This document shows positions 1 to 64,000 of a stretch of 64,000 nt of DNA, piece after piece. The stretch comes from Pelotomaculum sp. UBA1371 (GTDB lineage: Bacteria > Bacillota > Desulfotomaculia > Desulfotomaculales > Pelotomaculaceae). Location: assembly GCA_002305915.1 (NCBI GenBank), contig DBRJ01000063.1, positions 54,605-118,604 on the forward strand. The letters are read 5' to 3'. Numbering within the stretch: position 1 is the first letter of the stretch; each line of letters opens with the position of its first letter. A program made the position numbers and the translations under genes. A model generated the notes under the pieces. It saw only the letters and a program-made list of their open reading frames with translations. It had not been told where the DNA came from and searched no databases.

Positions 1-947
1 TGCAGGAAGAAGAAAAAATCACTCTGGAAGACTTGCTTTATGCTTTAATGTTAAATTCAGGCAATGATACGGCTGTGGCTATCGCCTGCCACATTGGGGG
101 TTCTGTGGAAGAATTCGCCAGGATGATGAATGAGCTGGCTGTAAGGATAGGTGCGGAAAACTCAAATTTTAAGAATCCAAACGGACTGCCCGACCCGGAC
201 CATTATACCACAGCCCGCGATATGGCTCTCATAGCCCATTACGCCATGCAAAACCCGGAATTCAGAAAAATTGTCTCTACCCGGAGCGCGACGATCCAGC
301 GGGGTGTTCCGGATGCCCAGATTTATCTGGAGAATTCCAACAAACTTCTCTGGAATTATGACGGCACTATCGGGATTAAAACCGGATATACCAATGATGC
401 CCGGCAGTGTCTTGTTTCTGCTGCCGCCAGGCAGGACCGGGAAATGATTGCTGTGGTTTTTAAGAGTGAAGGAAATAATATTTGGAGCGATTCCAGGACA
501 TTGCTGGACTACGGGTTCAATGAATTTACAAACATTAGTCTGATCGATGCCGGTAAGTATGTTGCGGAAGTTCCTGTTCAATACGGAGTAACAGAAACGG
601 TACCTGTCCAGACAGGATTTTCGCTGACCTATAACATACCCGTAAACAGCCGGGAGAAAATCGAGCAGGAGATTCTTCTGGACAGCCCCCTTGTTGCTCC
701 GGTCAAAGCCGGTTCAAAAGTTGGCGAGCTGGTCTTTTGTGCCGGGGACCTGGAACTGGGAAGAGTTGACCTGCTGGCTCAGAAAGATATTGAACGAAAA
801 ATAATGGCCAGATGGTGGCCTTACCTGTTATTGTCTATGGGGTTGGTGATTCTGCTTATAATAATTCATTTGCATAACCTTGCCCGTCGCAGGCGGTGGC
901 AAAGATATAAGCAGCAAAAAATAAATTTTATGAAGAGGAGTTTTTAG
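1..947 (+). CDS. D-alanyl-D-alanine carboxypeptidase (low-MW PBP, S11/PBP5 type), 5' end cut by window edge
   Basis: The reading frame is open from nt 3 (QEEEKITLEDLLYALML...), so the Met at 33 is internal. It has the SxN motif 'LNSGND' and the KTG motif 'IKTGYT'. The C-terminal hydrophobic anchor is 'WWPYLLLSMGLVILLIIIHL'. Confidence 0.85.
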   Translation, partial: QEEEKITLEDLLYALMLNSGNDTAVAIACHIGGSVEEFARMMNELAVRIGAENSNFKNPNGLPDPDHYTTARDMALIAHYAMQNPEFRKIVSTRSATIQRGVPDAQIYLENSNKLLWNYDGTIGIKTGYTNDARQCLVSAAARQDREMIAVVFKSEGNNIWSDSRTLLDYGFNEFTNISLIDAGKYVAEVPVQYGVTETVPVQTGFSLTYNIPVNSREKIEQEILLDSPLVAPVKAGSKVGELVFCAGDLELGRVDLLAQKDIERKIMARWWPYLLLSMGLVILLIIIHLHNLARRRRWQRYKQQKINFMKRSF

Positions 948-1033
948 GGAAGAGATAACCCTGCTTTTATTAAAACCCCAGCCGGGCCTTGGAAATGAGT
1001 CACCCGTTATTATATTGGCTCTCATTTCCCGCA

Positions 1034-1062
1034 TTGACATAATTAGGGCTATTCATTATACT
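1034..1062 (+). promoter_or_regulatory. Candidate sigma-A promoter for the Fur-family gene
   Basis: TTGACA (1034-1039), a 17-nt spacer, then TATACT (1057-1062), about 30 nt upstream of the ATG at 1093. Confidence 0.4.
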
Positions 1063-1092
1063 AACAAAAAGGGTAAAGCTGGTGTTACAACA

Positions 1093-1542
1093 ATGAAAAA
1101 GCTCATATCCGATATTGGGGATAAGCTGAAGGAAAATGAGTATAAGCTTACTACACGCCGGGAACTGATCTTGAAAGTGTTGCTGGAAAATAGTGACAAA
1201 CATTTGAGTGCTGAAGAAGTCTACAACCTGGTCAAGAAAAAAGCGCCGGACACGGGACTGGCTACGGTGTACAGGACCCTGGAGCTATTTCATGATTTTA
1301 ACATTATTCACGCCATGGATTTTGGAGACGGCAGGAAGCGTTATGAGTTCGGCTGGAAAGAAGGCCAGAAGTGTCATCACCACCACCACCTGATCTGCAC
1401 AGAGTGCGGCAGCATCATCGAGATGAATGAAGACTTGCTGGAGGAGCTGGAAAATCGCGTCAATAAACAGTATGACTTTACTGTTAAGGATCACCAGCTT
1501 AAGATTTTCGGCATTTGCAAGAAATGCAAAAACAGCTTATAA
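1093..1542 (+). CDS. Fur-family metal-dependent transcriptional regulator (Fur/Zur/PerR type not resolved)
   Basis: The winged-helix N-terminus 'LTTRRELILKVLLENSDKHLSAEEVYNLV...ATVYRTLELF' and the metal sites 'HHHHHLICTECG' and 'CKKC' are present. The start is moved to the ATG at 1093 (MKKLISD...) from the ORF-track start at 1015. Confidence 0.85.
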   Translation: MKKLISDIGDKLKENEYKLTTRRELILKVLLENSDKHLSAEEVYNLVKKKAPDTGLATVYRTLELFHDFNIIHAMDFGDGRKRYEFGWKEGQKCHHHHHLICTECGSIIEMNEDLLEELENRVNKQYDFTVKDHQLKIFGICKKCKNSL

Positions 1543-1544
1543 AG

Positions 1545-1566
1545 CACAACGGTATTGTGTTTTTTT
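1545..1566 (+). terminator. Rho-independent terminator after the Fur-family gene
   Basis: CACAA-cggta-TTGTG hairpin followed by a run of 7 T. Confidence 0.5.
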
Positions 1567-1626
1567 AACTGTCATTTCAACCATGCTACTGCTTAGTATG
1601 GATTTTTCTTTTAGGGGGTATGTTTT

Positions 1627-4443
1627 ATGCCCGCAGGCTATCTTGCGCTGGTCCTGCACGCGCACCTGCCCTATATCCGTCACCCTGAAGAGCCGGGGAT
1701 CATGGAGGAACGTTGGCTCTTTGAGGCCATCACAGAATGTTATGTTCCCCTGCTCTGGTCCTTTGAAAAACTGGTTAAAGAGGGAGTAGACTTCAGCCTT
1801 ACCTTCTCTCTGTCTCCGCCGCTGATTTCCATGCTTAACGATCATCTTTTGCAGGCGCGCTACCTGCGCTACCTTGAGGGCCTGATCCGCCTTGCAGAGG
1901 CTGAAATAGATCGAAACAGGGACTGCCCTGCCGTCCGGGACCTGGCATCAATGTATTATTACCGGTTAAATGATGTTCGCCGGTCCTTTGAAGACGATTA
2001 CGGGGGTAATTTGCTCCTGCCGTTGCAAAGTCTGCAGGCCCTGGGGGTCCTGGAAGTAATAACCACATGCGCCACGCATGGTTATTTGCCCCTGATGCTG
2101 ACCCGGGAGGCCAGGAGGGCCCAGGTTCAGCTTGCCGTGGAACAATACGGCAGGCTCTTTGGAAGGCCTTTAACCGGGTTGTGGCTTCCGGAATGCGGCT
2201 ATGTGCCGGGCGTGGACGGGATTCTTAAAGAATTCGGTGTGCGTTACTTTTTTGTGGAAACCCACGGCATCCTTAATGCAAGTCCTCCCCCGCGCCGCGG
2301 AGTTTATGCCCCCCTTGCCTGCCGTTCCGGAGTAGCGGCCTTCGGCCGGGACCCGGAGAGTTCGCGCCAGGTCTGGGACCGGGAAACCGGTTACCCGGGG
2401 GATCCTTATTACAGGGAGTTCTATCGTGATATCGGCTACGACCTGGACCTGGACTACCTGGCGCACTGCCTTCCCGGAGGGAGGATCCGGTGCGATACGG
2501 GATTGAAATACTACCGGATCACAGGCCCCGGTCCCGATAAAGAGTTGTACCTTCCAGATCTCGCCGGGGCAAGGACTGTCCGGGATGCCGAGAATTTTGC
2601 TTCCAACCGGGGGCTTCAGGTAAAACAGCTGGCTGCCCGGCTGGACCGGAAACCCATTGTAGTGGCTCCATACGACGCTGAGCTGTTCGGCCACTGGTGG
2701 TACGAAGGACCGCAATGGCTGGAGAATCTGTGCCGTATCTGCGCCAGCGGCCGGGACGGAATAAAAATGACCACGCCAACCAGCTATCTGGGAGAATATG
2801 AGGATAACCAGGTTGCCGACCTGGCTGCCTCCAGCTGGGGGGAGGGAGGCTACAATCAGGTCTGGTTAAATCCAAGCAATGACTGGATTTACCGGCATCT
2901 ACACCGCGCTGAAACAGCAATGGTGGATCTGGCGGATCTCTATCCCGGCGCCACAGGGATCGTCCGGCGCGCTTTGAACCAGGCTGCCCGGGAGTTGCTC
3001 CTGGCGCAAAGCAGCGACTGGGCCTTCATCATTAAAACCGATACTGCGGTACAATACGCCGTTCAAAGAATAAGTGAGCATATCGGACGGTTTAACACCC
3101 TGGCCGACAGCATCAATGAAGGGCGGCTGGATGAAGGGGAGTTGACCGGCTTCGAAAAGGAGGACAACATTTTCCCGGAAATGGATTACAGCATCTACAG
3201 CCGCCATTACCGGATGAAACGCCGCAGCGGAGCCGGGGAAGAGGGCCGGGCGTTGAAGATTCTAATGCTTTCCTGGGAGTTTCCACCCCGCACTGTAGGC
3301 GGCCTGGCCCGCCACGTGCATGATCTTTCCCGGGCTCTGGCCCGTCTGGGCGCCAGCGTTCATGTAATTACCTGTCCGGCTCAGGGCACGCCCCGTTACC
3401 AGTTCGTGGAAGGTGTACACGTTCACAGGGTGGAGCAGTCCCGGCTTACTTCCAGGGAGTTTATGGAGTGGGTACAGCAGTTAAATAACGCTATGGTTGA
3501 ACTGGCCGGGGAACTGGTCTTATCCGGGCCCTTTGATCTGGTTCATGCGCATGACTGGCTTGTGGGGGACGCTGCCGTAGTATTGCGGAATCAGTACCGG
3601 CTGCCCCTGGTGGCGACAATCCATGCCACGGAGTACGGAAGGAACCGGGGTATTCACAATGAACTTCAACGCCGCATCCACGAATTGGACGCGCGTTTTG
3701 CCGCCGGGGCCACGAAGGTGATCTGTTGCAGCGACTTTATGGCTGCTGAAGTTAAAGAGTTGTTTAAAATACCCGGGGAAAAGATTCGCGTTCTGCCCAA
3801 CGGTGTTGACCCTGCCAATCTGGGTATACCCAGAAAACTGGTGCCCGGCCGGGGCGAACAAAAGCCAGAGGGTAAAGTGGTCTTTTTCATCGGCCGCCTG
3901 GTACCCGAAAAGGGTGTGCAGGTGCTCCTGGAAGCCTTCTCCCGGCTTATCCCGGAAATCCAGGACCTGAAGCTGATGGTGGGGGGTATTGGCCCCTATG
4001 AAGGAGCCCTGAGGACGAAGGCCGGAGAACTGGGACTGGCCGGGCGGGTTGTTTTCCTGGGTTACCTGGATGAAAAAAGACGCAATGAATACTTTAAAAT
4101 GGCCGATGTGGCTGTCTTCCCCAGCCTCTACGAACCCTTCGGCATTGTGGCGCTGGAGGCCATGGCCACCCAGATTCCTGTGCTTGTTTCAGATACGGGC
4201 GGCCTGAGCGAGGTGATAGCCCACGGAATAGATGGATATAAGGTTCCCCCGGGAAGGCCTGACATCCTGTCTTATTATATCCGGGAGGTGCTGGTCAACC
4301 CGGGGCTGGCCAGGGATTTGACCAGGCAGGCCTGGAAAAAAGTCCTGACGGTATACGACTGGCAGAATATCGCCACGGGCACCATTGAAGTATACCGGGA
4401 GGCCATGGCCGTGGCCGGTACCGGCGAAAAAACGGCCGGCTGA
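1627..4443 (+). CDS. Fusion protein: N-terminal GH57 alpha-glucan branching-enzyme-like domain plus C-terminal GT4 (group 1) glycosyltransferase
   Basis: The N-terminal ~530 aa carry GH57 signature blocks: 'LVLHAHLPYIRH', 'GLWLPECGYVPG' (nucleophile Glu context) and 'PYDAELFGHWWYEGPQWL' (acid/base Asp context). From ~aa 545, 'LKILMLSWEFPPRTVGGLARHV...' and 'FPSLYEPFGIVALEAMA' (the E-x7-E region) are typical of GT4 enzymes. It is one uninterrupted 938-aa ORF with an RBS-like 'tagggggt' before the ATG. Confidence 0.8.
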   Translation: MPAGYLALVLHAHLPYIRHPEEPGIMEERWLFEAITECYVPLLWSFEKLVKEGVDFSLTFSLSPPLISMLNDHLLQARYLRYLEGLIRLAEAEIDRNRDCPAVRDLASMYYYRLNDVRRSFEDDYGGNLLLPLQSLQALGVLEVITTCATHGYLPLMLTREARRAQVQLAVEQYGRLFGRPLTGLWLPECGYVPGVDGILKEFGVRYFFVETHGILNASPPPRRGVYAPLACRSGVAAFGRDPESSRQVWDRETGYPGDPYYREFYRDIGYDLDLDYLAHCLPGGRIRCDTGLKYYRITGPGPDKELYLPDLAGARTVRDAENFASNRGLQVKQLAARLDRKPIVVAPYDAELFGHWWYEGPQWLENLCRICASGRDGIKMTTPTSYLGEYEDNQVADLAASSWGEGGYNQVWLNPSNDWIYRHLHRAETAMVDLADLYPGATGIVRRALNQAARELLLAQSSDWAFIIKTDTAVQYAVQRISEHIGRFNTLADSINEGRLDEGELTGFEKEDNIFPEMDYSIYSRHYRMKRRSGAGEEGRALKILMLSWEFPPRTVGGLARHVHDLSRALARLGASVHVITCPAQGTPRYQFVEGVHVHRVEQSRLTSREFMEWVQQLNNAMVELAGELVLSGPFDLVHAHDWLVGDAAVVLRNQYRLPLVATIHATEYGRNRGIHNELQRRIHELDARFAAGATKVICCSDFMAAEVKELFKIPGEKIRVLPNGVDPANLGIPRKLVPGRGEQKPEGKVVFFIGRLVPEKGVQVLLEAFSRLIPEIQDLKLMVGGIGPYEGALRTKAGELGLAGRVVFLGYLDEKRRNEYFKMADVAVFPSLYEPFGIVALEAMATQIPVLVSDTGGLSEVIAHGIDGYKVPPGRPDILSYYIREVLVNPGLARDLTRQAWKKVLTVYDWQNIATGTIEVYREAMAVAGTGEKTAG

Positions 4444-4463
4444 TTTTCGCTGCTTACGGCCTG

Positions 4464-5378
4464 ATGGGAGATGTAGCTTTGAAGCGCGTTGTCAGTGTCA
4501 GCCTGGGCTCTCCCCGGCGAAACCAGGACCTTGAGCTGGAGGTGTCCGGCTCGCGTCTTATGGTCCAACGGGTTGGCGCCGGAGGAAACCTGGAATATAT
4601 GGCTCAAATTTTAAAGGACCTGGATGGAAAAGTGGACGCCCTTGGACTGGGCGGGATCAACCTCACCCTGCGGGCCGGACGGCGACGCTACCTGCTGCGG
4701 GACGGCGTCCGGCTGGCGGCGCAGGTCCGGGCGACACCACTGGTTGACGGCAGCGGCTTCAAGGATACGGTGGAGAGAGATCTTGTCTTATACTTGCAGG
4801 AAAAGTTGGGCTGGCCCCGGCGGGGTCAGGTTGTTTTAATGGTATCCGCCCTGGACCGCTATGGGCTGGCAGAGGCTTTGGAACTTGCAGGCTGCCGGCT
4901 GATTATTGGAGACGCCCTCTTTGCCCTGGGGCTGCCGGCGCCTTTTTATTCCCTGGCCTTGTTCCGGGCTGCGGCCTATGCCACCCTTCCCTTCCTGTGC
5001 CGGCTTCCCATCGGGTTTCTCTACCCGCTGGGTGAGAAACAGGAACAGGTGCGGCCCCGGTTTGAGCGTTTTTACAGGCGGGCGGAAATCATTGCCGGGG
5101 ATTTTCATTTTATCCGTTACCATTTACCCTCCGATCTCTCCGGCAAGGATATTATCACCAGCACCATTACTGCCGGGGACGTCCAGGAGTTGAAAAAGAG
5201 GGGGGTGCGCTGGCTGGTGACGCCGGGGCCTTCTTTTTCAGGCCGCTCTTTCGGCTCCAATGTGCTGGAGGCCATTTGCGTGGCCCTGCTGGATCAGCCT
5301 GGCGTGACAGACCCGGAGCTTTATCCGGCCCTCCTGTACCGGATCGGGTGGGAGCCCCGGATTGAAAAGCTCAATTGA
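4464..5378 (+). CDS. Conserved hypothetical protein (I recall this family being auto-annotated as quinate 5-dehydrogenase-like in Clostridia)
   Basis: A 304-aa ORF with coding-like composition, tightly packed between its neighbours. The assignment comes only from remembered similarity of 'VSLGS..R...LE.....' and 'VDALGLGGINL'. The start is uncertain because no clear RBS is visible. Confidence 0.45.
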   Translation: MGDVALKRVVSVSLGSPRRNQDLELEVSGSRLMVQRVGAGGNLEYMAQILKDLDGKVDALGLGGINLTLRAGRRRYLLRDGVRLAAQVRATPLVDGSGFKDTVERDLVLYLQEKLGWPRRGQVVLMVSALDRYGLAEALELAGCRLIIGDALFALGLPAPFYSLALFRAAAYATLPFLCRLPIGFLYPLGEKQEQVRPRFERFYRRAEIIAGDFHFIRYHLPSDLSGKDIITSTITAGDVQELKKRGVRWLVTPGPSFSGRSFGSNVLEAICVALLDQPGVTDPELYPALLYRIGWEPRIEKLN

Positions 5379-5392
5379 AGGGAGATTTGACA

Positions 5393-5998
5393 ATGGGATT
5401 TGAACCAAGGGGGCTGGCCACGGGAATCGGCAGCACGCCCTTCCAGGAGACGGCGGAGGCCCTGGCCCTGATTAAAGAATGCCCGCCGGAAATTCCTTAC
5501 TGGCCCCAGCTTCCCCTGCGGGGCAGGCAGCAGCACTTTGTCAACCAGTTCTTAAAACCCCTGGTTAAAACAGGCCTGCTTACGGATGACGGCGAAAGAA
5601 TATTTTTCGATACAACCCTTCTGAACTGGTCAGACCGGCTGACCGGGTTTTACTCCCTTTACCTGGCCTGTGAAGAGGGAGAAAGCGCTGTCCTGGATGA
5701 ATTCTCCTTTCCGGAGGGTGCAGCAGAGGGATTTTACGCTTTACTGGCTGAACCGGCCGGGGGGACAGGCAGCGCAGCCTTGCTCAAGGGACAGGTTGTG
5801 GGGCCCCTTACGGTGGCCTTTCAGCTCAAGGACGAGCGGGGCCGCTTTGCTTATTACAATGAGCAACTGCGGGATCAGATTGTCAAGACCCCTGCTTGCG
5901 GTACCGGCCTGCTGGACCGGGACCTGCCGGACCGGGTTTACCGCCTTGCTGCCGCTGTTTCCAAGAAGTTGCGGGAGAAAGGTGCGGCAGCGACTTGA
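5393..5998 (+). CDS. Cobalamin-independent methionine-synthase-like (MetE C-terminal/URO-D-like fold) protein, apparently internally shortened
   Basis: The N-terminus 'GLATGIGSTPFQETAEALALI....PEIPYWPQLP' is typical of this family. The ORF ends after only ~200 aa. A C-terminal-type 'TPACGTG...RVYRLAAAVSKKLRE' segment is joined directly to the mid-region. The start is set at ATG 5393, behind GAAGGGAG. Confidence 0.5.
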   Translation: MGFEPRGLATGIGSTPFQETAEALALIKECPPEIPYWPQLPLRGRQQHFVNQFLKPLVKTGLLTDDGERIFFDTTLLNWSDRLTGFYSLYLACEEGESAVLDEFSFPEGAAEGFYALLAEPAGGTGSAALLKGQVVGPLTVAFQLKDERGRFAYYNEQLRDQIVKTPACGTGLLDRDLPDRVYRLAAAVSKKLREKGAAAT

Positions 5999-6819
5999 TC
6001 CCGGCAGACTATCATCTTCACACCAAACTCTGCGGTCACGCCTCGGGGGAACCGGAGGAATATCTGGAGCAGGCGGTCAGACAGGGAATCAGGGAAGTGG
6101 GGTTTTCCGACCACTTGCCTCTTTATTTTTTACCTCCCGGAAAAACCATTCCCGGTTACGCCATGGGGGAGGAAGAGCTTCCCCTGTATGTGGAGATGGT
6201 GCAAAACTGTGCCCGGAAGTCCCCGGTCAGGGTCAGCCTGGGAATAGAGGCCGACTATGTTCCCGGTTGCGAAAAAGCCCTCGCCGGTCTTCTTTCCCGC
6301 TATCCTTTTGACTATGTAATAGGTTCGGTGCATTTTCTGGACGGCTGGGGGTTTGACAACCCCGCAGAAATGGAGGAATACGGCAGGAGAGATCTTGACC
6401 GGGTCTACGAGGAGTACTTTGCCCTGGTCCAGCAGGCAGCTCTAAGCGGGCTTTTCGACATTATCGCCCACCCGGATCTAATTAAAAAGTTCGCCTTCCG
6501 GCCTGCGCGGGATTTAAGTCCCCTTTACGAGGAAACAGCCAGAGCCTTTCAAAAGGCAGGAGTCTGTGCCGAGGTAAATTCCGCAGGACTCCGGTATCCC
6601 GCCGGGGAGATTTATCCGTCATTCAGTTTTCTCAAGTGTCTTTATAAACATAATGTTCCTGTAACACTGGGTTCGGACGCCCACCGCCCGGAGCAGGTTG
6701 GGGCCGGGCTGCCGGAGGCCCTCCGGCTGCTCAGGGAAGCCGGCTATCAAGAAATTGCCCTGTTCAGCGCAAGGAAAAAATGTTTTCGGGAAATTGCCGG
6801 GGATGGTAAACAGGACTGA
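5995..6819 (+). CDS. hisK: Histidinol-phosphatase, PHP family (HisK/HisJ type)
   Basis: PHP metal-binding motifs 'DYHLHT', 'GSVHF', 'IAHPDL' and 'LGSDAH' are present. The likely TTG start at 5995 overlaps the upstream stop (TTGA). The ORF-track start at 5896 lies inside the previous gene. Confidence 0.8.
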   Translation: MIPADYHLHTKLCGHASGEPEEYLEQAVRQGIREVGFSDHLPLYFLPPGKTIPGYAMGEEELPLYVEMVQNCARKSPVRVSLGIEADYVPGCEKALAGLLSRYPFDYVIGSVHFLDGWGFDNPAEMEEYGRRDLDRVYEEYFALVQQAALSGLFDIIAHPDLIKKFAFRPARDLSPLYEETARAFQKAGVCAEVNSAGLRYPAGEIYPSFSFLKCLYKHNVPVTLGSDAHRPEQVGAGLPEALRLLREAGYQEIALFSARKKCFREIAGDGKQD

Positions 6820-6830
6820 AGCTAAACAAG

Positions 6831-6870
6831 GAGCCGCTGTTCTCAAAGGGAAAAGCGGCTCGCTGTTTTA
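6831..6870 (+). terminator. Candidate rho-independent terminator
   Basis: GAGCCGCT (6831-6838) pairs with AGCGGCTC (6854-6861), followed by a T-rich 'gctgtttta'. Confidence 0.45.
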
Positions 6871-7104
6871 TATGCGCCGGCCTTAACTATCAAGTTACAG
6901 GCCAGTTTTCTTTTGTAAAAAAAGCCCGGCTCATCCTGTCAACTCGCTGACGCGAACGGCAGGCAAGCGGCCCGGGACCAGGTCTTAAAGCATAACTTTT
7001 AAACTGCCGGGAGCGAAAATTGGAAAAGAAGGTCGTAAATGAATACAATTATTTTTAAAATGATTTTGCTTTTCTAGAAGGTTATTTGTGCTTATATATA
7101 GAAT

Positions 7105-7130
7105 AAGTGGTGGAAAGTGGTTAGAAGTGG
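7105..7130 (+). promoter_or_regulatory. MraZ operator: three direct AAGTGG(T) repeats at a 10-bp period
   Basis: AAGTGG occurs at 7105, 7115 and 7125, each exactly 10 bp apart and just upstream of mraZ. This matches the repeated GTGG-type boxes known for MraZ autoregulation. Confidence 0.65.
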
Positions 7131-7163
7131 TGTAACAGCATGCCTGAAAACGAGCAGACCACC

Positions 7164-7601
7164 ATGTTTATGGGAGAGTATCAGCATAACATCGACCCGA
7201 AAGGAAGACTTTTTATACCTGCCCGCTTCCGACAAGGTCTGGGGGACCTTTTCGTCCTTACAAAAGGTCTTGATGGATGTCTCTTTGCCTATCCGCGCTC
7301 CGAATGGGCGGCTCTGGAGCAAAAGCTGAAGTCCTTGCCCTTTACAAAGAGCGATGCCCGGGCCTTTGTTCGGTTTTTTTTCTCCGGGGCCTCTGAATGC
7401 GAAGTGGATAAACAGGGAAGGATCTTAATTCCAGGTAATTTGAGAGCTTACGCACACCTGGAAAAAGAAGTTGTGGTTATTGGTGTTTCATCCAGGGTGG
7501 AAATCTGGGCCAGGGACCTGTGGGAACAGTACAGTGCCCGGGCTGCTTCAACCTATGAGGAAATTGCCGAGAAGATTGTGGACTTCGATCTGACTATTTG
7601 A
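7164..7601 (+). CDS. mraZ: Transcriptional regulator MraZ
   Basis: The canonical N-terminus '[23 protein letters not shown]' and the second DxxxR-type repeat '[14 protein letters not shown]' are present. The start is moved to the ATG at 7164. Confidence 0.95.
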
Positions 7602-7675
7602 GCAGCAACGACAAATACTATAAATTCTCTCATTTTCTCGCTAGAGCGGAAAAATCCTGGTAATTTATAAGGGTA

Positions 7676-8623
7676 GTGAGAAGGTCAATGGATTTTTTGC
7701 ATAAGCCGGTTATGGTCTGTGAAGTCCTGAAAGGACTTAAGCTAAAACCGGGTGGCGTCTATGTTGATTGCACCCTGGGCGGTGCAGGGCACAGTGCCGC
7801 GATACTCCGTGAGATTGGCGAAGAGGGACGCCTGGTGGGCCTGGACCGGGATCTGGAGGCGTTGGCCGCAGCGAAGGAAAGGCTGGCCCCTTTCAGTGCC
7901 GGAGTAAACCTGGCCCGGGCTAACTTCAGGGATCTGAAAGATGTCCTGGAACAACTGGAGATTGAGAAAGTAGATGGAATTCTGTTTGATCTGGGGGTAT
8001 CTTCCTACCAGTTGGACAACCCTGACAGGGGGTTCAGCTACCAGCACGACGCGCCTCTGGACATGAGGATGGATCAGGAGCAGGCTTTGACTGCCGGGAC
8101 ACTTGTAAACAATCTTCCGGTGGAAGAGCTGGCGGAAATTATCAGGAAGTATGGCGAAGAGCGCTGGGCCTCCAGGATAGCAAAATTTATTGGGGAGGAA
8201 AGAAAAAACTGTTCCATTGAAACAACAGGACGCCTGGTTGAAATTATCAAGAAGGCAATACCGGCCGGCGCCAGGCGGGAGGGACCGCACCCGGCCAAAC
8301 GAACCTTTCAGGCCCTGCGGATAGCGGTCAACCGGGAAATTGAGACTCTGGGCCCGTCTATTCGCTCGGCTGTACAGTATCTCAAACCCGGAGGAAGGAT
8401 TTGTGTGCTAACCTTTCATTCACTTGAGGATAGAATTGTGAAGGATCTCTTTCGGGAACTGGCCTCACCCTGTACCTGTCCCAGGGATTTTCCAGTTTGT
8501 GTTTGTGGAGGCAAAAAAGAAATCCGGGTTGTTACCCCCAGGCCGGTGCTTCCTTCACCGGAGGAACTGGAGGATAACCCAAGGGCCAGGAGTGCCAAGC
8601 TCAGGATTGCAGAGAAGCTCTAG
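7676..8623 (+). CDS. rsmH: 16S rRNA (cytosine1402-N4)-methyltransferase RsmH (MraW)
   Basis: '[10 protein letters not shown]', '[10 protein letters not shown]', '[10 protein letters not shown]' and 'SLEDRIVK' are present. The start could be GTG 7676 or ATG 7688. Confidence 0.95.
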
Positions 8624-8873
8624 CAGGGATTTGTGAAATAAGCATTCTTTTAGCCGGGTTGCCTGCTCTGTTAAAAAGTGATGAGAGCAATGGATAAGCT
8701 GATTATAGTATCTGATTTATTAAAGGACAGGTATTAAATACCGCTTAACCCTTTTTTTAAAGTCCCGGGTGTTTTCCGGGCGGTGGGGGGCGAAACAGTG
8801 ATGTACGCCGGCAAGTCAACTGGTATTTTCTACCTAGGATTTATGTTCTATTCCTCCTGGAGGTCGAATAGTA

Positions 8874-9527
8874 TTGATATTAGCTCAGGAGAAGACAGGC
8901 TATTACGGCATGTCCATGGAAAAGCCAGGTCGTAAAAGGGCCATCAGGCTTAAAGATTTAACTAGAGGGCGAAGAATTGCGCTGACCGGGATGGTGCTGG
9001 CAGGCTTTCTGCTCAGCGTGCTGATTATCTATAGCCATTCACAGGTATCCAACCTGGGCTATCAGATCAGCCGTCTGGAGAAGGAACTGGCCCTGCTGCG
9101 GGTGGAAAACCACGACCTGGAAGGAGAAGTGCAGCGCCTGGCGTCACTGGACAGGATAGAACGCATTGCCGTTGAAAGACTTGGCATGGTGAAGCCGGAT
9201 AGCGACAACGTCCTAATTGTAGAACTGGCGGGGAAAAACGTCAAGGAATCCGTAGACATTCCGGAGCAAGGGAATGCTGTTGCTCTTTCCTCCACCGGGG
9301 AAGAAAAACAGAATCGTTTGATCAGAGCTTTTACTGAAATGGTTAACAGGTTGGAGAACAAAACCTGGCTCGGTTTGGGTGGAAGGGCAGGTTCCACGGG
9401 GGGAACTCATGCAGACGACGAATATCGTAATCAGGAAAAGAATAACCGGTCTTTTTCTGTTGGCGACCCTGGCGCTGGTAGGTCTGGTATTCCGTCTGGC
9501 CTGGATCCAGCTGGTTCAAGGGGATAA
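8874..9527 (+). CDS. ftsL: Cell division protein FtsL (septum formation initiator family); 3' end overlaps the PBP gene
   Basis: A single TM segment ('IALTGMVLAGFLLSVLIIY') is followed by a coiled coil ('ISRLEKELALLRVENHDLEGEVQRL') and 'IERIAVERLGMVKP'. The start is uncertain (TTG 8874, ATG 8910 or ATG 8916). The last ~40 codons are low-complexity and overlap the next gene. Confidence 0.7.
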   Translation: MILAQEKTGYYGMSMEKPGRKRAIRLKDLTRGRRIALTGMVLAGFLLSVLIIYSHSQVSNLGYQISRLEKELALLRVENHDLEGEVQRLASLDRIERIAVERLGMVKPDSDNVLIVELAGKNVKESVDIPEQGNAVALSSTGEEKQNRLIRAFTEMVNRLENKTWLGLGGRAGSTGGTHADDEYRNQEKNNRSFSVGDPGAGRSGIPSGLDPAGSRG

Positions 9528-11544
9528 GCTTCGCGAGGAAGCCCAGGAAGTCAGGATGCGGGATGTTCCTGTGGATGCCAGGCGGGGAAATGTGTATGAC
9601 CGCAACGGAAACGAACTGGTTACCAGTATAAGTGTCGACTCGGCCTATGCTTTCCCCCCCCAGGTTGAGAATAAGGAGGAAGCCGCTGCCCGTATTGCCG
9701 AAGCCCTGGGGATGGATAAGGAGGATGTTTATCAAAAGCTCACCCAAAACGTGGGCTTTGTCTGGCTCAAGAGGAGGATTGATTATGAGTCTGCCCAGAA
9801 GCTTAAAGCCCTGAAGCTAAACGGTGTGGAACTGGTAGAAGAAAATAAACGGTTCTATAGTCAGGGGAGCCTGGCGGCCCATGTGCTTGGCTTTGCGGGG
9901 GATGACAATCAGGGCTTGATTGGCATTGAAAGCGTTTACGACAAAGAGTTAAGGGGCAGCCCCGGCCGGATCGTAATTGAAAAAGACGCAGTGGGACGGG
10001 ACATCCCCGAAGCCCTGCACAAATTCATACCGCCGGTCCCGGGTAATAATCTCGTACTGACAATCGACCAGACCATTCAGTATTTTGTAGAAAGGGAACT
10101 GGACAAGATTATTGAGGCTCACAATCCGAAACTGGCTGTTATTATTGTTATGGATCCTAAAACCGGTGAAATACTGGCCATGGGCAACCGTCCCACTTTT
10201 AAGCCTGAGGACTGGCGGCAGTATCCCCAGCAGGTCTGGGACCACAACCCGGGCATCTGGTATAATTACGAACCGGGTTCGACATTTAAAATAATCACAG
10301 CTGCCTCAGCCCTGGAAGAAGGTGCGGTGAGGCTTAACGACACCTTTTATGATCCCGGCTACATCAAGGTGGCCGACCGGACGATCCGGTGCTGGCAAGG
10401 GGGAGGACACGGCTCCCAGACCTTTGTTGAAGTCGCTCAGAACTCCTGCAACCCGGGCTTTATCACCGTAGGGCTGAGACTGGGCACGGAAAAGTTTTAT
10501 AAGTATATCAACGCTTTCGGCTTCGGTCACAAGTCAGGCATCTGCCTGCCGGGCGAAGAAGTGGGCATTCTTATTCCTCAGAAAGAGGCAACTGATTTAG
10601 ACATCGCCACCATGTCCATCGGGCAGTCCATTGCCGTCACCCCGATTCAGCTGATTACGGCTGCCTCAGCGGTGGCTAACGGTGGACTCTTATTAAGGCC
10701 GTCACTGGTTAAAGCCATAACCAGTGAAGACGGAAAAGTACTCCAGGAGTTTAGACCTGAGACTGTTCGCCAGGTCATTTCTCAAAATACCGCTCAGACC
10801 CTGATGGAACTCTTGACAAGTGTAGTGCAGAAAGGTACCGGCAGAAACGCCTTTGTGGATGGTTACGGAGCGGCAGGCAAGACAGGCACGGCCCAGGTAG
10901 TGGGATCCGGAGGATACGCGGAGGGAAAATATGTCGCCTCCTTTATGGGTTACGCCCCGGCGGATGACCCCCGGATCTCAGTGCTCGTGATGGTAGCGGA
11001 ACCCACCGGCTCGAGTTATTTTGGCAGTCAGGTTGCGGCGCCGGTCTTCAAAGCCGTTGCCCAGGACACTTTGCGTTATCTGAAAGTACCGGAAAGACCC
11101 AATCTGGAAAAACCGAAGTATCCCTTTGTATATGACGAACCGGAAGTCAAGCTGGTTGTACCCAATATAGTCAATTATCCAGTGGAGGATGCCAGGAGCG
11201 TTCTGGTGAACAACGGGCTGATTGTACAAATCAGGGGGCAGGGAAATATTGTTTACGAGCAGGTTCCCAAGGGAGGCGCCGAGGTGTCCAGAGGCACCAC
11301 AGTAATTCTCGATTTGAATCAACCGCCGGGAACCGGTGAACAAGGAGAGGTCACTGTTCCTGATTTGAAGGGGCTGACCATCAAAGAAGCCGGAACTATT
11401 CTGGAGAAACTGGGACTACACCTGAGCCCTGTGGGCACCGGCCTTGCTGTCAGGCAGGAGGTGGCGCCGGGTTCAAAAGTTGCGAAGGATACAACTATTA
11501 CTGTGGAGTTCGAACCACCCGATATCCAGGTGCTGCATGACTAG
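9409..11544 (+). CDS. Class B penicillin-binding protein (FtsI/PBP2B/SpoVD type) with two C-terminal PASTA domains
   Basis: It has an N-terminal TM anchor, the transpeptidase motifs 'STFK', 'SCN' and 'KTGTA', and two PASTA-like repeats ('VPNIVNYPVEDARSVL...' and 'VPDLKGLTIKEAGTILE...'). The start is taken at ATG 9409 (MQTTNIV...); GTG 9379 is also possible. Confidence 0.9.
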   Translation: MQTTNIVIRKRITGLFLLATLALVGLVFRLAWIQLVQGDKLREEAQEVRMRDVPVDARRGNVYDRNGNELVTSISVDSAYAFPPQVENKEEAAARIAEALGMDKEDVYQKLTQNVGFVWLKRRIDYESAQKLKALKLNGVELVEENKRFYSQGSLAAHVLGFAGDDNQGLIGIESVYDKELRGSPGRIVIEKDAVGRDIPEALHKFIPPVPGNNLVLTIDQTIQYFVERELDKIIEAHNPKLAVIIVMDPKTGEILAMGNRPTFKPEDWRQYPQQVWDHNPGIWYNYEPGSTFKIITAASALEEGAVRLNDTFYDPGYIKVADRTIRCWQGGGHGSQTFVEVAQNSCNPGFITVGLRLGTEKFYKYINAFGFGHKSGICLPGEEVGILIPQKEATDLDIATMSIGQSIAVTPIQLITAASAVANGGLLLRPSLVKAITSEDGKVLQEFRPETVRQVISQNTAQTLMELLTSVVQKGTGRNAFVDGYGAAGKTGTAQVVGSGGYAEGKYVASFMGYAPADDPRISVLVMVAEPTGSSYFGSQVAAPVFKAVAQDTLRYLKVPERPNLEKPKYPFVYDEPEVKLVVPNIVNYPVEDARSVLVNNGLIVQIRGQGNIVYEQVPKGGAEVSRGTTVILDLNQPPGTGEQGEVTVPDLKGLTIKEAGTILEKLGLHLSPVGTGLAVRQEVAPGSKVAKDTTITVEFEPPDIQVLHD

Positions 11545-11806
11545 CTCAATGTTTCCCGCAAGTGGTAGCGTTTTGTGTTACAAGGAAGGATGAAAATCTT
11601 TTCACCGGCCATGGGGGATCACAATGTGTTTCAGAACAGACCCGGGTAAGGTTTCTTTCTTCTTAATGCGGAGAAAGCAGTGCTCACATCTTATTACTAA
11701 CACTGAATGTAGCAGGAGAATTGATTCCTGTTACCGAAAGGCGTTTTGGAATAATTTAACTCGTTTAATGGAAATAATAGTAAGTGCCATGGGCATTCAT
11801 TTATTT

Positions 11807-11835
11807 TTGACAATATCCAGGTTCCAGTACAAAAT
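11807..11835 (+). promoter_or_regulatory. Candidate internal sigma-A promoter ahead of murE
   Basis: TTGACA (11807-11812), a 17-nt spacer, then CAAAAT (11830-11835), within a 370-nt AT-rich gap. Confidence 0.3.
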
Positions 11836-11914
11836 AAAGGCGTCATTTGGGCATGCCGTTTGTTCAGGCAGATCCGGACCAGATGGTTCTATGTAAACGG
11901 GAGGTTTTTCAGGA

Positions 11915-13396
11915 GTGATTTTTCGAGAGCTTCTGGAGGCTGTGGAAGTCCTCTCCACAGGGGGGGATCCGAACGTAGCCATAACGGGAATTACATACGA
12001 TTCGCGCCAGGTTCAACCGGGTTTTTTATTTGTTGCGGTAAAGGGCTTTAAGTCTGACGGGCACGACTATATTCAAGAGTCCCTGGCCCTGGGGGCTGCT
12101 GCAGTGGTGGTGGAGCGCAGGGTCGGGTTTTTGCCGGGTGTGTCCTGGGCTGTGGTGCCTGATACCAGGCAGGCTCTGGCGCTTCTTTCCGCCCGCTTTT
12201 TCGGCGACCCTTCAGCCAGGCTGAAAATGATCGGGGTCACCGGGACCAACGGTAAAACCACCACTACAAACTTAATAGCGTCCATCTTAAATTATGCCGG
12301 TTTGAAGGTTGGCCTGATCGGCACCATCCACAACAGAATTGGGGACAGGATTTTACCGGTTAAGCATACAACTCCGGAGTCAACTGATCTGCAGGCCCTG
12401 CTGAAGGAGATGGCCGCGGAAGGCGTAGACGCCTGCATTATGGAGGTTTCATCCCATGCCCTGGCCTTGCACCGGGTGGACGGGTGCGAATTTGATCTGG
12501 CTGTATTTACAAATCTTACCCAGGACCATCTGGACTTTCACAGGGATATGGAAGAATACCGGGATGTTAAGAAGAGGCTCTTCAGCAGCCTCTCGCGGTC
12601 CGTTGTGAAAACTCAAAAATATGCCGTCCTGAACGCCGATGATCCCAGTGCCATGCATCTTGTTGAGGGCGCCGGGGGCAAGGTTTTTACCTACGGGATA
12701 AAATGTGAGGCGGACGTGAGGGCGCAGGACATCCAGGTGACTGCCAGGGGCGCCTCTTTTACTGTTACAGGCAGGTGGGGCCGCTGTCAGCTTAATTTAA
12801 AGATGACCGGTCTTTTCAATGTTTACAACGCCCTGGCCGCATTTACCGCGGCGGCAGCTCTGGGAGTTCCCGCAGCTGTAATTAAAACTGCGTTGGAGGC
12901 GGCCATGGGGGTGCCGGGGCGATTTGAACTGGTTGACGCAGGCCAGGATTTTGCCGTTGTTGTAGACTATGCCCACACTCCCGACGGTCTGGAGAATATT
13001 TTAAAAACTGCCCGGGAGATAGCCGGGGGGCGTTTAATCACCGTGTTCGGCTGCGGGGGTGACCGTGATCGCACCAAGCGGCCGCAAATGGGCGCCATTG
13101 CTGCCCGTTACAGTGATTTTGCAGTGATTACCTCGGATAATCCACGTACGGAGGAGCCCCTGGCGATCATCCGGGATATTGAACAGGGGTTGAAGTTCGG
13201 CCCATCCGGGGAAAAATACTGCGTGGAGCCGGACAGACGGCAGGCGATCCACCTGGCCATCGGAATGGCCGGGACAGGGGATGTCGTCGTCATAGCGGGC
13301 AAGGGGCACGAGGATTACCAGATTGTCGGAACGCAGAGATTCCCCTTTGACGATCGCCTGGAAGCAGCAGAGGCGCTGAAGAAAAGAGAATCCTGA
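11915..13396 (+). CDS. murE: UDP-N-acetylmuramoyl-L-alanyl-D-glutamate--2,6-diaminopimelate ligase MurE
   Basis: It has the P-loop 'GVTGTNGKTTT' and the 'DNPRTE' motif characteristic of meso-DAP-adding MurE. It starts at a GTG behind GGGAGG. Confidence 0.95.
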   Translation: MIFRELLEAVEVLSTGGDPNVAITGITYDSRQVQPGFLFVAVKGFKSDGHDYIQESLALGAAAVVVERRVGFLPGVSWAVVPDTRQALALLSARFFGDPSARLKMIGVTGTNGKTTTTNLIASILNYAGLKVGLIGTIHNRIGDRILPVKHTTPESTDLQALLKEMAAEGVDACIMEVSSHALALHRVDGCEFDLAVFTNLTQDHLDFHRDMEEYRDVKKRLFSSLSRSVVKTQKYAVLNADDPSAMHLVEGAGGKVFTYGIKCEADVRAQDIQVTARGASFTVTGRWGRCQLNLKMTGLFNVYNALAAFTAAAALGVPAAVIKTALEAAMGVPGRFELVDAGQDFAVVVDYAHTPDGLENILKTAREIAGGRLITVFGCGGDRDRTKRPQMGAIAARYSDFAVITSDNPRTEEPLAIIRDIEQGLKFGPSGEKYCVEPDRRQAIHLAIGMAGTGDVVVIAGKGHEDYQIVGTQRFPFDDRLEAAEALKKRES

Positions 13397-13502
13397 TCAT
13401 AAAAGTTAAGCCCCGGGGATTAGAACTGCGTCAGCGGGCTAACCTTTAAGAGGGGTGTTTTCCGGCCCCTTTGGTGCGGCCGGGCTTGAAACGGAGGTTG
13501 TT

Positions 13503-14906
13503 ATGAAAGCAGTTGCCATCGGTAAAATAGCAGAGGTTACCGGCGGGCTGATTATCCAGGGGGATCCCGGCATAACCTTGCGTTCGGTATCAACCGATAC
13601 CCGTAGAATTAAGAAAGGCGACCTTTTTTTTGCTTTGTCCGGGGAGCACTACGATGCCCATGATTATCTGGCCGAGGCTGCTGCAGCCGGTTCCGGCGGG
13701 CTGGTGATCAGCCGCCTGGTTTCCCTGCCTGCCGGAATCCCGGTTCTTCTGGTAGATGATACCCTGGCGGCGCTGCAGGCCCTGGCCGCTTATAACCGGG
13801 ACTGTTTTAAGGGTCCTGTGGTGGGTATTACCGGCAGTACCGGGAAAACCACCACCAAGGATATGGTGGCGTCAGTCCTGGGTGTGCGCCTGCGCACTCT
13901 GAAAACTGAAGGCAATCTCAATAACGAAATTGGTCTTCCGCTGACCCTGCTGGCCCTGGACGACAGTGTTGAGGCTGCCGTGGTGGAAATGGCCATGCGG
14001 GGTCCCGGGGAAATTGCTGCCTTAAGCCGGATTGCCAGGCCGGAGGGGGCCGTTATTACCAGTATTAACGAGACCCACCTCGAACGGCTGGGGACAGTGA
14101 GCGAAATTGCGGCAGCAAAGGGTGAATTACTGGAACACATTTTGCCGGGAGGATTCGCGCTCTTGAACGTGGAGAGCCCCTTTATCAAACGTGAGGCGAA
14201 ACGCTGCCTGGGTAAAGTCATTTTTTACGGTATGAATAAGCCTGCCGGACTGATGGCTCAGGATCTCCGGCCGGAGCGCGAAGGCTTCAGCTTCAACGCA
14301 GTTTTGGAGGGGGAGCGTCATGCGTTTTACCTGCCGGTGCCCGGCCGGCATAATGTTTTGAACGCCCTGGCGGCAATCGGTGTCGGGTGGGAACTGGGCC
14401 TGACCATGGAGGAAATTGCTGCGGGGCTGGCAGCGGTATCCCTGACCGGCATGCGTCTGGAAATCCTTGAAGCCGGAGGGCTGACAATTATTAATGACGC
14501 CTATAACGCCAGCCCTGCCTCAACAAGGGCTGCTCTCGAGGTACTGAAAGACATATCCGGCGGCCGGCGGCGTGCCATTGCCGTACTGGGCAACATGCTG
14601 GAACTAGGTCCCCGTGCTGTAGAAATTCACAGAGAAATAGGAAAGAAGGCAGTGGGACCGGGTCTGGATTATTTGATTACTGTTGGTAATCTGGCCGCCG
14701 CTGCGGCAGAGGGCGCAGTGCAGGCCGGGATGACCTGGGATAGGGTCTTCCCCTGTACGGAACATGCTGTGGCTTTAAAAATTCTCAAAGGTCTGCTGTT
14801 GAGTGGGGACGTGGTCCTGATCAAGGGTTCCAGGGGGATGAAAATGGAAACAATCGTCCAAGAACTCTTGAAGTTTGAAGGCAGTAAGACCGTTTTTCAT
14901 CCATAA
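13503..14906 (+). CDS. murF: UDP-N-acetylmuramoyl-tripeptide--D-alanyl-D-alanine ligase MurF
   Basis: 'GITGSTGKTTTK' is present and the length and order fit a Mur ligase. The start is moved to ATG 13503, behind GGAGG. Confidence 0.95.
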   Translation: MKAVAIGKIAEVTGGLIIQGDPGITLRSVSTDTRRIKKGDLFFALSGEHYDAHDYLAEAAAAGSGGLVISRLVSLPAGIPVLLVDDTLAALQALAAYNRDCFKGPVVGITGSTGKTTTKDMVASVLGVRLRTLKTEGNLNNEIGLPLTLLALDDSVEAAVVEMAMRGPGEIAALSRIARPEGAVITSINETHLERLGTVSEIAAAKGELLEHILPGGFALLNVESPFIKREAKRCLGKVIFYGMNKPAGLMAQDLRPEREGFSFNAVLEGERHAFYLPVPGRHNVLNALAAIGVGWELGLTMEEIAAGLAAVSLTGMRLEILEAGGLTIINDAYNASPASTRAALEVLKDISGGRRRAIAVLGNMLELGPRAVEIHREIGKKAVGPGLDYLITVGNLAAAAAEGAVQAGMTWDRVFPCTEHAVALKILKGLLLSGDVVLIKGSRGMKMETIVQELLKFEGSKTVFHP

Positions 14907-14926
14907 ATAAAGATCTGGAGGCAGCC

Positions 14927-15997
14927 ATGAACAACTGGGGGAAGGCATCAATGGCCGTCCTGTTTATTTTTTTAGTTGCGGGCGGACTTCTGTTTCTTTC
15001 ACACACCGGAGCTGTAAGTAATTCTTTATGGCAGGCTTTTGTCATAGCCCTTGCTGTGTCCCTGCTGCTGGGTCCGCTGGTTATTCCCTGGCTCAAAAGG
15101 CTGAAATTCGGACAGAATGTCCGTTCGGACGGTCCGTCCAGACACCTGCAGAAGGCCGGCACACCTACCATGGGCGGGCTTATCTTTTTGACGGGGATCC
15201 TGGCGGCCGGATTGCTCACCGGCCGGGGCCAGCCCGACCTGCTGGTTGTGCTGATCATAGTTGTGGGATTTGGATTTATCGGTTTTTTGGATGACTATAT
15301 TAAAGTTGTCCTGAAGCGTTCCCTGGGTCTGAGAGCCCGGGAGAAACTGCTGGGACAGGTCCTTCTAGCAGCCGGACTGGCTTTTTGGGCTGTATTTACT
15401 GCAGACCGGGGCACCGCCCTGACCTTGCCTTTTTCCGGCTTTCTAACGCCGGGGGGGATTCAACTGGATCTGGGCTGGTGGCCTTTTCTAATCTTCACAG
15501 TTCTTGTTGTCGTGGGCTTCAGCAATGCTGTCAACCTGACAGACGGACTGGACGGATTGGCGGCAGGTGTCAGCATACTGGCTGCCCTGGCTATGATCCC
15601 GGTGGCCCTGGCTGTGGACAAAACCGGCGTGGCGGTAAGCATGGCGGCGTTGTGCGGCGCCTGCACGGGTTTTTTGTTTTATAACCGTCACCCCGCCCGG
15701 GTGTTTATGGGTGATACGGGCTCCCTGGCCCTCGGAGGGGGGCTGGGGGCTGCCGCCGTGATTACCGGAAGGGAGCTGGTTCTGGTAATCATCGGAGGGA
15801 TCTTTGTAATCGAGGCTCTGTCCGTAATAATCCAGGTAATCTCTTTCCAGACCACGGGCCGCCGGGTGTTCCGGATGAGCCCCCTGCACCACCACTTTGA
15901 ACTGGGCGGCTGGGAAGAAAACCGGGTTGTCCTTACTTTCTGGGCTGTCACCCTACTCCTGGCCGCCCTTGGCCTGGCCGGGTTGTACGGTTTATAA
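14927..15997 (+). CDS. mraY: Phospho-N-acetylmuramoyl-pentapeptide transferase MraY
   Basis: It is polytopic, with 'PTMGG', 'DDYIKV', 'NAVNLTDGLDGLA' and 'MGDTGSLALGG' motifs. Confidence 0.95.
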   Translation: MNNWGKASMAVLFIFLVAGGLLFLSHTGAVSNSLWQAFVIALAVSLLLGPLVIPWLKRLKFGQNVRSDGPSRHLQKAGTPTMGGLIFLTGILAAGLLTGRGQPDLLVVLIIVVGFGFIGFLDDYIKVVLKRSLGLRAREKLLGQVLLAAGLAFWAVFTADRGTALTLPFSGFLTPGGIQLDLGWWPFLIFTVLVVVGFSNAVNLTDGLDGLAAGVSILAALAMIPVALAVDKTGVAVSMAALCGACTGFLFYNRHPARVFMGDTGSLALGGGLGAAAVITGRELVLVIIGGIFVIEALSVIIQVISFQTTGRRVFRMSPLHHHFELGGWEENRVVLTFWAVTLLLAALGLAGLYGL

Positions 15998-16200
15998 GGC
16001 GCATTTTTCTTTTAGACGGTCTTAATAAGCCCGAAATCTTTGCGCAGGACTAATCAGCTCCCTTTACCGGCGGCCGGACTTACTGGGTGTGCGTTATGCG
16101 GCAGGATTAGCCCTTTGCACTTCAAAATATGCTAGTCTTTTTGTATGGGTTATTGAATAAATAATGAGAAGGCGTGTCCTTTTCGGAAAGGTGTAGCTTG

Positions 16201-17559
16201 ATGAACCTCAAAGGTAAGAAGGTTTTGGTCATCGGTGCCGGAAAAAGCGGTGTGGCTGTTTCCCGTTTCCTTTGCGGCAAAGGTGCTGCAGTAGTTCTTG
16301 CTGACGCCGGCCGTCCCGGGGATCCCCGTGGTGAACTGGAACAGCTGTCTGCTGCCGGAGTTCAGATACTGTCCGGAGGTTATCCCGGGGTGGAGCGCGG
16401 CAGCTTTGATCTGGTTGTGCTGAGTCCCGGCGTACCCCTGACCGAAAAGCCCGCCAGAGATGCACTAAAACACGGCATACCTGTTACAGGTGAGCTTGAA
16501 CTTGCTTATCGTTTCGCCAGGGCGCCGATTGTTGCCGTTACGGGAACGAACGGAAAAACCACCACCACCACGCTGATTGGCGAAATATTCAAGAACGCCG
16601 GCAAAAATGTGCTGGTGGGGGGCAATATCGGAAGGCCCCTGGTGACCGAAGTGGAGCGGTTTGGAACCGGTGACCTGATTGTGGCCGAAGTATCCAGCTT
16701 TCAACTGGAAACTGCGACTACTTTTAAGCCCAAAGTAGGTGTCATCCTGAATATTACCCCGGACCACCTGGACCGGCACGGCACCATGGAAAACTACACT
16801 GCGGCCAAATTAAAAATAGTTGCAGGGCAGGAGCCGGGTGATTATGCCGTCCTGAATTACGATGACGCCGCCACGGCCGCTCTTGGAAAAGGACTCAGGG
16901 GCAAGGTTTTCTATTTTAGCCGGCAGGCTGCCCTGGCGGAGGGTGTATTTGTCCGGGAAGGGAAAATAATTGCCGGGTTTGGCCGGCTCGAAGAAATCAT
17001 TTGCAGGGTCAATGAACTGGGTATTCCCGGGGCGCATAATTTAGAGAACGCTCTGGCTGCTGTTGCCGCCGCGAAGGTGATGGGAGTGGAGAGCGGTGTA
17101 CTGGCTGATACTCTGCGGAAATTTAAAGGAGTCAGCCACCGGCTGGAATTTGTGGCCGAAATCAACGGAGTGCGTTATATCAACGACTCCAAGGGCACCA
17201 ACCCGGATGCTTCCATTAAAGCGCTGGAAGCCTATGAGGAACCGGTTGTACTCATTGCCGGCGGTAAGAACAAGGGTAGTGATTTTAGTCACTTTGCCGG
17301 GAAGGTGAAGGAAAAGGCCAGGGCGCTGGTGGTTCTGGGGCAAAGCGCCCGGCTTATCGCTGCTGCCGCCCGGGACAAGGGCTTTGAAAACATTTATTAC
17401 GCAGGCGATTTCCGGGAGGCTGTCCAGTTGGCCCGCCGCTCGGCCCGGCCGGGTGACATTGTACTCCTGTCTCCAGCCTGTGCCAGCTGGGATATGTTTA
17501 AAAGTTATGAAGAGCGCGGGGACCTGTTTAAAGAAATTGTAAAAGGTTTTAAGGATTAG
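16201..17559 (+). CDS. murD: UDP-N-acetylmuramoylalanine--D-glutamate ligase MurD
   Basis: It has the Rossmann N-terminus 'KVLVIGAGKSG' and the P-loop 'VTGTNGKTTTT'. The start is moved to ATG 16201. Confidence 0.95.
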   Translation: MNLKGKKVLVIGAGKSGVAVSRFLCGKGAAVVLADAGRPGDPRGELEQLSAAGVQILSGGYPGVERGSFDLVVLSPGVPLTEKPARDALKHGIPVTGELELAYRFARAPIVAVTGTNGKTTTTTLIGEIFKNAGKNVLVGGNIGRPLVTEVERFGTGDLIVAEVSSFQLETATTFKPKVGVILNITPDHLDRHGTMENYTAAKLKIVAGQEPGDYAVLNYDDAATAALGKGLRGKVFYFSRQAALAEGVFVREGKIIAGFGRLEEIICRVNELGIPGAHNLENALAAVAAAKVMGVESGVLADTLRKFKGVSHRLEFVAEINGVRYINDSKGTNPDASIKALEAYEEPVVLIAGGKNKGSDFSHFAGKVKEKARALVVLGQSARLIAAAARDKGFENIYYAGDFREAVQLARRSARPGDIVLLSPACASWDMFKSYEERGDLFKEIVKGFKD

Positions 17560-17628
17560 AATCTCCGGCAGGAAATTAGCGTCTGAGACCGGCAGAGCCG
17601 GCGTCCGGCGACACGGGGGTGATTGACC

Positions 17629-18732
17629 ATGCGGGTTAAAAGGAATGCTCCGGATTTCGTTCTTTTTTTAACTGTGCTGAGTCTTTTGAGCATCGGTGTG
17701 GTCATGGTATTCAGCGCCAGTGAATACAGTACTTTAATCCATTACAATGATAGTTTTTACTACTTCAAACGGCAGGTGGTCTGGGCATTAATGGGCCTGG
17801 GGGCCATGTTCATCGCCATGAACTATGACTACTGGCGGCTAAAGCAATACGCCCTGCCATTTTTATTTGCCGGCTTTATTTCCCTGATATTGGTTTTAAT
17901 CCCCGGCATCGGTCGGGAAGTACACGAAGCCCGGCGCTGGATCGGCATCGGCCCGATACCTTTCGCACCCGCTGAACTGGTCAAGTTGTCCGTCATAATC
18001 TTTACAGCTTACGGTCTGGCCAGACAAAAAGAAAGGGTTAAACAGTTTTCCAGGGGAGTTTTGCCCTATTTGTTAATTCTTATTCTCTCTTCGGCCTTAA
18101 TTCTCTGCCAGCCGGACCTGGGAACAGCCGTATCCCTAGCCGGAATCATTGTTGTGATGATTTTTGCCGCGGGAGCCAGGTTGTCACATCTGGGAAGCCT
18201 CTGCCTGGCCGGCCTTATTGCCGTGGGGCTGGCTATTTACCTGGAGCCGTACCGGATGCGGCGCTTCCTGGCCTTTCTGGATCCCTGGGCCGATCCCCAG
18301 GACACCGGTTTCCATATTATCCAGGGCCTCTACGCCATTGGTTCCGGCGGGCTGTTCGGTTTGGGCCTGGGCCAGAGCAAACAGAAATTCCTGTATCTCC
18401 CCGAGAATCACACCGACTTCATTTTTGCCATTACAGCTGAAGAACTGGGCTTTATCGGGGCTTCCCTGGTCATTATGCTCTTCATCTTGTTTGTCTGGAG
18501 GGGGCTCAAGATTGCAGTAACTTCCCAGGACCCCTTTGCCAGCCTGCTGGCAACCGGGATCACCGCCTGGGTGGGAGTACAGGCGATTATCAATATCGGT
18601 GTTGTAACCGGGTCCCTTCCGGTTACCGGCATTCCCCTGCCCTTTATCAGCTATGGCGGGACCTCCCTGTTGATAACCATGGTCGGGGTGGGGATCCTGC
18701 TCAATATTTCGAAGTTCTGCAAGACCCGGTAA
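17629..18732 (+). CDS. ftsW: SEDS-family peptidoglycan glycosyltransferase FtsW/SpoVE
   Basis: It is a 10-TM-like protein with 'QPDLGTA', '[10 protein letters not shown]' and '[11 protein letters not shown]' motifs. The start is ATG 17629; TTG 17623 is also possible. Confidence 0.9.
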
Positions 18733-18740
18733 AAAGAGAG

Positions 18741-19868
18741 GTGGAACCCTTGCGTTTTATTGTCTCGGGAGGGGGGACAGGCGGTCATATTTACCCCGCT
18801 CTGGCCATTGCCCGGGGGCTTCTGGACAGGTATCCCGGAGCAGAAATCCTTTATGTCGGGACCAGGGGCGGAATGGAGGCGGAGATTGTCCCCAGGGAAG
18901 GATTGCCTTTCCAGGGAATCCCGTCTGCCGGACTGAAACGGAAACTGTCGCTTAAGAACCTGGGGGTTGTTTGGCAGGCCGGGCACGGTTTGTGGCAAGC
19001 TGCCGGCATTATCAGGCGCTTTCGTCCCGGGGCAGTGATCGGGACCGGTGGTTATGTATGCGGCCCGGTGGTTCTGGCAGCAGCCCTTAAAGGAATCCCC
19101 ACTTTGATTCATGAGCAGAATGCGCTGCCGGGGGTCACGAACCGGATTCTTGCACGGTTTGCCTCCAGGGTTGCCGTGACCTTCGCCGATTCGCTGAGTT
19201 ATTTCCCGCAAAGGGAAAAAACAGTTCTTACCGGGCTGCCTGTACGCCCGGAAATTTTACAGGCAGACAGGGAAGAGGGGCTCAAAAAACTTAACTTTGA
19301 AGCTGACCGTTTCCTGTTGCTGTCCTTTGGCGGAAGCCGGGGAGCAAGGTCCATCAATCAGGCAATGCTGCCCGTGCTTAAAAAATATGCCGGTGATCCC
19401 AGGCTAAATATCCTGCATGTAACCGGCAAGTCGGGTTACGAGGATTTTCTTGAGGCCTGCTCAAGAGAGGGTATGGACCTGGCTAATATTGGGAATGTTA
19501 CAGTTAGTTCATATCTTTATAATATGCAGGATGCCCTGGCGGCGGCCGACCTGGTTATAAGCAGGGCCGGTGCGGCTACTCTGGCAGAATTAACAGCTCT
19601 CGGCCTTCCATCGATCTTGATCCCGTACCCCTATGCGGCAGAGAACCACCAGGAGTTCAACGCCCGTGCCCTAGGGAAAGAGGGCGCTGCTCAGGTTGTG
19701 TTGGACAGGCATCTGAAGGGAGAGGCACTCTGCCTGAAGATAGAAGAGTTGTTGAATAAGAGGGAATTGCTGGCGCAAATGGCAGAAGCAAGTAAGAGAA
19801 TGGGTAAGAGAAAGGCTTTGCAAGATCTAATAGATTGTGTAGACAATCTCATAAAAGTTAATAGATAA
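18741..19868 (+). CDS. murG: UDP-GlcNAc:lipid I N-acetylglucosaminyltransferase MurG
   Basis: '[14 protein letters not shown]' and 'GGYVCGPV' are present, followed by a C-terminal 'RAGA.T..E' region. Confidence 0.95.
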
Positions 19869-20025
19869 AATGTTATTTTATGTTAATATGACTATAAACA
19901 AGAAGAGGACAGGCTTAAAAATGAACGAATGTAACACCTTGATGGAGATATGCATAGTATATTCTATATTTTAAAGAATTTATTTTAATTCAAGGTTAAA
20001 CCCGGCCAGGAAGGAGATGTAATTT

Positions 20026-21411
20026 GTGCAGAAAAAGCAGCATGTTCATTTTATTGGGATTGGCGGCTCCGGTATGAGTGCCATTGCCAGGATCATGCTC
20101 GAACTGGGTTACCATGTGACCGGGTCGGACCTGAAGACCTCGGCTGCGAGCGAAAGGCTGGAAGCCCTTGGGGCAATTTGCAGCCTGGGGCATGCTGAAG
20201 AAAACCTGGAGGGAGCCGATCTTGTTGTCGCCTCAACTGCCATTCCCCCGGCAAACGTTGAACTGCTCAAGGCCCGGGAAAAGGGACTTAGAATTATGCA
20301 CCGCGGCGAGATGCTGGCCTGGCTGATGCGGCGTCAAAAAGGCATCGCTATTGCAGGGGCTCACGGAAAAACAACCACAACATCCATGATTGCTCTTATT
20401 CTGGAGAAGAATAAGCTGGACCCCACCATTCTAATTGGAGGTGACTTGACAGAAATCGGCGGAAACGCCAAACTTGGTGGAGGGGACTATCTGGTCGCAG
20501 AAGCGGATGAGAGCGACGGCTCTTTTTTAAAACTGAACCCTTTTATTGAGGTCGTTACCAATATTGAGGACGATCATCTTGATTATTACAAAAGTTTTGA
20601 CAACATTGTAGCGGCGTTCCGCGATTTTATGGCCAAGGTGCCCGATGCGGGAGTAGCCGTGGTTTGCTATGACAATCCGGTTATCAGAGGACTTTTGAAG
20701 GGGTATAAGCGTCCCTGCCTGACTTATGCCGTGGACCACCTGGAAGCCGACTACACCTTGCGCAATCTCCGCTTCAACGGACAGGCCACAGCAGGCGATG
20801 TTTACGAGCGGGGGGAACTGCTGGGAATCCTGGAATTGAGCGTACCGGGAATTCACAACCTGTCCAACGCCCTGGCCGCAGTGGCGGTGGGACGTTTTAT
20901 CGGCCTGCCCTTTGAGGGAATCTCCGAGTCACTCAAAACATTCAGGGGGGCCGGGCGCAGGTTTCAGCTTCGAGGTGAGGTCGACGGGATTAAGGTGATC
21001 GATGATTATGCCCACCATCCTTCTGAGATTAAAGCGACCCTGAAAGCGGCAGGGCAGGTCAAAACCGGACGGGTGGTGGGTGTTTTCCAGCCGCACCGCT
21101 ATACCCGGACTTCGCTGCTGGGCGAACGCTTCGGGGATGCTTTCAGCGACGCGGATATAATCATTATCAGCGATATTTACAGCGCCGGAGAAAGGCCCAT
21201 CAAAGGGGTTTCTGCCAGTACAATAGTATCAGCCATCGAAAAGCACGAAGGCCGAAAGGTCGTCTACCTGCCGACCCGTCAGGAAATTGTGGATTACCTG
21301 GTTCAAACGGCCCGCCCAGGAGATATGATTGTGACCATGGGAGCGGGGGATATCTGGTGTGCTGGAGTAGAACTGGTCAGCAAATTAAAGGAGCGTTATA
21401 AAATTGGCTGA
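20026..21411 (+). CDS. murC: UDP-N-acetylmuramate--L-alanine ligase MurC
   Basis: '[14 protein letters not shown]' and '[12 protein letters not shown]' are present. It starts at a GTG behind AGGAAGGAG. Confidence 0.95.
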
Positions 21412-22315
21412 TTCAGCTATATGCCGTGAGCTGCAGGAGCTTTTGCCCGGCAGGGTGCGTACCGGGGAGCCGATGAAAAATCATACCAGTTGGCGTATCG
21501 GTGGTCCATCTGAGATTTTTGTTGAACCAGCCGGCCGTGAAGAATTACAGCTTGTGGTGTCCCACGCTTACCGGCGGCAGGTTCCCCTTATGGTAATTGG
21601 TAATGGCTCCAATCTGCTGGTTACTGAAGGAGGAATCCGGGGTATTGTTGTCAAAATCGGCAGCGACCTGGGGAGGATTACAACCAGGGACCTGAGGATC
21701 ACCGCGGAGGCAGGGGCAAAACTGGCCGGAGTCGCGGCAGTTGCCCGGGATAAAGGCCTGGGGGGCTTTGAATTCTCAGCGGGAATACCCGGAACCGTTG
21801 GTGGAGCGGTGGTTATGAACGCGGGGGCCAACGGCTCCAGCATTTGTTCCCTGGTCCACAAGGTATTGCTGCTCAGTCTGGAAGGGGAGTTTTATCAGAA
21901 AGCAAATAAAGATATTTCCTTCGGTTACCGCACCAGTATTCTGCAAAGTGAGCCTGCCATTGTGGTGGAGGCTGAATTTTTCTGTCATTTTAAGGATAAA
22001 AAAGAAATCACCGCAGAAATGGAGAGGCATCTCAACAGGCGCAGGCAAACCCAGCCTCTGGGTTACCCCAATGCCGGTAGTGTGTTCAAAAACCCGCCGG
22101 GGGATTCCGCCGGGCGTTTAATTGAGGCGGCAGGCCTGAAGGGCTTGAGGATTGGGGACGCTCAAATATCCACCGTTCACGCTAACTTTATCATCAACCT
22201 GGGTTCAGCCACGGCCCGGGATATCCTTAAATTGGTCGAACTAGCCAGGGAAAAGGTGCTTGGCTGCTTTGGGGTTGAATTGCAGCTGGAAATAAAGGTT
22301 ATCGGTAATGATTAG
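21404..22315 (+). CDS. murB: UDP-N-acetylenolpyruvoylglucosamine reductase MurB
   Basis: It has an FAD-binding region 'GNGSNLLV' and 'AGSVFKNP'. The TTG start overlaps the murC stop. Confidence 0.95.
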
Positions 22316-22329
22316 GCGGAGGTGGCAGT

Positions 22330-23589
22330 GTGCAAAAGTTTGTGATCGTAGGTGGCAACCGCCTTAAAGGTACCATTCGGGCCAGCGGCTCGAAGAATGC
22401 AACTTTGCCGATTCTGGCGGCGAGTATCCTCAACGCCGGTAAGAGCACCATTTATGAGGCGCCCCAGTTAAGGGACGTTTCAGTGATGAAAGATGTGCTT
22501 AGTTACCTTGGGGCAAAAATCGTCAGTGACCGAAGTACAATTGAAATTGACAGTTCAACCATTCAATCAGTTGAAATAACCGAAGAACTGATGCGCCGCA
22601 TGCGCGCTTCAAACCTTGTTCTGGGTTCTCTGCTGGGGAGGTTCGGCCGGGTCAAGATATCCTACCCGGGCGGCTGCCAGATCGGCAGCCGTCCCATGAA
22701 CCTTCATCTAAAAGGCTTGCAGGCTCTGGGCGCAACCATTCAGGAAAAGTTCGGTTACATTACGGCAGAAGCGGAAAGGCTCCGGGGCACTGATATTCAC
22801 CTGGACCTGCCCAGCGTTGGGGCCACTGAAAATATTATCATGACGGCAATCCTGGCGGAGGGCGTTACGGTTATCCGGAATGCAGCTAAAGAGCCGGAAA
22901 TCGTCGACCTGCAAAACTTTTTAAACAAGATGGGAGCCAGGGTCAAGGGAGCCGGGACCGATACAATCAAAATCGAGGGTGTGCGGCCCGGAGAATTAAT
23001 CCCCGCCGTGCATACTGTAATCCCCGACCGGATTGAGGCGGGGACGCACATGGTGGCGGCAGCTATTACAGGGGGGGAAGTGACGGTAACCAATGTTATT
23101 CCGGAACACCTGGAGCCCTTGATTGCCAAGCTTAGGGAAGCCGGCGTAAGCATAGCCGTAGGAGACGATTATGTCAAAGTGCAGGGGAACGGGCGGGTTA
23201 GGGCCGTCGATATCAAAACCATGCACTATCCGGGGTTCCCCACCGACATGCAGCCCCAGATGATGGCGCTTTTAAGCCTGGCAGAGGGCACCAGCGTTGT
23301 TACCGAGACCATCTTTGAAAACCGGTTTAAGCATGTGGCCGAACTGCGCAGAATGGGGGCTGACATTAAGGTAGAGGGTCAGTCGGCCATCATCAAGGGG
23401 GTTGAGAAGCTCAGCGGGGCCTACCTGGAGGCCAGTGACCTGAGGGCCGGGGCGTCGCTGGTGCTGGCAGCCCTGGCCGCCGAAGACGGTACCGTCCTGG
23501 AAAACGTACACCATATCGACCGCGGTTACGAGAGACTGGAAGTAAAGTATAACTCCCTTGGAGCAAGAATGATTAGAGTTCACAACTAG
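22330..23589 (+). CDS. murA: UDP-N-acetylglucosamine 1-carboxyvinyltransferase MurA
   Basis: 'GSKNATLPILAA' is present. The active-site loop 'YPGGCQIGSRP' retains the Cys, and 'GFPTDMQ' is also present. Confidence 0.95.
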   Translation: MQKFVIVGGNRLKGTIRASGSKNATLPILAASILNAGKSTIYEAPQLRDVSVMKDVLSYLGAKIVSDRSTIEIDSSTIQSVEITEELMRRMRASNLVLGSLLGRFGRVKISYPGGCQIGSRPMNLHLKGLQALGATIQEKFGYITAEAERLRGTDIHLDLPSVGATENIIMTAILAEGVTVIRNAAKEPEIVDLQNFLNKMGARVKGAGTDTIKIEGVRPGELIPAVHTVIPDRIEAGTHMVAAAITGGEVTVTNVIPEHLEPLIAKLREAGVSIAVGDDYVKVQGNGRVRAVDIKTMHYPGFPTDMQPQMMALLSLAEGTSVVTETIFENRFKHVAELRRMGADIKVEGQSAIIKGVEKLSGAYLEASDLRAGASLVLAALAAEDGTVLENVHHIDRGYERLEVKYNSLGARMIRVHN

Positions 23590-23810
23590 TGGCTCTTTTT
23601 TTAGTTGTTTAATGGACAAGGTAACCGGCTTGCTATAAAAAGAGGAAAACCGCAATAAGCGGATTCCTTTAGGGTTTCTTAATTTAATGCTATTTTATCC
23701 TTCCCCGGAAGTTTGCAGGCAGGGCCGGGGTTTTTAGTAAACCGGGGGGATTTGCCGGACCAGCCGTTTTATATTCTCCGGTAAGGTAAATCTATGATAT
23801 TTGTTTTATT

Positions 23811-23960
23811 CTAGATGAAGAAAAAACCAAAACCGATGACCAGCAGAATCAGGATCAGGAAAAGGATAAAAGCCCAATTGCTTCCTCCGCAGGAACCCGC
23901 TCCGTCAAATGCCCCTCCCGTAGCGCCACTGGCTGTGCCTCCGGCTACACCAAATGCCAT
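23811..23960 (-). CDS. Tiny Gly-rich membrane protein, YjcZ-like (49 aa)
   Basis: Not in the ORF track because it is under 60 aa. On the minus strand it reads GGAGG-N8-ATG, then MAFGVAGGTASGATGGAFDGAGSCGGSNWAFILFLILILLVIGFGFFFI*. The Gly-rich head plus a single hydrophobic tail is the architecture of the small YjcZ-type sporulation proteins of Firmicutes. Confidence 0.7.
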   Translation of the reverse strand: MAFGVAGGTASGATGGAFDGAGSCGGSNWAFILFLILILLVIGFGFFFI

Positions 23961-24059
23961 TTTAAATTCCTCCTTTTGGGATTACAACTCTCCGGACATT
24001 ACAGATTTAGACCATAACTCTTCTGGAATTTGCGATGCTTTCAACAATCAGTCAGGTTT

Positions 24060-24191
24060 TTAAATAAAGCAAAGACCAAATCCGACCACCAGAAGTATGA
24101 GAATCAGGAAAAGGATGAAGGCCCAGTTGCCCAATCCGCCTGTCCCAACTCCGCCACAGGTGCCTCCGGTTCCGCCTGTACCGAATGCCAT
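24060..24191 (-). CDS. Tiny Gly-rich membrane protein, YjcZ-like paralogue (43 aa)
   Basis: On the minus strand it reads GGAGG-N7-ATG, then MAFGTGGTGGTCGGVGTGGLGNWAFILFLILILLVVGFGLCFI*. It is clearly paralogous to the neighbouring 49-aa ORF: the 'MAFG' start and the 'NWAFILFLILILLV.GFG' core are identical. Confidence 0.7.
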   Translation of the reverse strand: MAFGTGGTGGTCGGVGTGGLGNWAFILFLILILLVVGFGLCFI

Positions 24192-24498
24192 TATAATTCC
24201 TCCTTTATGTGTTGATTAATAATAAAAATATTTAGGGAACTCTTTTGTTTTAAATCATGAAAAGGCCGTGGAGCATTATTGGCACGTTAGAAAATGCCTG
24301 TCGGCTTTAACATTAATCCCGCCAAATTCCTCCCTTCCGCTGCTTTACAGTATTTTATGATTTTAAACCTCGAGTTGTCACAGAATCAGGTAAAATCTAA
24401 CAAATTATTTTGTTTAATCTAATAGAAATCTAAAGTCCGGCTCCATCTCTCCTTGCCGTCATCCAGGATCAGACAATATTTTCTTTTAAAGATTTTTA

Positions 24499-24526
24499 TG
24501 GACAAGTCTTACTTGGTTGGTATAAT
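24499..24526 (+). promoter_or_regulatory. Candidate sigma-A promoter for ftsQ and the downstream division genes
   Basis: TGGACA (24499-24504), a 16-nt spacer, then TATAAT (24521-24526), about 20 nt before the ftsQ start. Confidence 0.35.
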
Positions 24527-24545
24527 TACATATGGGGAAAACTAA

Positions 24546-25313
24546 TTGAGTCGGACCGGAGTGAAATTCTTGACCGGTTACTATAAAAGAGGCAACGGGA
24601 AGAAAAAATGGAATGTCTTGGAAAGCATTTTTTTTGTTTTAATAGTCATTGTAAGCGGATATGTCCTGCTGCAGTCGCCAATTTTTGAAGTCCACCGGGT
24701 ACTGGTGCGGGGCAATGAGTATATAAGCGAGGAGCAAATAATTTCCGCTGCTAATATCGGTATTGGTGAAAACATTTTTAAGGTTGATTTGAATACCGCT
24801 AAAGCCAACCTGAAATTAATCTCAATGGTCAAAGAAGTCCGGTTAGACAGGTCGTTTCCATCGTCTGTGGTAATAAATGTGCTGGAACGTAAGCCCCTGG
24901 GCCTTTTGCCCGCCCGGGAAGGCTTTATCAAGGTGGATGAAGAAGCTATTTATTTGCAGGAAGCGAAGGCCGGTACCCCAGGACTGCCCGTGTTGACGGG
25001 CATCGAATATGAACTGCCCAATCCCGGGCAGGCTGTCCAATCGGAAAGGCTGAGAGATGCCCTGGAGGTAATCACGGGATTGCCTGCTTCAGTTGTGGCC
25101 AGTCTTTCGGAGGTCCATACCGGTGAGGATGGTCAAATAATCCTTTACACCCTGGAGGGGATCCAGTGCCGTTTAGGACTGGCCATGGAGATACCGGAAA
25201 AAGGGGCTATTCTGGAACAGCTTTTGCAGCAATTAAGCAAACAGAAGGATAAGATTAATTATATTGATCTTTCATGTGCCGGCCAGCCGGTTGTCCTTTA
25301 CAAAGTTAAATAG
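24546..25313 (+). CDS. ftsQ: Cell division protein FtsQ/DivIB (POTRA domain)
   Basis: A single TM segment ('IFFVLIVIVSGYVLL') is followed by a POTRA-like 'VLVRGNEYISEEQIISAANI..GENIFKVDL' and 'VKEVRLDRSFPSSVVINVLERKP'. The start is uncertain (TTG 24546). Confidence 0.85.
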   Translation: MSRTGVKFLTGYYKRGNGKKKWNVLESIFFVLIVIVSGYVLLQSPIFEVHRVLVRGNEYISEEQIISAANIGIGENIFKVDLNTAKANLKLISMVKEVRLDRSFPSSVVINVLERKPLGLLPAREGFIKVDEEAIYLQEAKAGTPGLPVLTGIEYELPNPGQAVQSERLRDALEVITGLPASVVASLSEVHTGEDGQIILYTLEGIQCRLGLAMEIPEKGAILEQLLQQLSKQKDKINYIDLSCAGQPVVLYKVK

Positions 25314-25321
25314 CGGGGGCG

Positions 25322-26023
25322 ATGATTTTGAGAAGCTACAAGTGGGCCATTATCCTGGTTGGTTTGGTCCTGGGCATTATGCTGGCCGCACAGTACCGCG
25401 TTACCAGGGAGATTCAGGCCAACGAAGTTGTCCAGAGAGCGCAGGAGCTTTCCACACAGATTGAAAAACTAAAAATTGACCGGGATAGCTTCCAAAAACA
25501 GGTGGATGAACTGCGTTCTCAATTGGATGAAGTAACTGCAGGTCCCCAGGTCTCCGAAATAAAAGAAGCGCTGGAACATGCCAGAATTGAGGCTGGTGTA
25601 AGCGAGGTAAGCGGTCCCGGCGTAGAGGTTACCTTGAACGACAGCAGTGTAGCCCTTAAGCCGGGTCAAAATCCGAACCTTTATGTCCTGCATGATGAAG
25701 ATATCTTGCGGGTCCTGAACGAGTTGAGGGCGGCCGGCGCGGAAGCTCTCTCCATTAACGGACAGAGACTTTTGGCTACCACCGAAGTTCGCTGTACCGG
25801 TCCGACCATTCTCCTGAATAAGAATAAGCGCCTGGCGCCTCCCTATGTGATTACGGCCATCGGCAATCCGGATATCCTGGAGAGTTCGCTTAAAATGAAA
25901 GGCGGAGTGGCGGAAACTCTCCAGTTTTGGGGGATCCAGGTCGCGGTTAAAAAATTGCCTGAGGTAATCGTACCGGCCTACAGTGGCGGAATCAGGTTTG
26001 AGTATGCCGAGGCAGAGAGTTAG
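25322..26023 (+). CDS. DUF881-family division-cluster protein (YlxW/YlxX-like)
   Basis: It has an N-terminal TM segment, a coiled coil, and the conserved 'GPGVEVTLND', 'VLNELRAAGAEALSINGQRL' and 'PYVITAIGNP' blocks. Confidence 0.85.
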   Translation: MILRSYKWAIILVGLVLGIMLAAQYRVTREIQANEVVQRAQELSTQIEKLKIDRDSFQKQVDELRSQLDEVTAGPQVSEIKEALEHARIEAGVSEVSGPGVEVTLNDSSVALKPGQNPNLYVLHDEDILRVLNELRAAGAEALSINGQRLLATTEVRCTGPTILLNKNKRLAPPYVITAIGNPDILESSLKMKGGVAETLQFWGIQVAVKKLPEVIVPAYSGGIRFEYAEAES

Positions 26024-26034
26024 GGGATTAGCTT

Positions 26035-26739
26035 GTGAATAAGTCAACATATTTATATATAACAATTTTTGCCGTCGTAGTGGGTTCAATGCTGGCCATG
26101 CAGTTTCGCACAGCCAGCAGTGATGATCTTCCGGTTCCCTTTGACAGGCTTCAGGAATTAACCATTGAAAAAAAACAGCTGGAAAAAGACGTAAATCAGC
26201 TTCAAGAAGAGGCTTCAGACCTGGAAGCAAAGCTGGAGGAGGCCATGATAAGTCACGCCGGGGCTGCTGGAGCGTTGGAAAGTGAGCTGTATAAAATCAA
26301 GCTGTATGCCGGACTTCTGCCGGTGGTTGGTCCGGGAGTGGAAGTGACGCTGGATAACCCGTCCGGCGCCGGCTTAAGATACGGTGAGAATGCCGGTTAT
26401 ACTATTAAAGATGAAGATTTGTTAAGAGTTTTAAACGACCTGCGGGGCGCCGGAGCGGAGGCTATAGCGGTAAATGGCCAGAGGATTCTGGCCACCAGCG
26501 AGGTCCGCCTGGCGGGAAATCATATTAATGTAAACCTCACCCGGCTTTCACCTCCCTACAAGATTATTGCCATCGGCAATCCCGGCACGCTGAAAAGCAG
26601 TCTGGAGTTAAAAGGCGGGCTGGCAGAGTACTTGAGCGAGCAAGGGGCGCTTGTGAACGTGGAGACCAAGGAACAAATCCGGGTGCCTGCTTATGACGGT
26701 TCCCTGCGTCTGGAATATGCCGGACCAACCCAGAAATAA
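26035..26739 (+). CDS. DUF881-family division-cluster protein (second paralogue)
   Basis: It has the same architecture as the previous gene: 'GPGVEVTLDN', 'VLNDLRGAGAEAIAVNGQRI' and 'PYKIIAIGNP'. Confidence 0.85.
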   Translation: MNKSTYLYITIFAVVVGSMLAMQFRTASSDDLPVPFDRLQELTIEKKQLEKDVNQLQEEASDLEAKLEEAMISHAGAAGALESELYKIKLYAGLLPVVGPGVEVTLDNPSGAGLRYGENAGYTIKDEDLLRVLNDLRGAGAEAIAVNGQRILATSEVRLAGNHINVNLTRLSPPYKIIAIGNPGTLKSSLELKGGLAEYLSEQGALVNVETKEQIRVPAYDGSLRLEYAGPTQK

Positions 26740-26795
26740 GCTCCGGTTTTGAAAATTTTACATAAATACTAGATAGACGAAGGTGATGGCTAACA

Positions 26796-27137
26796 ATGTG
26801 GTTGGGGCTTTGGTTGACTGTTATCGGAATTGCAGCGGGTGTTCTCATCGGGCTCAACATGCCCGTAGTCCTGCCCCATGCTTATGCCAAGTATTTATCC
26901 GTGGCGGCCCTGGCGGCCCTGGACTCGGTTTTTGGCGGTTTGCGCGCTGCTATGGAAGAACACTTTGATAACACTATTTTTATTACCGGTTTTTTCAGCA
27001 ACGCCCTGCTGGCCGCGGGGCTGGCCTTTGTTGGAGAACGTCTTGGAATCGACCTTTATCTGGCTGCAGTGGTGGCCTTTGGTGTCAGGTTATTCCAGAA
27101 CCTTGCTATTATCCGCCGTCACCTGCTAAAAAAATAA
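26796..27137 (+). CDS. sbp: Small basic protein Sbp
   Basis: A 113-aa membrane protein with 'YLSVAALAALDSVFGG.RA' and a basic C-terminus 'IIRRHLLKK'. It sits between the DUF881 pair and ftsA, as in B. subtilis. Confidence 0.85.
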   Translation: MWLGLWLTVIGIAAGVLIGLNMPVVLPHAYAKYLSVAALAALDSVFGGLRAAMEEHFDNTIFITGFFSNALLAAGLAFVGERLGIDLYLAAVVAFGVRLFQNLAIIRRHLLKK

Positions 27138-27160
27138 ATTTTTAAAAGGGAAATCGCCAT

Positions 27161-28405
27161 TTGCGTGGAATCCTAACAAAACAGCCAAAGTTTGGTCGGG
27201 AGGCGCCCTGGTTGGCTAAAGATCTACCCGTTGTATTAATGGGCCTTGATCCTGGTACTTCGAAGAACGCTGTGGTCATTGCCCTTGTTTACAAAGGATC
27301 CCTTGAACTGGTAGGAGTGGGAGAATCCCCCAGTGTAGGTATCCATAAGGGTGTAATAGACAATCCTGCTCTCACGGCAAAGTCTGTTAAACAAGCACTG
27401 GAAAAAGCTGAAAAGATGGCAGGGATCAGGGTAGGCAGGGTTTCTGTCAGTTATTGCAGTGCAAATATAGAAGTTCTTAATTCTCCGGGCGGCCTGACGC
27501 TGACCGGGCAATTAGGCTCCCGCTCCGGGAAAGAACGCCCTGCAGTTGATCCGGCGCTGGCTGCAGTGCCCCCGGGCCGGAGGATCATTAAGCGACTACC
27601 GGCACCTTTAACACGAACAGTTCCCGGACTGGAACAGAACTGTGACCGGATTGTAACAGCGCCCTCAGAAGATATTGCAAATTTAATTGAGTGCGCGCGC
27701 CTGGCCGGCCTTGCCGTTCAGGAAGTGGTCTACAGCCCCCTGGCCAGTTCATACGCGTTGCTAACGCCTGCTGAAAAAGAATTGGGAACTATTCTGATAG
27801 ATATTGGGTCGGGGATTACCTCCGTTAGTATTTTCAACAGGGGTTTGCTCAGGGAAACAGCCGTGCTCCCCCTGGGGGGAGAGCACCTGGTCGGTGATCT
27901 TGCTATAGGACTTAGCATGTCCCTGACCCGGGCCGTGGAAATACTAAGGGAATATAAGCCCGAAGATGAGGAAGCCCCGGGGGGAAATGATGACGGCGCT
28001 GGAAACGGTGTATGTGTTGCTGTAAAAAGCAAGAATACCCGGGATCTGGTTCGTTCTATCATTGAGGCCAGGCTCACGGAGATTTTTACTCTCGCCGGCG
28101 AAGTAATCAGGGGTTTTGATTACCCTGGTCTCCTGCCCGGGGGAGTCGTGATCCATGGAGGCGTATCCCAGTTAAGCGGACTATCTTGTGTAGCTGAAAA
28201 AATATTGCAGATTCCTGTCCGGATTGGCCAGCTTCAAAACCCGGGGCCTGCTTTGAAACCTGCTTTTGCTAATGCCCTGGGACTTGTTAAATACCGTTTT
28301 TCGCGCCTGCCGGGTGAAAAGAAAGTTTCAAGAAACCGCCAGGAACAAAAAGAGGGTTTTGTGGGCAGGGTTTTCAACTGGTTAGAGGATCGAAACAAGA
28401 GATGA
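27161..28405 (+). CDS. ftsA: Cell division protein FtsA (actin-like ATPase)
   Basis: It has the phosphate-1 motif 'GLDPGTSK' and 'IDIGSGITSVSIF'. The C-terminal amphipathic helix is 'GFVGRVFNWLED', and the gene lies directly before ftsZ. The N-terminus is uncertain (TTG 27161, TTG 27212 or ATG 27239). Confidence 0.85.
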   Translation: MRGILTKQPKFGREAPWLAKDLPVVLMGLDPGTSKNAVVIALVYKGSLELVGVGESPSVGIHKGVIDNPALTAKSVKQALEKAEKMAGIRVGRVSVSYCSANIEVLNSPGGLTLTGQLGSRSGKERPAVDPALAAVPPGRRIIKRLPAPLTRTVPGLEQNCDRIVTAPSEDIANLIECARLAGLAVQEVVYSPLASSYALLTPAEKELGTILIDIGSGITSVSIFNRGLLRETAVLPLGGEHLVGDLAIGLSMSLTRAVEILREYKPEDEEAPGGNDDGAGNGVCVAVKSKNTRDLVRSIIEARLTEIFTLAGEVIRGFDYPGLLPGGVVIHGGVSQLSGLSCVAEKILQIPVRIGQLQNPGPALKPAFANALGLVKYRFSRLPGEKKVSRNRQEQKEGFVGRVFNWLEDRNKR

Positions 28406-28498
28406 CCTGAGACACCAACCGGCACGCTCATGAAATACTGGATGCGGCGGTTTAGGAAATAATCCAAGCGATAGTAATAATAGAGGGGGACTATAGGC

Positions 28499-29548
28499 AT
28501 GCTTGACTTTGAACTCGACCTTGACCAGTTCGCCAATATAAAGGTTATTGGGGTCGGGGGAGGTGGCAATAACGCGGTAAACAGGATGATTCACGCGGGT
28601 CTCAAAGGAGTTGAGTTTATCGCGGTAAACACCGACGCCCAGGCGCTTTATTTGGCTCAGTCCAACCACAAAATTCAAATCGGCACCAAACTGACTAAAG
28701 GCCTGGGCTCCGGCGGCAACCCCGAAATCGGCCAAAAGGCCGCCGAAGAAAGCCGCGATGAGATCCTGCAGGCCTTGAAGGGTTCTGACATGGTATTTGT
28801 TACAGCCGGCATGGGCGGGGGAACAGGCACCGGAGCTGCTCCCATTGTGGCTGAGGTTGCCAAGGAACTGGGAGCCCTGACCGTGGGTGTTGTAACCAAG
28901 CCGTTTACATTCGAAGGGCGTAAGAGAGCTGCCCAGGCGGATGCCGGAATTGAGACTCTGAAGGAAAAGGTTGACACACTGATTACCATTCCCAACGACA
29001 GGTTATTACAGGTCATTGAAAAGCAAACATCTATTGTTGAGGCTTTCCGGATTGCAGATGATGTGTTGCGCCAGGGTGTTCAGGGCATTTCCGACTTAAT
29101 TGCCGTACCCGGCCTAATCAACCTTGATTTTGCCGATGTAAAGACCATTATGAAGGAAACTGGTTCCGCTTTGATGGGTATCGGCACCGCAGGCGGGGAT
29201 AACAGGGCTACGGAGGCCGCCCGGGCATCCATTTCCAGCCCGCTGCTGGAAACCTCCATTGAGGGGGCCAGGGGAGTTTTATTGAATATTACAGGTGGTG
29301 CTTCCCTGGGTCTGTTTGAGGTAAACGAGGCGGCGGAGATTATTGCCCAGGCCGCCGATCCTGAGGCCAACATTATTTTTGGAGCGGTTATCGACGAGCG
29401 GATGGAAGATGATGTCCGGGTAACCGTTATTGCCACGGGATTTGATCAGAGGGCACCGAAAAAGGGACGAACCGTTGATGAACTGGAAATTAAACCATTG
29501 TCTACCCATGATGATCTGGATATTCCGGCTTTTTTGCGCAGACGATAA
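28499..29548 (+). CDS. ftsZ: Cell division GTPase FtsZ
   Basis: '[13 protein letters not shown]' and the tubulin signature '[10 protein letters not shown]' are present. The C-terminal peptide is '[12 protein letters not shown]'. Confidence 0.98.
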
Positions 29549-29555
29549 AAATACA

Positions 29556-29581
29556 CCCCCCTGCCGGACATGGGGTTTTTT
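29556..29581 (+). terminator. Rho-independent terminator after ftsZ
   Basis: CCCCCTG-ccgga-CATGGGG hairpin (one mismatch) followed by TTTTT. Confidence 0.6.
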
Positions 29582-29804
29582 GTGAAAGGAGTATAAATAA
29601 AACCCGCTCCACCAAAGCTATGAGATATTATAGCGGAAGGGGGACGGTATGTGGCCGGGCGGAAAAAGAACCCTGTTAAGATTGAAATCAGGAAAAATCG
29701 CAAGGAAGAATTGAACCGGATCCGGGGAACTCAAAAAGTAATTGACCCGGAGCGGGGTCCCTAAAATAAATAAAATAAATACTTTACGGAAAAGGGGAGG
29801 AACA

Positions 29805-30854
29805 ATGACTAAGAATAAAAACCCGCGGCTGACCACGCTTGCAGGTAGCGCCGGGTGAGCAGCGAAGCTGAGTCCTCAGGACCTGGCGCAGGTACTGTGC
29901 CGGTTGGCTCCGGTGGAGGACCCGAATTTGCTGGTAGGTTCCTCCACCTGCGACGACGCGGCGGTTTTCCGCCTGAATGATGACACTGCCATTGTCCAGA
30001 CTGTCGATTATTTTACACCGGTGGTGGACGATCCCTATACCTTTGGGTCCATAACTGCGGCAAATGCTTTGAGCGATATTTACGCGATGGGGGCAAAACC
30101 GCTCCTGGCCCTAAATATTATCGGTTTTCCCTGCAAGGAACTGTCCCTGGAAGTGCTGGTGGAAATTCTGCGGGGCGGCGCTGACAAGGTTAAAGAAGCC
30201 GGAGCCCTGGTGGTGGGCGGCCACACCATTGAGGATAAAGAGCCTAAATACGGGCTTGCCGTCACCGGCCTGGTACATCCGGACAGGGTGGTTAAAAATG
30301 CCGGGGCGCTTCCGGGGGATGCCCTGATTCTAACCAAGCCTTTGGGGAGCGGCATTATAGTTACTGCCGTTAAAGGTGATCTGGCTGACGACCGGACGTA
30401 CAACAGTGCTGTAAAGCTGATGGAGGCGCTGAACGATCGGGCTTCCCGGGTCATGATTGAAGCCGGGGCGCATGCCTGCACGGACATCACAGGATTCGGA
30501 TTGCTGGGCCATCTTTACGAAATGGCGGCAGCCGGCAGCGTGGGAGCCCGCATCTATTTGTCACAAATACCCGTCCTGGAACAGGTCCGTGAGCTTGCCT
30601 CCATTGGGTTGATCCCGGCTGGAGCTTACCGGAACCTGAACTATCTTGAGGAAAAGCTGCAGTGGAGCAGTTCCATTGATGAAACGGACAAACTGATCCT
30701 GGCCGACCCCCAGACTTCGGGGGGGCTCCTGATGGCCGTCCCGGGGGATAAAGCGGCAGCTGTCCTGGAAGCACTGGAAGTTGAAGGTGTAACGGGAGCA
30801 CAGATTGGTGAAATAATAGATAATGAAAAGCCATTGATAAAAATTGAAGACTGA
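29805..30854 (+). CDS. selD: Selenide, water dikinase SelD (selenophosphate synthetase), selenocysteine-containing (UGA at 29856-29858)
   Basis: An ATG at 29805 sits behind GGGGAGG and is in frame with the 29904 ORF. Reading through the TGA gives MTKNKNPRLTTLAGSAG-U-AAKLSPQDLAQVL.... This aligns with the E. coli SelD N-terminus [20 protein letters not shown], placing the TGA at the catalytic Cys17 position. Downstream, 'DDAAVF', 'TVDYFTPVVDDPY' and 'AANALSDIYAMGAKP' are classic SelD blocks. Confidence 0.9.
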
Positions 30855-30873
30855 AACGTTTAAAATAAACCTG

Positions 30874-31216
30874 TCAACCCCTCCTGATGATAGAATTCAA
30901 AACTTCGTCGAAAGGCATTTCCCCAATTTCATCAAGCAACTGGTCCAGTTTGGTCCTTCGTCTTAGCGAGCCTTCCAGGAGAATTTCAATGACCTGATCT
31001 TTGTCTACCGCTATCGAACTGACTTCCAGGACGCCTGCCAGGAGCCCCAGGATGACCAGGATTTTTTGGGGTGTAAGTAATGGTAATTTTTTTTTTGACG
31101 CTGGTGCAGCCGGCGTCTTTTGTTTTTGGAATGTTTTGTGCGGGATACCCTTTTCCCTGAGTGAACTGGGCTAAGGCCTGTTCGAATAAAGAAAGCAGGT
31201 CATTAGAAGGAGACAA
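30874..31216 (-). pseudogene. Hypothetical gene split by a frameshift at an A10 homopolymer (T10 on + strand, 31087-31096)
   Basis: On the minus strand, a TTG start at 31216 follows GGGGGG and gives MSPSNDLLSLFEQALAQF...TSVKKK. After the A10 run, the -1 frame continues as protein-like sequence LPLLTPQKILVILGLLAGVLEVSSIAVDKDQVIEILLEGSLRRRTKLDQLLDEIGEMPFDEVLNSIIRRG* (stop at 30874-30876). That second frame has no start codon of its own. Confidence 0.45.
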
Positions 31217-31730
31217 GGGATTCCCCCCTTTTTAGGACGAAAAAGCATTCAAAGACCGGTTTTAGGGAAAAATGACCGGCACCCCGGCTCTGCTTGGTGA
31301 CCCTGCAAGTCCTGTAGCAAAAAGAATGGCAAGACTTGTTGCGATAATCAGTAATAGATCATGTTGAACATTTTCCAGGTCGGGCAATGCAATCACACCT
31401 TTTTTCATAGATATTATATTTATATTAATCCGGCTGCCCGTTGGTGTTTATAAAGCAGGTGTTCCGGCAGAAAGGATCCAGGCGACTAAAAAGCAGCCGG
31501 CAGCAATATTTTTGAACTGTAACTGTGTTTTTTGCAGTAAAATGTCAGGGAAAAAATAACAGTTGTGTTCAAAACACGACAAATTCTCAAGCCCGGACAA
31601 TGTATAATAAGGCCAGTGTTGTTATTATTTAACCTATCTGTCATAAAGCAAGAAAGCTTACGATAAAATGGTAATAGAGTTATTATAATATTTTCTGGAA
31701 AGTTTGCTCCAGGAGCAGGAGAATAAATCT

Positions 31731-32648
31731 ATGACGGCATTTACCGTCTATCTCGACCAGGTTTTCCTGGGCAACATGGTCATGAATTACATCATCCTAT
31801 GGGCTGCTGCAAAGATAAGCCGCGTTCCGGTTGGAAAAACCAGGCTTGCCGCAGGAGCAGCGCTGGGAGCCGGCTATGCAGTGGTTGCTTTATTACCCGG
31901 CTGCAGCCTTCTCTTAACAATAGGTTTTAAAACTGCCGCTTCCATCATAATCACAGCCGCAACATTCTTTCCTGTTCCACTTCGGAAGTTTATCACCTGT
32001 CTTGGTTGTTTTTATTTAACATCTTTTGTGCTGGGCGGGCTGGTGTTCGGAGTCATCTTCTTTTTTCATGCCGGCGTCATAACCAGTCTAAGTGGTGTAG
32101 GCGTGATCATCAACCAGCACCTGTGGACGGGTATTCTTCTGGGGCTGGCGGCCTTTTGGGCAGCTGTAAAAGGTTTTAACGCACTTCAAAAGAAGGGATT
32201 GCTGGAAAACATTTTTAAAATTCCTGTTTTAATTCGCACAGACAGTAAACAGGTGAAAGTGGATGCGCTTCTCGATACCGGTAATCAGTTAGAAGACCCC
32301 ATGACCGGACACCCAGTGATCGTTGTTGAATACAGCCTTCTAAAACCTCTTTTGCCTATGCGGTTACACCCTTTTTTTGAAGCAGACGGGGATGCCGACA
32401 TCTGGGAGATTTTAAGCTCCCTGAGCGGGTGCGGCGCTGCTTCACGCTTTAGTGCCATTCCCTTTCAGTCCCTGGGTAAGACAAAGGGGCTGCTTCTTGG
32501 TTACCGTCCCGATGAAATACTGTTGGAACAGCATGGCCGAAAGCCCTGCGCCGTAAAGGCAGTTTTGGCCATTTACCGGAAAAGTCTGTTTCCCGGCGGG
32601 TCCTGTCAGGCGCTGTTAGGTCCCAACTTGCTTGATCCGGCCTCGTAG
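31731..32648 (+). CDS. spoIIGA: Sigma-E processing peptidase SpoIIGA
   Basis: It has a polytopic N-terminus 'VYLDQVFLGNMVMNYIILWA' and the aspartic-protease motif 'ALLDTGNQLEDPMTGHPVIVVEY'. It lies immediately upstream of sigE. The start is moved to ATG 31731, behind AGGAGA. Confidence 0.9.
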   Translation: MTAFTVYLDQVFLGNMVMNYIILWAAAKISRVPVGKTRLAAGAALGAGYAVVALLPGCSLLLTIGFKTAASIIITAATFFPVPLRKFITCLGCFYLTSFVLGGLVFGVIFFFHAGVITSLSGVGVIINQHLWTGILLGLAAFWAAVKGFNALQKKGLLENIFKIPVLIRTDSKQVKVDALLDTGNQLEDPMTGHPVIVVEYSLLKPLLPMRLHPFFEADGDADIWEILSSLSGCGAASRFSAIPFQSLGKTKGLLLGYRPDEILLEQHGRKPCAVKAVLAIYRKSLFPGGSCQALLGPNLLDPAS

Positions 32649-32840
32649 CCTGACCCCACCTGCTCCGGTCCAGGCAACAGGCCAGTCTCCGGTTAAGATT
32701 ACTTAATTGTGCCGTCGCAGCCAGGCCCCTGCAGGACGGACAGATCTGACAAGATCAAGAGAATGATCCTGTTTTGTTTAATCTGTACCTCTGATTTAGT
32801 TCAGGCAGTTATAGTGCCCCAGCGGAGGGAGGACAAGTGT

Positions 32841-33572
32841 GTGTTTTCTAAGATATTCCGGCGTGCCCGGTGGAGGGGTCGCCTGGCATTGTTGCGCCTG
32901 CTGATTTGGTTGGGTTACCGTCCGCGTATTTATTATGTCGGCAGCAGCGAAGCTTTACCCCCGCCTTTGAGTACCGATGAGGAAACCTTTTTAATCGACC
33001 GCCTGGAATCCGGGGACGGGGCGGTTAGGAGCATCTTAATTGAAAGAAACCTGCGTTTGGTGGTTTATATCGCCCGGAAATTTGAGAATACAGGGGTGGG
33101 AATTGAGGATCTGGTATCCATAGGTACCATCGGGCTGATTAAAGCGGTCAATACCTTTGATCCGGCCAAGAAAATCAAACTGGCTACCTATGCTTCCCGC
33201 TGTATTGAGAATGAGATCCTCATGTACCTGCGGCGAAATAACAAGACCCGGGCGGAAGTCTCCTTTGATGAACCGCTGAATATCGACTGGGACGGAAATG
33301 AGCTGCTGCTGTCGGATGTCCTGGGTACGGAAAACGATGTCATCTACAAATATATAGAGGACGAGGTGGATAAAAAACTGCTTCACCTGGCGCTGCAAAA
33401 GCTCTCCGGCCGGGAACGCAAAATTATGGAACTGCGTTTCGGCCTGAACAACGGAATGGAAAAAACTCAAAAGGAGGTTGCCGACCTTCTGGGAATATCT
33501 CAATCTTATATTTCAAGGCTGGAGAAAAGAATAATTAAAAGGTTGAAAAAGGAGATTCACCGCATGGAGTAA
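32841..33572 (+). CDS. sigE: Sporulation sigma factor E (pro-sigma-E)
   Basis: It is near-identical over long blocks to B. subtilis SigE as I recall it. Examples are '[14 protein letters not shown]', '[21 protein letters not shown]', '[40 protein letters not shown]' and '[18 protein letters not shown]'. A GTG start at 32841 behind GGAGGGAGG gives 243 aa. The ORF-track start at 32709 is too long. Confidence 0.95.
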
Positions 33573-33616
33573 AGAAGATTCATTAAATATGTAATCCAAG
33601 ATACACGCCTGCCTGT

Positions 33617-33647
33617 CGTCTCGTTGTACTGGAGAGGACGCTTTTTT
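33617..33647 (+). terminator. Candidate terminator after sigE
   Basis: CGTCTC pairs with GAGAGGACG (1-nt bulge), followed by CTTTTTTG. Confidence 0.45.
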
Positions 33648-33665
33648 GTGCCCTTTTTAAGACGT

Positions 33666-33694
33666 GTATAAATCAATTTGGGCTTGGCAATAAT
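33666..33694 (+). promoter_or_regulatory. Forespore-type (sigma-F/sigma-G) promoter of sigG
   Basis: GTATA (33666-33670), a 15-nt spacer, then GGCAATAATG (33686-33695). This fits the published sigma-F consensus GYATA-N15-GGnnAnAHTR at every specified position. It lies ~55 nt upstream of the sigG ATG. Confidence 0.6.
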
Positions 33695-33748
33695 GAAATT
33701 GAAAAAGAAAAACAAATACGACGCCGGATAAAAGATGGGGGGCCTTCT

Positions 33749-34522
33749 ATGCTGGTGAACAAGGTGGAGATCTGTGGTGTCAATACATCTAAACTCCCTG
33801 TACTGACAGGCAGCCAGATGCGGACCCTGTTTGAGGCCATGCATAAGGGAGATACCTCCGCCCGAACCCAGTTGGTTAACGGCAATCTCAGGCTTGTCCT
33901 AAGTGTAATCCAGCGTTTTACAAACAGGGGCGAATATGTAGACGATCTCTTCCAGGTGGGCTGCATCGGCCTGATGAAAGCCATTGACAACTTTGATCTT
34001 TCCCAGAATGTTAAGTTCTCCACGTATGCAGTACCCATGATTATCGGAGAAATACGCCGTTATCTCAGGGACAACAACCCCATCCGGGTCAGTCGCTCCC
34101 TTCGTGACGTAGCTTATAAAGCCCTGCAGGTGAGAGACGCCCTTGTCAACAAATATTCCCGGGAACCCTCCATTAATGAAATTGCCGGAGAATTAAAAAT
34201 GCCCAGGGAAGATATAGTTTTCGCCCTGGACGCCATCCAGGAGCCTATTTCCCTGTTCGAACCCATTTACCATGACGGTGGTGATCCCATCTTTGTCATG
34301 GACCAGATCAGCGACGAGAAGAATCAGGACCTGAACTGGCTGGAGGGCATCGCCATCCGGGACGCTCTTCGAAAACTGAACGACCGGGAGAAGTTGATTT
34401 TAACACTCCGTTTTTACGAGGGGAAAACTCAAATGGAAGTGGCGGAAGAAATCGGCATCTCCCAGGCGCAGGTTTCCAGGCTGGAAAAAGCAGCTCTCAA
34501 CCACATGCGAAAATATGTGTAA
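33749..34522 (+). CDS. sigG: Sporulation sigma factor G
   Basis: It shares long blocks with B. subtilis SigG. Examples are 'NKVEICGVNTSKLPVL', 'LVNGNLRLVLSVIQRF.NRGEYVDDLFQVGCIGLMK.IDNFDLS.NVKFSTYAVPMIIGEIRRYLRDNNPIRVSRSLRD.AYKALQVR' and 'GKTQMEVAEEIGISQAQVSRLEKAA'. Confidence 0.95.
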   Translation: MLVNKVEICGVNTSKLPVLTGSQMRTLFEAMHKGDTSARTQLVNGNLRLVLSVIQRFTNRGEYVDDLFQVGCIGLMKAIDNFDLSQNVKFSTYAVPMIIGEIRRYLRDNNPIRVSRSLRDVAYKALQVRDALVNKYSREPSINEIAGELKMPREDIVFALDAIQEPISLFEPIYHDGGDPIFVMDQISDEKNQDLNWLEGIAIRDALRKLNDREKLILTLRFYEGKTQMEVAEEIGISQAQVSRLEKAALNHMRKYV

Positions 34523-34546
34523 AATATTTGTATGTTTTACAGTGCT

Positions 34547-34580
34547 TAAGCGGCAATAGTATTGCCGCTTAAAAATTTTG
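34547..34580 (+). terminator. Terminator after sigG
   Basis: A 12-bp perfect hairpin, TTAAGCGGCAAT-agt-ATTGCCGCTTAA, followed by AAATTTT. Confidence 0.55.
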
Positions 34581-34618
34581 GTTCAGCCGCCGCTCCCCTG
34601 CACATATAAATATAGGGG

Positions 34619-34906
34619 GTGTTTTGTGTGGTGAAGATATCGGACTTGAGGGCGCGGGAAGTTGTCAATGTTGTGGACGGGCGAAGACTTGGCCTGATCA
34701 AGGATATAGAAGTTGATATGGAAGAAGGAAAAATTACCGCAATAATTTTGCCCGGTGACGGTGGCGGCAGATTCCTCGGTTTTTTCGCAAAGGACGAGGA
34801 AATTGTGGTGCCCTGGGAAAAAATTAGAAAAATTGGGGCGGACGTCATTTTAGTGGAAGTCAGCACTTTTACCGACCCCAGGCACGAGCAACGTATAAAA
34901 TACTAG
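34619..34906 (+). CDS. ylmC: YlmC/YmxH-family sporulation protein (PRC-barrel)
   Basis: 'ISDLRAREVVNVVDGRRLGLIKDIEVDMEEGKITAIILPG' and 'VVPWEKIRKIGADVILVEV' are present. The start could be one of several GTGs (34619, 34628 or 34631). Confidence 0.85.
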   Translation: MFCVVKISDLRAREVVNVVDGRRLGLIKDIEVDMEEGKITAIILPGDGGGRFLGFFAKDEEIVVPWEKIRKIGADVILVEVSTFTDPRHEQRIKY

Positions 34907-34961
34907 TTTGTCAGTGAGCTCATCGACACTGGTTTAACCTTTTCAAGACATACTAAACTAT

Positions 34962-34994
34962 CCGGGCGGTTATAGGGCCGCACCGGTTTTTTTT
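34962..34994 (+). terminator. Rho-independent terminator after ylmC
   Basis: CCGGGCGG pairs with CCGCACCGG (imperfect hairpin), followed by a run of 8 T. Confidence 0.55.
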
Positions 34995-35151
34995 GTTTTA
35001 AAAAAACATTAGCGTTGCACCGAAAATCCAAGTGCAAAATAATGGCAATTGCAGCATCGCAGTATCAAACATATATGGTGTATACAGCCATCTAGGTTTG
35101 CCTATCTTAATTAGTTTAGTTCTTTACACTGCCCACGAATGCTTATCTTGT

Positions 35152-35180
35152 TTGCAAAGGATTCACCCTGGTGTTATAAT
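35152..35180 (+). promoter_or_regulatory. Strong candidate sigma-A promoter (extended -10)
   Basis: TTGCAA (35152-35157), a 17-nt spacer ending in TGt, then TATAAT (35175-35180). The next + strand gene starts ~270 nt downstream. Confidence 0.45.
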
Positions 35181-35391
35181 TAACATTGTAGTTCCAAATC
35201 TCTTATCTTTAGCTACCTCTACAGTCAATATATAAAAATCAATATATTATTGGATATACAGGCAGTCAGCAGATCAGCAAGATGTAAAATATATCCACCT
35301 GAATAATTAATTGCCGGTAATCCCGGGTGTTTTATTTTTTACTTGCTTTATTTTGCTGGGCCGGGATGATAGATATAGATATCAAATTACG

Positions 35392-35423
35392 GCCTGCCTG
35401 TCGCGTAAGCGCAACAGGCAGGC
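35392..35423 (+). other. Perfect 10-bp hairpin with a GUAA-capped inner stem in the leader of the phosphatase gene
   Basis: GCCTGCCTGT (35392-35401) pairs with ACAGGCAGGC (35414-35423). The inner CGC-gtaa-GCG forms a GNRA-type tetraloop. The following TTTATAT is only a weak U-tract. The hairpin lies 26 nt before the ATG at 35450. Confidence 0.5.
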
Positions 35424-35449
35424 TTTATATGTAGAGAGGTGTTGCTCGG

Positions 35450-36199
35450 ATGATCGATATTCACAGCCATATCCTGCCTGGTCTGGACGACGGGGCAGCC
35501 AGTATGGAAGAATCTATTGCCATGGCCCGCTGCGCTGTCACGGGAGGGATCAAGCAGATGGTGGCCACACCCCACGTGAAATCAAGAACCTATCCCAGCA
35601 GGGAATTAATCCTGAGCGTGCTGGCTAAGCTGCAAAAGGAGCTGAAAAAAAATGATATTCCCCTGGTTGTCATGCCCGGAGGGGAATACAATCTGGAACC
35701 TGAACTGCCCGGGCGGTTGGCCAGGGGTGAAGTCCTGACCATTAACGACACAGGTCGCTACCTGCTGGTGGAACTGCCTCCGTCGTCTGTTCCCGATTAT
35801 ACGGCCACTGTTTTAAAGGAACTCCAGGTGGAAGGTGTAACACCCGTCATCGCCCATCCGGAGCGGAACTACGTTTTTATGAGTGATTATTCCCGCCTTT
35901 ACGAACTGGTCGCAGATGGTTCCCTGGTCCAGCTGACAGCCGGCAGCCTGACAGGTTACTATTATACCGAGGTTACTGCCGCTGCCCGGGCTTTTTTGGA
36001 GCAGGGCTGGGTTCACTTCATAGCTTCCGACGCGCATAATAGAAGCGGCCAACTGCTTCAGTTCGAGATTGCAGCAAAGGAAATGCTGCAGCTATTCGGT
36101 GATGGAGAGCGGCGTCGCCTGCTGGTCAGTAATCCCCAGCGGGCATTGCGGGGCGAATCTATAGAGAACATTAGCCGTTTAAAAGTTTCCGGGGAATAA
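35450..36199 (+). CDS. Mn-dependent protein-tyrosine phosphatase, CpsB/YwqE (PHP) family
   Basis: The family N-terminus 'MIDIHSHILPGLDDGA' is present, along with 'VATPH', 'IAHPER' and 'ASDAHN'. Confidence 0.85.
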   Translation: MIDIHSHILPGLDDGAASMEESIAMARCAVTGGIKQMVATPHVKSRTYPSRELILSVLAKLQKELKKNDIPLVVMPGGEYNLEPELPGRLARGEVLTINDTGRYLLVELPPSSVPDYTATVLKELQVEGVTPVIAHPERNYVFMSDYSRLYELVADGSLVQLTAGSLTGYYYTEVTAAARAFLEQGWVHFIASDAHNRSGQLLQFEIAAKEMLQLFGDGERRRLLVSNPQRALRGESIENISRLKVSGE

Positions 36200-36338
36200 T
36201 ACAAAGATACTAAAGGCAAGAAGCGTAATTATCATCAGGATATCCCGCTTCTTGGGTAAAATTGAACGCTCTCAGCTAAATACGCACGCAGCGCACATAT
36301 GGGCGGCATTCAGGGAGTCGTTCCTGCTCTGAGAGTTC

Positions 36339-36764
36339 TTAGACGGATTTACCGGGCAGATTATAGAAATACCCGGTGTTTTTAGCCAGGACAGGGCTGA
36401 TCAAGGCCAGCATAAGCACGTATAACGCGGCAAAGGCCGGGAGTTGCGGATTCAAGCCGGCAGTTGCAGCAAGGCCTGCAATTATAATTGAAAACTCGCC
36501 TCTGGTCATAATTGTGAAGGCAACATTGGTTGCTCTTCTTTTTTTATACCCCGCTAGCCAGGAAGCAATAAACCCGTTGATAATGTTGCCGATAACTGTA
36601 ATCAGAACAGCAGTGCCGGATATGACCACCACATCCGAAAAGTTCTGTAATCTATAGCCGTGCCGAAGGAGAAAAAGAATACTGCTCCGAACAGGTCCCG
36701 CAATAGGTGTGATTTTGAAGAGTTTGCCAGGAAAGCCGCTTATTCGCTTGCTGACGACGATCAA
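36339..36764 (-). pseudogene. C-terminal fragment of a cation:proton antiporter (CPA/Kef-type)
   Basis: The 141-aa ORF carries only the last few TM helices ('TIMTRGEFSIIIAGLAATAGL' resembles the conserved ..RGEFS..la motif). Only ~100 nt separate it from the next gene, so there is no room for the missing ~250 N-terminal residues. Confidence 0.5.
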
Positions 36765-36899
36765 GGATAAAATAAAGCGAAATTCCTGTCAAGAATACCT
36801 GAGGAATATTCTGCCGCTATCTTGTTTGTACTCACCCTTAAAACAGAGAAGGCATAAGATAAAAAAAATGTGTCTATGACAATTGAAAGGAGGAGGAGA

Positions 36900-38033
36900 A
36901 TGGCCACCTATACTGTGCAGACAGGAGACACCTTGTTCTCAATAGCAAGCAGATTCGGCACTACAGTTGAAGCATTGGTGGAGGCTAATAATATTACAAA
37001 CCCGGATCTCATCAGAGTGGGGCAGGTACTTACCATTCCGGAAACTGGAGCTGGCGGGGGGACAGTAGAGCCGGGTGATAGTGTTGGCGGAGTTAATCAG
37101 ACCAGGCAGGTCAGGGGGTTGTTATACCGTATTTCCACAGACAGGAGTACTTACCGGCAGGGTGAACCGGTTCGTATTACCTTTTCCAAAACAAATGTCA
37201 GCAACCGGACCATCGTCCTCCGCTACCGGACCGCTCAGCGGTTTGAGCTTGTAGCAAGGCGCTTGCCGGGTTTGAGGGAAGTCTGGCGCTGGTCTGCGGG
37301 CCGGTTCTTCGCCCAGGTGACAGGGACTGTTACCTTGAGGCCGGGGCAGAGCCAGGTGTTCCGTGAAACCTGGAACCAGAGAAACAACCAGGGGGTGCAG
37401 GTTGTTGCGGGCAACTTCGTAATCGAAGGGACTAACCTGGCCCAGGGCTTTGAAGGTGAGTCCATTGCTACAAGGATTAGTATTAGTGCAGTTAGACCTA
37501 CGCCCACACCCAGACCTACACCCACGCCCAGACCTACACCCACGCCCTGCCCGCCTGGAAACGTCCTGACCAACCCGGGATTCGAAAGATGGCCCAACCC
37601 CTCAGTGCCTCCTACCGGCTGGACGGGCAGCAACCTGGCCCGCAGTTTACTGTCCGTAACAGGTGCCTATGCTGCGGAGATGGGCGCCAGACCCGGTTCC
37701 AGGGCTGTGTTGTCCCAGAGAGTTGATATTGAAGCGGGCAGGATTTACGAGTTGAACTGGAGTGCAAGGGAGCGGGTCCGTCCTGGAGTTGCCAGGTTCA
37801 CGCTCTTTGTGGAGATCTTTTATTATGACAGGAACAATAATTTTGTGGGCAGAACCGAGCCTCGCTACTCCCAGGATAGTGTGCCCAACGACCGCTATCA
37901 GCGGTACAGCCTGTCCACGGGGCGTGTTCCTGCGGGCGCAAGAATTGCCGATGTCCGTTTTACCTTTGAACCGGCTGCTGCCAACACCAGTTCTGTGTTA
38001 ATAGATAATGTTGAGCTGCGCTGTCGTTTTTAA
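36900..38033 (+). CDS. Secreted/spore-associated multidomain protein: LysM, BsuPI-like beta-sandwich, Pro/Thr linker and a carbohydrate-binding-like C-terminal domain
   Basis: The LysM domain is '[44 protein letters not shown]'. The middle segment ('[25 protein letters not shown]...VWRWS...LRPGQSQVF') resembles the intracellular-proteinase-inhibitor fold. The linker is (RPTPTP)x3. The C-terminal 'NPGFE.W' jelly-roll-like domain follows. The start is moved to ATG 36900, behind GGAGGAGGAG. Confidence 0.75.
37494..37547 (+). repeat. 3 x 18-nt tandem repeat encoding the (RPTPTP)3 linker
   Basis: AGACCTACGCCCACACCC, then AGACCTACACCCACGCCC twice, head to tail. Confidence 0.85.
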
Positions 38034-38120
38034 TATTTCAGCGGGTTTGCCGGACCGGTTTGTTGTCCCTGACGGGACGGGAATGTTGGACTGAATGCAG
38101 TTTTAATGGTTTTACGCAAG

Positions 38121-38147
38121 AAGGGAGGCAGTAAATTTGCCTCCCTT
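38121..38147. terminator. Bidirectional-looking terminator hairpin between convergent genes
   Basis: AAGGGAGGC-agtaaattt-GCCTCCCTT, a 9-bp stem with A/T-rich flanks on both sides. Confidence 0.55.
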
Positions 38148-38341
38148 CATAAGTTAAATATTAGAGAAGCTTCGGCAAAATAGCCTTAACCGGTGCTGTT
38201 GAGGCGCAGTAGAGGGAGCATAACTGAAGCATATTTTCACGCAGATGCTCTTACCCTGACTCGTCGACACAGGGATACAAGAAGGTGAGAACTGTCGTAA
38301 GTCATTCCCCTGGCGGGAAAAAAGCCAGGGGTGGCTCTGTT

Positions 38342-38563
38342 CTAATGACCGCAACTCCCGCAATTATTGGAACTGCAGGACCCGCAACCGGAGCCGGCGC
38401 CCTTCCCACTACCTGTGCCGCAGGCCTTGAAGGCTGACATAACCCGCGCAGGAGCTTGTTTGCCGCATTCAGGACACTTCAAATCTGCTCCGGTTTCGCC
38501 AACGGGGCAGAGTTTCTCAAAACGTTTGCCACACCCGTCACACCGGAATTCGTAAATGGGCAC
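38342..38563 (-). CDS. FmdB-family zinc-ribbon regulatory protein
   Basis: 'PIYEFRCDGCGKRFE......CPECG' is the FmdB CxxC...CxxC ribbon. The tail is Cys/Gly-rich. The likely GTG start is at 38563, with AAGGAG 11 nt upstream; the ORF-track start is 38575. Confidence 0.8.
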   Translation of the reverse strand: MPIYEFRCDGCGKRFEKLCPVGETGADLKCPECGKQAPARVMSAFKACGTGSGKGAGSGCGSCSSNNCGSCGH

Positions 38564-38724
38564 TGGAAGATGCACTCCTTCCTTTTAGTTCTGTCATTTA
38601 TTCTAATGAGCGGTAATTGACACTCTTTAGATTAATCGTGACAAACATCAATGTCAAGGCCGGTGAGGCTTTTTGTTGTAAAAAAAAAGGATTTCCGGAC
38701 GCCGGTGAGTAATTACATCTGTTT

Positions 38725-38809
38725 AAACAACAAAAAGGAGGAGATTAGGCAGATTCAGTTTTTAGTTAAACAATAAACAAGGAGGAAATTATGCGGATTC
38801 AGTTTTTAG
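38725..38809 (+). repeat. Tandem ~41-nt duplication of the ribosome-binding/initiation region of the beta-CASP gene
   Basis: Copy 1 (38725-38765) is aaacaacaaaaaggaggagattaGgcAgattcagtttttag. Copy 2 (38768-38809) is aaacaataaacaaggaggaaattaTgcGgattcagtttttag. Only copy 2 keeps the ATG, at 38791. Confidence 0.7.
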
Positions 38810-40359
38810 GGGCTGCCGGCACAGTGACAGGTTCATGTTTTCTCCTGGATACCTCTCAATCAAGGATCTTGATTGATTGCGGAATGTTTCAGGGCTCCAA
38901 AGAAGTCCGGGAACGGAATTACAGCAGCTTTTACGTACCGCCTCGCAGCATTCAATATGTTTTGCTTACCCATGCCCACATTGACCACAGCGGTCTGATA
39001 CCGAAACTTGTTAAACACGGTTTTAAAGGAAAAATTTATGCCACTCCTGCAACCATAGAACTATGCGAGGTACTCCTTCCCGACAGCGGCTACATTCAGG
39101 AAATGGAGGTTGAACGTAAAAACCGCAAGAACCGCCGGGCTGGACGGCCGATGATTGAACCGGTTTACAACGTTGATGAGGCCTACAAGAGCCTTCCTTT
39201 TTTTCAACCTGCCGGGTATAATCAGATAATCCGGATTTCCCCCGATGTCCGGGTACGTTTTGTGGATGCGGGACATATACTTGGTTCGGCCATGATCGAG
39301 GTCTGGGTACAGGAGGGTTCTTCGGAAATAAAACTCGTCTTTTCCGGGGATATTGGAAATCATAATCGTCCTATTGTTAATGACCCTTCAACAATTGCGG
39401 AAGCAGACTACGTCATTATGGAATCTACTTACGGCAACCGTCTGCACCAGCAGCATTGCGATAAAGAAATCGAATTATTGCACGAGATAATCTGGGATAC
39501 TTATAAAAAAGGAGGCAACCTGATTATTCCCGCCTTTGCGGTGGAGCGGACCCAGGACCTGCTTTACCACCTGATTTTATTAATGGAAGAACAAAGGATG
39601 CCCCCCATGCAGGTTTATATCGACAGTCCCCTGGCCACGGCTGCAACCAACGTTTTTCAAAGGCACCGCGATTGCTATGACCAGGAAGCCAGAGAGCTTG
39701 TTCAAAGGGGGGGGTGTCCCGTCATCCATCCGTCCCTGAAGTTTACGCTTTCGGCGGAGGAGTCAAAATCCTTGAACCAGATCAGCGGGGCCATTATTAT
39801 CTCCGCCAGCGGCATGTGCGAGGCCGGACGGATCAGGCATCATCTTAAATACAATCTCTGGCGGCCGGAAAGCACAGTGCTGTTTATCGGCTACCAGGCT
39901 GAAGGCACCCTGGGGCGGCTAATCCTGGACGGGCAAAAGAGCGTGCGCATATTTGGTGACGAAATAACTGTCAAGGCTGATATTCGAAATATTGAATGCT
40001 ACTCTTCCCATGCCGACCAGGCGGGGCTTTTGAGTTGGATAAAAAAATTTTCCAGCCCTCCCCGGGAGGTTTTCCTGGTTCACGGTGAGCCTGACGCCTC
40101 AGAATCCCTGGCAGACCTGATCCGGGTGGAAACTGGCCAAAAAGTTACAATTCCGGCCTGGCAGCAGATTGTGGAACTGGACCCGCTCGCTACTGAACCC
40201 GATGCTGCCGTCAAACAGGCCTACCGTTCGCTGAGCGGTAAAATCGGCAATCTCCTTTCCGCCGGGGTCAATCCTTTGCACCGGGAGGAAATACTCAACC
40301 GCCTGGCTGAACTGGAAGCTTTCATTGAGGAAAGGACGGTTAAAACCTCCGGAGTTTGA
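38791..40359 (+). CDS. Metallo-beta-lactamase / beta-CASP family ribonuclease-like protein
   Basis: 'FLGAAGTVTGSCFLL', the MBL motif 'LLTHAHIDHSG', 'ESTYG', the beta-CASP region and 'SSHADQ..L' are present. The protein is 522 aa. Confidence 0.85.
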   Translation: MRIQFLGAAGTVTGSCFLLDTSQSRILIDCGMFQGSKEVRERNYSSFYVPPRSIQYVLLTHAHIDHSGLIPKLVKHGFKGKIYATPATIELCEVLLPDSGYIQEMEVERKNRKNRRAGRPMIEPVYNVDEAYKSLPFFQPAGYNQIIRISPDVRVRFVDAGHILGSAMIEVWVQEGSSEIKLVFSGDIGNHNRPIVNDPSTIAEADYVIMESTYGNRLHQQHCDKEIELLHEIIWDTYKKGGNLIIPAFAVERTQDLLYHLILLMEEQRMPPMQVYIDSPLATAATNVFQRHRDCYDQEARELVQRGGCPVIHPSLKFTLSAEESKSLNQISGAIIISASGMCEAGRIRHHLKYNLWRPESTVLFIGYQAEGTLGRLILDGQKSVRIFGDEITVKADIRNIECYSSHADQAGLLSWIKKFSSPPREVFLVHGEPDASESLADLIRVETGQKVTIPAWQQIVELDPLATEPDAAVKQAYRSLSGKIGNLLSAGVNPLHREEILNRLAELEAFIEERTVKTSGV

Positions 40360-40374
40360 AGAAAGGGTTTCAAA

Positions 40375-41187
40375 ATGCAATCACTTACTTTTAAGGGCGG
40401 CCTGCAATTTTATATATTTCCCCACTTTGAGAATTCCGGCAAGGTTATTCACGGTTTTACAACCCGTAACGGCGGTGTTAGCCGAGCGCCCTATAGCTCT
40501 TTAAATACTGCCTTTCACGTTGGGGATGACGAGGCTGACGTCCGGACCAACCGTCAGATGGCCTGTGCAGCCCTCGGACTCAACCCCGCGGATTTAGTTG
40601 CCGGCAGGCAGGTTCATGGGGACCGGATTGAAGTGGTCGGCCTGGAAGACAGGGGTAGAGGCGCAATCTCCGACAACAGTTCCCTTCCCGGCACGGACGC
40701 ACTGGTAACTGGAATTACTGGGGTCCCCCTGTCCAGCTACTATGCTGATTGTGTGCCGGTTTTCCTGCTCGATCCCGTTAAAGGAGTCATTGCCATCGCC
40801 CATGCCGGATGGAAGGGCACAGCCTTAAGAATCGCAGAAAAAACCCTGAAAAAGATGAGGGATTCTTTCGGCGTTGCTCCGCGGGATTGCCTGGCCGGGA
40901 TCGGTCCCTCTGTGGGACCCTGCTGTTACGAGGTGGATGAAAGGGTTATAAGCCCTTTTCAAAAGAGTTTTCCGGGAATCCGGGATTTGGCTGTTCCAAC
41001 TCCGTCCGGCCGGTGGCGGCTGAATTTGTGGGAAGCAAACCGCCGTACCCTTCTGGATGCCGGTCTCAAGGCTGAAAACATTGTCTCTTCCCGGATCTGC
41101 ACCTCCTGCCACCAGCAACATTTTTATTCCTACAGGGCTCAAGGGGGAAATACAGGCCGGATGACGGCTTTGATTATGTTAAAATAA
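40375..41187 (+). CDS. pgeF: Peptidoglycan editing factor PgeF (YlmD/YfiH, DUF152 family)
   Basis: 'HGFTTRNGGVS..PYSSLN', 'QVHG', 'YADCVPV', 'AHAGWKGT' and 'CTSC....FYSYR' are present. Confidence 0.9.
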   Translation: MQSLTFKGGLQFYIFPHFENSGKVIHGFTTRNGGVSRAPYSSLNTAFHVGDDEADVRTNRQMACAALGLNPADLVAGRQVHGDRIEVVGLEDRGRGAISDNSSLPGTDALVTGITGVPLSSYYADCVPVFLLDPVKGVIAIAHAGWKGTALRIAEKTLKKMRDSFGVAPRDCLAGIGPSVGPCCYEVDERVISPFQKSFPGIRDLAVPTPSGRWRLNLWEANRRTLLDAGLKAENIVSSRICTSCHQQHFYSYRAQGGNTGRMTALIMLK

Positions 41188-41276
41188 GTTTAACAGGCAG
41201 GCTTAAAAGGATCTGTTTATTTTAGGCAATCACTTTTAGGGTAACAAAAGAGATAGAGTCCGAGGAAATTCGAAAG

Positions 41277-41999
41277 GTGATGGGGATGCCAAAAATACTG
41301 GTGGTGGACGATGAGAAAAATATTCTGGAACTGGTCCGCTTTAATCTGGAACGGGAAGGATATGAGGTATTAACTTCCCTGGACGGCGCCCGGGGTCTCG
41401 AATTGGCCCGCAGCGAAAATCCGGATTTAATTGTGCTTGATGTGATGCTCCCTGAGATTAGCGGCCTGGAGGTTTGCCGGGAACTGCACCTGGATCCCGC
41501 AACAAAGAAGATACCCATTATTATGCTCAGCGCCAGAGCCGATGAACTGGACCGGGTCCTGGGATTGGAAATGGGTGCCGATGATTACGTGACCAAGCCT
41601 TTCAGTCCCCGGGAGTTGGTGGCCAGGATTAAAGCAAGGCTGAGGCGGTCACGCAGGGGAGCAACAGGAGCTGAAGAAGCTTCGGAATCGCGTCTTGATT
41701 ACGGGCGGATGGTCATAGACGAGGACCGGTTCGCTGTTTATGTAGATGGCGAAAAGCAGGAATTTACACCCAAAGAATTTGAACTGATCCGCTTCCTGGC
41801 CAGGCACCCCGGCAAGGTATTTTCCAGGGATCAGCTATTAGAGCAGGTTTGGGGTTATGATTATGCTGGGGATTCCCGTACTGTAGACGTTCATATCCGG
41901 CATATCCGGCATAAACTGGAAAATCTACCGGAAGGAGAACAGGTCATAGAAACTGTGCGAGGGGTAGGTTATCGCTTTAAGGAGGGCTGGCGTTGCTAA
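41277..41999 (+). CDS. OmpR/PhoB-family response regulator
   Basis: It has a receiver domain ('ILVVDDE', 'DLIVLDVMLP', 'KP') and a winged-helix output ('LTPKEFELIRFLARHPGKVFSRDQLL..VWG', 'RGVGYRF'). The start may be ATG 41280 or 41286. Confidence 0.9.
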   Translation: MMGMPKILVVDDEKNILELVRFNLEREGYEVLTSLDGARGLELARSENPDLIVLDVMLPEISGLEVCRELHLDPATKKIPIIMLSARADELDRVLGLEMGADDYVTKPFSPRELVARIKARLRRSRRGATGAEEASESRLDYGRMVIDEDRFAVYVDGEKQEFTPKEFELIRFLARHPGKVFSRDQLLEQVWGYDYAGDSRTVDVHIRHIRHKLENLPEGEQVIETVRGVGYRFKEGWRC

Positions 42000-43405
42000 T
42001 CAAACTGGGTACTTTCTGGAGATTTGGCTGGAGGCCGATTGCCAGCTACTTTTTTCTCTTTCTGGTGTTTTTTGCCTTGACGCAGCTTACTTCCGATGAA
42101 AGGGTAAGTCTCTGGGGGGCGGCGGCTACTGCCTTTATCTGTTCCGCTATCCTTGCTTTGATTATGTATAAGCGTTTAATCAATCCCCTGGGTGAAATGG
42201 CTGAAATCGCCCAGGAGATGGCCAGGGGAAATTTGGATCAGGAGATCCGGAATTTCGCCCAGGACGAAATAGGCGACCTGGCCCGTTCCATAAACTATAT
42301 GGCGAGGCAGCTGAAGAGCAATATTGAAAGTGTTATTTCGGAAAAAAACCGGATTCAGGCCATTTTGTCCAGTATAGCCGACGGTGTGATCGCCGTGGAC
42401 AACTGGGGGAGGGTTATTCTGATTAACCCTGTGGTGGAAGAATTGTTTGGTATAGACATGGCCTATAGTAAAGGAAAAAACATCCTTAGGGTGATTCGCA
42501 ATTATGAACTGGAAAAAATGCTGAGCAAGGCTCTGGAAACCGGATGTCCTGTAGAAAAGCAAATTGAAATTTTAACGCCGGAGCCGCTGGTTTTCCGTGT
42601 CCATGTGACCCCCTTAAAGAATATCGGGGTGGAACACGGGGGGGCTGTGGCTGTACTCAAGGACGTCACAGAAAGAAAAAGAGTGGAAGAGATGCGCAGC
42701 GATTTTGTTGCCAATGTTTCCCATGAGCTGAGAACACCCCTGACTTCCATCCGGGGTTTTGCGGAGACGCTGCTGGACGGGGCCATTGATGAACCGAAAC
42801 TGGCCAGGCAGTTCTTGGAGATTATGAACACAGAAACCGAGCGTCTGTCAAGGTTAATCGATGAACTACTAAACCTTTCCAAGATTGAAGACCGTAAGAC
42901 CGTACCGAGCCTGCAGCTGTTAAAAATTGAAGATTTAATCCAGAGGACGGTTGCCATCCTGAAATCCCGGGCTCAGGAAAAAAATATTGAGATAAGTATT
43001 AGTTTGCCTGATAATCTTCCTCAGGTTCCTGGTGATCCCGATATGCTGAGCCAGGTTTTAATCAACCTCATCGATAATTCGGTCAGCTATACCCAGCCGG
43101 GAGGTAAAATTCAGATCCACGCTGCAGCCTGGGAAGATGAATTAAAGGTGGATGTGCAGGACAACGGTATCGGTATACCGCCGGAAAGCCTCTCCCGGGT
43201 TTTTGAAAGGTTCTACAGGGTGGATAAGGCGCGCTCCCGGGAGCAGGGGGGTACCGGCCTGGGACTTTCCATCGTCAAACATATAATTGATGCCCACCAT
43301 GGAAGTGTTCAGGTAGAAAGCAAGGTCGGTGTGGGCAGCACGTTTTCCTTTGTTCTGCCTTTACACAAAACGGGCAGCAGCAAAACACTTCAGTATATGT
43401 TGTAA
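41993..43405 (+). CDS. Sensor histidine kinase (2 TM, HAMP, PAS, HisKA, HATPase_c; PhoR/WalK-like)
   Basis: The H-box is 'FVANVSHELRTPLTSI', the N-box is 'NLIDNSVSY', and the G-boxes are 'DNGIGI' and 'GTGLGLSIV'. The TTG start overlaps the response-regulator stop. Confidence 0.9.
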   Translation: MLIKLGTFWRFGWRPIASYFFLFLVFFALTQLTSDERVSLWGAAATAFICSAILALIMYKRLINPLGEMAEIAQEMARGNLDQEIRNFAQDEIGDLARSINYMARQLKSNIESVISEKNRIQAILSSIADGVIAVDNWGRVILINPVVEELFGIDMAYSKGKNILRVIRNYELEKMLSKALETGCPVEKQIEILTPEPLVFRVHVTPLKNIGVEHGGAVAVLKDVTERKRVEEMRSDFVANVSHELRTPLTSIRGFAETLLDGAIDEPKLARQFLEIMNTETERLSRLIDELLNLSKIEDRKTVPSLQLLKIEDLIQRTVAILKSRAQEKNIEISISLPDNLPQVPGDPDMLSQVLINLIDNSVSYTQPGGKIQIHAAAWEDELKVDVQDNGIGIPPESLSRVFERFYRVDKARSREQGGTGLGLSIVKHIIDAHHGSVQVESKVGVGSTFSFVLPLHKTGSSKTLQYML

Positions 43406-43528
43406 TTTTCAAAAGGTCTTAAAAACTTGGATTTTTTTAAATTGAGCGCAGGCCATGATCACGCAGGAATTAGCTTTCCGGCCGTCGAAATAAGATTCTA
43501 CATTTGAAGTTAATATTTGGGGGAGTGA

Positions 43529-44482
43529 ATGAGAAAAGAAACCACTATTCCCATTTCGAGAAGGAGAAAACGCAGAACTCCTGACTCCTGCCTGCCTTAC
43601 CTTGCTCTGGCGGTCCTGTTAATCTGCGGGGCCTTTATTGCCTGGGGACGCCTTGCTGTATTATTATCTGGAGTACAGTTTCTTACCCAGCAGGAGATTT
43701 GCCAGACCGTCCTGCTGGAGGGCATCCTCGTTAAGGAAGAAATAGTAATCCGGTCCCCGGTCACAGGAAAAGTTCATTTTAAGGCAACTGATGGAAACCG
43801 TCTCGAAATGGGGGCGCCGGCAGCAGAAGTGGTGGCTGTAGAGGGCGGTGGGGCTTCGTATAGATTGATTACACCTTCTGCGGGTATGTTTTGTACCCAC
43901 CTGGACGGTCTTGAGAATGTTCTTTCTCCTGCTAATCTTGATGTATTGGATTTTTCCAGCCTTGAAAGAATAAGTCGCAAGCAAGTATTAGAAGGAGAGC
44001 GAGTGGAAAAGGGGCAGCCTGTATTTAAATTAATTGATAATCTTTCTGCCACATATTTATACACGGAGACTTCAAAGACGGACTTTCCGGTTCAACTAAA
44101 GGAAGGGTCCAATTGGTTTAAAGCAACATGGAATGACCTTCCCCTGATGGTTAAGACTTATAGTATTGTAGAGAAAGGGGACAGGTGGGAAGGGTTGTTT
44201 CAATTGTCCGGTTTTCCGGACGAACTGGTTCACAACCGGCAGGTAAGTTTGAAGATCATTTCAGTCCGGCTTGCAGGATTCCTGGTACCGCAGTATGCTG
44301 TTGTTTACCGGGACGAAACGCCCGGTATATATCTGGCTGTTAAGAAAAGAGCCCAGTGGGTTCCTGTCAAGGTTGAGGGTGAGTTACAGGGAAAGGTGGC
44401 TATTTCCGGCAGGGGATTGGGTGAGGACACCCGGTATGTGAGCAACCCCTTGCTGGTCCGGGATGGGAGCCTGGTGGAATAA
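43529..44482 (+). CDS. Membrane-anchored HlyD-like (biotinyl/lipoyl-barrel adaptor-like) protein of unknown function
   Basis: It has an N-terminal TM segment. 'IRSPVTGKVHFKATDGNRLEMGAPAAEVV' resembles the lipoyl-like hairpin of HlyD/MFP adaptors, and the C-terminal beta-barrel-like 'GIYLAVKKRAQWVPVKVEGELQGKVAIS' follows. The family call is tentative. Confidence 0.45.
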   Translation: MRKETTIPISRRRKRRTPDSCLPYLALAVLLICGAFIAWGRLAVLLSGVQFLTQQEICQTVLLEGILVKEEIVIRSPVTGKVHFKATDGNRLEMGAPAAEVVAVEGGGASYRLITPSAGMFCTHLDGLENVLSPANLDVLDFSSLERISRKQVLEGERVEKGQPVFKLIDNLSATYLYTETSKTDFPVQLKEGSNWFKATWNDLPLMVKTYSIVEKGDRWEGLFQLSGFPDELVHNRQVSLKIISVRLAGFLVPQYAVVYRDETPGIYLAVKKRAQWVPVKVEGELQGKVAISGRGLGEDTRYVSNPLLVRDGSLVE

Positions 44483-44496
44483 AGGGGCGAGGTAGA

Positions 44497-45177
44497 TTGA
44501 ATGTCCTGGACAACCTTAACCGGGTGCGCCGGCAAATCGCTGCAACCGCCCTGCGTGCAGGCCGCGACCCGGCTCAGGTGAAGCTGGTAGCGGTTACCAA
44601 AACAGTTCCGGTGGAAATCATCAGGGAGATGCTCACCCTGGGTTTGGATAGCCTGGGGGAGAACAGGGCGCAGGAATTGCTGTCCAAGTACAAGGAGTTG
44701 CCCCCTGGTGTGGAGTGGCATTTTATTGGTCGCCTGCAAACTAATAAAGTCAAAAAAATAATTGATAAAGTCAGCTTAATCCATTCCCTGGACCGCTGGT
44801 CCCTGGCTCTGGAAATTAGCCGGGCGGCCTGCGAAAAGGGCCTGACTGCCCGGGTCCTGGTGCAGGTTAACGCATCAGGTGAAAAGACAAAATCCGGCTT
44901 ACACCTTCAGGAAGTGGAGGAGTTTGTGACTGAGGCAAGCCGCCTGCCGGGTTTGGAAATATGCGGCTTGATGACCATTGCGCCCTGGACTGAAAACCCG
45001 GAGGATGTACGCCCGGTCTTCAGGCAGGTGAGGGACTTGAGCCTGCGGCTACAGCACAATCTGAAAGCCAGAATGGACTGCCTGTCCATGGGCATGAGCG
45101 GTGACTATGAAGTAGCCCTGGAAGAAGGCGCCAACGTCCTGCGGATCGGAACGGCAATTTTTGGCCGGCGGGTTTAA
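44497..45177 (+). CDS. ylmE: YggS/YlmE-family pyridoxal-phosphate homeostasis protein
   Basis: 'KLVAVTKTVP', 'GENR.QEL', 'WHFIGRLQTNKVK', 'LSMGMSGDY' and 'LRIGTAIFG' are present. It starts at TTG. Confidence 0.9.
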   Translation: MNVLDNLNRVRRQIAATALRAGRDPAQVKLVAVTKTVPVEIIREMLTLGLDSLGENRAQELLSKYKELPPGVEWHFIGRLQTNKVKKIIDKVSLIHSLDRWSLALEISRAACEKGLTARVLVQVNASGEKTKSGLHLQEVEEFVTEASRLPGLEICGLMTIAPWTENPEDVRPVFRQVRDLSLRLQHNLKARMDCLSMGMSGDYEVALEEGANVLRIGTAIFGRRV

Positions 45178-45268
45178 GAAAACCTTGGTGAAGAAGGTCT
45201 GGATTCTCCTTAAAAAGAGACTTTCCATTAAAGGCATGTAGAGCATAAATACAAGGAGGGACGAGCCT

Positions 45269-45736
45269 ATGGCCGTGAAGCTTGTTGATAAAGTACTCAG
45301 CTTCATGGGATTTGAAGAAGAGGCTGTGGAGGAAGACACTAAATTCAACCGGGAAGAAGAACCGGAAGAGCAGCCCTGGCGCCGGAAAAGGGACAGGTTC
45401 AGGGAAAAGGAAAAGGAGACGGGCTCTGTTGTAAGCCTCCCGGTCCAGCGCCAGGTGCGGGTTGTGGTAGTGGAGCCCAAGGTGTTTGACGAAGTTAAGG
45501 ATATTGCCGAAAATCTCAAAAACAGGCGCCCGGTTATTGTTAATCTGGAACAGGCTACTCCGGAACTGGCCAGACGGGTGGTAGATTTTGTGATGGGGGC
45601 GTCCTATGCGTTGAACGGGAGTCAGCAAAAAGTAGGCAGCGGAATATTTCTTTTCGTCCCGAGCAATATGGATATATCCAGCGAACTAAAGGAACAGGGC
45701 AGGGAAAAAGGGATGTTTTCCTGGATGCGTACATAA
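45269..45736 (+). CDS. sepF: Cell division protein SepF
   Basis: 'VVVVEPKVFDEVKDIAENLKNRRPVIVNLE', 'ARRVVDFVMGASYALNG' and 'IFLFVPSNMDI' are present. Confidence 0.9.
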   Translation: MAVKLVDKVLSFMGFEEEAVEEDTKFNREEEPEEQPWRRKRDRFREKEKETGSVVSLPVQRQVRVVVVEPKVFDEVKDIAENLKNRRPVIVNLEQATPELARRVVDFVMGASYALNGSQQKVGSGIFLFVPSNMDISSELKEQGREKGMFSWMRT

Positions 45737-45756
45737 TGTCATAAGGAGGTGGTACT

Positions 45757-46575
45757 GTGCCCCTAAAGGGTCAGAAAATTGGTTTTCTGGGCGCTGGGGT
45801 CATGGCGGAAGCCTTAATCTCCGGCCTGCTTAAAGCTGGTCTGGTATCGCCTGCCGGGCTTATTGCCTGCGATGTCAACACCGGGCGGCTGGAGCTCCTC
45901 AAAGGAAAATATCTGATTGAAACAACGGTTGCTAACCAGGAGCTGATTAAACAGGCGGATCTGGTTATCCTTGCCGTCAAGCCACCTGTCGTCGTGCCGC
46001 TGTTAAAAGAAACTGCCCGGGCCTGGGGTTCGGGTCAAACCCTGATTTCAATTGCAGCGGGTATCACCACCGGAACAATCGAATCATGCCTGGAAAGACC
46101 GGTACAGGTGGTACGGGTAATGCCCAATACGCCCTGCCTTGTTGGAGAAGGGGCCAGCGCAGTCAGTGCCGGCAGCAAAGCCTCCAGGGAGAGCGTCAAC
46201 AGGGCGCTGGCTATTTTTACAGCGGTGGGAAAAGCAGTGGAAGTTCCCGAAGCACTCCTTGATTGTGTAACAGGCTTGAGCGGCAGCGGTCCGGGTTATA
46301 TGTATCTGATCCTGGAGGGGTTGATTGACGGAGCAGTGAGGCAGGGCTTGCCAAGGGATGTGGCCAGGCTTTTAATTACTCAAACAATGCTGGGCTCCGC
46401 TAAAATGGTCCTTGATACCGGGGAGCACCCTGCCAGGTTAAAGGATATGGTGACTACACCGGGGGGAACTACCATAGCCGGGTTGTATGCCCTGGAAGAA
46501 GGATCTTTAAGAGCGCTGCTGATGAAAGCAGTCGCCGATGCCTCCCGCCGCTCGCGGGAGCTTTCCGGGAAATAA
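45757..46575 (+). CDS. proC: Pyrroline-5-carboxylate reductase
   Basis: 'IGFLGAGVMAEA', 'VVRVMPNTPCLVGEG', 'GSGPGYMYL' and 'VTTPGGTTIAGL' are present. It starts at a GTG behind AAGGAGGTG. Confidence 0.9.
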   Translation: MPLKGQKIGFLGAGVMAEALISGLLKAGLVSPAGLIACDVNTGRLELLKGKYLIETTVANQELIKQADLVILAVKPPVVVPLLKETARAWGSGQTLISIAAGITTGTIESCLERPVQVVRVMPNTPCLVGEGASAVSAGSKASRESVNRALAIFTAVGKAVEVPEALLDCVTGLSGSGPGYMYLILEGLIDGAVRQGLPRDVARLLITQTMLGSAKMVLDTGEHPARLKDMVTTPGGTTIAGLYALEEGSLRALLMKAVADASRRSRELSGK

Positions 46576-46620
46576 CCGGGCCGGTCATCAGGGCCCGGGA
46601 GTCTAATTGTGGGGTGGATT

Positions 46621-46887
46621 ATGGGTATTGTTGTTACAGCGATAGATGTTGCTTTTCAGGTTTATACCTGGCTGTTAATCATTCGAATCCTTCTTTCCTG
46701 GTTTCCCCGCCTTAATCCGTATCACCCGGTGATCCGGTTTATCTATGAAATCACGGAGCCCTTTCTTGTGCTTTTCAGGCGGGTTATTCCTCCTATCGGA
46801 GCTGTTGATTTCTCCCCGATTATTGCTTTTTTCGTCCTGCAGTTAATCAGGCAGGTTATCGTTGGAATTCTCTGGAGGATTCTGTGA
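46621..46887 (+). CDS. ylmG: YggT/YlmG-family membrane protein
   Basis: 'YTWLLIIRILLSWFP', 'TEPFL..FRR.IPPIG..DFSPI' are present. The start is ATG 46621, behind GGGGTGG. Confidence 0.85.
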   Translation: MGIVVTAIDVAFQVYTWLLIIRILLSWFPRLNPYHPVIRFIYEITEPFLVLFRRVIPPIGAVDFSPIIAFFVLQLIRQVIVGILWRIL

Positions 46888-47675
46888 AGCCGGATCGCAA
46901 GAAGTTGCTGGAACGTGCCCGGAACGGAGAGGAAAGAGCTTTGTTTAACAGGGCCTTGGATCTGGGAGAAGCCGTGTTGACCAGCGGAGTGACCCAGTTA
47001 ACCGGTTTTTACGACCCGTATCGCGCGGGTCTTATCATTTCCCTGAGCAAGGCGCTTCCAGGGCTGGCCGCCACGCCGGCGGGCGGTTATAAGGGCGCTG
47101 AAAGGGTGTGCCTGGCTCTTCATCCCGTTGGTGTTGAACCCCTCTGGACAGATTATGACTTCGCTTTAATCGCGATAAAAGGTAACTTTGAAAGAGCTGG
47201 AGTCAAATACCGCGATGTTCAGGGAGCACTTATGGGACTGGGCTTGAAGCGGGAGAAGTTTGGGGATATCCGGCTTTCAGATGGGGAGGCGCAAGTCGTC
47301 ACTACGGGGGATGTTGCGCCCTATGTGGCTGCGAACCTGAACAAGGTCGGCCGGGTTAGGGTAGTGGTGGAGATCACAACTTGTGAGGGTTTACGGCCAC
47401 CGGAGCATCCCTTCAAGGAAATCAAGGCAACTGTTTCCTCCCTTCGCCTGGATTCTGTCGCTGCGGCTTGTTTTTCTACTTCCCGCAGCAAAATTGTCCG
47501 GGATATTGAGGCTGAACAATTGAGTGTAAACTGGCAAGTCTGTTCTGATCCTGCAACGCCGGTCGGCGAGGGAGATACTATTTCTGCCCGCGGTCGTGGA
47601 CGGGCAGTGGTAGCCGGTGTTAAAGGTCCGCTCAAAAGCGGACGCATGGGTGTTGTCATAAATAAATACGTTTAG
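46884..47675 (+). CDS. ylmH: YlmH-family RNA-binding protein (S4 domain)
   Basis: The GTG start overlaps the ylmG stop (GTGA). The C-terminal S4-like segment is 'LRLDSVAAACFSTSRSKIVRDIEAEQLSVNWQV'. Its position before divIVA matches B. subtilis. Confidence 0.8.
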   Translation: MKPDRKKLLERARNGEERALFNRALDLGEAVLTSGVTQLTGFYDPYRAGLIISLSKALPGLAATPAGGYKGAERVCLALHPVGVEPLWTDYDFALIAIKGNFERAGVKYRDVQGALMGLGLKREKFGDIRLSDGEAQVVTTGDVAPYVAANLNKVGRVRVVVEITTCEGLRPPEHPFKEIKATVSSLRLDSVAAACFSTSRSKIVRDIEAEQLSVNWQVCSDPATPVGEGDTISARGRGRAVVAGVKGPLKSGRMGVVINKYV

Positions 47676-47756
47676 CGTTTTTCTGAAATTTATATAATGA
47701 TTAAAATGAAGACAAGCCTATTCCCATAGTGGTTAGATTGGACAGGTATTAACGAG

Positions 47757-48326
47757 GTGAAAAGCGTGTTAACACCGATAGATATTCAAAAAAAGGAATT
47801 CAGTCGCAAATTCCGTGGTTATAGTGATGAGGAAGTAGATATCTTTATGGATCAGATTACCCAGGATTATGAAAAGCTTTTCCGGGAGAATCAGGATTTG
47901 AAGGATCAGCTGGAGCAGGTCAACAAAAATGTAGCCCACTATCAGGAAATTGAGGAAGTGCTTAAAAACACCATGATTCTTGCTCAGAAAAACGCCGAGG
48001 ATATCAGGCAGAATACGGAAAAGGAAGCACAATTGCTGATAGATAAGGCCAGGATCGAGGCGGACCGTATAACCAGGGAGTCCGAGCAGGAAGCAGCCGC
48101 AATTTTGCAGGAGGCAGAGCGGCGTGCCGGCGATTTGATTGCGGAGGCGGAACGTAAAGTTTCGGTCATATTTGAAGAATATCACCGTCTGGAAAGTCAG
48201 GCTCAGATTTTTAAAATGCGGTTCCGTTCTTTTCTGGAAACCCAGTTGAAAATTTTGGAGGGTGAGCACGAAGAGACTCCTTTTGAAAGAGAGGAGCCGG
48301 CAGAAGAAGAGGAAAGCCTGGATTAA
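47757..48326 (+). CDS. divIVA: Cell division/septum-site protein DivIVA
   Basis: The N-terminus 'LTPIDIQKKEFSRKFRGYSDEEVDIFMDQI' is followed by long coiled coils. The real start is probably the GTG at 47766. Confidence 0.9.
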   Translation: MKSVLTPIDIQKKEFSRKFRGYSDEEVDIFMDQITQDYEKLFRENQDLKDQLEQVNKNVAHYQEIEEVLKNTMILAQKNAEDIRQNTEKEAQLLIDKARIEADRITRESEQEAAAILQEAERRAGDLIAEAERKVSVIFEEYHRLESQAQIFKMRFRSFLETQLKILEGEHEETPFEREEPAEEEESLD

Positions 48327-48344
48327 AACCTGCTTTTTCGCGGA

Positions 48345-49022
48345 ATGGACAAAAACAGCAGGCCGGCCGGAGGGGGGCAGGGTTTGAAGAACATTTTCAA
48401 TAAGCTTGCGGGGCGGCGACCCAGGATTCAAAATGAATATGAGTATCAGGTTTTTGCTGTGCTCCTTCCGCTTATTCAAAAACAGGATCAGCTTTACATA
48501 TTATTTGAAGTCAGAGCCGGCAATTTAAGGCGGCAGCCCGGGGAAATCTGTTTCCCGGGCGGCAGGGTGGAGCTCTGGGAGATGGCCCGGCCCCATACTG
48601 CGGCTGTCCGGGAAACAGTCGAAGAACTGGGCATCCGGCAGGAACAGGTGGTCTTAATCGGACCCCTGGACTACCTGGTCAACCCCCACGGGACTCTGAT
48701 TTATCCGTACCTGGGTGTAATTGAGGATTATCAGGACGTTACTCCCAACCCGGCAGAAGTTGAGGAAATTTTTCTGGCCCCTTTGGAGTACTTCATGCTC
48801 AATCCACCCTCTAAAAGCAGTCTGGAGGTAGTAACACGCTATGCGCCGGACTTCCCCTTTCATAAAGTACCGGAGTCCTACCAAAAAGAAGGTGCCCGGC
48901 AGGGAAGCTTTACCGTGTATTTTTATGAATACGGCGGGCGTTTTATCTGGGGTATGACGGCAAGGATTTTATACAACCTGGTTAACATTTGCTGTCCGGA
49001 AGTGCCGGCGCGGCAGCCATGA
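48345..49022 (+). CDS. Nudix hydrolase, CoA-pyrophosphatase-like
   Basis: The Nudix box is 'GGRVELWEMARPHTAAVRETVEELGI', preceded by 'FEVRAGNLRRQPGEICFPGG'. The start is uncertain because no RBS is visible. Confidence 0.75.
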   Translation: MDKNSRPAGGGQGLKNIFNKLAGRRPRIQNEYEYQVFAVLLPLIQKQDQLYILFEVRAGNLRRQPGEICFPGGRVELWEMARPHTAAVRETVEELGIRQEQVVLIGPLDYLVNPHGTLIYPYLGVIEDYQDVTPNPAEVEEIFLAPLEYFMLNPPSKSSLEVVTRYAPDFPFHKVPESYQKEGARQGSFTVYFYEYGGRFIWGMTARILYNLVNICCPEVPARQP

Positions 49023-49125
49023 GCAGAATCAGGAACGGAGCTGCTGTTTGAACTGATTGACGCCGGGGTAAGGAAACTTGAAGCAGGACTACCATAGGTT
49101 TAACGGTAGCGGGAGTTGAAAAAAC

Positions 49126-49413
49126 ATGCTCAATATCCGGGAAGATAAAAACGGTGTTGTTTTCAAGGTAAGGGTGCAACCGCGTTCTTCTAAAAACCAG
49201 ATCGCAGGTTTGTTTGATGACTCGCTAAAGGTTCGTTTAACCGCCCCCCCGGTGGAGGGAGAGGCCAATGAGGCCTGCTGTGCTTTTTTGGCCAAAGTAC
49301 TGGCGGTGCCCCGCTTGCGGGTGGAAATCGCAGCGGGTCAAAGCAGCCGTAATAAACTGGTCCGTGTGGAGGGTCTGAACATAGAACAGGTTTTAAAGGC
49401 TTTGGGCTTATAA
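49126..49413 (+). CDS. YggU-family (DUF167) protein
   Basis: 'VRVQPRSSKNQI', 'LKVRLTAPPVEGEAN' and 'SSRNKLVRVEG' are present. Confidence 0.85.
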   Translation: MLNIREDKNGVVFKVRVQPRSSKNQIAGLFDDSLKVRLTAPPVEGEANEACCAFLAKVLAVPRLRVEIAAGQSSRNKLVRVEGLNIEQVLKALGL

Positions 49414-49463
49414 AGGTACGGGCGTTCTTGGTTCGGAGCCGGGTGTTTTTAAGGGTCTCCAAG

Positions 49464-49492
49464 TTGACTGAACCGGTATCTTTCTATATAAT
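49464..49492 (+). promoter_or_regulatory. Consensus sigma-A promoter of the ileS leader
   Basis: TTGACT (49464-49469), exactly 17 nt, then TATAAT (49487-49492). Confidence 0.75.
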
Positions 49493-49494
49493 AT

Positions 49495-49787
49495 TGCCTG
49501 TTAGAGCATATTCCCACCTGCCTGTGAACGGGGGGAGTAGACGGGGTGGTCCGTTTAAGAGAGCCTGGACAAGGTGCGAGCCGGGTACGGAGAACCGTCG
49601 AAAATCACCCGGGAGGCGCCGTCTGAAACCTTGCTGTGGGATTAAGAAGGGCCGGCTTGCCACCGTTATCGGGCGCGAAGCGGCTGGTTTTTGACAGAGA
49701 GCGTATCTCAAGCCTTTGCCTTAAAGACCAGCAGTTAGGGTGGTACCGCGGGTCTTCAATCCCGTCCCTTGGGGGACGGGATTTTTG
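49495..49787 (+). promoter_or_regulatory. T-box leader (tRNA-Ile responsive) with terminator/antiterminator
   Basis: Stem I elements are AGAGAG plus the distal GGUGCGA. The specifier-loop context is GAAA-AUC-A, with the Ile codon AUC at 49603-49605. The F-box-like CCGUUA is present. The T-box AGGGUGGUACCGCG lies at 49737-49750. The terminator is AATCCCGTCCC-ttgg-GGGACGGGATT followed by TTT (49758-49787). Confidence 0.85.
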
Positions 49788-49894
49788 CATTAGAAATTAT
49801 TAACCCGCCCGAACACCGGCAAGGTGATTTGTTCGTAATTAGCCGGCCGGATTCATTATTCATTAAATCATTAATAAGCGAGGTGTCTAAAGCA

Positions 49895-52678
49895 TTGGAC
49901 TACAGCAAGACATTAAACCTGCCTAAAACCGACTTTCCCATGCGGGGGAATCTGCCTCAGCGGGAGCCGGAGATTTTAAAATTCTGGGAAGAAATTAATA
50001 TTTATGAAATGGTCCAGCAAAAAAACCGGGGACGCCGGAAGTTCATCCTGCATGACGGGCCCCCTTACGCCAACGGGCATATTCACCTGGGTCACGTTTT
50101 AAACAAGGTATTAAAGGATATTGTCATAAAGTACCACTCCATGTCCGGTTATGACGCGCCTTATGTACCGGGCTGGGATACCCACGGCCTGCCCATTGAG
50201 CAGCAGGCCATCAAAGCCTTCGGTCTGAACCGTCATCAAATCCCCCCGGTGGAATTCCGGCAAAAGTGCAAGGAATTTGCCCTGAAATACGTAGAGATCC
50301 AGCGGGAAGAATTCAAGCGCCTGGGCGTGCGGGGTGAGTGGGACAATCCTTACCTGACCCTGAAGCCCTATTTCGAGGCCCGCCAGATTGGCGCCTTCGG
50401 TGAAATGGCCAAAAAGGGCTATATTTATAAGGGTCTGAAGCCGGTCTACTGGTGTGCCTCCTGCGAAACCGCCCTGGCCGAGGCCGAAGTGGAGTACGAC
50501 GATAAACGCTCGGCTTCGATTTATGTGCGTTTCCCGGTTTGCAACGGCAGGGGGGTCCTGCCTGAAAAGGATACCTATGTGGTCATCTGGACCACCACAC
50601 CCTGGACGCTGCCCGCCAACCTGGCTATTTGCCTGCACCCCGACTACCGCTATGTCCTGGTCCGGACAGACCGGGAACAATATCTGGTTGCCGAAGAATT
50701 AAAAGATAGTTTTCTGGAGCTTATCGGCGCCTCCAACGCCGAAGTGACAGCAGATTTTAAAGGGTCGGAGCTGGAGCGGGTGGAATGCGGCCACCCCTTT
50801 GTAGACAGAGTTTCCCTGGTAATCCTGGGCGGGCACGTTACCCTGGAGCAGGGCACCGGTTGTGTGCACACCGCACCGGGCCACGGCATGGAGGACTTCA
50901 TTGTAGGCAGGGAGTACGGTCTGCCGGTGCTCTCGCCGGTGGACGCCAGGGGGCGTTTTACCGGGGAAGGGGGCATCTTTGCCGGCCAGTTTTACCTGGA
51001 CGCCAACAAAGCAGTCCTGGAAGAACTGCAGCGCCGGGGGCATCTGCTGCATCAAGCCACAGTCCAGCACCAGTATCCGCACTGCTGGCGCTGCAAAAAA
51101 CCGGTCTTTTTCCGCGCCACGGAGCAGTGGTTTGCCTCCATTGACGGATTCCGCCAGGCGACCCTGGAGGCAATCCGCAAGGTGCGCTGGATCCCGGCCT
51201 GGGGCGAGGAGCGCATCTACAGCATGGTTGCCAACCGGGGCGACTGGTGCATTTCCCGCCAGCGCAGCTGGGGAGTGCCCATCCCTATTTTTTACTGCAA
51301 AGAGTGCGGCAAAGAGCTCATTAATGATCAAACCATCAGCCACCTCCAGGAACTGTTCCGGGAACACGGCTCCGATGTCTGGTTTGCCAGGGAGGCAGGC
51401 GAACTGCTGCCGCCCGGAATAAAATGCCCGCACTGCAGCAGCGGGGAATTCAGCAAGGAAAAAGACATCATGGACGTCTGGTTTGATTCCGGCACCAGCC
51501 ACCTGGGCGTTCTGGACCAGAATCCCGACTGGCCGGATTTGCGCTGGCCTGCCGATCTGTACCTGGAGGGGAGCGATCAGCACCGCGGCTGGTTTAATTC
51601 ATCCCTGTCCACTTCTGTGGCCGTAACCGGAGAGGCGCCCTACCGGGCGGTCTTAACCCACGGTTTTGTTGTGGATGAGCAGGGCCGGAAGATGTCGAAG
51701 TCCCTGGGCAATGTGGTGGACCCCGCTAAAGTTATCCAACAAATGGGCGCGGATATTTTAAGGCTGTGGGTCAGTTCGGCCGACTACCGGGGCGACCTGG
51801 CAGCCTCCCCGGGCATCCTCAAGCAGATGACGGAGGCCTACCGGAAAATCAGGAACACCTGCCGTTTCCTGCTGGGCAACCTCTATGATTTTGACCCTGC
51901 TAAAGACGCAATCAGTTATCACGAAATGCTGGAAATCGACCGCTGGGCCCTGTTGAAGCTGCAAAAATTGATCCGGAAAGTTACCTGCGGCTACCGTGAT
52001 TACGAGTTTCATGTTGTTTATCACGCTATCCACGGTTTTTGCACCGTTGATCTGAGCGCCCTTTACCTGGATATAATTAAAGACCGCCTTTACACCGCTC
52101 CGACCCGTTCTCCGGAGCGGCGGTCCGCCCAAACTGTCCTTTACCATGCTCTAAGTGCCCTGGCGCGGCTGTTGGCCCCGGTGCTGGCCTTTACCTCGGA
52201 AGAAATCTGGCGCTACATTCCCGGCGACAGGGAAGGGGCCATCAGCGTGCAGCTTACCTCCATGCCCGAAGTTGTGGAAGAGTACCTTGATGAAGAACTG
52301 GACCAGAAGTGGGAGCGCCTCCTGGAAGTACGGGGTGAAGTGACCAGGGCCCTGGAAGCCGCCCGGCGGGATAAGGTTATCGGTAACTCCCTGGAAGCCG
52401 CCGTTGAACTGTACGCCGGAGAAGACCTGTACAACTTTTTAAAGCCCATGGCTAAAGAACTGGCCGCTATCTTTATCGTATCCGGCGCCACTCTGAAACC
52501 TCTGGAAGAGATCCCTGGAGGCGTAAGGGAATCAGAGCAACTTCCGGGGCTGGCGGTGACCGTGCGGACCGCCGGCGGCCGTAAATGTGAACGCTGCTGG
52601 ATGTACCACGAAGGCGTGGGTGCTGATTCCGGACACCCCGCCCTCTGTCCCCGCTGCGTAGGGGTTATAACACAATAA
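49895..52678 (+). CDS. ileS: Isoleucine--tRNA ligase (type 1)
   Basis: The TTG start at 49895 follows GAGGTG and gives [21 protein letters not shown].... The HIGH motif is '[12 protein letters not shown]' and KMSKS is 'KMSKS'. The C-terminal zinc ribbon is 'CERCW...CPRC'. The ORF-track start at 49769 lies inside the T-box terminator. Confidence 0.95.
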
Positions 52679-52744
52679 GCCGGGGGAATTCTTTATGCTT
52701 AATTCCGGGCAGGGCTGGTTCGCCCTGTTCCAGAAATATTTCAT

Positions 52745-52769
52745 GGCGGTGTAAAAGCCGCCTTTTTTT
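52745..52769 (+). terminator. Rho-independent terminator after ileS
   Basis: GGCGG-tgtaaaag-CCGCC followed by TTTTTTT. Confidence 0.6.
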
Positions 52770-52884
52770 GTCTAAAAATTTCAAAGATCGGGGGGAAATT
52801 TGCGGGTGCGTGTCCAAACCTTTAAAGAAAAGCCAAAGGACGGCAGTCATGGATTGCTGCCCGGGCTGAAAGGTGTGAGCTGAA

Positions 52885-53283
52885 TTGAATCAGAATAAAG
52901 CCGGGGAATTCAGGGAAGAAGGCGACAGGAAGGTGTTTGAAAGTAAAAAAAAGGGGGGCGGCCTCAGCCCCGCTCACAGGTTTCTTGCCTTTATGCTCTG
53001 GCTTGGAGTGGTCTGCGGCGGATTTTTTCTGGCCAAGTATTACTTTGATCAGGCTATTCAGACTGTTCAGCAGACCAACGCTATGAATGTGCAGACCCTG
53101 GAAGCCCGTTTGGAGAGCTTGGCCGCAGATGTTGGTGAAATAAAAAAAGATCTGAATTCAGCGGGGCGCACCCTGTCCAGCTCTGACTCCATCCAGAAGG
53201 AGTTAAACAAGAAAATTGAAGAGTTGGACAGTCAGCTCAAAGAATTGGAAAAGAGTTTAAATATTTTAAGGGAGGCCCCCTGA
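52885..53283 (+). CDS. Hypothetical membrane-anchored coiled-coil protein
   Basis: It has one TM segment ('FLAFMLWLGVVCGGFFLAKYY') followed by heptad-like 'LEARLESLAADVGEIKKDL...LDSQLKELEKSLNIL'. Its stop overlaps the next ATG (TGATG). It starts at TTG. Confidence 0.5.
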   Translation: MNQNKAGEFREEGDRKVFESKKKGGGLSPAHRFLAFMLWLGVVCGGFFLAKYYFDQAIQTVQQTNAMNVQTLEARLESLAADVGEIKKDLNSAGRTLSSSDSIQKELNKKIEELDSQLKELEKSLNILREAP

Positions 53284-54314
53284 TGCGGCATGTCAATTTA
53301 TTTCTGGTTTTTTCTCTGGCTCCTTTTATCGGCTTGTTGCTTTTTTTCACCGGCCTTCCCAAAAGCCTGCAGGCCCTGGAAATGCCGTTGAAAAGCCTGC
53401 ATGAGGGCACGGGTGTAATAGAAGGCCAGTTGTTGGAGATCAGGCGGGATACGGGCATATTGAGTGAAACTGTGCTGGAACAGGAGCGCCTTTACCAGGA
53501 ACAGAGTAATATCCTGGAATCCCTTGCCGGCAAAAGCCAGGAGCACAGGCAGCTCTCGGACGGGATCTATGAGGAGCGCATCCTGGCCATGCTGGGGCCT
53601 CCCGTGGGTACCCACAGGTCCGGGCGGGTGGAAATCAAGGTCTTTAAACTGGACGAGCTTGGCTACCGGGGGTATATTGCCAAAATTAAACTTTTTGATC
53701 CCGGGGCCTTGAAAGTTGTCCTGGCCGGGGACAAACCCGGCAATCTGGAAACAACTGCAAATGCAGTAAAGCGCACCGGGGCCATCCTGGGTATTAACGG
53801 GGGCGGTTTTTACAATGCCGGCGGCAAGTCGCTTCCCATCGGCAATACGGTAATCGACGGCAAACTGGTTGGAGGTTTTACCCCCGCAGATGATGTTTTT
53901 TTTGCCGGTACAGGAAAAAGCGGCTCCTTTATCGGCGGGGTTTTCACCAAAAAAGAAGACCTGCTCAAACTCGATCCCTGGCAGGGTGTAAGTTTTCTGC
54001 CGGTCCTGATCAGGCAGGGGCAACCCGCATCCATTCCGGAAGAATGGAAAACCACCCGCCAGCCGCGAACCATTATCGGTGAGTACGCCAACGGGGATCT
54101 GATCCTGATTGTTGTGGACGGGCGTCAAGCAGACTGGAGCAGCGGTGTAACCCTGGAAAGGCTGCAGGTTAAACTGGCGGAGCTGGGTGTCAAAGAAGGC
54201 TACAATCTTGACGGCGGCGGCTCCAGTACCTTTATTTTCAAGGGTGAAGTCTTAAACCGCCCTTCCGACGGAAAACAGCGGCCGGTAGTTACAAATATTG
54301 TAATTATGCCCTGA
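53283..54314 (+). CDS. Phosphodiester glycosidase (NAGPA/DUF2233) family protein
   Basis: It has a signal/TM N-terminus. 'GAILGINGGGF', 'PRTIIGEYANGDLILIVVDGRQ' and 'YNLDGGGSSTFIFKGEVLNRPSDG..RPV.N.' are typical of this family. Confidence 0.75.
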   Translation: MRHVNLFLVFSLAPFIGLLLFFTGLPKSLQALEMPLKSLHEGTGVIEGQLLEIRRDTGILSETVLEQERLYQEQSNILESLAGKSQEHRQLSDGIYEERILAMLGPPVGTHRSGRVEIKVFKLDELGYRGYIAKIKLFDPGALKVVLAGDKPGNLETTANAVKRTGAILGINGGGFYNAGGKSLPIGNTVIDGKLVGGFTPADDVFFAGTGKSGSFIGGVFTKKEDLLKLDPWQGVSFLPVLIRQGQPASIPEEWKTTRQPRTIIGEYANGDLILIVVDGRQADWSSGVTLERLQVKLAELGVKEGYNLDGGGSSTFIFKGEVLNRPSDGKQRPVVTNIVIMP

Positions 54315-54388
54315 CCTTAAAGCGGTCAAAAACATTGTGTGCTGCTCCACCGGCCCGGTTAATGCTAAAAAGATTGTTCCCAAGACAA

Positions 54389-54420
54389 GAAACCTTCCTC
54401 ATAGAATTGAGGAAGGTTTC
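54389..54420. terminator. Perfect 12-bp hairpin flanking the stem-loop array (best read as a terminator on the minus strand)
   Basis: GAAACCTTCCTC-atagaatt-GAGGAAGGTTTC. On the minus strand it is followed by UUGUCUUGG. On the plus strand it is followed by UAUGUUAAG. Confidence 0.5.
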
Positions 54421-54431
54421 TATGTTAAGAG

Positions 54432-54838
54432 CCCGTAATGACCTACGCTCCAGCCATTACGCATACCTTCGCAGCCCATGACAATCTTTCGACTGCCATG
54501 AACCATTACGGCACCCGTAATGACCTTTGCTCGACTATCATGGATATCTAGGGAGCCTATAACAATCTTTCGACTGCTATAGACCCCAGGCTTAAAAGTA
54601 GAGTCATAGCATCCGAAACCCATGATAGTCTTAGCTCGACCAATGGACATCCCTTGTGACCCTGCAGCAATCGTTCGGACTGCTGCAAAGCCTGCCGGAA
54701 CACCCATCAGTCTGCCCTCCGGCCAATACCGAACCATTTTGACCCGGTATTGACCTTTGGCCGACTATTACAGAGCCTTGTTGACCCTGTAACAGTCTTG
54801 GCTCGGCCATTACGAACCCTTGTGATAGTATTGTGCCC
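54432..54838 (-). repeat. Array of at least 9 tandem degenerate stem-loop units (~41-nt period), candidate structured ncRNA
   Basis: Each unit on the + strand starts with CCC followed by an imperfect palindrome around a conserved core, (a)atcTTTCGACtgc or acctTTGCTCGAC. Hairpins lie at 54434-61, 54477-500, 54518-40, 54556-82, 54620-46, 54663-87, 54706-27, 54747-71 and 54789-813. On the minus strand they read, for example, CAUGGCAGUC-GAAA-GAUUGUCAUG and CUAUAGCAGUC-GAAA-GAUUGUUAUAG. No RBS is visible for the two overlapping minus-strand ORFs in the track. Confidence 0.6.
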
Positions 54839-55119
54839 AAAAGAGCAGGCTTTATTAACAAATTTACATGGTAATTTTATACAATTTTTTTGCTTTTTTC
54901 TCCAATGATTCTAGTAAAATAATAGTCCTTTCCAAAAAAATCCTGGTCTTTTTGATTGGAGGATTTGGCAGGAACCTTTTCGGACAGACTTAAAGCAGGT
55001 TAATATTTTTAAAGATTAGCCTCCTGTTCGTAACAGAGTGTAGAATTATTCGCCTTACTTTCATTTAATTATGCTGCAAGGGGAATCAATTATGGTAAAA
55101 TTAGTAACGGTGATGGGAA

Positions 55120-55575
55120 ATGTTCTTTTTAATTATTGCAATTGTCTTATTGCTTGATCAGGGCTCCAAGGCGGCTGTGCAGATGTGGATGTATCAGGGC
55201 GAATCCATACCCATTATCAAGCAGGTTTTTCACCTCACCTACATCCTTAATCCGGGGGCGGCCTTCGGCTTCCTGGCCCACCAGACGAACCTCTTCATTA
55301 TCGTTACGGTGGGCCTGGTCCTGGGGGTGCTGCTGTTTTACCGGAGCCTGCCCCTGGAGAGGGTTTTCATGCGCTACGGCCTGGCCCTGGTTGTGGGGGG
55401 GGCTCTGGGCAACCTGGTGGACCGCCTGCGTTTCGGCAAGGTCGTTGATTTTCTGGATTTTCGGGTGTGGCCGGTCTTTAACCTGGCTGATTCGGCCATT
55501 GTGATCGGCGTCTGCCTGTTGACTCTGGATTTTTTAAAGGATTCGGTTCAAAAACAGGATAAGGAAAGTGAGTAA
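55120..55575 (+). CDS. lspA: Lipoprotein signal peptidase (signal peptidase II)
   Basis: 'LLLDQGSK', 'NPGAAFG', 'GGALGNLVDR' and 'VVDFLDF..WPVFNLADSAI' are present. Confidence 0.92.
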   Translation: MFFLIIAIVLLLDQGSKAAVQMWMYQGESIPIIKQVFHLTYILNPGAAFGFLAHQTNLFIIVTVGLVLGVLLFYRSLPLERVFMRYGLALVVGGALGNLVDRLRFGKVVDFLDFRVWPVFNLADSAIVIGVCLLTLDFLKDSVQKQDKESE

Positions 55576-55577
55576 CA

Positions 55578-56516
55578 GTGCCGGAAGTTTATCCCTTTGA
55601 AGTGGCCGAGGATGATGCCGGGAAGAGGCTGGATGTTTTTCTCTCTGAGGAAATTGAGGAGTTTACCCGTTCTTTCATCCAGAAACTAATTGCTGGTGGA
55701 CTGGCATCCGTCAACCGGGCGCCGGCCCGGGCCAGTTACAGGGTCAAGCCCCGGGATCTGGTAGAACTGCAGGTGCCTGAGCCGGAGGGACTGAAATTGG
55801 AGGGCGAACCCATACCCCTGGATGTTTATTATGAAGACAGCGATGTCATTGTAGTGAACAAGCCCCGGGGCATGGTGGTCCATCCTGCGGAAGGCAATTA
55901 TTCCGGCACGCTGGTTCACGCCCTGCTGGCTCACTGCAAAGATCTATCGGGGATCAACGGAATAACACGCCCGGGGATCGTACACCGGCTGGATAAAGAT
56001 ACCTCCGGCCTGATTGTGGCAGCCAAAAACGATTTTGCCCACCTGGACCTGGCCCGGCAATTTAAGGACAGGCTCATTACCCGGCGTTATTTGGCCCTGG
56101 TGCATGGCCGGGTCAAGGAGCAGAGCGGCGCCGTGGATGCCCCCATTGGGAGAGACCCGCGGGACAGGCAAAAAATGGCAGTTGTAATGAAAAACGGAAA
56201 GCACGCCGTAACAGGGTACCGCGTGCTCCGCCGTTTTCAGGACTATACCTGGCTGGAGTTAAAACTTGAAACCGGCCGTACTCATCAGATTAGAGTGCAT
56301 CTGTCTTTTATCGGTCATCCCCTGGTGGGCGACCAGAAGTACGGTCCCGCACGGTCCCATTTCAATTTAAACGGACAATTCCTGCACGCGGCGGTGCTGG
56401 GTTTCAGCCATCCCCGGAAGGGAACCCGGATTGAACTTGAGGCGCCCCTGCCCGGGGAACTGGCCGCTGTTTTACAGAAATTAACGCCTGAAGATACGGA
56501 GCCCCCGGGTGAATAG
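55578..56516 (+). CDS. rluD: 23S rRNA pseudouridine synthase, RluD subfamily (S4 plus RluA catalytic domain)
   Basis: It has an N-terminal S4-like region. The catalytic motif is 'GIVHRLDKDTSGLIVAAK', and 'TGRTHQIRVHL' is also present. It starts at GTG 55578. Confidence 0.9.
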   Translation: MPEVYPFEVAEDDAGKRLDVFLSEEIEEFTRSFIQKLIAGGLASVNRAPARASYRVKPRDLVELQVPEPEGLKLEGEPIPLDVYYEDSDVIVVNKPRGMVVHPAEGNYSGTLVHALLAHCKDLSGINGITRPGIVHRLDKDTSGLIVAAKNDFAHLDLARQFKDRLITRRYLALVHGRVKEQSGAVDAPIGRDPRDRQKMAVVMKNGKHAVTGYRVLRRFQDYTWLELKLETGRTHQIRVHLSFIGHPLVGDQKYGPARSHFNLNGQFLHAAVLGFSHPRKGTRIELEAPLPGELAAVLQKLTPEDTEPPGE

Positions 56517-56936
56517 AGCTGCAACAGCCGCTGCCATCAGGGGACCCACGGGCACGCCGTGTAAAAAGACGATGCCCAGAATCGAGCCGATAACCAGCCC
56601 AAAGACGATCTCCGGATCTATTTTTAATAGTTTCAAACCTTGAGTGTTGAGACAGGTAGCCAGGGCTCCCCCGGCGATAGAAAGAATACCGGGAAGCGAA
56701 GTCAGGTTGTAGATGATGTCCTGTTCGGTTATTTTGCCGTTGGCCAGGGGTACCAGGATGGAAAGCATCAGGAAAAGAATACCCATTTCCAACCCGCGCC
56801 GTTCCAGGAGAGAGAAGACAAATTTAAGGTTGGTAAATTTAGCGATTAACAACAGGCAGGCTGCCGTAGCTATGAGGTTGGAGCGGGCCATAATTCCAAT
56901 GAGCAGCAGTGCCACCAGCATATTAACCCCGGACAT
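56481..56936 (-). CDS. UPF0756/DUF441-family membrane protein (YtwI-like)
   Basis: A 151-aa polytopic protein with 'ILVPLANGKI', 'LSIAGGALATCLN' and 'HGVPVGPLMAAAVAAL'. RBS AGAGGGA precedes the start. Its 3' end overlaps the rluD 3' end by 36 nt (convergent genes). Confidence 0.8.
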   Translation of the reverse strand: MSGVNMLVALLLIGIMARSNLIATAACLLLIAKFTNLKFVFSLLERRGLEMGILFLMLSILVPLANGKITEQDIIYNLTSLPGILSIAGGALATCLNTQGLKLLKIDPEIVFGLVIGSILGIVFLHGVPVGPLMAAAVAALFTRGLRIFRR

Positions 56937-57106
56937 AATTTTCCCTCTTCTTTCCAGTGCTGTGCTAATAAATATGCGAAAACCCGCCGGTTATATTACC
57001 AAAAGCCTGCCGGGCGGCGCATGAGGTTGACAGAGCTTTTTTTTAGAATGTCCGGGCCAAACTTATTCCGGGCACGCCAGCTTCAAAAATGGCCGGACAG
57101 GGCAGC

Positions 57107-57922
57107 TCAGCTGCTGCTTTGACTTTTATAGACAGGGTACAGGGTGTCTCCCCTCAGACCCACCCGCAGGGCTTCCAGGGCCAGGACCTCCGGGGGTGGA
57201 ATGTTTCCAAGATTGACGTTTGGTCCAAAACTCAAAATTAACTCCTGCTGCTGGTTCTTCAGGGGCGCCTCCCAGAGCAGCCGGCTGCAATCCACGGCCT
57301 CCAGCAACTCCTCCATTTCATTTTGAATGAATTTGCCCTCGCTGTCATAAATCCCGGCATTTTTTCCGGATTCCCTGCCCTCCACGATCACCTGGCAGGC
57401 GCCCTGAGCCAGGTCTTGCTTGATCTGTTCAATATAGCCGGCAACAGATACTTTGTTACCGGGTATCTTTTTGCCTACCTCGGTCAGGACCTTCAGGCCA
57501 AGATTCCGTGCCTCTGAGATGGCGCTTGCTCTCACCTCTGGGGACATCTCAATGGTGCCGTCGGAAACTTCAATGGCGGTGAAGCCAATCCGCCCGGCAG
57601 TGCGGATGTATTCCAAAAGCTTGTTCTGGAGCACGGCAATCTCCAGAAATGTTCCCCCCGGGTAGATATCCACTCCAAAGCTTTTGGTCAGGCTGATTTT
57701 TTCCTCCAACAAAGTACCGCTGTAAAGTGCCGGAGTGCCGAAGCCCAGCTTGATGAAATCAATGTAATCCCCGGCCGTCATCAACAGATCCTTCAGTCCT
57801 CCCAGGCCCAGTCCCTTGTCGATAACCATGGTCAGACCCTGCTGCCTGGGTTTTTGGCTGCGTCCCTGGAGGGGGAAGCGCAGCATCTCCAGCCAAATAT
57901 TGGTATTAACTTGTCCACTCAT
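57107..57922 (-). CDS. (2R)-phospho-3-sulfolactate synthase (ComA/YitD family)
   Basis: 'RSQKPRQQGLTMVIDKGLG', 'GDYIDFIKLGFGT', 'YPGGTFLE', 'GFTAIEVSDGTI' and 'VLTEVGKK' are present. The start is moved to ATG 57922, behind AAAGGAG. Confidence 0.85.
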   Translation of the reverse strand: MSGQVNTNIWLEMLRFPLQGRSQKPRQQGLTMVIDKGLGLGGLKDLLMTAGDYIDFIKLGFGTPALYSGTLLEEKISLTKSFGVDIYPGGTFLEIAVLQNKLLEYIRTAGRIGFTAIEVSDGTIEMSPEVRASAISEARNLGLKVLTEVGKKIPGNKVSVAGYIEQIKQDLAQGACQVIVEGRESGKNAGIYDSEGKFIQNEMEELLEAVDCSRLLWEAPLKNQQQELILSFGPNVNLGNIPPPEVLALEALRVGLRGDTLYPVYKSQSSS

Positions 57923-58299
57923 AATAACACTCCTTTCCCGGTTGCTCCACCATTTAAGGTGAATGATCCGCACCTCCGTCTCTTGTAGATTTCCGGGAAA
58001 AGGCGGACTTCATTTTAAGGTATTCAGTTGCGAACAAAAGGTTGCCGGCGGTAACACCCGCTTTCTCCTCAATAGCATGCTTTAACCGGGGGGATGATTG
58101 AAGTAAAAAGAAAAGCCCTGCGTTTTAAATTGCTTTTTCCCGGGCCGTGGAAAATTAATTCTCCATCCGGGGGAGCAGAGTTAATTACTCCGCCTCAGGA
58201 CTAAAAGGAAATAAAGATAATAATTGCAAAGAGAATAATTATAAAGGAATTACAATCATTCCGGGCGAATTTGTTTTTAATTAAAGTCAGGGGGGATGG

Positions 58300-59037
58300 A
58301 TGATGAGAAAATCTGTGTTGGTTTTTGTGGTCCTTTTACTTTTTATGAGCAGTTTTGTTCTTGCCGGGTGCGGCGGCCAGAAGGATACCGGCAGTCCGCC
58401 TGCTGGAGAGACACAGCAGACAGGTACGGAAACCGCCACGCAGGACGGTGCCGACTCCGTTGCAGATCTTTTGGGGAAAGGTAAAAATGTCGAGGGGATG
58501 TCTTACGATTACACTATGACGTCAGGGGACATCTCAATAAACGGTAAGGTCTGGATGCAGGGTGAGAAGATCAAAGCCGAAGCTGTGATGCAGGGTCAAA
58601 AGGTGATCACCATTGTTGACGGAGATGCTGCCTATACTTATCATCCGGATGAAAACACCGCCTTCATGATGGATCTGGATCAGGCCGGGCAGACGGAAAC
58701 ACCTTCCGATTTTATTGAAGATGTAGATACCAGGCCCGACCAGTATAAAATTGTCGATAGTGTCGTTTATGATGGTGTGAAGTGCAAAATTGTTGAGGTC
58801 ACCGGCGCGGACGGGCAGGAACAGGTCAAGATGTGGGTGCGCGAGGACTACGGGATCCCTGTCCGCGTGGAGACCTCCGTTCCTGATGGAGAAAAAATGG
58901 TTCTTGAATATAAGAACTTAAAGCTGGGACCCCAGCCTTCCGGGACCTTCGAGCTTCCGGCAGGCGTCGAGGTCATGGATATGAGTGAAATGCTCAAACA
59001 AATCCCCCAGGCAGGGCAGCTACCGGGCGGCAATTGA
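58300..59037 (+). CDS. Lipoprotein of unknown function (LolA/RseB-like beta-fold suspected)
   Basis: The signal peptide carries the lipobox 'FVLAGC'. The mature part is a beta-rich repeat-like sequence ('GKVWMQGEKIKAEAVMQGQKVITIVDGDAAYTY', 'VKMWVREDYGIPVRVE'). Confidence 0.7.
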   Translation: MMRKSVLVFVVLLLFMSSFVLAGCGGQKDTGSPPAGETQQTGTETATQDGADSVADLLGKGKNVEGMSYDYTMTSGDISINGKVWMQGEKIKAEAVMQGQKVITIVDGDAAYTYHPDENTAFMMDLDQAGQTETPSDFIEDVDTRPDQYKIVDSVVYDGVKCKIVEVTGADGQEQVKMWVREDYGIPVRVETSVPDGEKMVLEYKNLKLGPQPSGTFELPAGVEVMDMSEMLKQIPQAGQLPGGN

Positions 59038-59163
59038 CAGGATTAATCCTGATCAAAATGACTCTAAGTTTTTCGGTCCTTTGGGTGGCGCAGCTACAGC
59101 GGCATGTAGTCTGTGATAATTTTTTAAAATGAACAGGAAACCTATATTGTTACGATGTAAGTC

Positions 59164-59190
59164 AAAAAAAGAGCCTACGGGCTCTTTTTT
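59164..59190. terminator. Bidirectional rho-independent terminator
   Basis: AAAAAAA-GAGCC-tacg-GGCTC-TTTTTT. Confidence 0.7.
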
Positions 59191-59270
59191 CCGGAGCCGG
59201 GGCAGGGTAGTCATTTCTCTTCGTTTCCAGGCATATGAGTTTTAAAGAGTCTGGTTGGGAGGAGAAAATT

Positions 59271-59546
59271 ATGTTTTTTATAACCGATAAAATTGTCGCT
59301 GGTATGGCGGGGATCCGGATTCTTTCAGCTACCATCGAGTTTACTGCCGCCATGTTGATGCTCAAGTTCGGCAGGGTGGAAACTGCTTTTAAGATTAACT
59401 CGCTCCTGGCCCTGGTGGGCCCCACGGTTTTTCTGACTGTCACCACCCTCGGCCTGGTGGGGCTGGCCGGTAAGGTTTCCTTCAGCGGTATGTTATCCAT
59501 TATTCTGGGAGTTGCCCTGATCTTTTCCGGGATAAACAAACTTTGA
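59271..59546 (+). CDS. YqhV-family small membrane protein
   Basis: 'AGMAGIRILSATIEFTAAMLMLKF' and 'NSLLALVGPTVFL' parallel B. subtilis YqhV. The start is ATG 59271, behind GGGAGGAG. Confidence 0.75.
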   Translation: MFFITDKIVAGMAGIRILSATIEFTAAMLMLKFGRVETAFKINSLLALVGPTVFLTVTTLGLVGLAGKVSFSGMLSIILGVALIFSGINKL

Positions 59547-59764
59547 ATTTTTTCGGATAAGCCCTCTTCTCCCTGCCCGCTGCTTTCAATAGTTCCAGGA
59601 ATTTCTGCTGTTTTATAAAGGAAATCCCGGGCCTTTTTTAGTGAGTATTCCCTTAACTGATAAAATAAAATCAACAGATATCAACAAATAAGAATGAACA
59701 CAATATACCAGGGAAAAGCTCGTAGTAAAATAGTTTTAGGACAAAAAGAGACTCCCCTTTTTGA

Positions 59765-59793
59765 TTGACACTTGCTAGATTATTTTGTAAAAT
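59765..59793 (+). promoter_or_regulatory. Sigma-A promoter of the pyr operon
   Basis: TTGACA (59765-59770), a 17-nt spacer, then TAAAAT (59788-59793). Confidence 0.65.
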
Positions 59794-59807
59794 TACAAGG
59801 ACATAAA

Positions 59808-60466
<659 letters not shown>

Positions 60467-60588
60467 AAGGCGCTGCTGTGCCTGTACAAGAGAATACCCG
60501 GAAAGACACCAGCCGGGTTTACACCGGAAGACAGTTTTTAGACCCGGCCGGGGGCCGTTGACGGCCCACTTTCGGATGGGGTTCCACC

Positions 60589-60683
60589 TTTAAGAACGGT
60601 CCTGAGAGGCCGGAAAGGGAGGGCCGCTGTTCGTTTTTCCCTTTCAGGCCTCAGCCCGGCAAACCGGGCGGGGCTTTATTATT
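60589..60683 (+). promoter_or_regulatory. PyrR-dependent attenuator 2 between pyrR and pyrB
   Basis: The binding-loop-like sequence is CUUUAAGAACGGUCCUGAGAGGCCGGAAAGGGAGG. It is followed by nested GAGGCC/GGCCUC and GAAAGGGA/UCCCUUUC pairings. The terminator is GCCCGG-caaa-CCGGGC followed by GGGGCUUUAUUAUU. Confidence 0.65.
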
Positions 60684-60848
60684 CTCCCGGCCGGCACATT
60701 TTATGTGCCCGGGAGCCCTTTACAATAAAAACAAATCTTTAAGGGCGAAACTATTTCTTGGAGCAACTGCAGATGCAAAGGCGAACCACTTTAAGTTAAC
60801 CCCTGAAGCGCATGATCCGCTCTTCTATTAAGCTTGGGAGGGAAGTAA

Positions 60849-61790
60849 ATGGGCCTTGGCAACAAAGACGTTATCGGCCTCCGCGACGTTCCGGCGGAAG
60901 AAATCAGACTGATTCTGGACACGGCGGAGCCAATGAAGGAAATCATCCAGAGGCAGATTAAGAAGGTGCCGATTTTGCGGGGGAGGACTGTGGTCACGGT
61001 TTTTTACGAAGCCAGCACACGCACCCGGGCCTCCTTTGAACTGGCCGCCAAGTACTTGAGCGCCGATACGGTGGGTATTGCGGCAGCCACAAGCAGTATC
61101 AGCAAGGGGGAGAGCCTGAAGGATACAGCCCGGACCATAGCCGCCATGGGAGTCGATCTGGTGGTACTCCGGCACCCCATGGCAGGGGCTGCGGAGCTGC
61201 TGGGAAAGACCGTCAAGGCTGCGGTCATCAACGCCGGGGACGGCGCCCACGAGCACCCCACCCAGGCTTTGCTGGACCTGTATACGGTGAGAGAAAAAAA
61301 AGGCAGGCTGGAAGGGCTGAAAATTGCCATTATCGGCGATATCCTGCACAGCCGGGTGGCCCGCTCGGATATCTGGGGCTTTACCAGGATGGGGGCCGAG
61401 GTGAGGCTGGCGGGACCGGCCACGTTGATGCCGCCGGGTATTGAGAAACTGGGGGCGGTTGTTTGCGAAACTCCGGAGGAGGCGCTGGCAGGCGCAGATG
61501 TGGTAATCGTCCTCAGGATCCAGCTGGAAAGGCAGCAGGAGGGCCTGTTCCCGGGCCTGCGGGAGTATGCAAATCTTTTCGGAATTAACCGGGAGCGGCT
61601 TAAGCTGGCTGCCCGGGACGCCCTGTTGATGCACCCGGGCCCCCTGAACCGGGGGATCGAAATCACCACCGACATTGCCGACGGGCTTCAGTCGGTGATC
61701 AACGAACAGGTTACAAACGGTGTGGCGGTGCGGATGGCCCTTTTGTATCTCTTAATCGGAGGGGGTGGAGCAAGTGGAGTTGCTCATTAA
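60849..61790 (+). CDS. pyrB: Aspartate carbamoyltransferase catalytic subunit
   Basis: '[13 protein letters not shown]', 'LRHP', 'HPTQALLD' and 'HPGPLNRG' are present. Confidence 0.95.
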
Positions 61791-63090
61791 AGGCGGTACC
61801 GTGCTGGATCCGGTGGCCGGGGAAATAACCGGAAAAGACATTCTGGTATCCGGAGGCAGAATTGCCGGGACGGGAAGGGATTTGGTTCCCGGCAGTGCCG
61901 TTGAGGTGCTGGATGCTTCGGGCAAACTGGTTGTCCCCGGGCTGATTGATATGCATGTCCACCTGCGGGAACCAGGTTACGAGGCCAAGGAAACCATCCG
62001 GACCGGTACCCGGGCTGCGGCGCGGGGCGGTTTCACTGCTGTAGCCTGCATGCCCAATACCAGTCCCGTTGCAGATACGGCGGCCCTGATCCGGTACATT
62101 TTGGATACGGCCCGGGAACAGGGCGCGGCCCATGTCTTCCCTGTGGGTTCCATTACCCGGGGGAGCAAGGGCAAGGAGCTGGCCGAGATGGGCGATATGA
62201 GGAAGGCCGGGGCAGTGGCCTTTTCCGACGACGGAATGCCCGTGGCCAACGCCGCCCTGATGCGCAGGGGCATGCAGTACGCCCGGATGCTGGGTCTGCC
62301 CCTCATCTCCCACTGTGAAGACCGGGAGCTTTCCTCCGGCGGTTCCATGCACGAGGGATATATGTCTACAGTACTGGGCTTAAAGGGAATTCCTGCCTCA
62401 GCCGAGGAGGTCATGGTGGCCCGGGAGATCCTTCTGGCGGAGGAAACGGGCTGCCGGGTGCACATCGCCCATGTAAGCACCGCAGGTTCGGTCCGCCTGG
62501 TGCGGGAGGCCAAATCCAGGGGGATTGCGGTAACTGCGGAGGTTACGCCCCACCATTTTACCCTCACCGATGAGGCCGTTACGGGCTATAACACCTCAAC
62601 CAAGGTGAACCCGCCCTTGCGAACCGCCGCCGACGTGGCAGCGGTCAAGGAGGGGCTGGCTGACGGAACTATTGACGTTATTGCCACAGACCATGCTCCC
62701 CACACGGTGGAAGAAAAGGATGTGGAATACGAACGGGCGCCCTTTGGCCTGGTGGGTCTGGAGACAGCGGTGGGCCTGGTCTGGACCGTACTGGTGGAGA
62801 CCGGTGTGCTGACGCCGCTCCAGGCTGTTACTAAAATGACCCTGAACCCGGCCAAAATTCTCAATATTCCCCGGGGTACCCTGGAACCGGGAGTTATTGC
62901 CGACATTACGGTAATTGACCCGGATTTGAGCTGGACGGTGGACGCCGGCCTGTTTGAAAGCAAGGGCAGGAACACCCCCTTTCAGGGAATGAAGCTTAAA
63001 GGCCAGGCTTATGCCACAGTAACCGGCGGCTGGGTCCGGATGCTCGGGGGTCATGTAAAGGATGACCATGGGGGCTCGCCGCCTTGTTGA
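61765..63090 (+). CDS. pyrC: Dihydroorotase
   Basis: '[15 protein letters not shown]', 'GGFTAV..MPNT', 'AFSDDG', 'HVSTAGS' and 'IATDHAPH' are present. The start is GTG 61765 or 61774, overlapping the pyrB 3' end. Confidence 0.95.
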
Positions 63091-63259
63091 CTTAATCCGG
63101 GGAAATAAGATAAACTTGGTTATCAACACCTGCACCGGGGACAAAGCCCCGGAGCGGGACGGCTTCCGGATCAGCCGGGCCACAATGATGCCTGCGTTAG
63201 AGGCGCAGCACAATCTATTCAGAATACAATGCCGCCTGCGGCATGGACAACTACCCTGA
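63062..63259 (+). pseudogene. Relic of the C-terminal (MGS-like) end of carbamoyl-phosphate synthase large subunit CarB/PyrAB
   Basis: '[33 protein letters not shown]' matches the CarB tail (..IVDLIKNGEIDLVINTP.G.....D.F.IRR.A..). The frame opens only 2 codons upstream, and no carA or the rest of carB is present. It sits exactly where pyrAA and pyrAB lie in Bacillus pyr operons. Confidence 0.6.
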
Positions 63260-63350
63260 AAACAGACATTTTCCAACCTCTGCCGGTGCCGCGCCGGCGG
63301 CATGGATGTCTAACTGCCAAACAAAAACATTAAGCGAGGGGGCAGCCTGT

Positions 63351-64000
63351 TTGTCACTGCTGACTGATGCGAAGGTCGTAAAACAGATCAAACTTGCGCC
63401 GCACTACTACCGCTTGATCCTTGCTGCCCCGGCAACGACCCGGGCGGCCGGGCCGGGTCAATTTCTGCATGTCCGGTGCGGGGAAACCCTGGAGCCGCTT
63501 CTGCGCAGGCCCCTGAGTATTCATGCAGTGAACCGGGAAAGGGGAGAGTTGGCCCATTTGTACCGGGTGGCGGGCCGGGGTACGGCCCTGCTGGCAAAAA
63601 AGAAAAGGGGCGACACCATCAACATCCTGGGTCCCCTGGGCAGGGGATATACCATGCCGTCGGCCCCTGAAAGATTTGCTGTGGTAGCCGGCGGCATCGG
63701 TATCGCTCCCCTGTATTTTCTGCTGCAGGAAACCGGCGCCAGGGGTCAATCCGCTCTCGTCTTTTGGGGAGCCTCAACCAAAGAACAGTTTTTCTCTCCG
63801 GCAGAGCCATTCTGGAATGCTGACGGGACCGGAGGAAAGTACCCGTCAATTGTCCAGGAAATATGCGCTCAGGGACACCAAATCATCCTGGCTACCGACG
63901 ACGGTTCGGCGGGCTTTCACGGCACAGTCACGGATTTATTTGAACGATACCTGAACAACCCCAGCGGCAGGGAGGAGATTCTCTCCCGTTACCGGGAGGC
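63351..64000 (+). CDS. pyrK: Dihydroorotate dehydrogenase electron-transfer subunit PyrK (3' end beyond window)
   Basis: Not in the ORF track because it has no stop within the window. A TTG at 63351 behind GAGGGGG gives MSLLTDAKVVKQIKLAPHYYRLIL...GQFLHVRCGETLEPLLRRPLSIHAV...YRVAGRGT..L......INILGPLGRGY...FAVVAGGIGIAPLYFL. The FAD 'RRPLSI' and NAD 'GGIGIAP' motifs of PyrK are present. Confidence 0.85.
   Translation, partial: MSLLTDAKVVKQIKLAPHYYRLILAAPATTRAAGPGQFLHVRCGETLEPLLRRPLSIHAVNRERGELAHLYRVAGRGTALLAKKKRGDTINILGPLGRGYTMPSAPERFAVVAGGIGIAPLYFLLQETGARGQSALVFWGASTKEQFFSPAEPFWNADGTGGKYPSIVQEICAQGHQIILATDDGSAGFHGTVTDLFERYLNNPSGREEILSRYRE

Follow-up and report, generated by a model that had tools for sequence, protein, structure and literature searches.

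A block of the minus strand between lspA and a glycosidase gene is probably a free-standing gene that encodes a large, structured non-coding RNA (ncRNA), whose family is absent from Rfam 15 and from the open-access literature searched. The block folds as one nested structure, belongs to a family of homologous loci, is non-coding, is under purifying selection and is preceded by a promoter-like motif at a fixed distance. Compensatory substitutions, strand specificity, the lack of a coding signal and transcription signals of its own are the generic marks of a structured ncRNA gene, and they are found here. RNA polymerase would start a few bases ahead of 54821 on the minus strand and stop at the hairpin at 54421-54388. 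The ends of the ~440-nt transcript would then pair through the 17-bp helix P1, and five arms would extend from a six-way junction. The transcript start is predicted near 54823-54821 and its end just past the terminator hairpin. In the window, that is, the whole 64-kb stretch of DNA analysed, lspA lies upstream in divergent orientation and the glycosidase gene, which encodes a NAGPA domain (PF09992), follows the terminator in convergent orientation. The window contains a single copy of the RNA; no further copies were found within it. Table 1 lists the parts of the gene.

Table 1. Parts of the predicted RNA gene, in window coordinates
Feature	Position	Strand	Description
-35 box, predicted promoter	54853-54857	-	reads TAATA; family consensus G[ACT]AT[ATG]
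-10 box CACAATA, predicted promoter	54829-54835	-	family variants CATAATA, CATACTA, CACAATA
Predicted transcript, ~440 nt	54385-54823	-	start inferred from promoter position, end from terminator
P1, 5' strand	54805-54821	-	AAGGGUUCGUAAUGGCC; 17-bp closing helix, helix 1
P1, 3' strand	54427-54443	-	GGUCAUUACGGGCUCUU; pairs with 54821-54805
Arm A	54763-54797	-	15-bp hairpin, loop AACAA; helix 3
Arm B	54714-54762	-	16-bp hairpin 54755-54721 and 3-bp mini-helix; helices 4 and 5
Arm C	54638-54712	-	outer 16-bp helix, 4x4 internal loop, inner hairpin; helices 6-9
Arm D	54529-54635	-	mini-helix, 13-bp helix, variable insert, 16-bp hairpin; helices 10-12
Arm E	54452-54525	-	outer 16-bp helix, 5x5 internal loop, inner GAAA hairpin; helices 13 and 14
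Intrinsic-terminator hairpin	54388-54421	-	perfect 14-bp stem, 6-nt loop

The minus strand from 54821 to 54427 forms a single nested fold composed of the 17-bp closing helix, the six-way junction and the five arms. The fold contains nine helices of ~16 bp and 175 predicted pairs, 37 of which are G-U. Two arms are single ~16-bp hairpins, and the other three are each built from two 16-bp helices stacked via a small internal loop. The original prediction of a structured block specific to the minus strand, with G-U pairs in the transcript, is borne out. The minimum free energy (MFE) of the minus-strand RNA over 54380-54870 is -241.4 kcal/mol (shuffles -147.6 ± 5.0; z = -19.0), as against -153.1 (z = -7.6) for the plus strand. 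The family alignment was obtained with nhmmer, MAFFT and RNAalifold in place of a full-length covariance model, and the RNAalifold consensus of 70 homologues agrees with the MFE structure of the window.

In P1, 95.8% of the cells are paired and both sides change in 9 of the 17 pairs. Junction strand GAGCCAA (54798-54804) immediately precedes arm A, in which 13 of 15 pairs are compensatory. The mini-helix of arm B is built by junction strands GGCCAAA and GGAGGGCA, and compensatory pairs account for 12 of the 16 in this arm. The outer helix of arm C pairs 54712-54697 with 54653-54638, and its inner hairpin has 15 bp and a CGAAC loop (54692-54658). In arm D, the mini-helix GCU/AGC is formed by junction strands GAGCUAA and GAGCAAA, the 13-bp helix pairs 54630-54618 with 54545-54533, and the 16-bp hairpin at 54587-54552 carries a GAAA loop. 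Arm E consists of an outer helix pairing 54525-54510 with 54467-54452 and an inner hairpin at 54505-54472, and is followed by junction strand GGAGCGUA (54444-54451).

The six junction linkers are variants of one motif, YC-GRGC-NAAG-R. Each helix has conserved ends, including G-U wobbles that are invariant across the family, and a centre of 5-7 bp that covaries freely and specifies the pairing partner. A ~41-nt unit, duplicated nine-fold, is the evident origin of the RNA. The ~41-nt period noted earlier is weak in the primary sequence, where self-match shifts of 42, 81 and 124 score 0.35-0.36 against a shuffle best of 0.361. Tandem Repeats Finder (TRF) reported nothing on the array, since the likeness between units is below 70%. 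A repeat search returns direct repeats spaced 81-84 nt. That the array is not a CRISPR was correctly judged: TRF calls no array, the direct repeats are 76-90% alike and occur in pairs only, and the units pair with one another.

The nested fold replaces the earlier picture of nine tandem, independent GNRA-capped stem-loops, and three of the seven hairpins listed at that time are real. These are the hairpins at 54663-54687, 54556-54582 and 54477-54500, which fold at -12.5 to -14.5 kcal/mol and form the tips of covariation-supported helices in arms C, D and E, respectively. The sequence does contain both compensatory swaps (C-G to U-A and G-C to A-U) that had been described for the first two hairpins. 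The remaining four candidates, with proposed 7-nt loops (54518-40, 54620-46, 54789-813 and 54747-71), fold at 0 to -6.7 kcal/mol in the window, and across the family at a median of -2 to -4.5 compared with -11 to -12 for the real tips. GAGCAAA, GAGCUAA, GAGCCAA and GGCCAAA are rejected as hairpin loops; they are single-stranded junction strands of the central multiloop.

The closing hairpin proposed at the 3' end exists; its length is not 12 bp, as first described, but 14 bp, formed by perfect pairing of 54388-54401 with 54408-54421. Its tail, UUUCUUGUCUU, lies partly within the stem. A consensus terminator scan of the window did not call the hairpin because the U tail is interrupted. The hairpin is kept with compensatory changes in relatives in Pelotomaculum and the Desulfotomaculia, some of which have a clear U tail (GGTTTCTTATTTTTT in locus L008), and it could also terminate the convergent glycosidase gene. 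Homologues from outside the Desulfotomaculia clade show no convincing terminator. A permissive terminator census matched 59 of 70 homologues, but beyond the GC-rich clade it over-calls AT-rich hairpins, and no weight is placed on it.

Covariation was assessed in a set of 75 sequences. The helix cells are paired in 96.8% of cases, compared with 84.7% in shuffles and 33-42% in slid controls. Both sides change in 101 of 151 pairs. The earlier reading as a covarying, structured minus-strand RNA that ends in a terminator hairpin was right. Compensatory cells number 1470, against 447 in the shuffles and 120-238 in the slid controls, and none of 500 shuffles attains any of the covariation measures. 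Many G-U pairs are invariant across the 75 sequences. Over the RNA core, identity to the orthologous loci L005 and L008 is 95.9% and 92.4%, respectively, while the flanking glycosidase and lspA genes show 80-86% nucleotide identity at the same loci. The orthologous copies hold the same locus and are better conserved than the genes around them.

On a rival proposal, the block would be the remnant of a gene whose protein had repeats of 13-14 residues ('SRKIVMG' type), and the hairpins would be incidental. Minus-strand open reading frames (ORFs) of 105 and 76 aa do cover the array, the ~41-42-nt period is near a multiple of three, and one frame is open in 6 of 70 homologues (e.g., 130 aa in L012). 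However, all three frames are closed by stops in 64 of the 70 homologues, the median being 5-8 per frame, and the ORFs are spurious. Variability at the three codon positions is 0.50, 0.63 and 0.61 bits, without a third-position excess, and conservation is at the nucleotide rather than the amino-acid level. The homologues carry insertions of 20-150 nt, located at helix tips. Finally, compensatory substitutions across helices link positions up to hundreds of nucleotides apart, and coding cannot account for them. The coding hypothesis is effectively refuted, and a repeat-protein origin is almost certainly wrong.

An element acting as DNA, either an array of dyad protein-binding sites (iteron or centromere, sopC/parS-like) or a single-stranded DNA hairpin site, is highly improbable. 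Tandem ~41-43-bp units with an inverted repeat do resemble sopC of the F plasmid, and single-stranded DNA hairpins also tolerate G-T wobbles. Binding-site arrays conserve sequence, whereas here the helix centres vary and complementarity is kept, with the partners in P1 up to ~390 nt apart. A strand asymmetry based on G-U pairs is meaningless for duplex DNA. Moreover, the promoter and terminator exactly bracket the structure, and the locus is chromosomal, without partition or replication genes nearby.

A pattern scan combined with nhmmer recovered full-length homologues (430-630 nt) at ~80 genome loci and 60 metagenome loci. The genome pattern scan itself gave 87 loci, and the metagenome scan 82 further loci, of which 60 are near full length. 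The matches lie in Desulfotomaculia, Clostridia and Negativicutes; Bacilli are absent from the matches of the genome pattern scan. Named hosts include Pelotomaculum, Desulfoscipio, Sporotomaculum, Acetivibrio, Pelosinus and Lucifera, and we take every named host genus to be an endospore former. The collecting pattern fixes AGTCGAGCNAAGRY and AGTCGAAAGATT, so the taxonomic range, including its restriction to spore formers, describes a biased sample, and it is the pattern that makes junction J5 and the GAAA loop of arm E look invariant. Transcript-sized contigs were looked for in the metagenomes, and every matching contig is at least 1 kb long. L009 and L010, at 68% glycosidase identity, show a rearranged locus that has a PyrR-like gene and lacks the RNA.

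Genomes carry 1-5 copies, with a maximum of 4-5 loci under the strict pattern, from which per-genome counts are lower bounds. Lucifera butyrica and the metagenome-assembled genome (MAG) SKW257 each hold at least four copies at unrelated loci. L036 comprises tandem duplicates, each with its own promoter, and L071:3047-3217 is a copy with an internal deletion. This multiplicity, together with repeated palindromic internal units like those of BIMEs and the pneumococcal BOX element, would suit a selfish repeat (REP/BIME-, BOX- or MITE-like) that is spread by a transposase, is passively retained and has P1 as its terminal inverted repeat. Such an origin is very improbable. REP/BIME palindromes number tens to hundreds per genome, whereas the RNA occurs once in 64 kb and in a handful of copies per genome, and the original prediction that it is not of REP type agrees with these counts. 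Paralogues within a genome have diverged and differ by compensatory changes, and orthologues keep their locus at a conservation above that of the flanking genes. P1 is imperfect as DNA, with four G-U pairs, and it covaries, and the promoter stands at a fixed distance. RAYT-mobilised palindromes are marked by a linked RAYT/IS200-type transposase and a conserved GTAG-type recognition tetranucleotide; over 2.5 kb around ~70 loci, the recurrent neighbours include no transposase-like cluster. The family has no match in viral contigs, phage records or plasmid records. REP/BIME and BOX elements share with the RNA clustered imperfect palindromes in alternating arrangement, strand specificity when transcribed and a stable fold of the whole element. 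The RNA differs from them in several ways: copies are few, orthologues are better conserved than the neighbouring genes, long-range pairs covary, promoter and terminator are its own, and no transposase recurs among its neighbours.

That the block was not recognised as any RNA family agrees with a search of Rfam 15. At gathering thresholds, the sole match in the whole window is a T-box at 49515-49772, and at E ≤ 10 the region 54200-55200 yields chance-level matches only. The best sub-threshold scores are 26.5 bits for the PyrR site (54 needed) and 19.6 bits for gyrA (45 needed). The PyrR-site match overlaps the terminator and is rejected as chance. A full-text search of the open-access literature, including literal sequence strings, found no description of the RNA.

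The genomic context is variable. The neighbours include genes for MgsA, UvrC, ThiC, EVE, MnmA, M19 dipeptidase and others; the commonest neighbour cluster occurs at only 8 of ~70 loci, and no neighbour gene is conserved across these loci. In several loci a same-strand gene, such as those for MgsA (8 loci), ThiC and UvrC or vanZ (L008), ends 50-110 nt upstream, as might be expected of a cis-acting transcript element, that is, a stabilising 3' UTR, an insulator or a leader of the downstream gene. A cis-acting element is nevertheless improbable. The upstream gene varies by clade and is the divergent lspA in the window, the downstream gene is often convergent, a conserved promoter separates the upstream gene from P1, and the terminator directly follows the structure.

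A free-standing gene is consistent with the promoter-like motif G[ACT]ATN-17/18-CA[TC]N[ACT]TA, which ends 6-9 nt ahead of P1. The strict two-box match with a 17-18-nt spacer occurs in 42 of 70 genome homologues (0.57 expected in shuffles) and is replicated in 28 of 57 independent metagenome homologues. Among the homologues, C is near-universal as the first base of the -10 box, and the -35 box reads G-N-A-T. In the window copy 17 nt separate the upstream -35 box from the -10 box. This copy, TAATA-17-CACAATA, has one mismatch per box to the sigma-G/F consensus, and its subclade lacks the G of the -35 box (TTAATA). The weak extended -10 formerly assigned to 54852-54860 is in fact the -35 box, and the -10 box is CACAATA at 54835-54829. 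Conservation with L008 starts precisely at the -35 box, despite the vanZ gene inserted upstream in that locus.

The sigma-G/F consensus strings are GHATR-18-CATXHTA and GCATR-15-GGHRARHTX. The motif has the elements of a forespore-regulon promoter, with a -35 G-H-A-T-R, a spacer of ~17-18 nt and a -10 C-A-T-N-H-T-A in the correct placement. The window encodes SpoIIGA, SigE and SigG; the matches to SigE and SigG exceed the NCBIfam cut-offs, and that to SpoIIGA scores 187 bits, short of its 209.55 cut-off. The family boxes match the promoter of the window's own sigG gene, GTATA-17-CAATAAT at 33666-33694. They also match the mapped sigma-G promoter of C. difficile sspA, TGAATT...CACAATA (PMC3789822 Table S6), which has a spacer ~2 nt shorter. 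We consider it likely that the promoter is read by forespore sigma-G and/or sigma-F and that the RNA is therefore made in the developing endospore.

The same RNA gene could instead be driven by a sigma-A or mother-cell promoter, with no forespore link and with the spore-former distribution as a sampling artefact. This is unlikely, though by no means negligible. Read loosely, the boxes would also suit a weak sigma-A promoter (TTAATA-17-CACAAT in the window) or a sigma-E -10 box. CATACTAT is similar to CATACAHT, the -10 consensus of sigma-E, and the taxa were sampled with one strict pattern. However, the initial C of the -10 box and the G-N-A-T of the -35 box fit sigma-G/F and not sigma-A. The 17-18-nt spacer is as for sigma-G, while sigma-E would give 16 in the same register, and the boxes match those of the sigG and sspA promoters. 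The minus strand also carries, at 54935-54908, a sigma-70-like site that reads TTGGAA-16-TAGAAT; it is rejected as a promoter because vanZ occupies that position in L008, where the site is not conserved.

Tentatively, we suggest a multivalent platform or sponge, with the RNA working through shape and dosage. The protein sponge or scaffold proposed earlier would be compatible with the anatomy. The nine near-identical helix modules may each bind one copy of a spore protein. The main alternative to a platform or sponge is a compact or self-assembling particle made of RNA only. A broader proposal, plausible though somewhat short of even, is that the family is an uncatalogued class of modular ncRNAs of 0.43-0.63 kb that occurs only in sporulators, is made in the forespore, forms an origami-like particle and has a role in the spore. 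Such a class would be confined to endospore-forming Desulfotomaculia, Clostridia and sporulating Negativicutes and be transcribed by sigma-G/sigma-F. Nine equal-length 'addressed' helices round a six-way junction would constitute the particle, which may bind many spore-protein copies or self-assemble, and would aid spore maturation, dormancy or germination.

Several known RNAs resemble the RNA in part. The raiA motif, ROOL, GOLLD and OLE are likewise free-standing, several hundred nucleotides long, multi-helix and strongly covarying, and occur in Bacillota. Some large ornate ncRNAs of this group form RNA-only assemblies. All are in Rfam, and none scored against the RNA described here, which differs in its nine iterated equal-length helix modules, repeated junction motif and forespore-type promoter. 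Disruption of raiA is reported to affect sporulation in Clostridium (PMC10861870).

The sponges CsrB and RsmZ are likewise repetitive multi-hairpin RNAs, with several paralogues in some genomes, and act by stoichiometric, dosage-dependent sequestration. Csr sponges present GGA in short hairpin loops 7-22 times. In the RNA described here the helices are ~16 bp and the loops GNRA-like or A-rich; no loop GGA recurs, and the consensus loops and junctions are GAAA/GNRA, A-rich and GRGCNAA. ToxI-like type III antitoxin RNAs also carry tandem repeats, of ~36 nt, in one terminator-ended RNA. The ToxI repeats are near-identical, direct and cut into monomers, and a toxin gene of the toxN/abiE type follows them on the same strand. 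The units of the RNA, by contrast, have diverged beyond what TRF detects, and they combine into one fold by pairing among themselves. At the window locus no toxin gene follows, the next gene being convergent.

According to PMC9147052, PMC3574147 and PMC8583004, CsfG (the reverse strand of the ylbH motif, 136 nt) and Bvs196/S547 (294 nt) are stand-alone, forespore-specific sRNAs of Bacillus transcribed by sigma-F/sigma-G and, like the RNA described here, are conserved among endospore formers. CsfG is described in PMC3574147 as a ~136-nt RNA with CU-rich loops that binds Hfq. Compared with CsfG, the present RNA is three times larger, helix-rich and repetitive. Bvs196 is restricted to Bacillus. 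The RNA, in contrast, was found in Desulfotomaculia, Clostridia and Negativicutes, with no Bacilli among the matches of the genome scan. Rfam scans of both strands gave no ylbH/CsfG match. The ylbH model is an Rfam family.

Large, widely conserved classes of bacterial ncRNA are rarely found anew, and earlier classes each opened unexpected biology, such as ribozymes, RNA-protein machines and RNA-only cages. The evidence here is unusually clean, with 101 covarying pairs, more than 70 sequences and three classes of Bacillota. We know of few RNAs in the developing or dormant spore, and of none with a clear mechanism. If the predicted sigma-G/F promoter is real, the RNA would be, to our knowledge, the largest and most widespread forespore-specific RNA, and would provide a handle on post-transcriptional or RNA-scaffolded processes in the developing or dormant spore. 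The design is distinctive, in that a single helix module recurs nine-fold, its ends conserved, its G-U pairs invariant and its 'address' centre variable, and this makes the RNA an appealing target for structural work. Cultivable hosts include Desulfoscipio geothermicus, Pelosinus, Lucifera butyrica, Acetivibrio mesophilus, Sporotomaculum syntrophicum and Pelotomaculum.

The 805-bp intergenic gap between the end of the phosphodiester-glycosidase (NAGPA-domain) gene (54314, +) and the start of lspA (55120, +) contains a block with strongly strand-specific folding. The minus-strand RNA of 54380-54870 has a minimum free energy (MFE) of -241.4 kcal/mol, compared with -147.6 +/- 5.0 for shuffles (z = -19.0), whereas the plus-strand RNA reaches -153.1 (z = -7.6). 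The two strands differ because 37 of the 175 predicted pairs of the minus-strand fold are G-U pairs, which become A-C mismatches on the other strand. The block 54821-54427 is predicted to form one nested structure, in which a closing helix (P1) bounds a six-way junction with five arms (A-E). The original prediction of at least nine tandem GNRA-capped stem-loops thus located a real structured block on the minus strand, but parsed a single nested fold as a row of independent hairpins.

Predicted features of the RNA gene and the sporulation gene cluster in the window
Feature	Position	Strand	Basis
P1, 17-bp helix	54821-54805 with 54443-54427	-	predicted fold
Two arms, simple hairpins of 15-16 bp	54797-54763; 54755-54721	-	predicted fold
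Three two-part arms, outer helix of ~16 bp and inner hairpin of 15-16 bp	54712-54638; 54635-54529; 54525-54452	-	predicted fold
Perfect 14-bp hairpin, 5 nt past P1	54421-54388	-	predicted fold
Predicted -35 box, TAATA	54857-54853	-	conserved box
Predicted -10 box, CACAATA	54835-54829	-	conserved box
ftsZ-spoIIGA-sigE-sigG cluster	28499-34522	+	NCBIfam matches

The nine helices are of near-equal length and have conserved ends with invariant wobble pairs and variable, covarying centres. Their 18 strands of ~16 nt are of two types in alternation, X (GRYY...GGGUC) and Y (GGYUC...AGUC); the segments between them are, in turn, an A-rich loop and either GAAA or GAGCNAA. The six junction strands share one motif, YC-GRGC-NAAG-R. 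Of the hairpins described originally, the three capped by GAAA or CGAAC correspond to the tips of arms E, D and C (-12.5 to -14.5 kcal/mol). Four others with 7-nt loops do not fold, with 0 to -6.7 kcal/mol in the window and family-wide medians of -2 to -4.5, compared with -11 to -12 for the real tips; their supposed loops, GAGCCAA, GGCCAAA, GAGCUAA and GAGCAAA, are linker strands of the central junction. The reported ~41-nt period is obvious in the structure but barely visible in the primary sequence. TRF found no tandem repeats in the array, the best self-match shifts (42, 81 and 124) are level with the best shuffle, and a repeat search returned paired repeats spaced 81-84 nt.

Covariation proves the RNA structure, and the original reading as a structured minus-strand RNA is borne out. 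Consensus pairs were counted on a MAFFT alignment of 75 sequences, for which the RNAalifold consensus equals the MFE fold of the window. Standard pairs make up 96.8% of 11,310 pair cells, compared with 84.7% in column shuffles and 33-42% when partners are slid by 1-3 columns. Both sides have changed in 101 of 151 pairs, and compensatory cells number 1470 (shuffles, 447; slid controls, 120-238); none of 500 shuffles attains any covariation measure. Each helix of at least 15 bp, including the long-range P1, contains 8-13 covarying pairs. Several G-U pairs, at equivalent positions near both helix ends, show no or almost no variation across the sequences, a pattern that settles the strand and points to specific recognition. 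Junction J5 and the arm-E GAAA loop had their sequence set by the search pattern, which makes their invariance uninformative. Helix tips and the internal loop of arm D are the only places with insertions of 20-150 nt.

Close relatives were located via look-up of the neighbouring glycosidase. In two lineages (glycosidase protein identity of 85% and 83%), the corresponding locus also holds the element, and the fold is the same. RNA-core identity to these two is 95.9% and 92.4%, whereas the flanking glycosidase and lspA genes share only 80-86% nucleotide identity with them. Constraint on the element is thus stronger than on the adjoining protein-coding genes. In one relative, an inserted vanZ-like gene (L008:4534-4893, -) separates lspA from the RNA; it has the orientation of the RNA and ends ~65 nt before P1. 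Sequence conservation there begins exactly at the box TTAATAAA, so the insertion delimits a conserved block holding the predicted promoter. At L009:4187-5052 (-) and L010 (68% glycosidase identity), a convergent PyrR-like gene (Pribosyltran/UPRTase) and a 95-aa ORF come after the glycosidase gene; neither lspA nor the RNA is present there, and the locus is therefore rearranged.

Two minus-strand ORFs had left room for a decayed repeat-protein gene. This reading is excluded: 64 of 70 homologues have stops in all three RNA-strand frames (median 5-8 per frame), and no third-position excess of variability is found among homologues. The two ORFs are accidents of stop-poor sequence. The recurrent neighbours within 2.5 kb at ~70 loci are clade-specific housekeeping genes, including those for MgsA, UvrC, ThiC, an EVE-domain protein, MnmA, an M19 dipeptidase, an SDR and YraN. 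The commonest occurs at only 8 loci, and no transposase or toxin is among them. Together with the single RNA copy in the 64-kb window, this rules out a REP/BIME element, the other reservation raised originally, as well as a MITE, CRISPR or type III antitoxin array, as the present identity of the RNA. Duplication has evidently shaped it, judging from the internal nine-fold repetition and scattered paralogues.

A scan of 185,579 species-representative genomes with the pattern AGTCGAGCNAAGRY-N20-50-AGTCGAAAGATT identified 87 loci, and the gap between the halves is exactly 28 nt in 89 of 90 matches. A search with nhmmer and the window sequence then recovered full-length, collinear homologues of 430-630 nt in ~80 loci. 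Named hosts in Desulfotomaculia and Clostridia include Pelotomaculum (among them the cultured P. propionicicum and P. terephthalicicum), Desulfoscipio geothermicus, Sporotomaculum syntrophicum, Ca. Syntrophopropionicum, Acetivibrio mesophilus and Ruminiclostridium; those in Negativicutes are Pelosinus, Propionispora, Dendrosporobacter and Lucifera butyrica. The identical pattern matched 82 more contigs in metagenomes, 60 of them with near-full-length copies, and gave no match in IMG/VR viral contigs; blastn gave none in phage and plasmid records. Lucifera and the MAG SKW257 each contain at least four copies. Amplification in some genomes includes tandem copies with their own predicted promoters: Sporotomaculum syntrophicum FB has two full-length copies (L036:675-1115 and 1183-1623, +), each with promoter boxes and a terminator. 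Two copies lie 2 kb apart at another locus (L029). A copy with an internal deletion (L071:3047-3217, -) shares a Pelotomaculum MAG contig with a full copy 3.3 kb away; P1 and the first hairpin, from the 5' part, are fused straight to the P1 3' strand and the terminator of the 3' end. One copy is on a very short contig (JAUZOY010000377.1, 1.7 kb) binned as "Bacteroidota bacterium", a label that is probably a binning error and not a true occurrence outside Bacillota.

Two conserved boxes lie upstream of P1 in all homologues. The predicted -35 box, G[ACT]AT[ATG], is separated by 17-18 nt from the predicted -10 box, CA[TC]N[ACT]TA (most commonly CATAATA, CATACTA or CACAATA); between the end of this box and the first paired base lie 6-9 nt. 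The strict two-box pattern is found at that place in 42 of 70 genome copies, where shuffles expect 0.57, and in 28 of 57 independent metagenome copies, the rest being one-mismatch variants. The putative boxes fit the sigma-G consensus, GHATR-18-CATXHTA, and overlap with that of sigma-F. A sigma-A promoter does not fit because the first -10 base is C, and sigma-E fits more poorly because its spacer would be 16 and its -10 box CATACAHT. The sigma-G-type reading is supported by a sigma-G promoter mapped in C. difficile, that of sspA (TGAATTAATAATGTTTAAAATCACAATAAT; Saujet et al. 2013, PMC3789822, Table S6), and by sigG in the window itself, which is preceded by a forespore-type GTATA (33666-33670)-17-CAATAAT (33688-33694) of the same layout. 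SigG scores 504 bits against an NCBIfam cut-off of 457, and FtsZ and SigE are also above cut-off; SpoIIGA falls short, with 187 bits against 209.55. Encoding these four proteins marks the source organism, by predicted gene content, as an endospore former, and to our knowledge all named host genera are endospore formers. We propose with moderate confidence that the RNA is transcribed in the forespore by sigma-G/F. A sigma-70-like TTGGAA-16-TAGAAT (54908-54935, -), located upstream of the RNA and reading in its direction, lacks conservation in relatives; it may be either a chance match in the AT-rich spacer or a second promoter used in vegetative cells. Throughout the Desulfotomaculia clade, a strong predicted terminator hairpin directly follows P1, with compensatory changes and, in some members, a clean U tail; the 3' end is reliably definable only in this clade.

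The Rfam search proposed at the outset gave no match at any useful threshold in Rfam 15. A search of the open full-text literature, short of very recent work and including literal sequence strings, gave no description of the RNA, and it is absent from the GC-IGR discovery papers. It differs from the known forespore RNAs CsfG, a 136-nt ylbH motif with CU-rich loops (PMC3574147), and Bvs196/S547, a 294-nt RNA found only in Bacillus (PMC9147052). So far as the open literature and Rfam 15 reach, we regard the RNA as a new family. It points to a widespread class of large ncRNA, apparently undescribed and probably linked to sporulation.

The RNA is free-standing, strongly selected and highly structured, with its ends locked in P1. 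Tentatively, it may act stoichiometrically through its shape, which would fit the repetition of the helix module, the tolerance of insertions at tips and the gene amplification. The repeated module could serve as a multivalent binding platform or sponge for a putative helix-recognising spore protein. Alternatively, the RNA might form a compact or self-assembling particle in the manner of ROOL or GOLLD. An antisense regulator does not fit because the variable single-copy sequences all lie buried in helices and lack conservation.

Three further features were noted in the window. Immediately upstream of ileS (49769-52678) is a T-box leader (49515-49772, +), which at 106 bits exceeds the Rfam gathering score. 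A 132-aa coiled-coil-looking ORF (52885-53283, +) with no Pfam match sits between ileS and the glycosidase gene, the usual place of divIVA-like genes. A 522-aa beta-CASP/metallo-beta-lactamase RNase-like ORF (38791-40359, +) falls far short of the cut-offs of the Cas14 (type VII CRISPR) and aCPSF1 models that it matches (448 bits vs 800) and probably encodes an RNase J-like enzyme.
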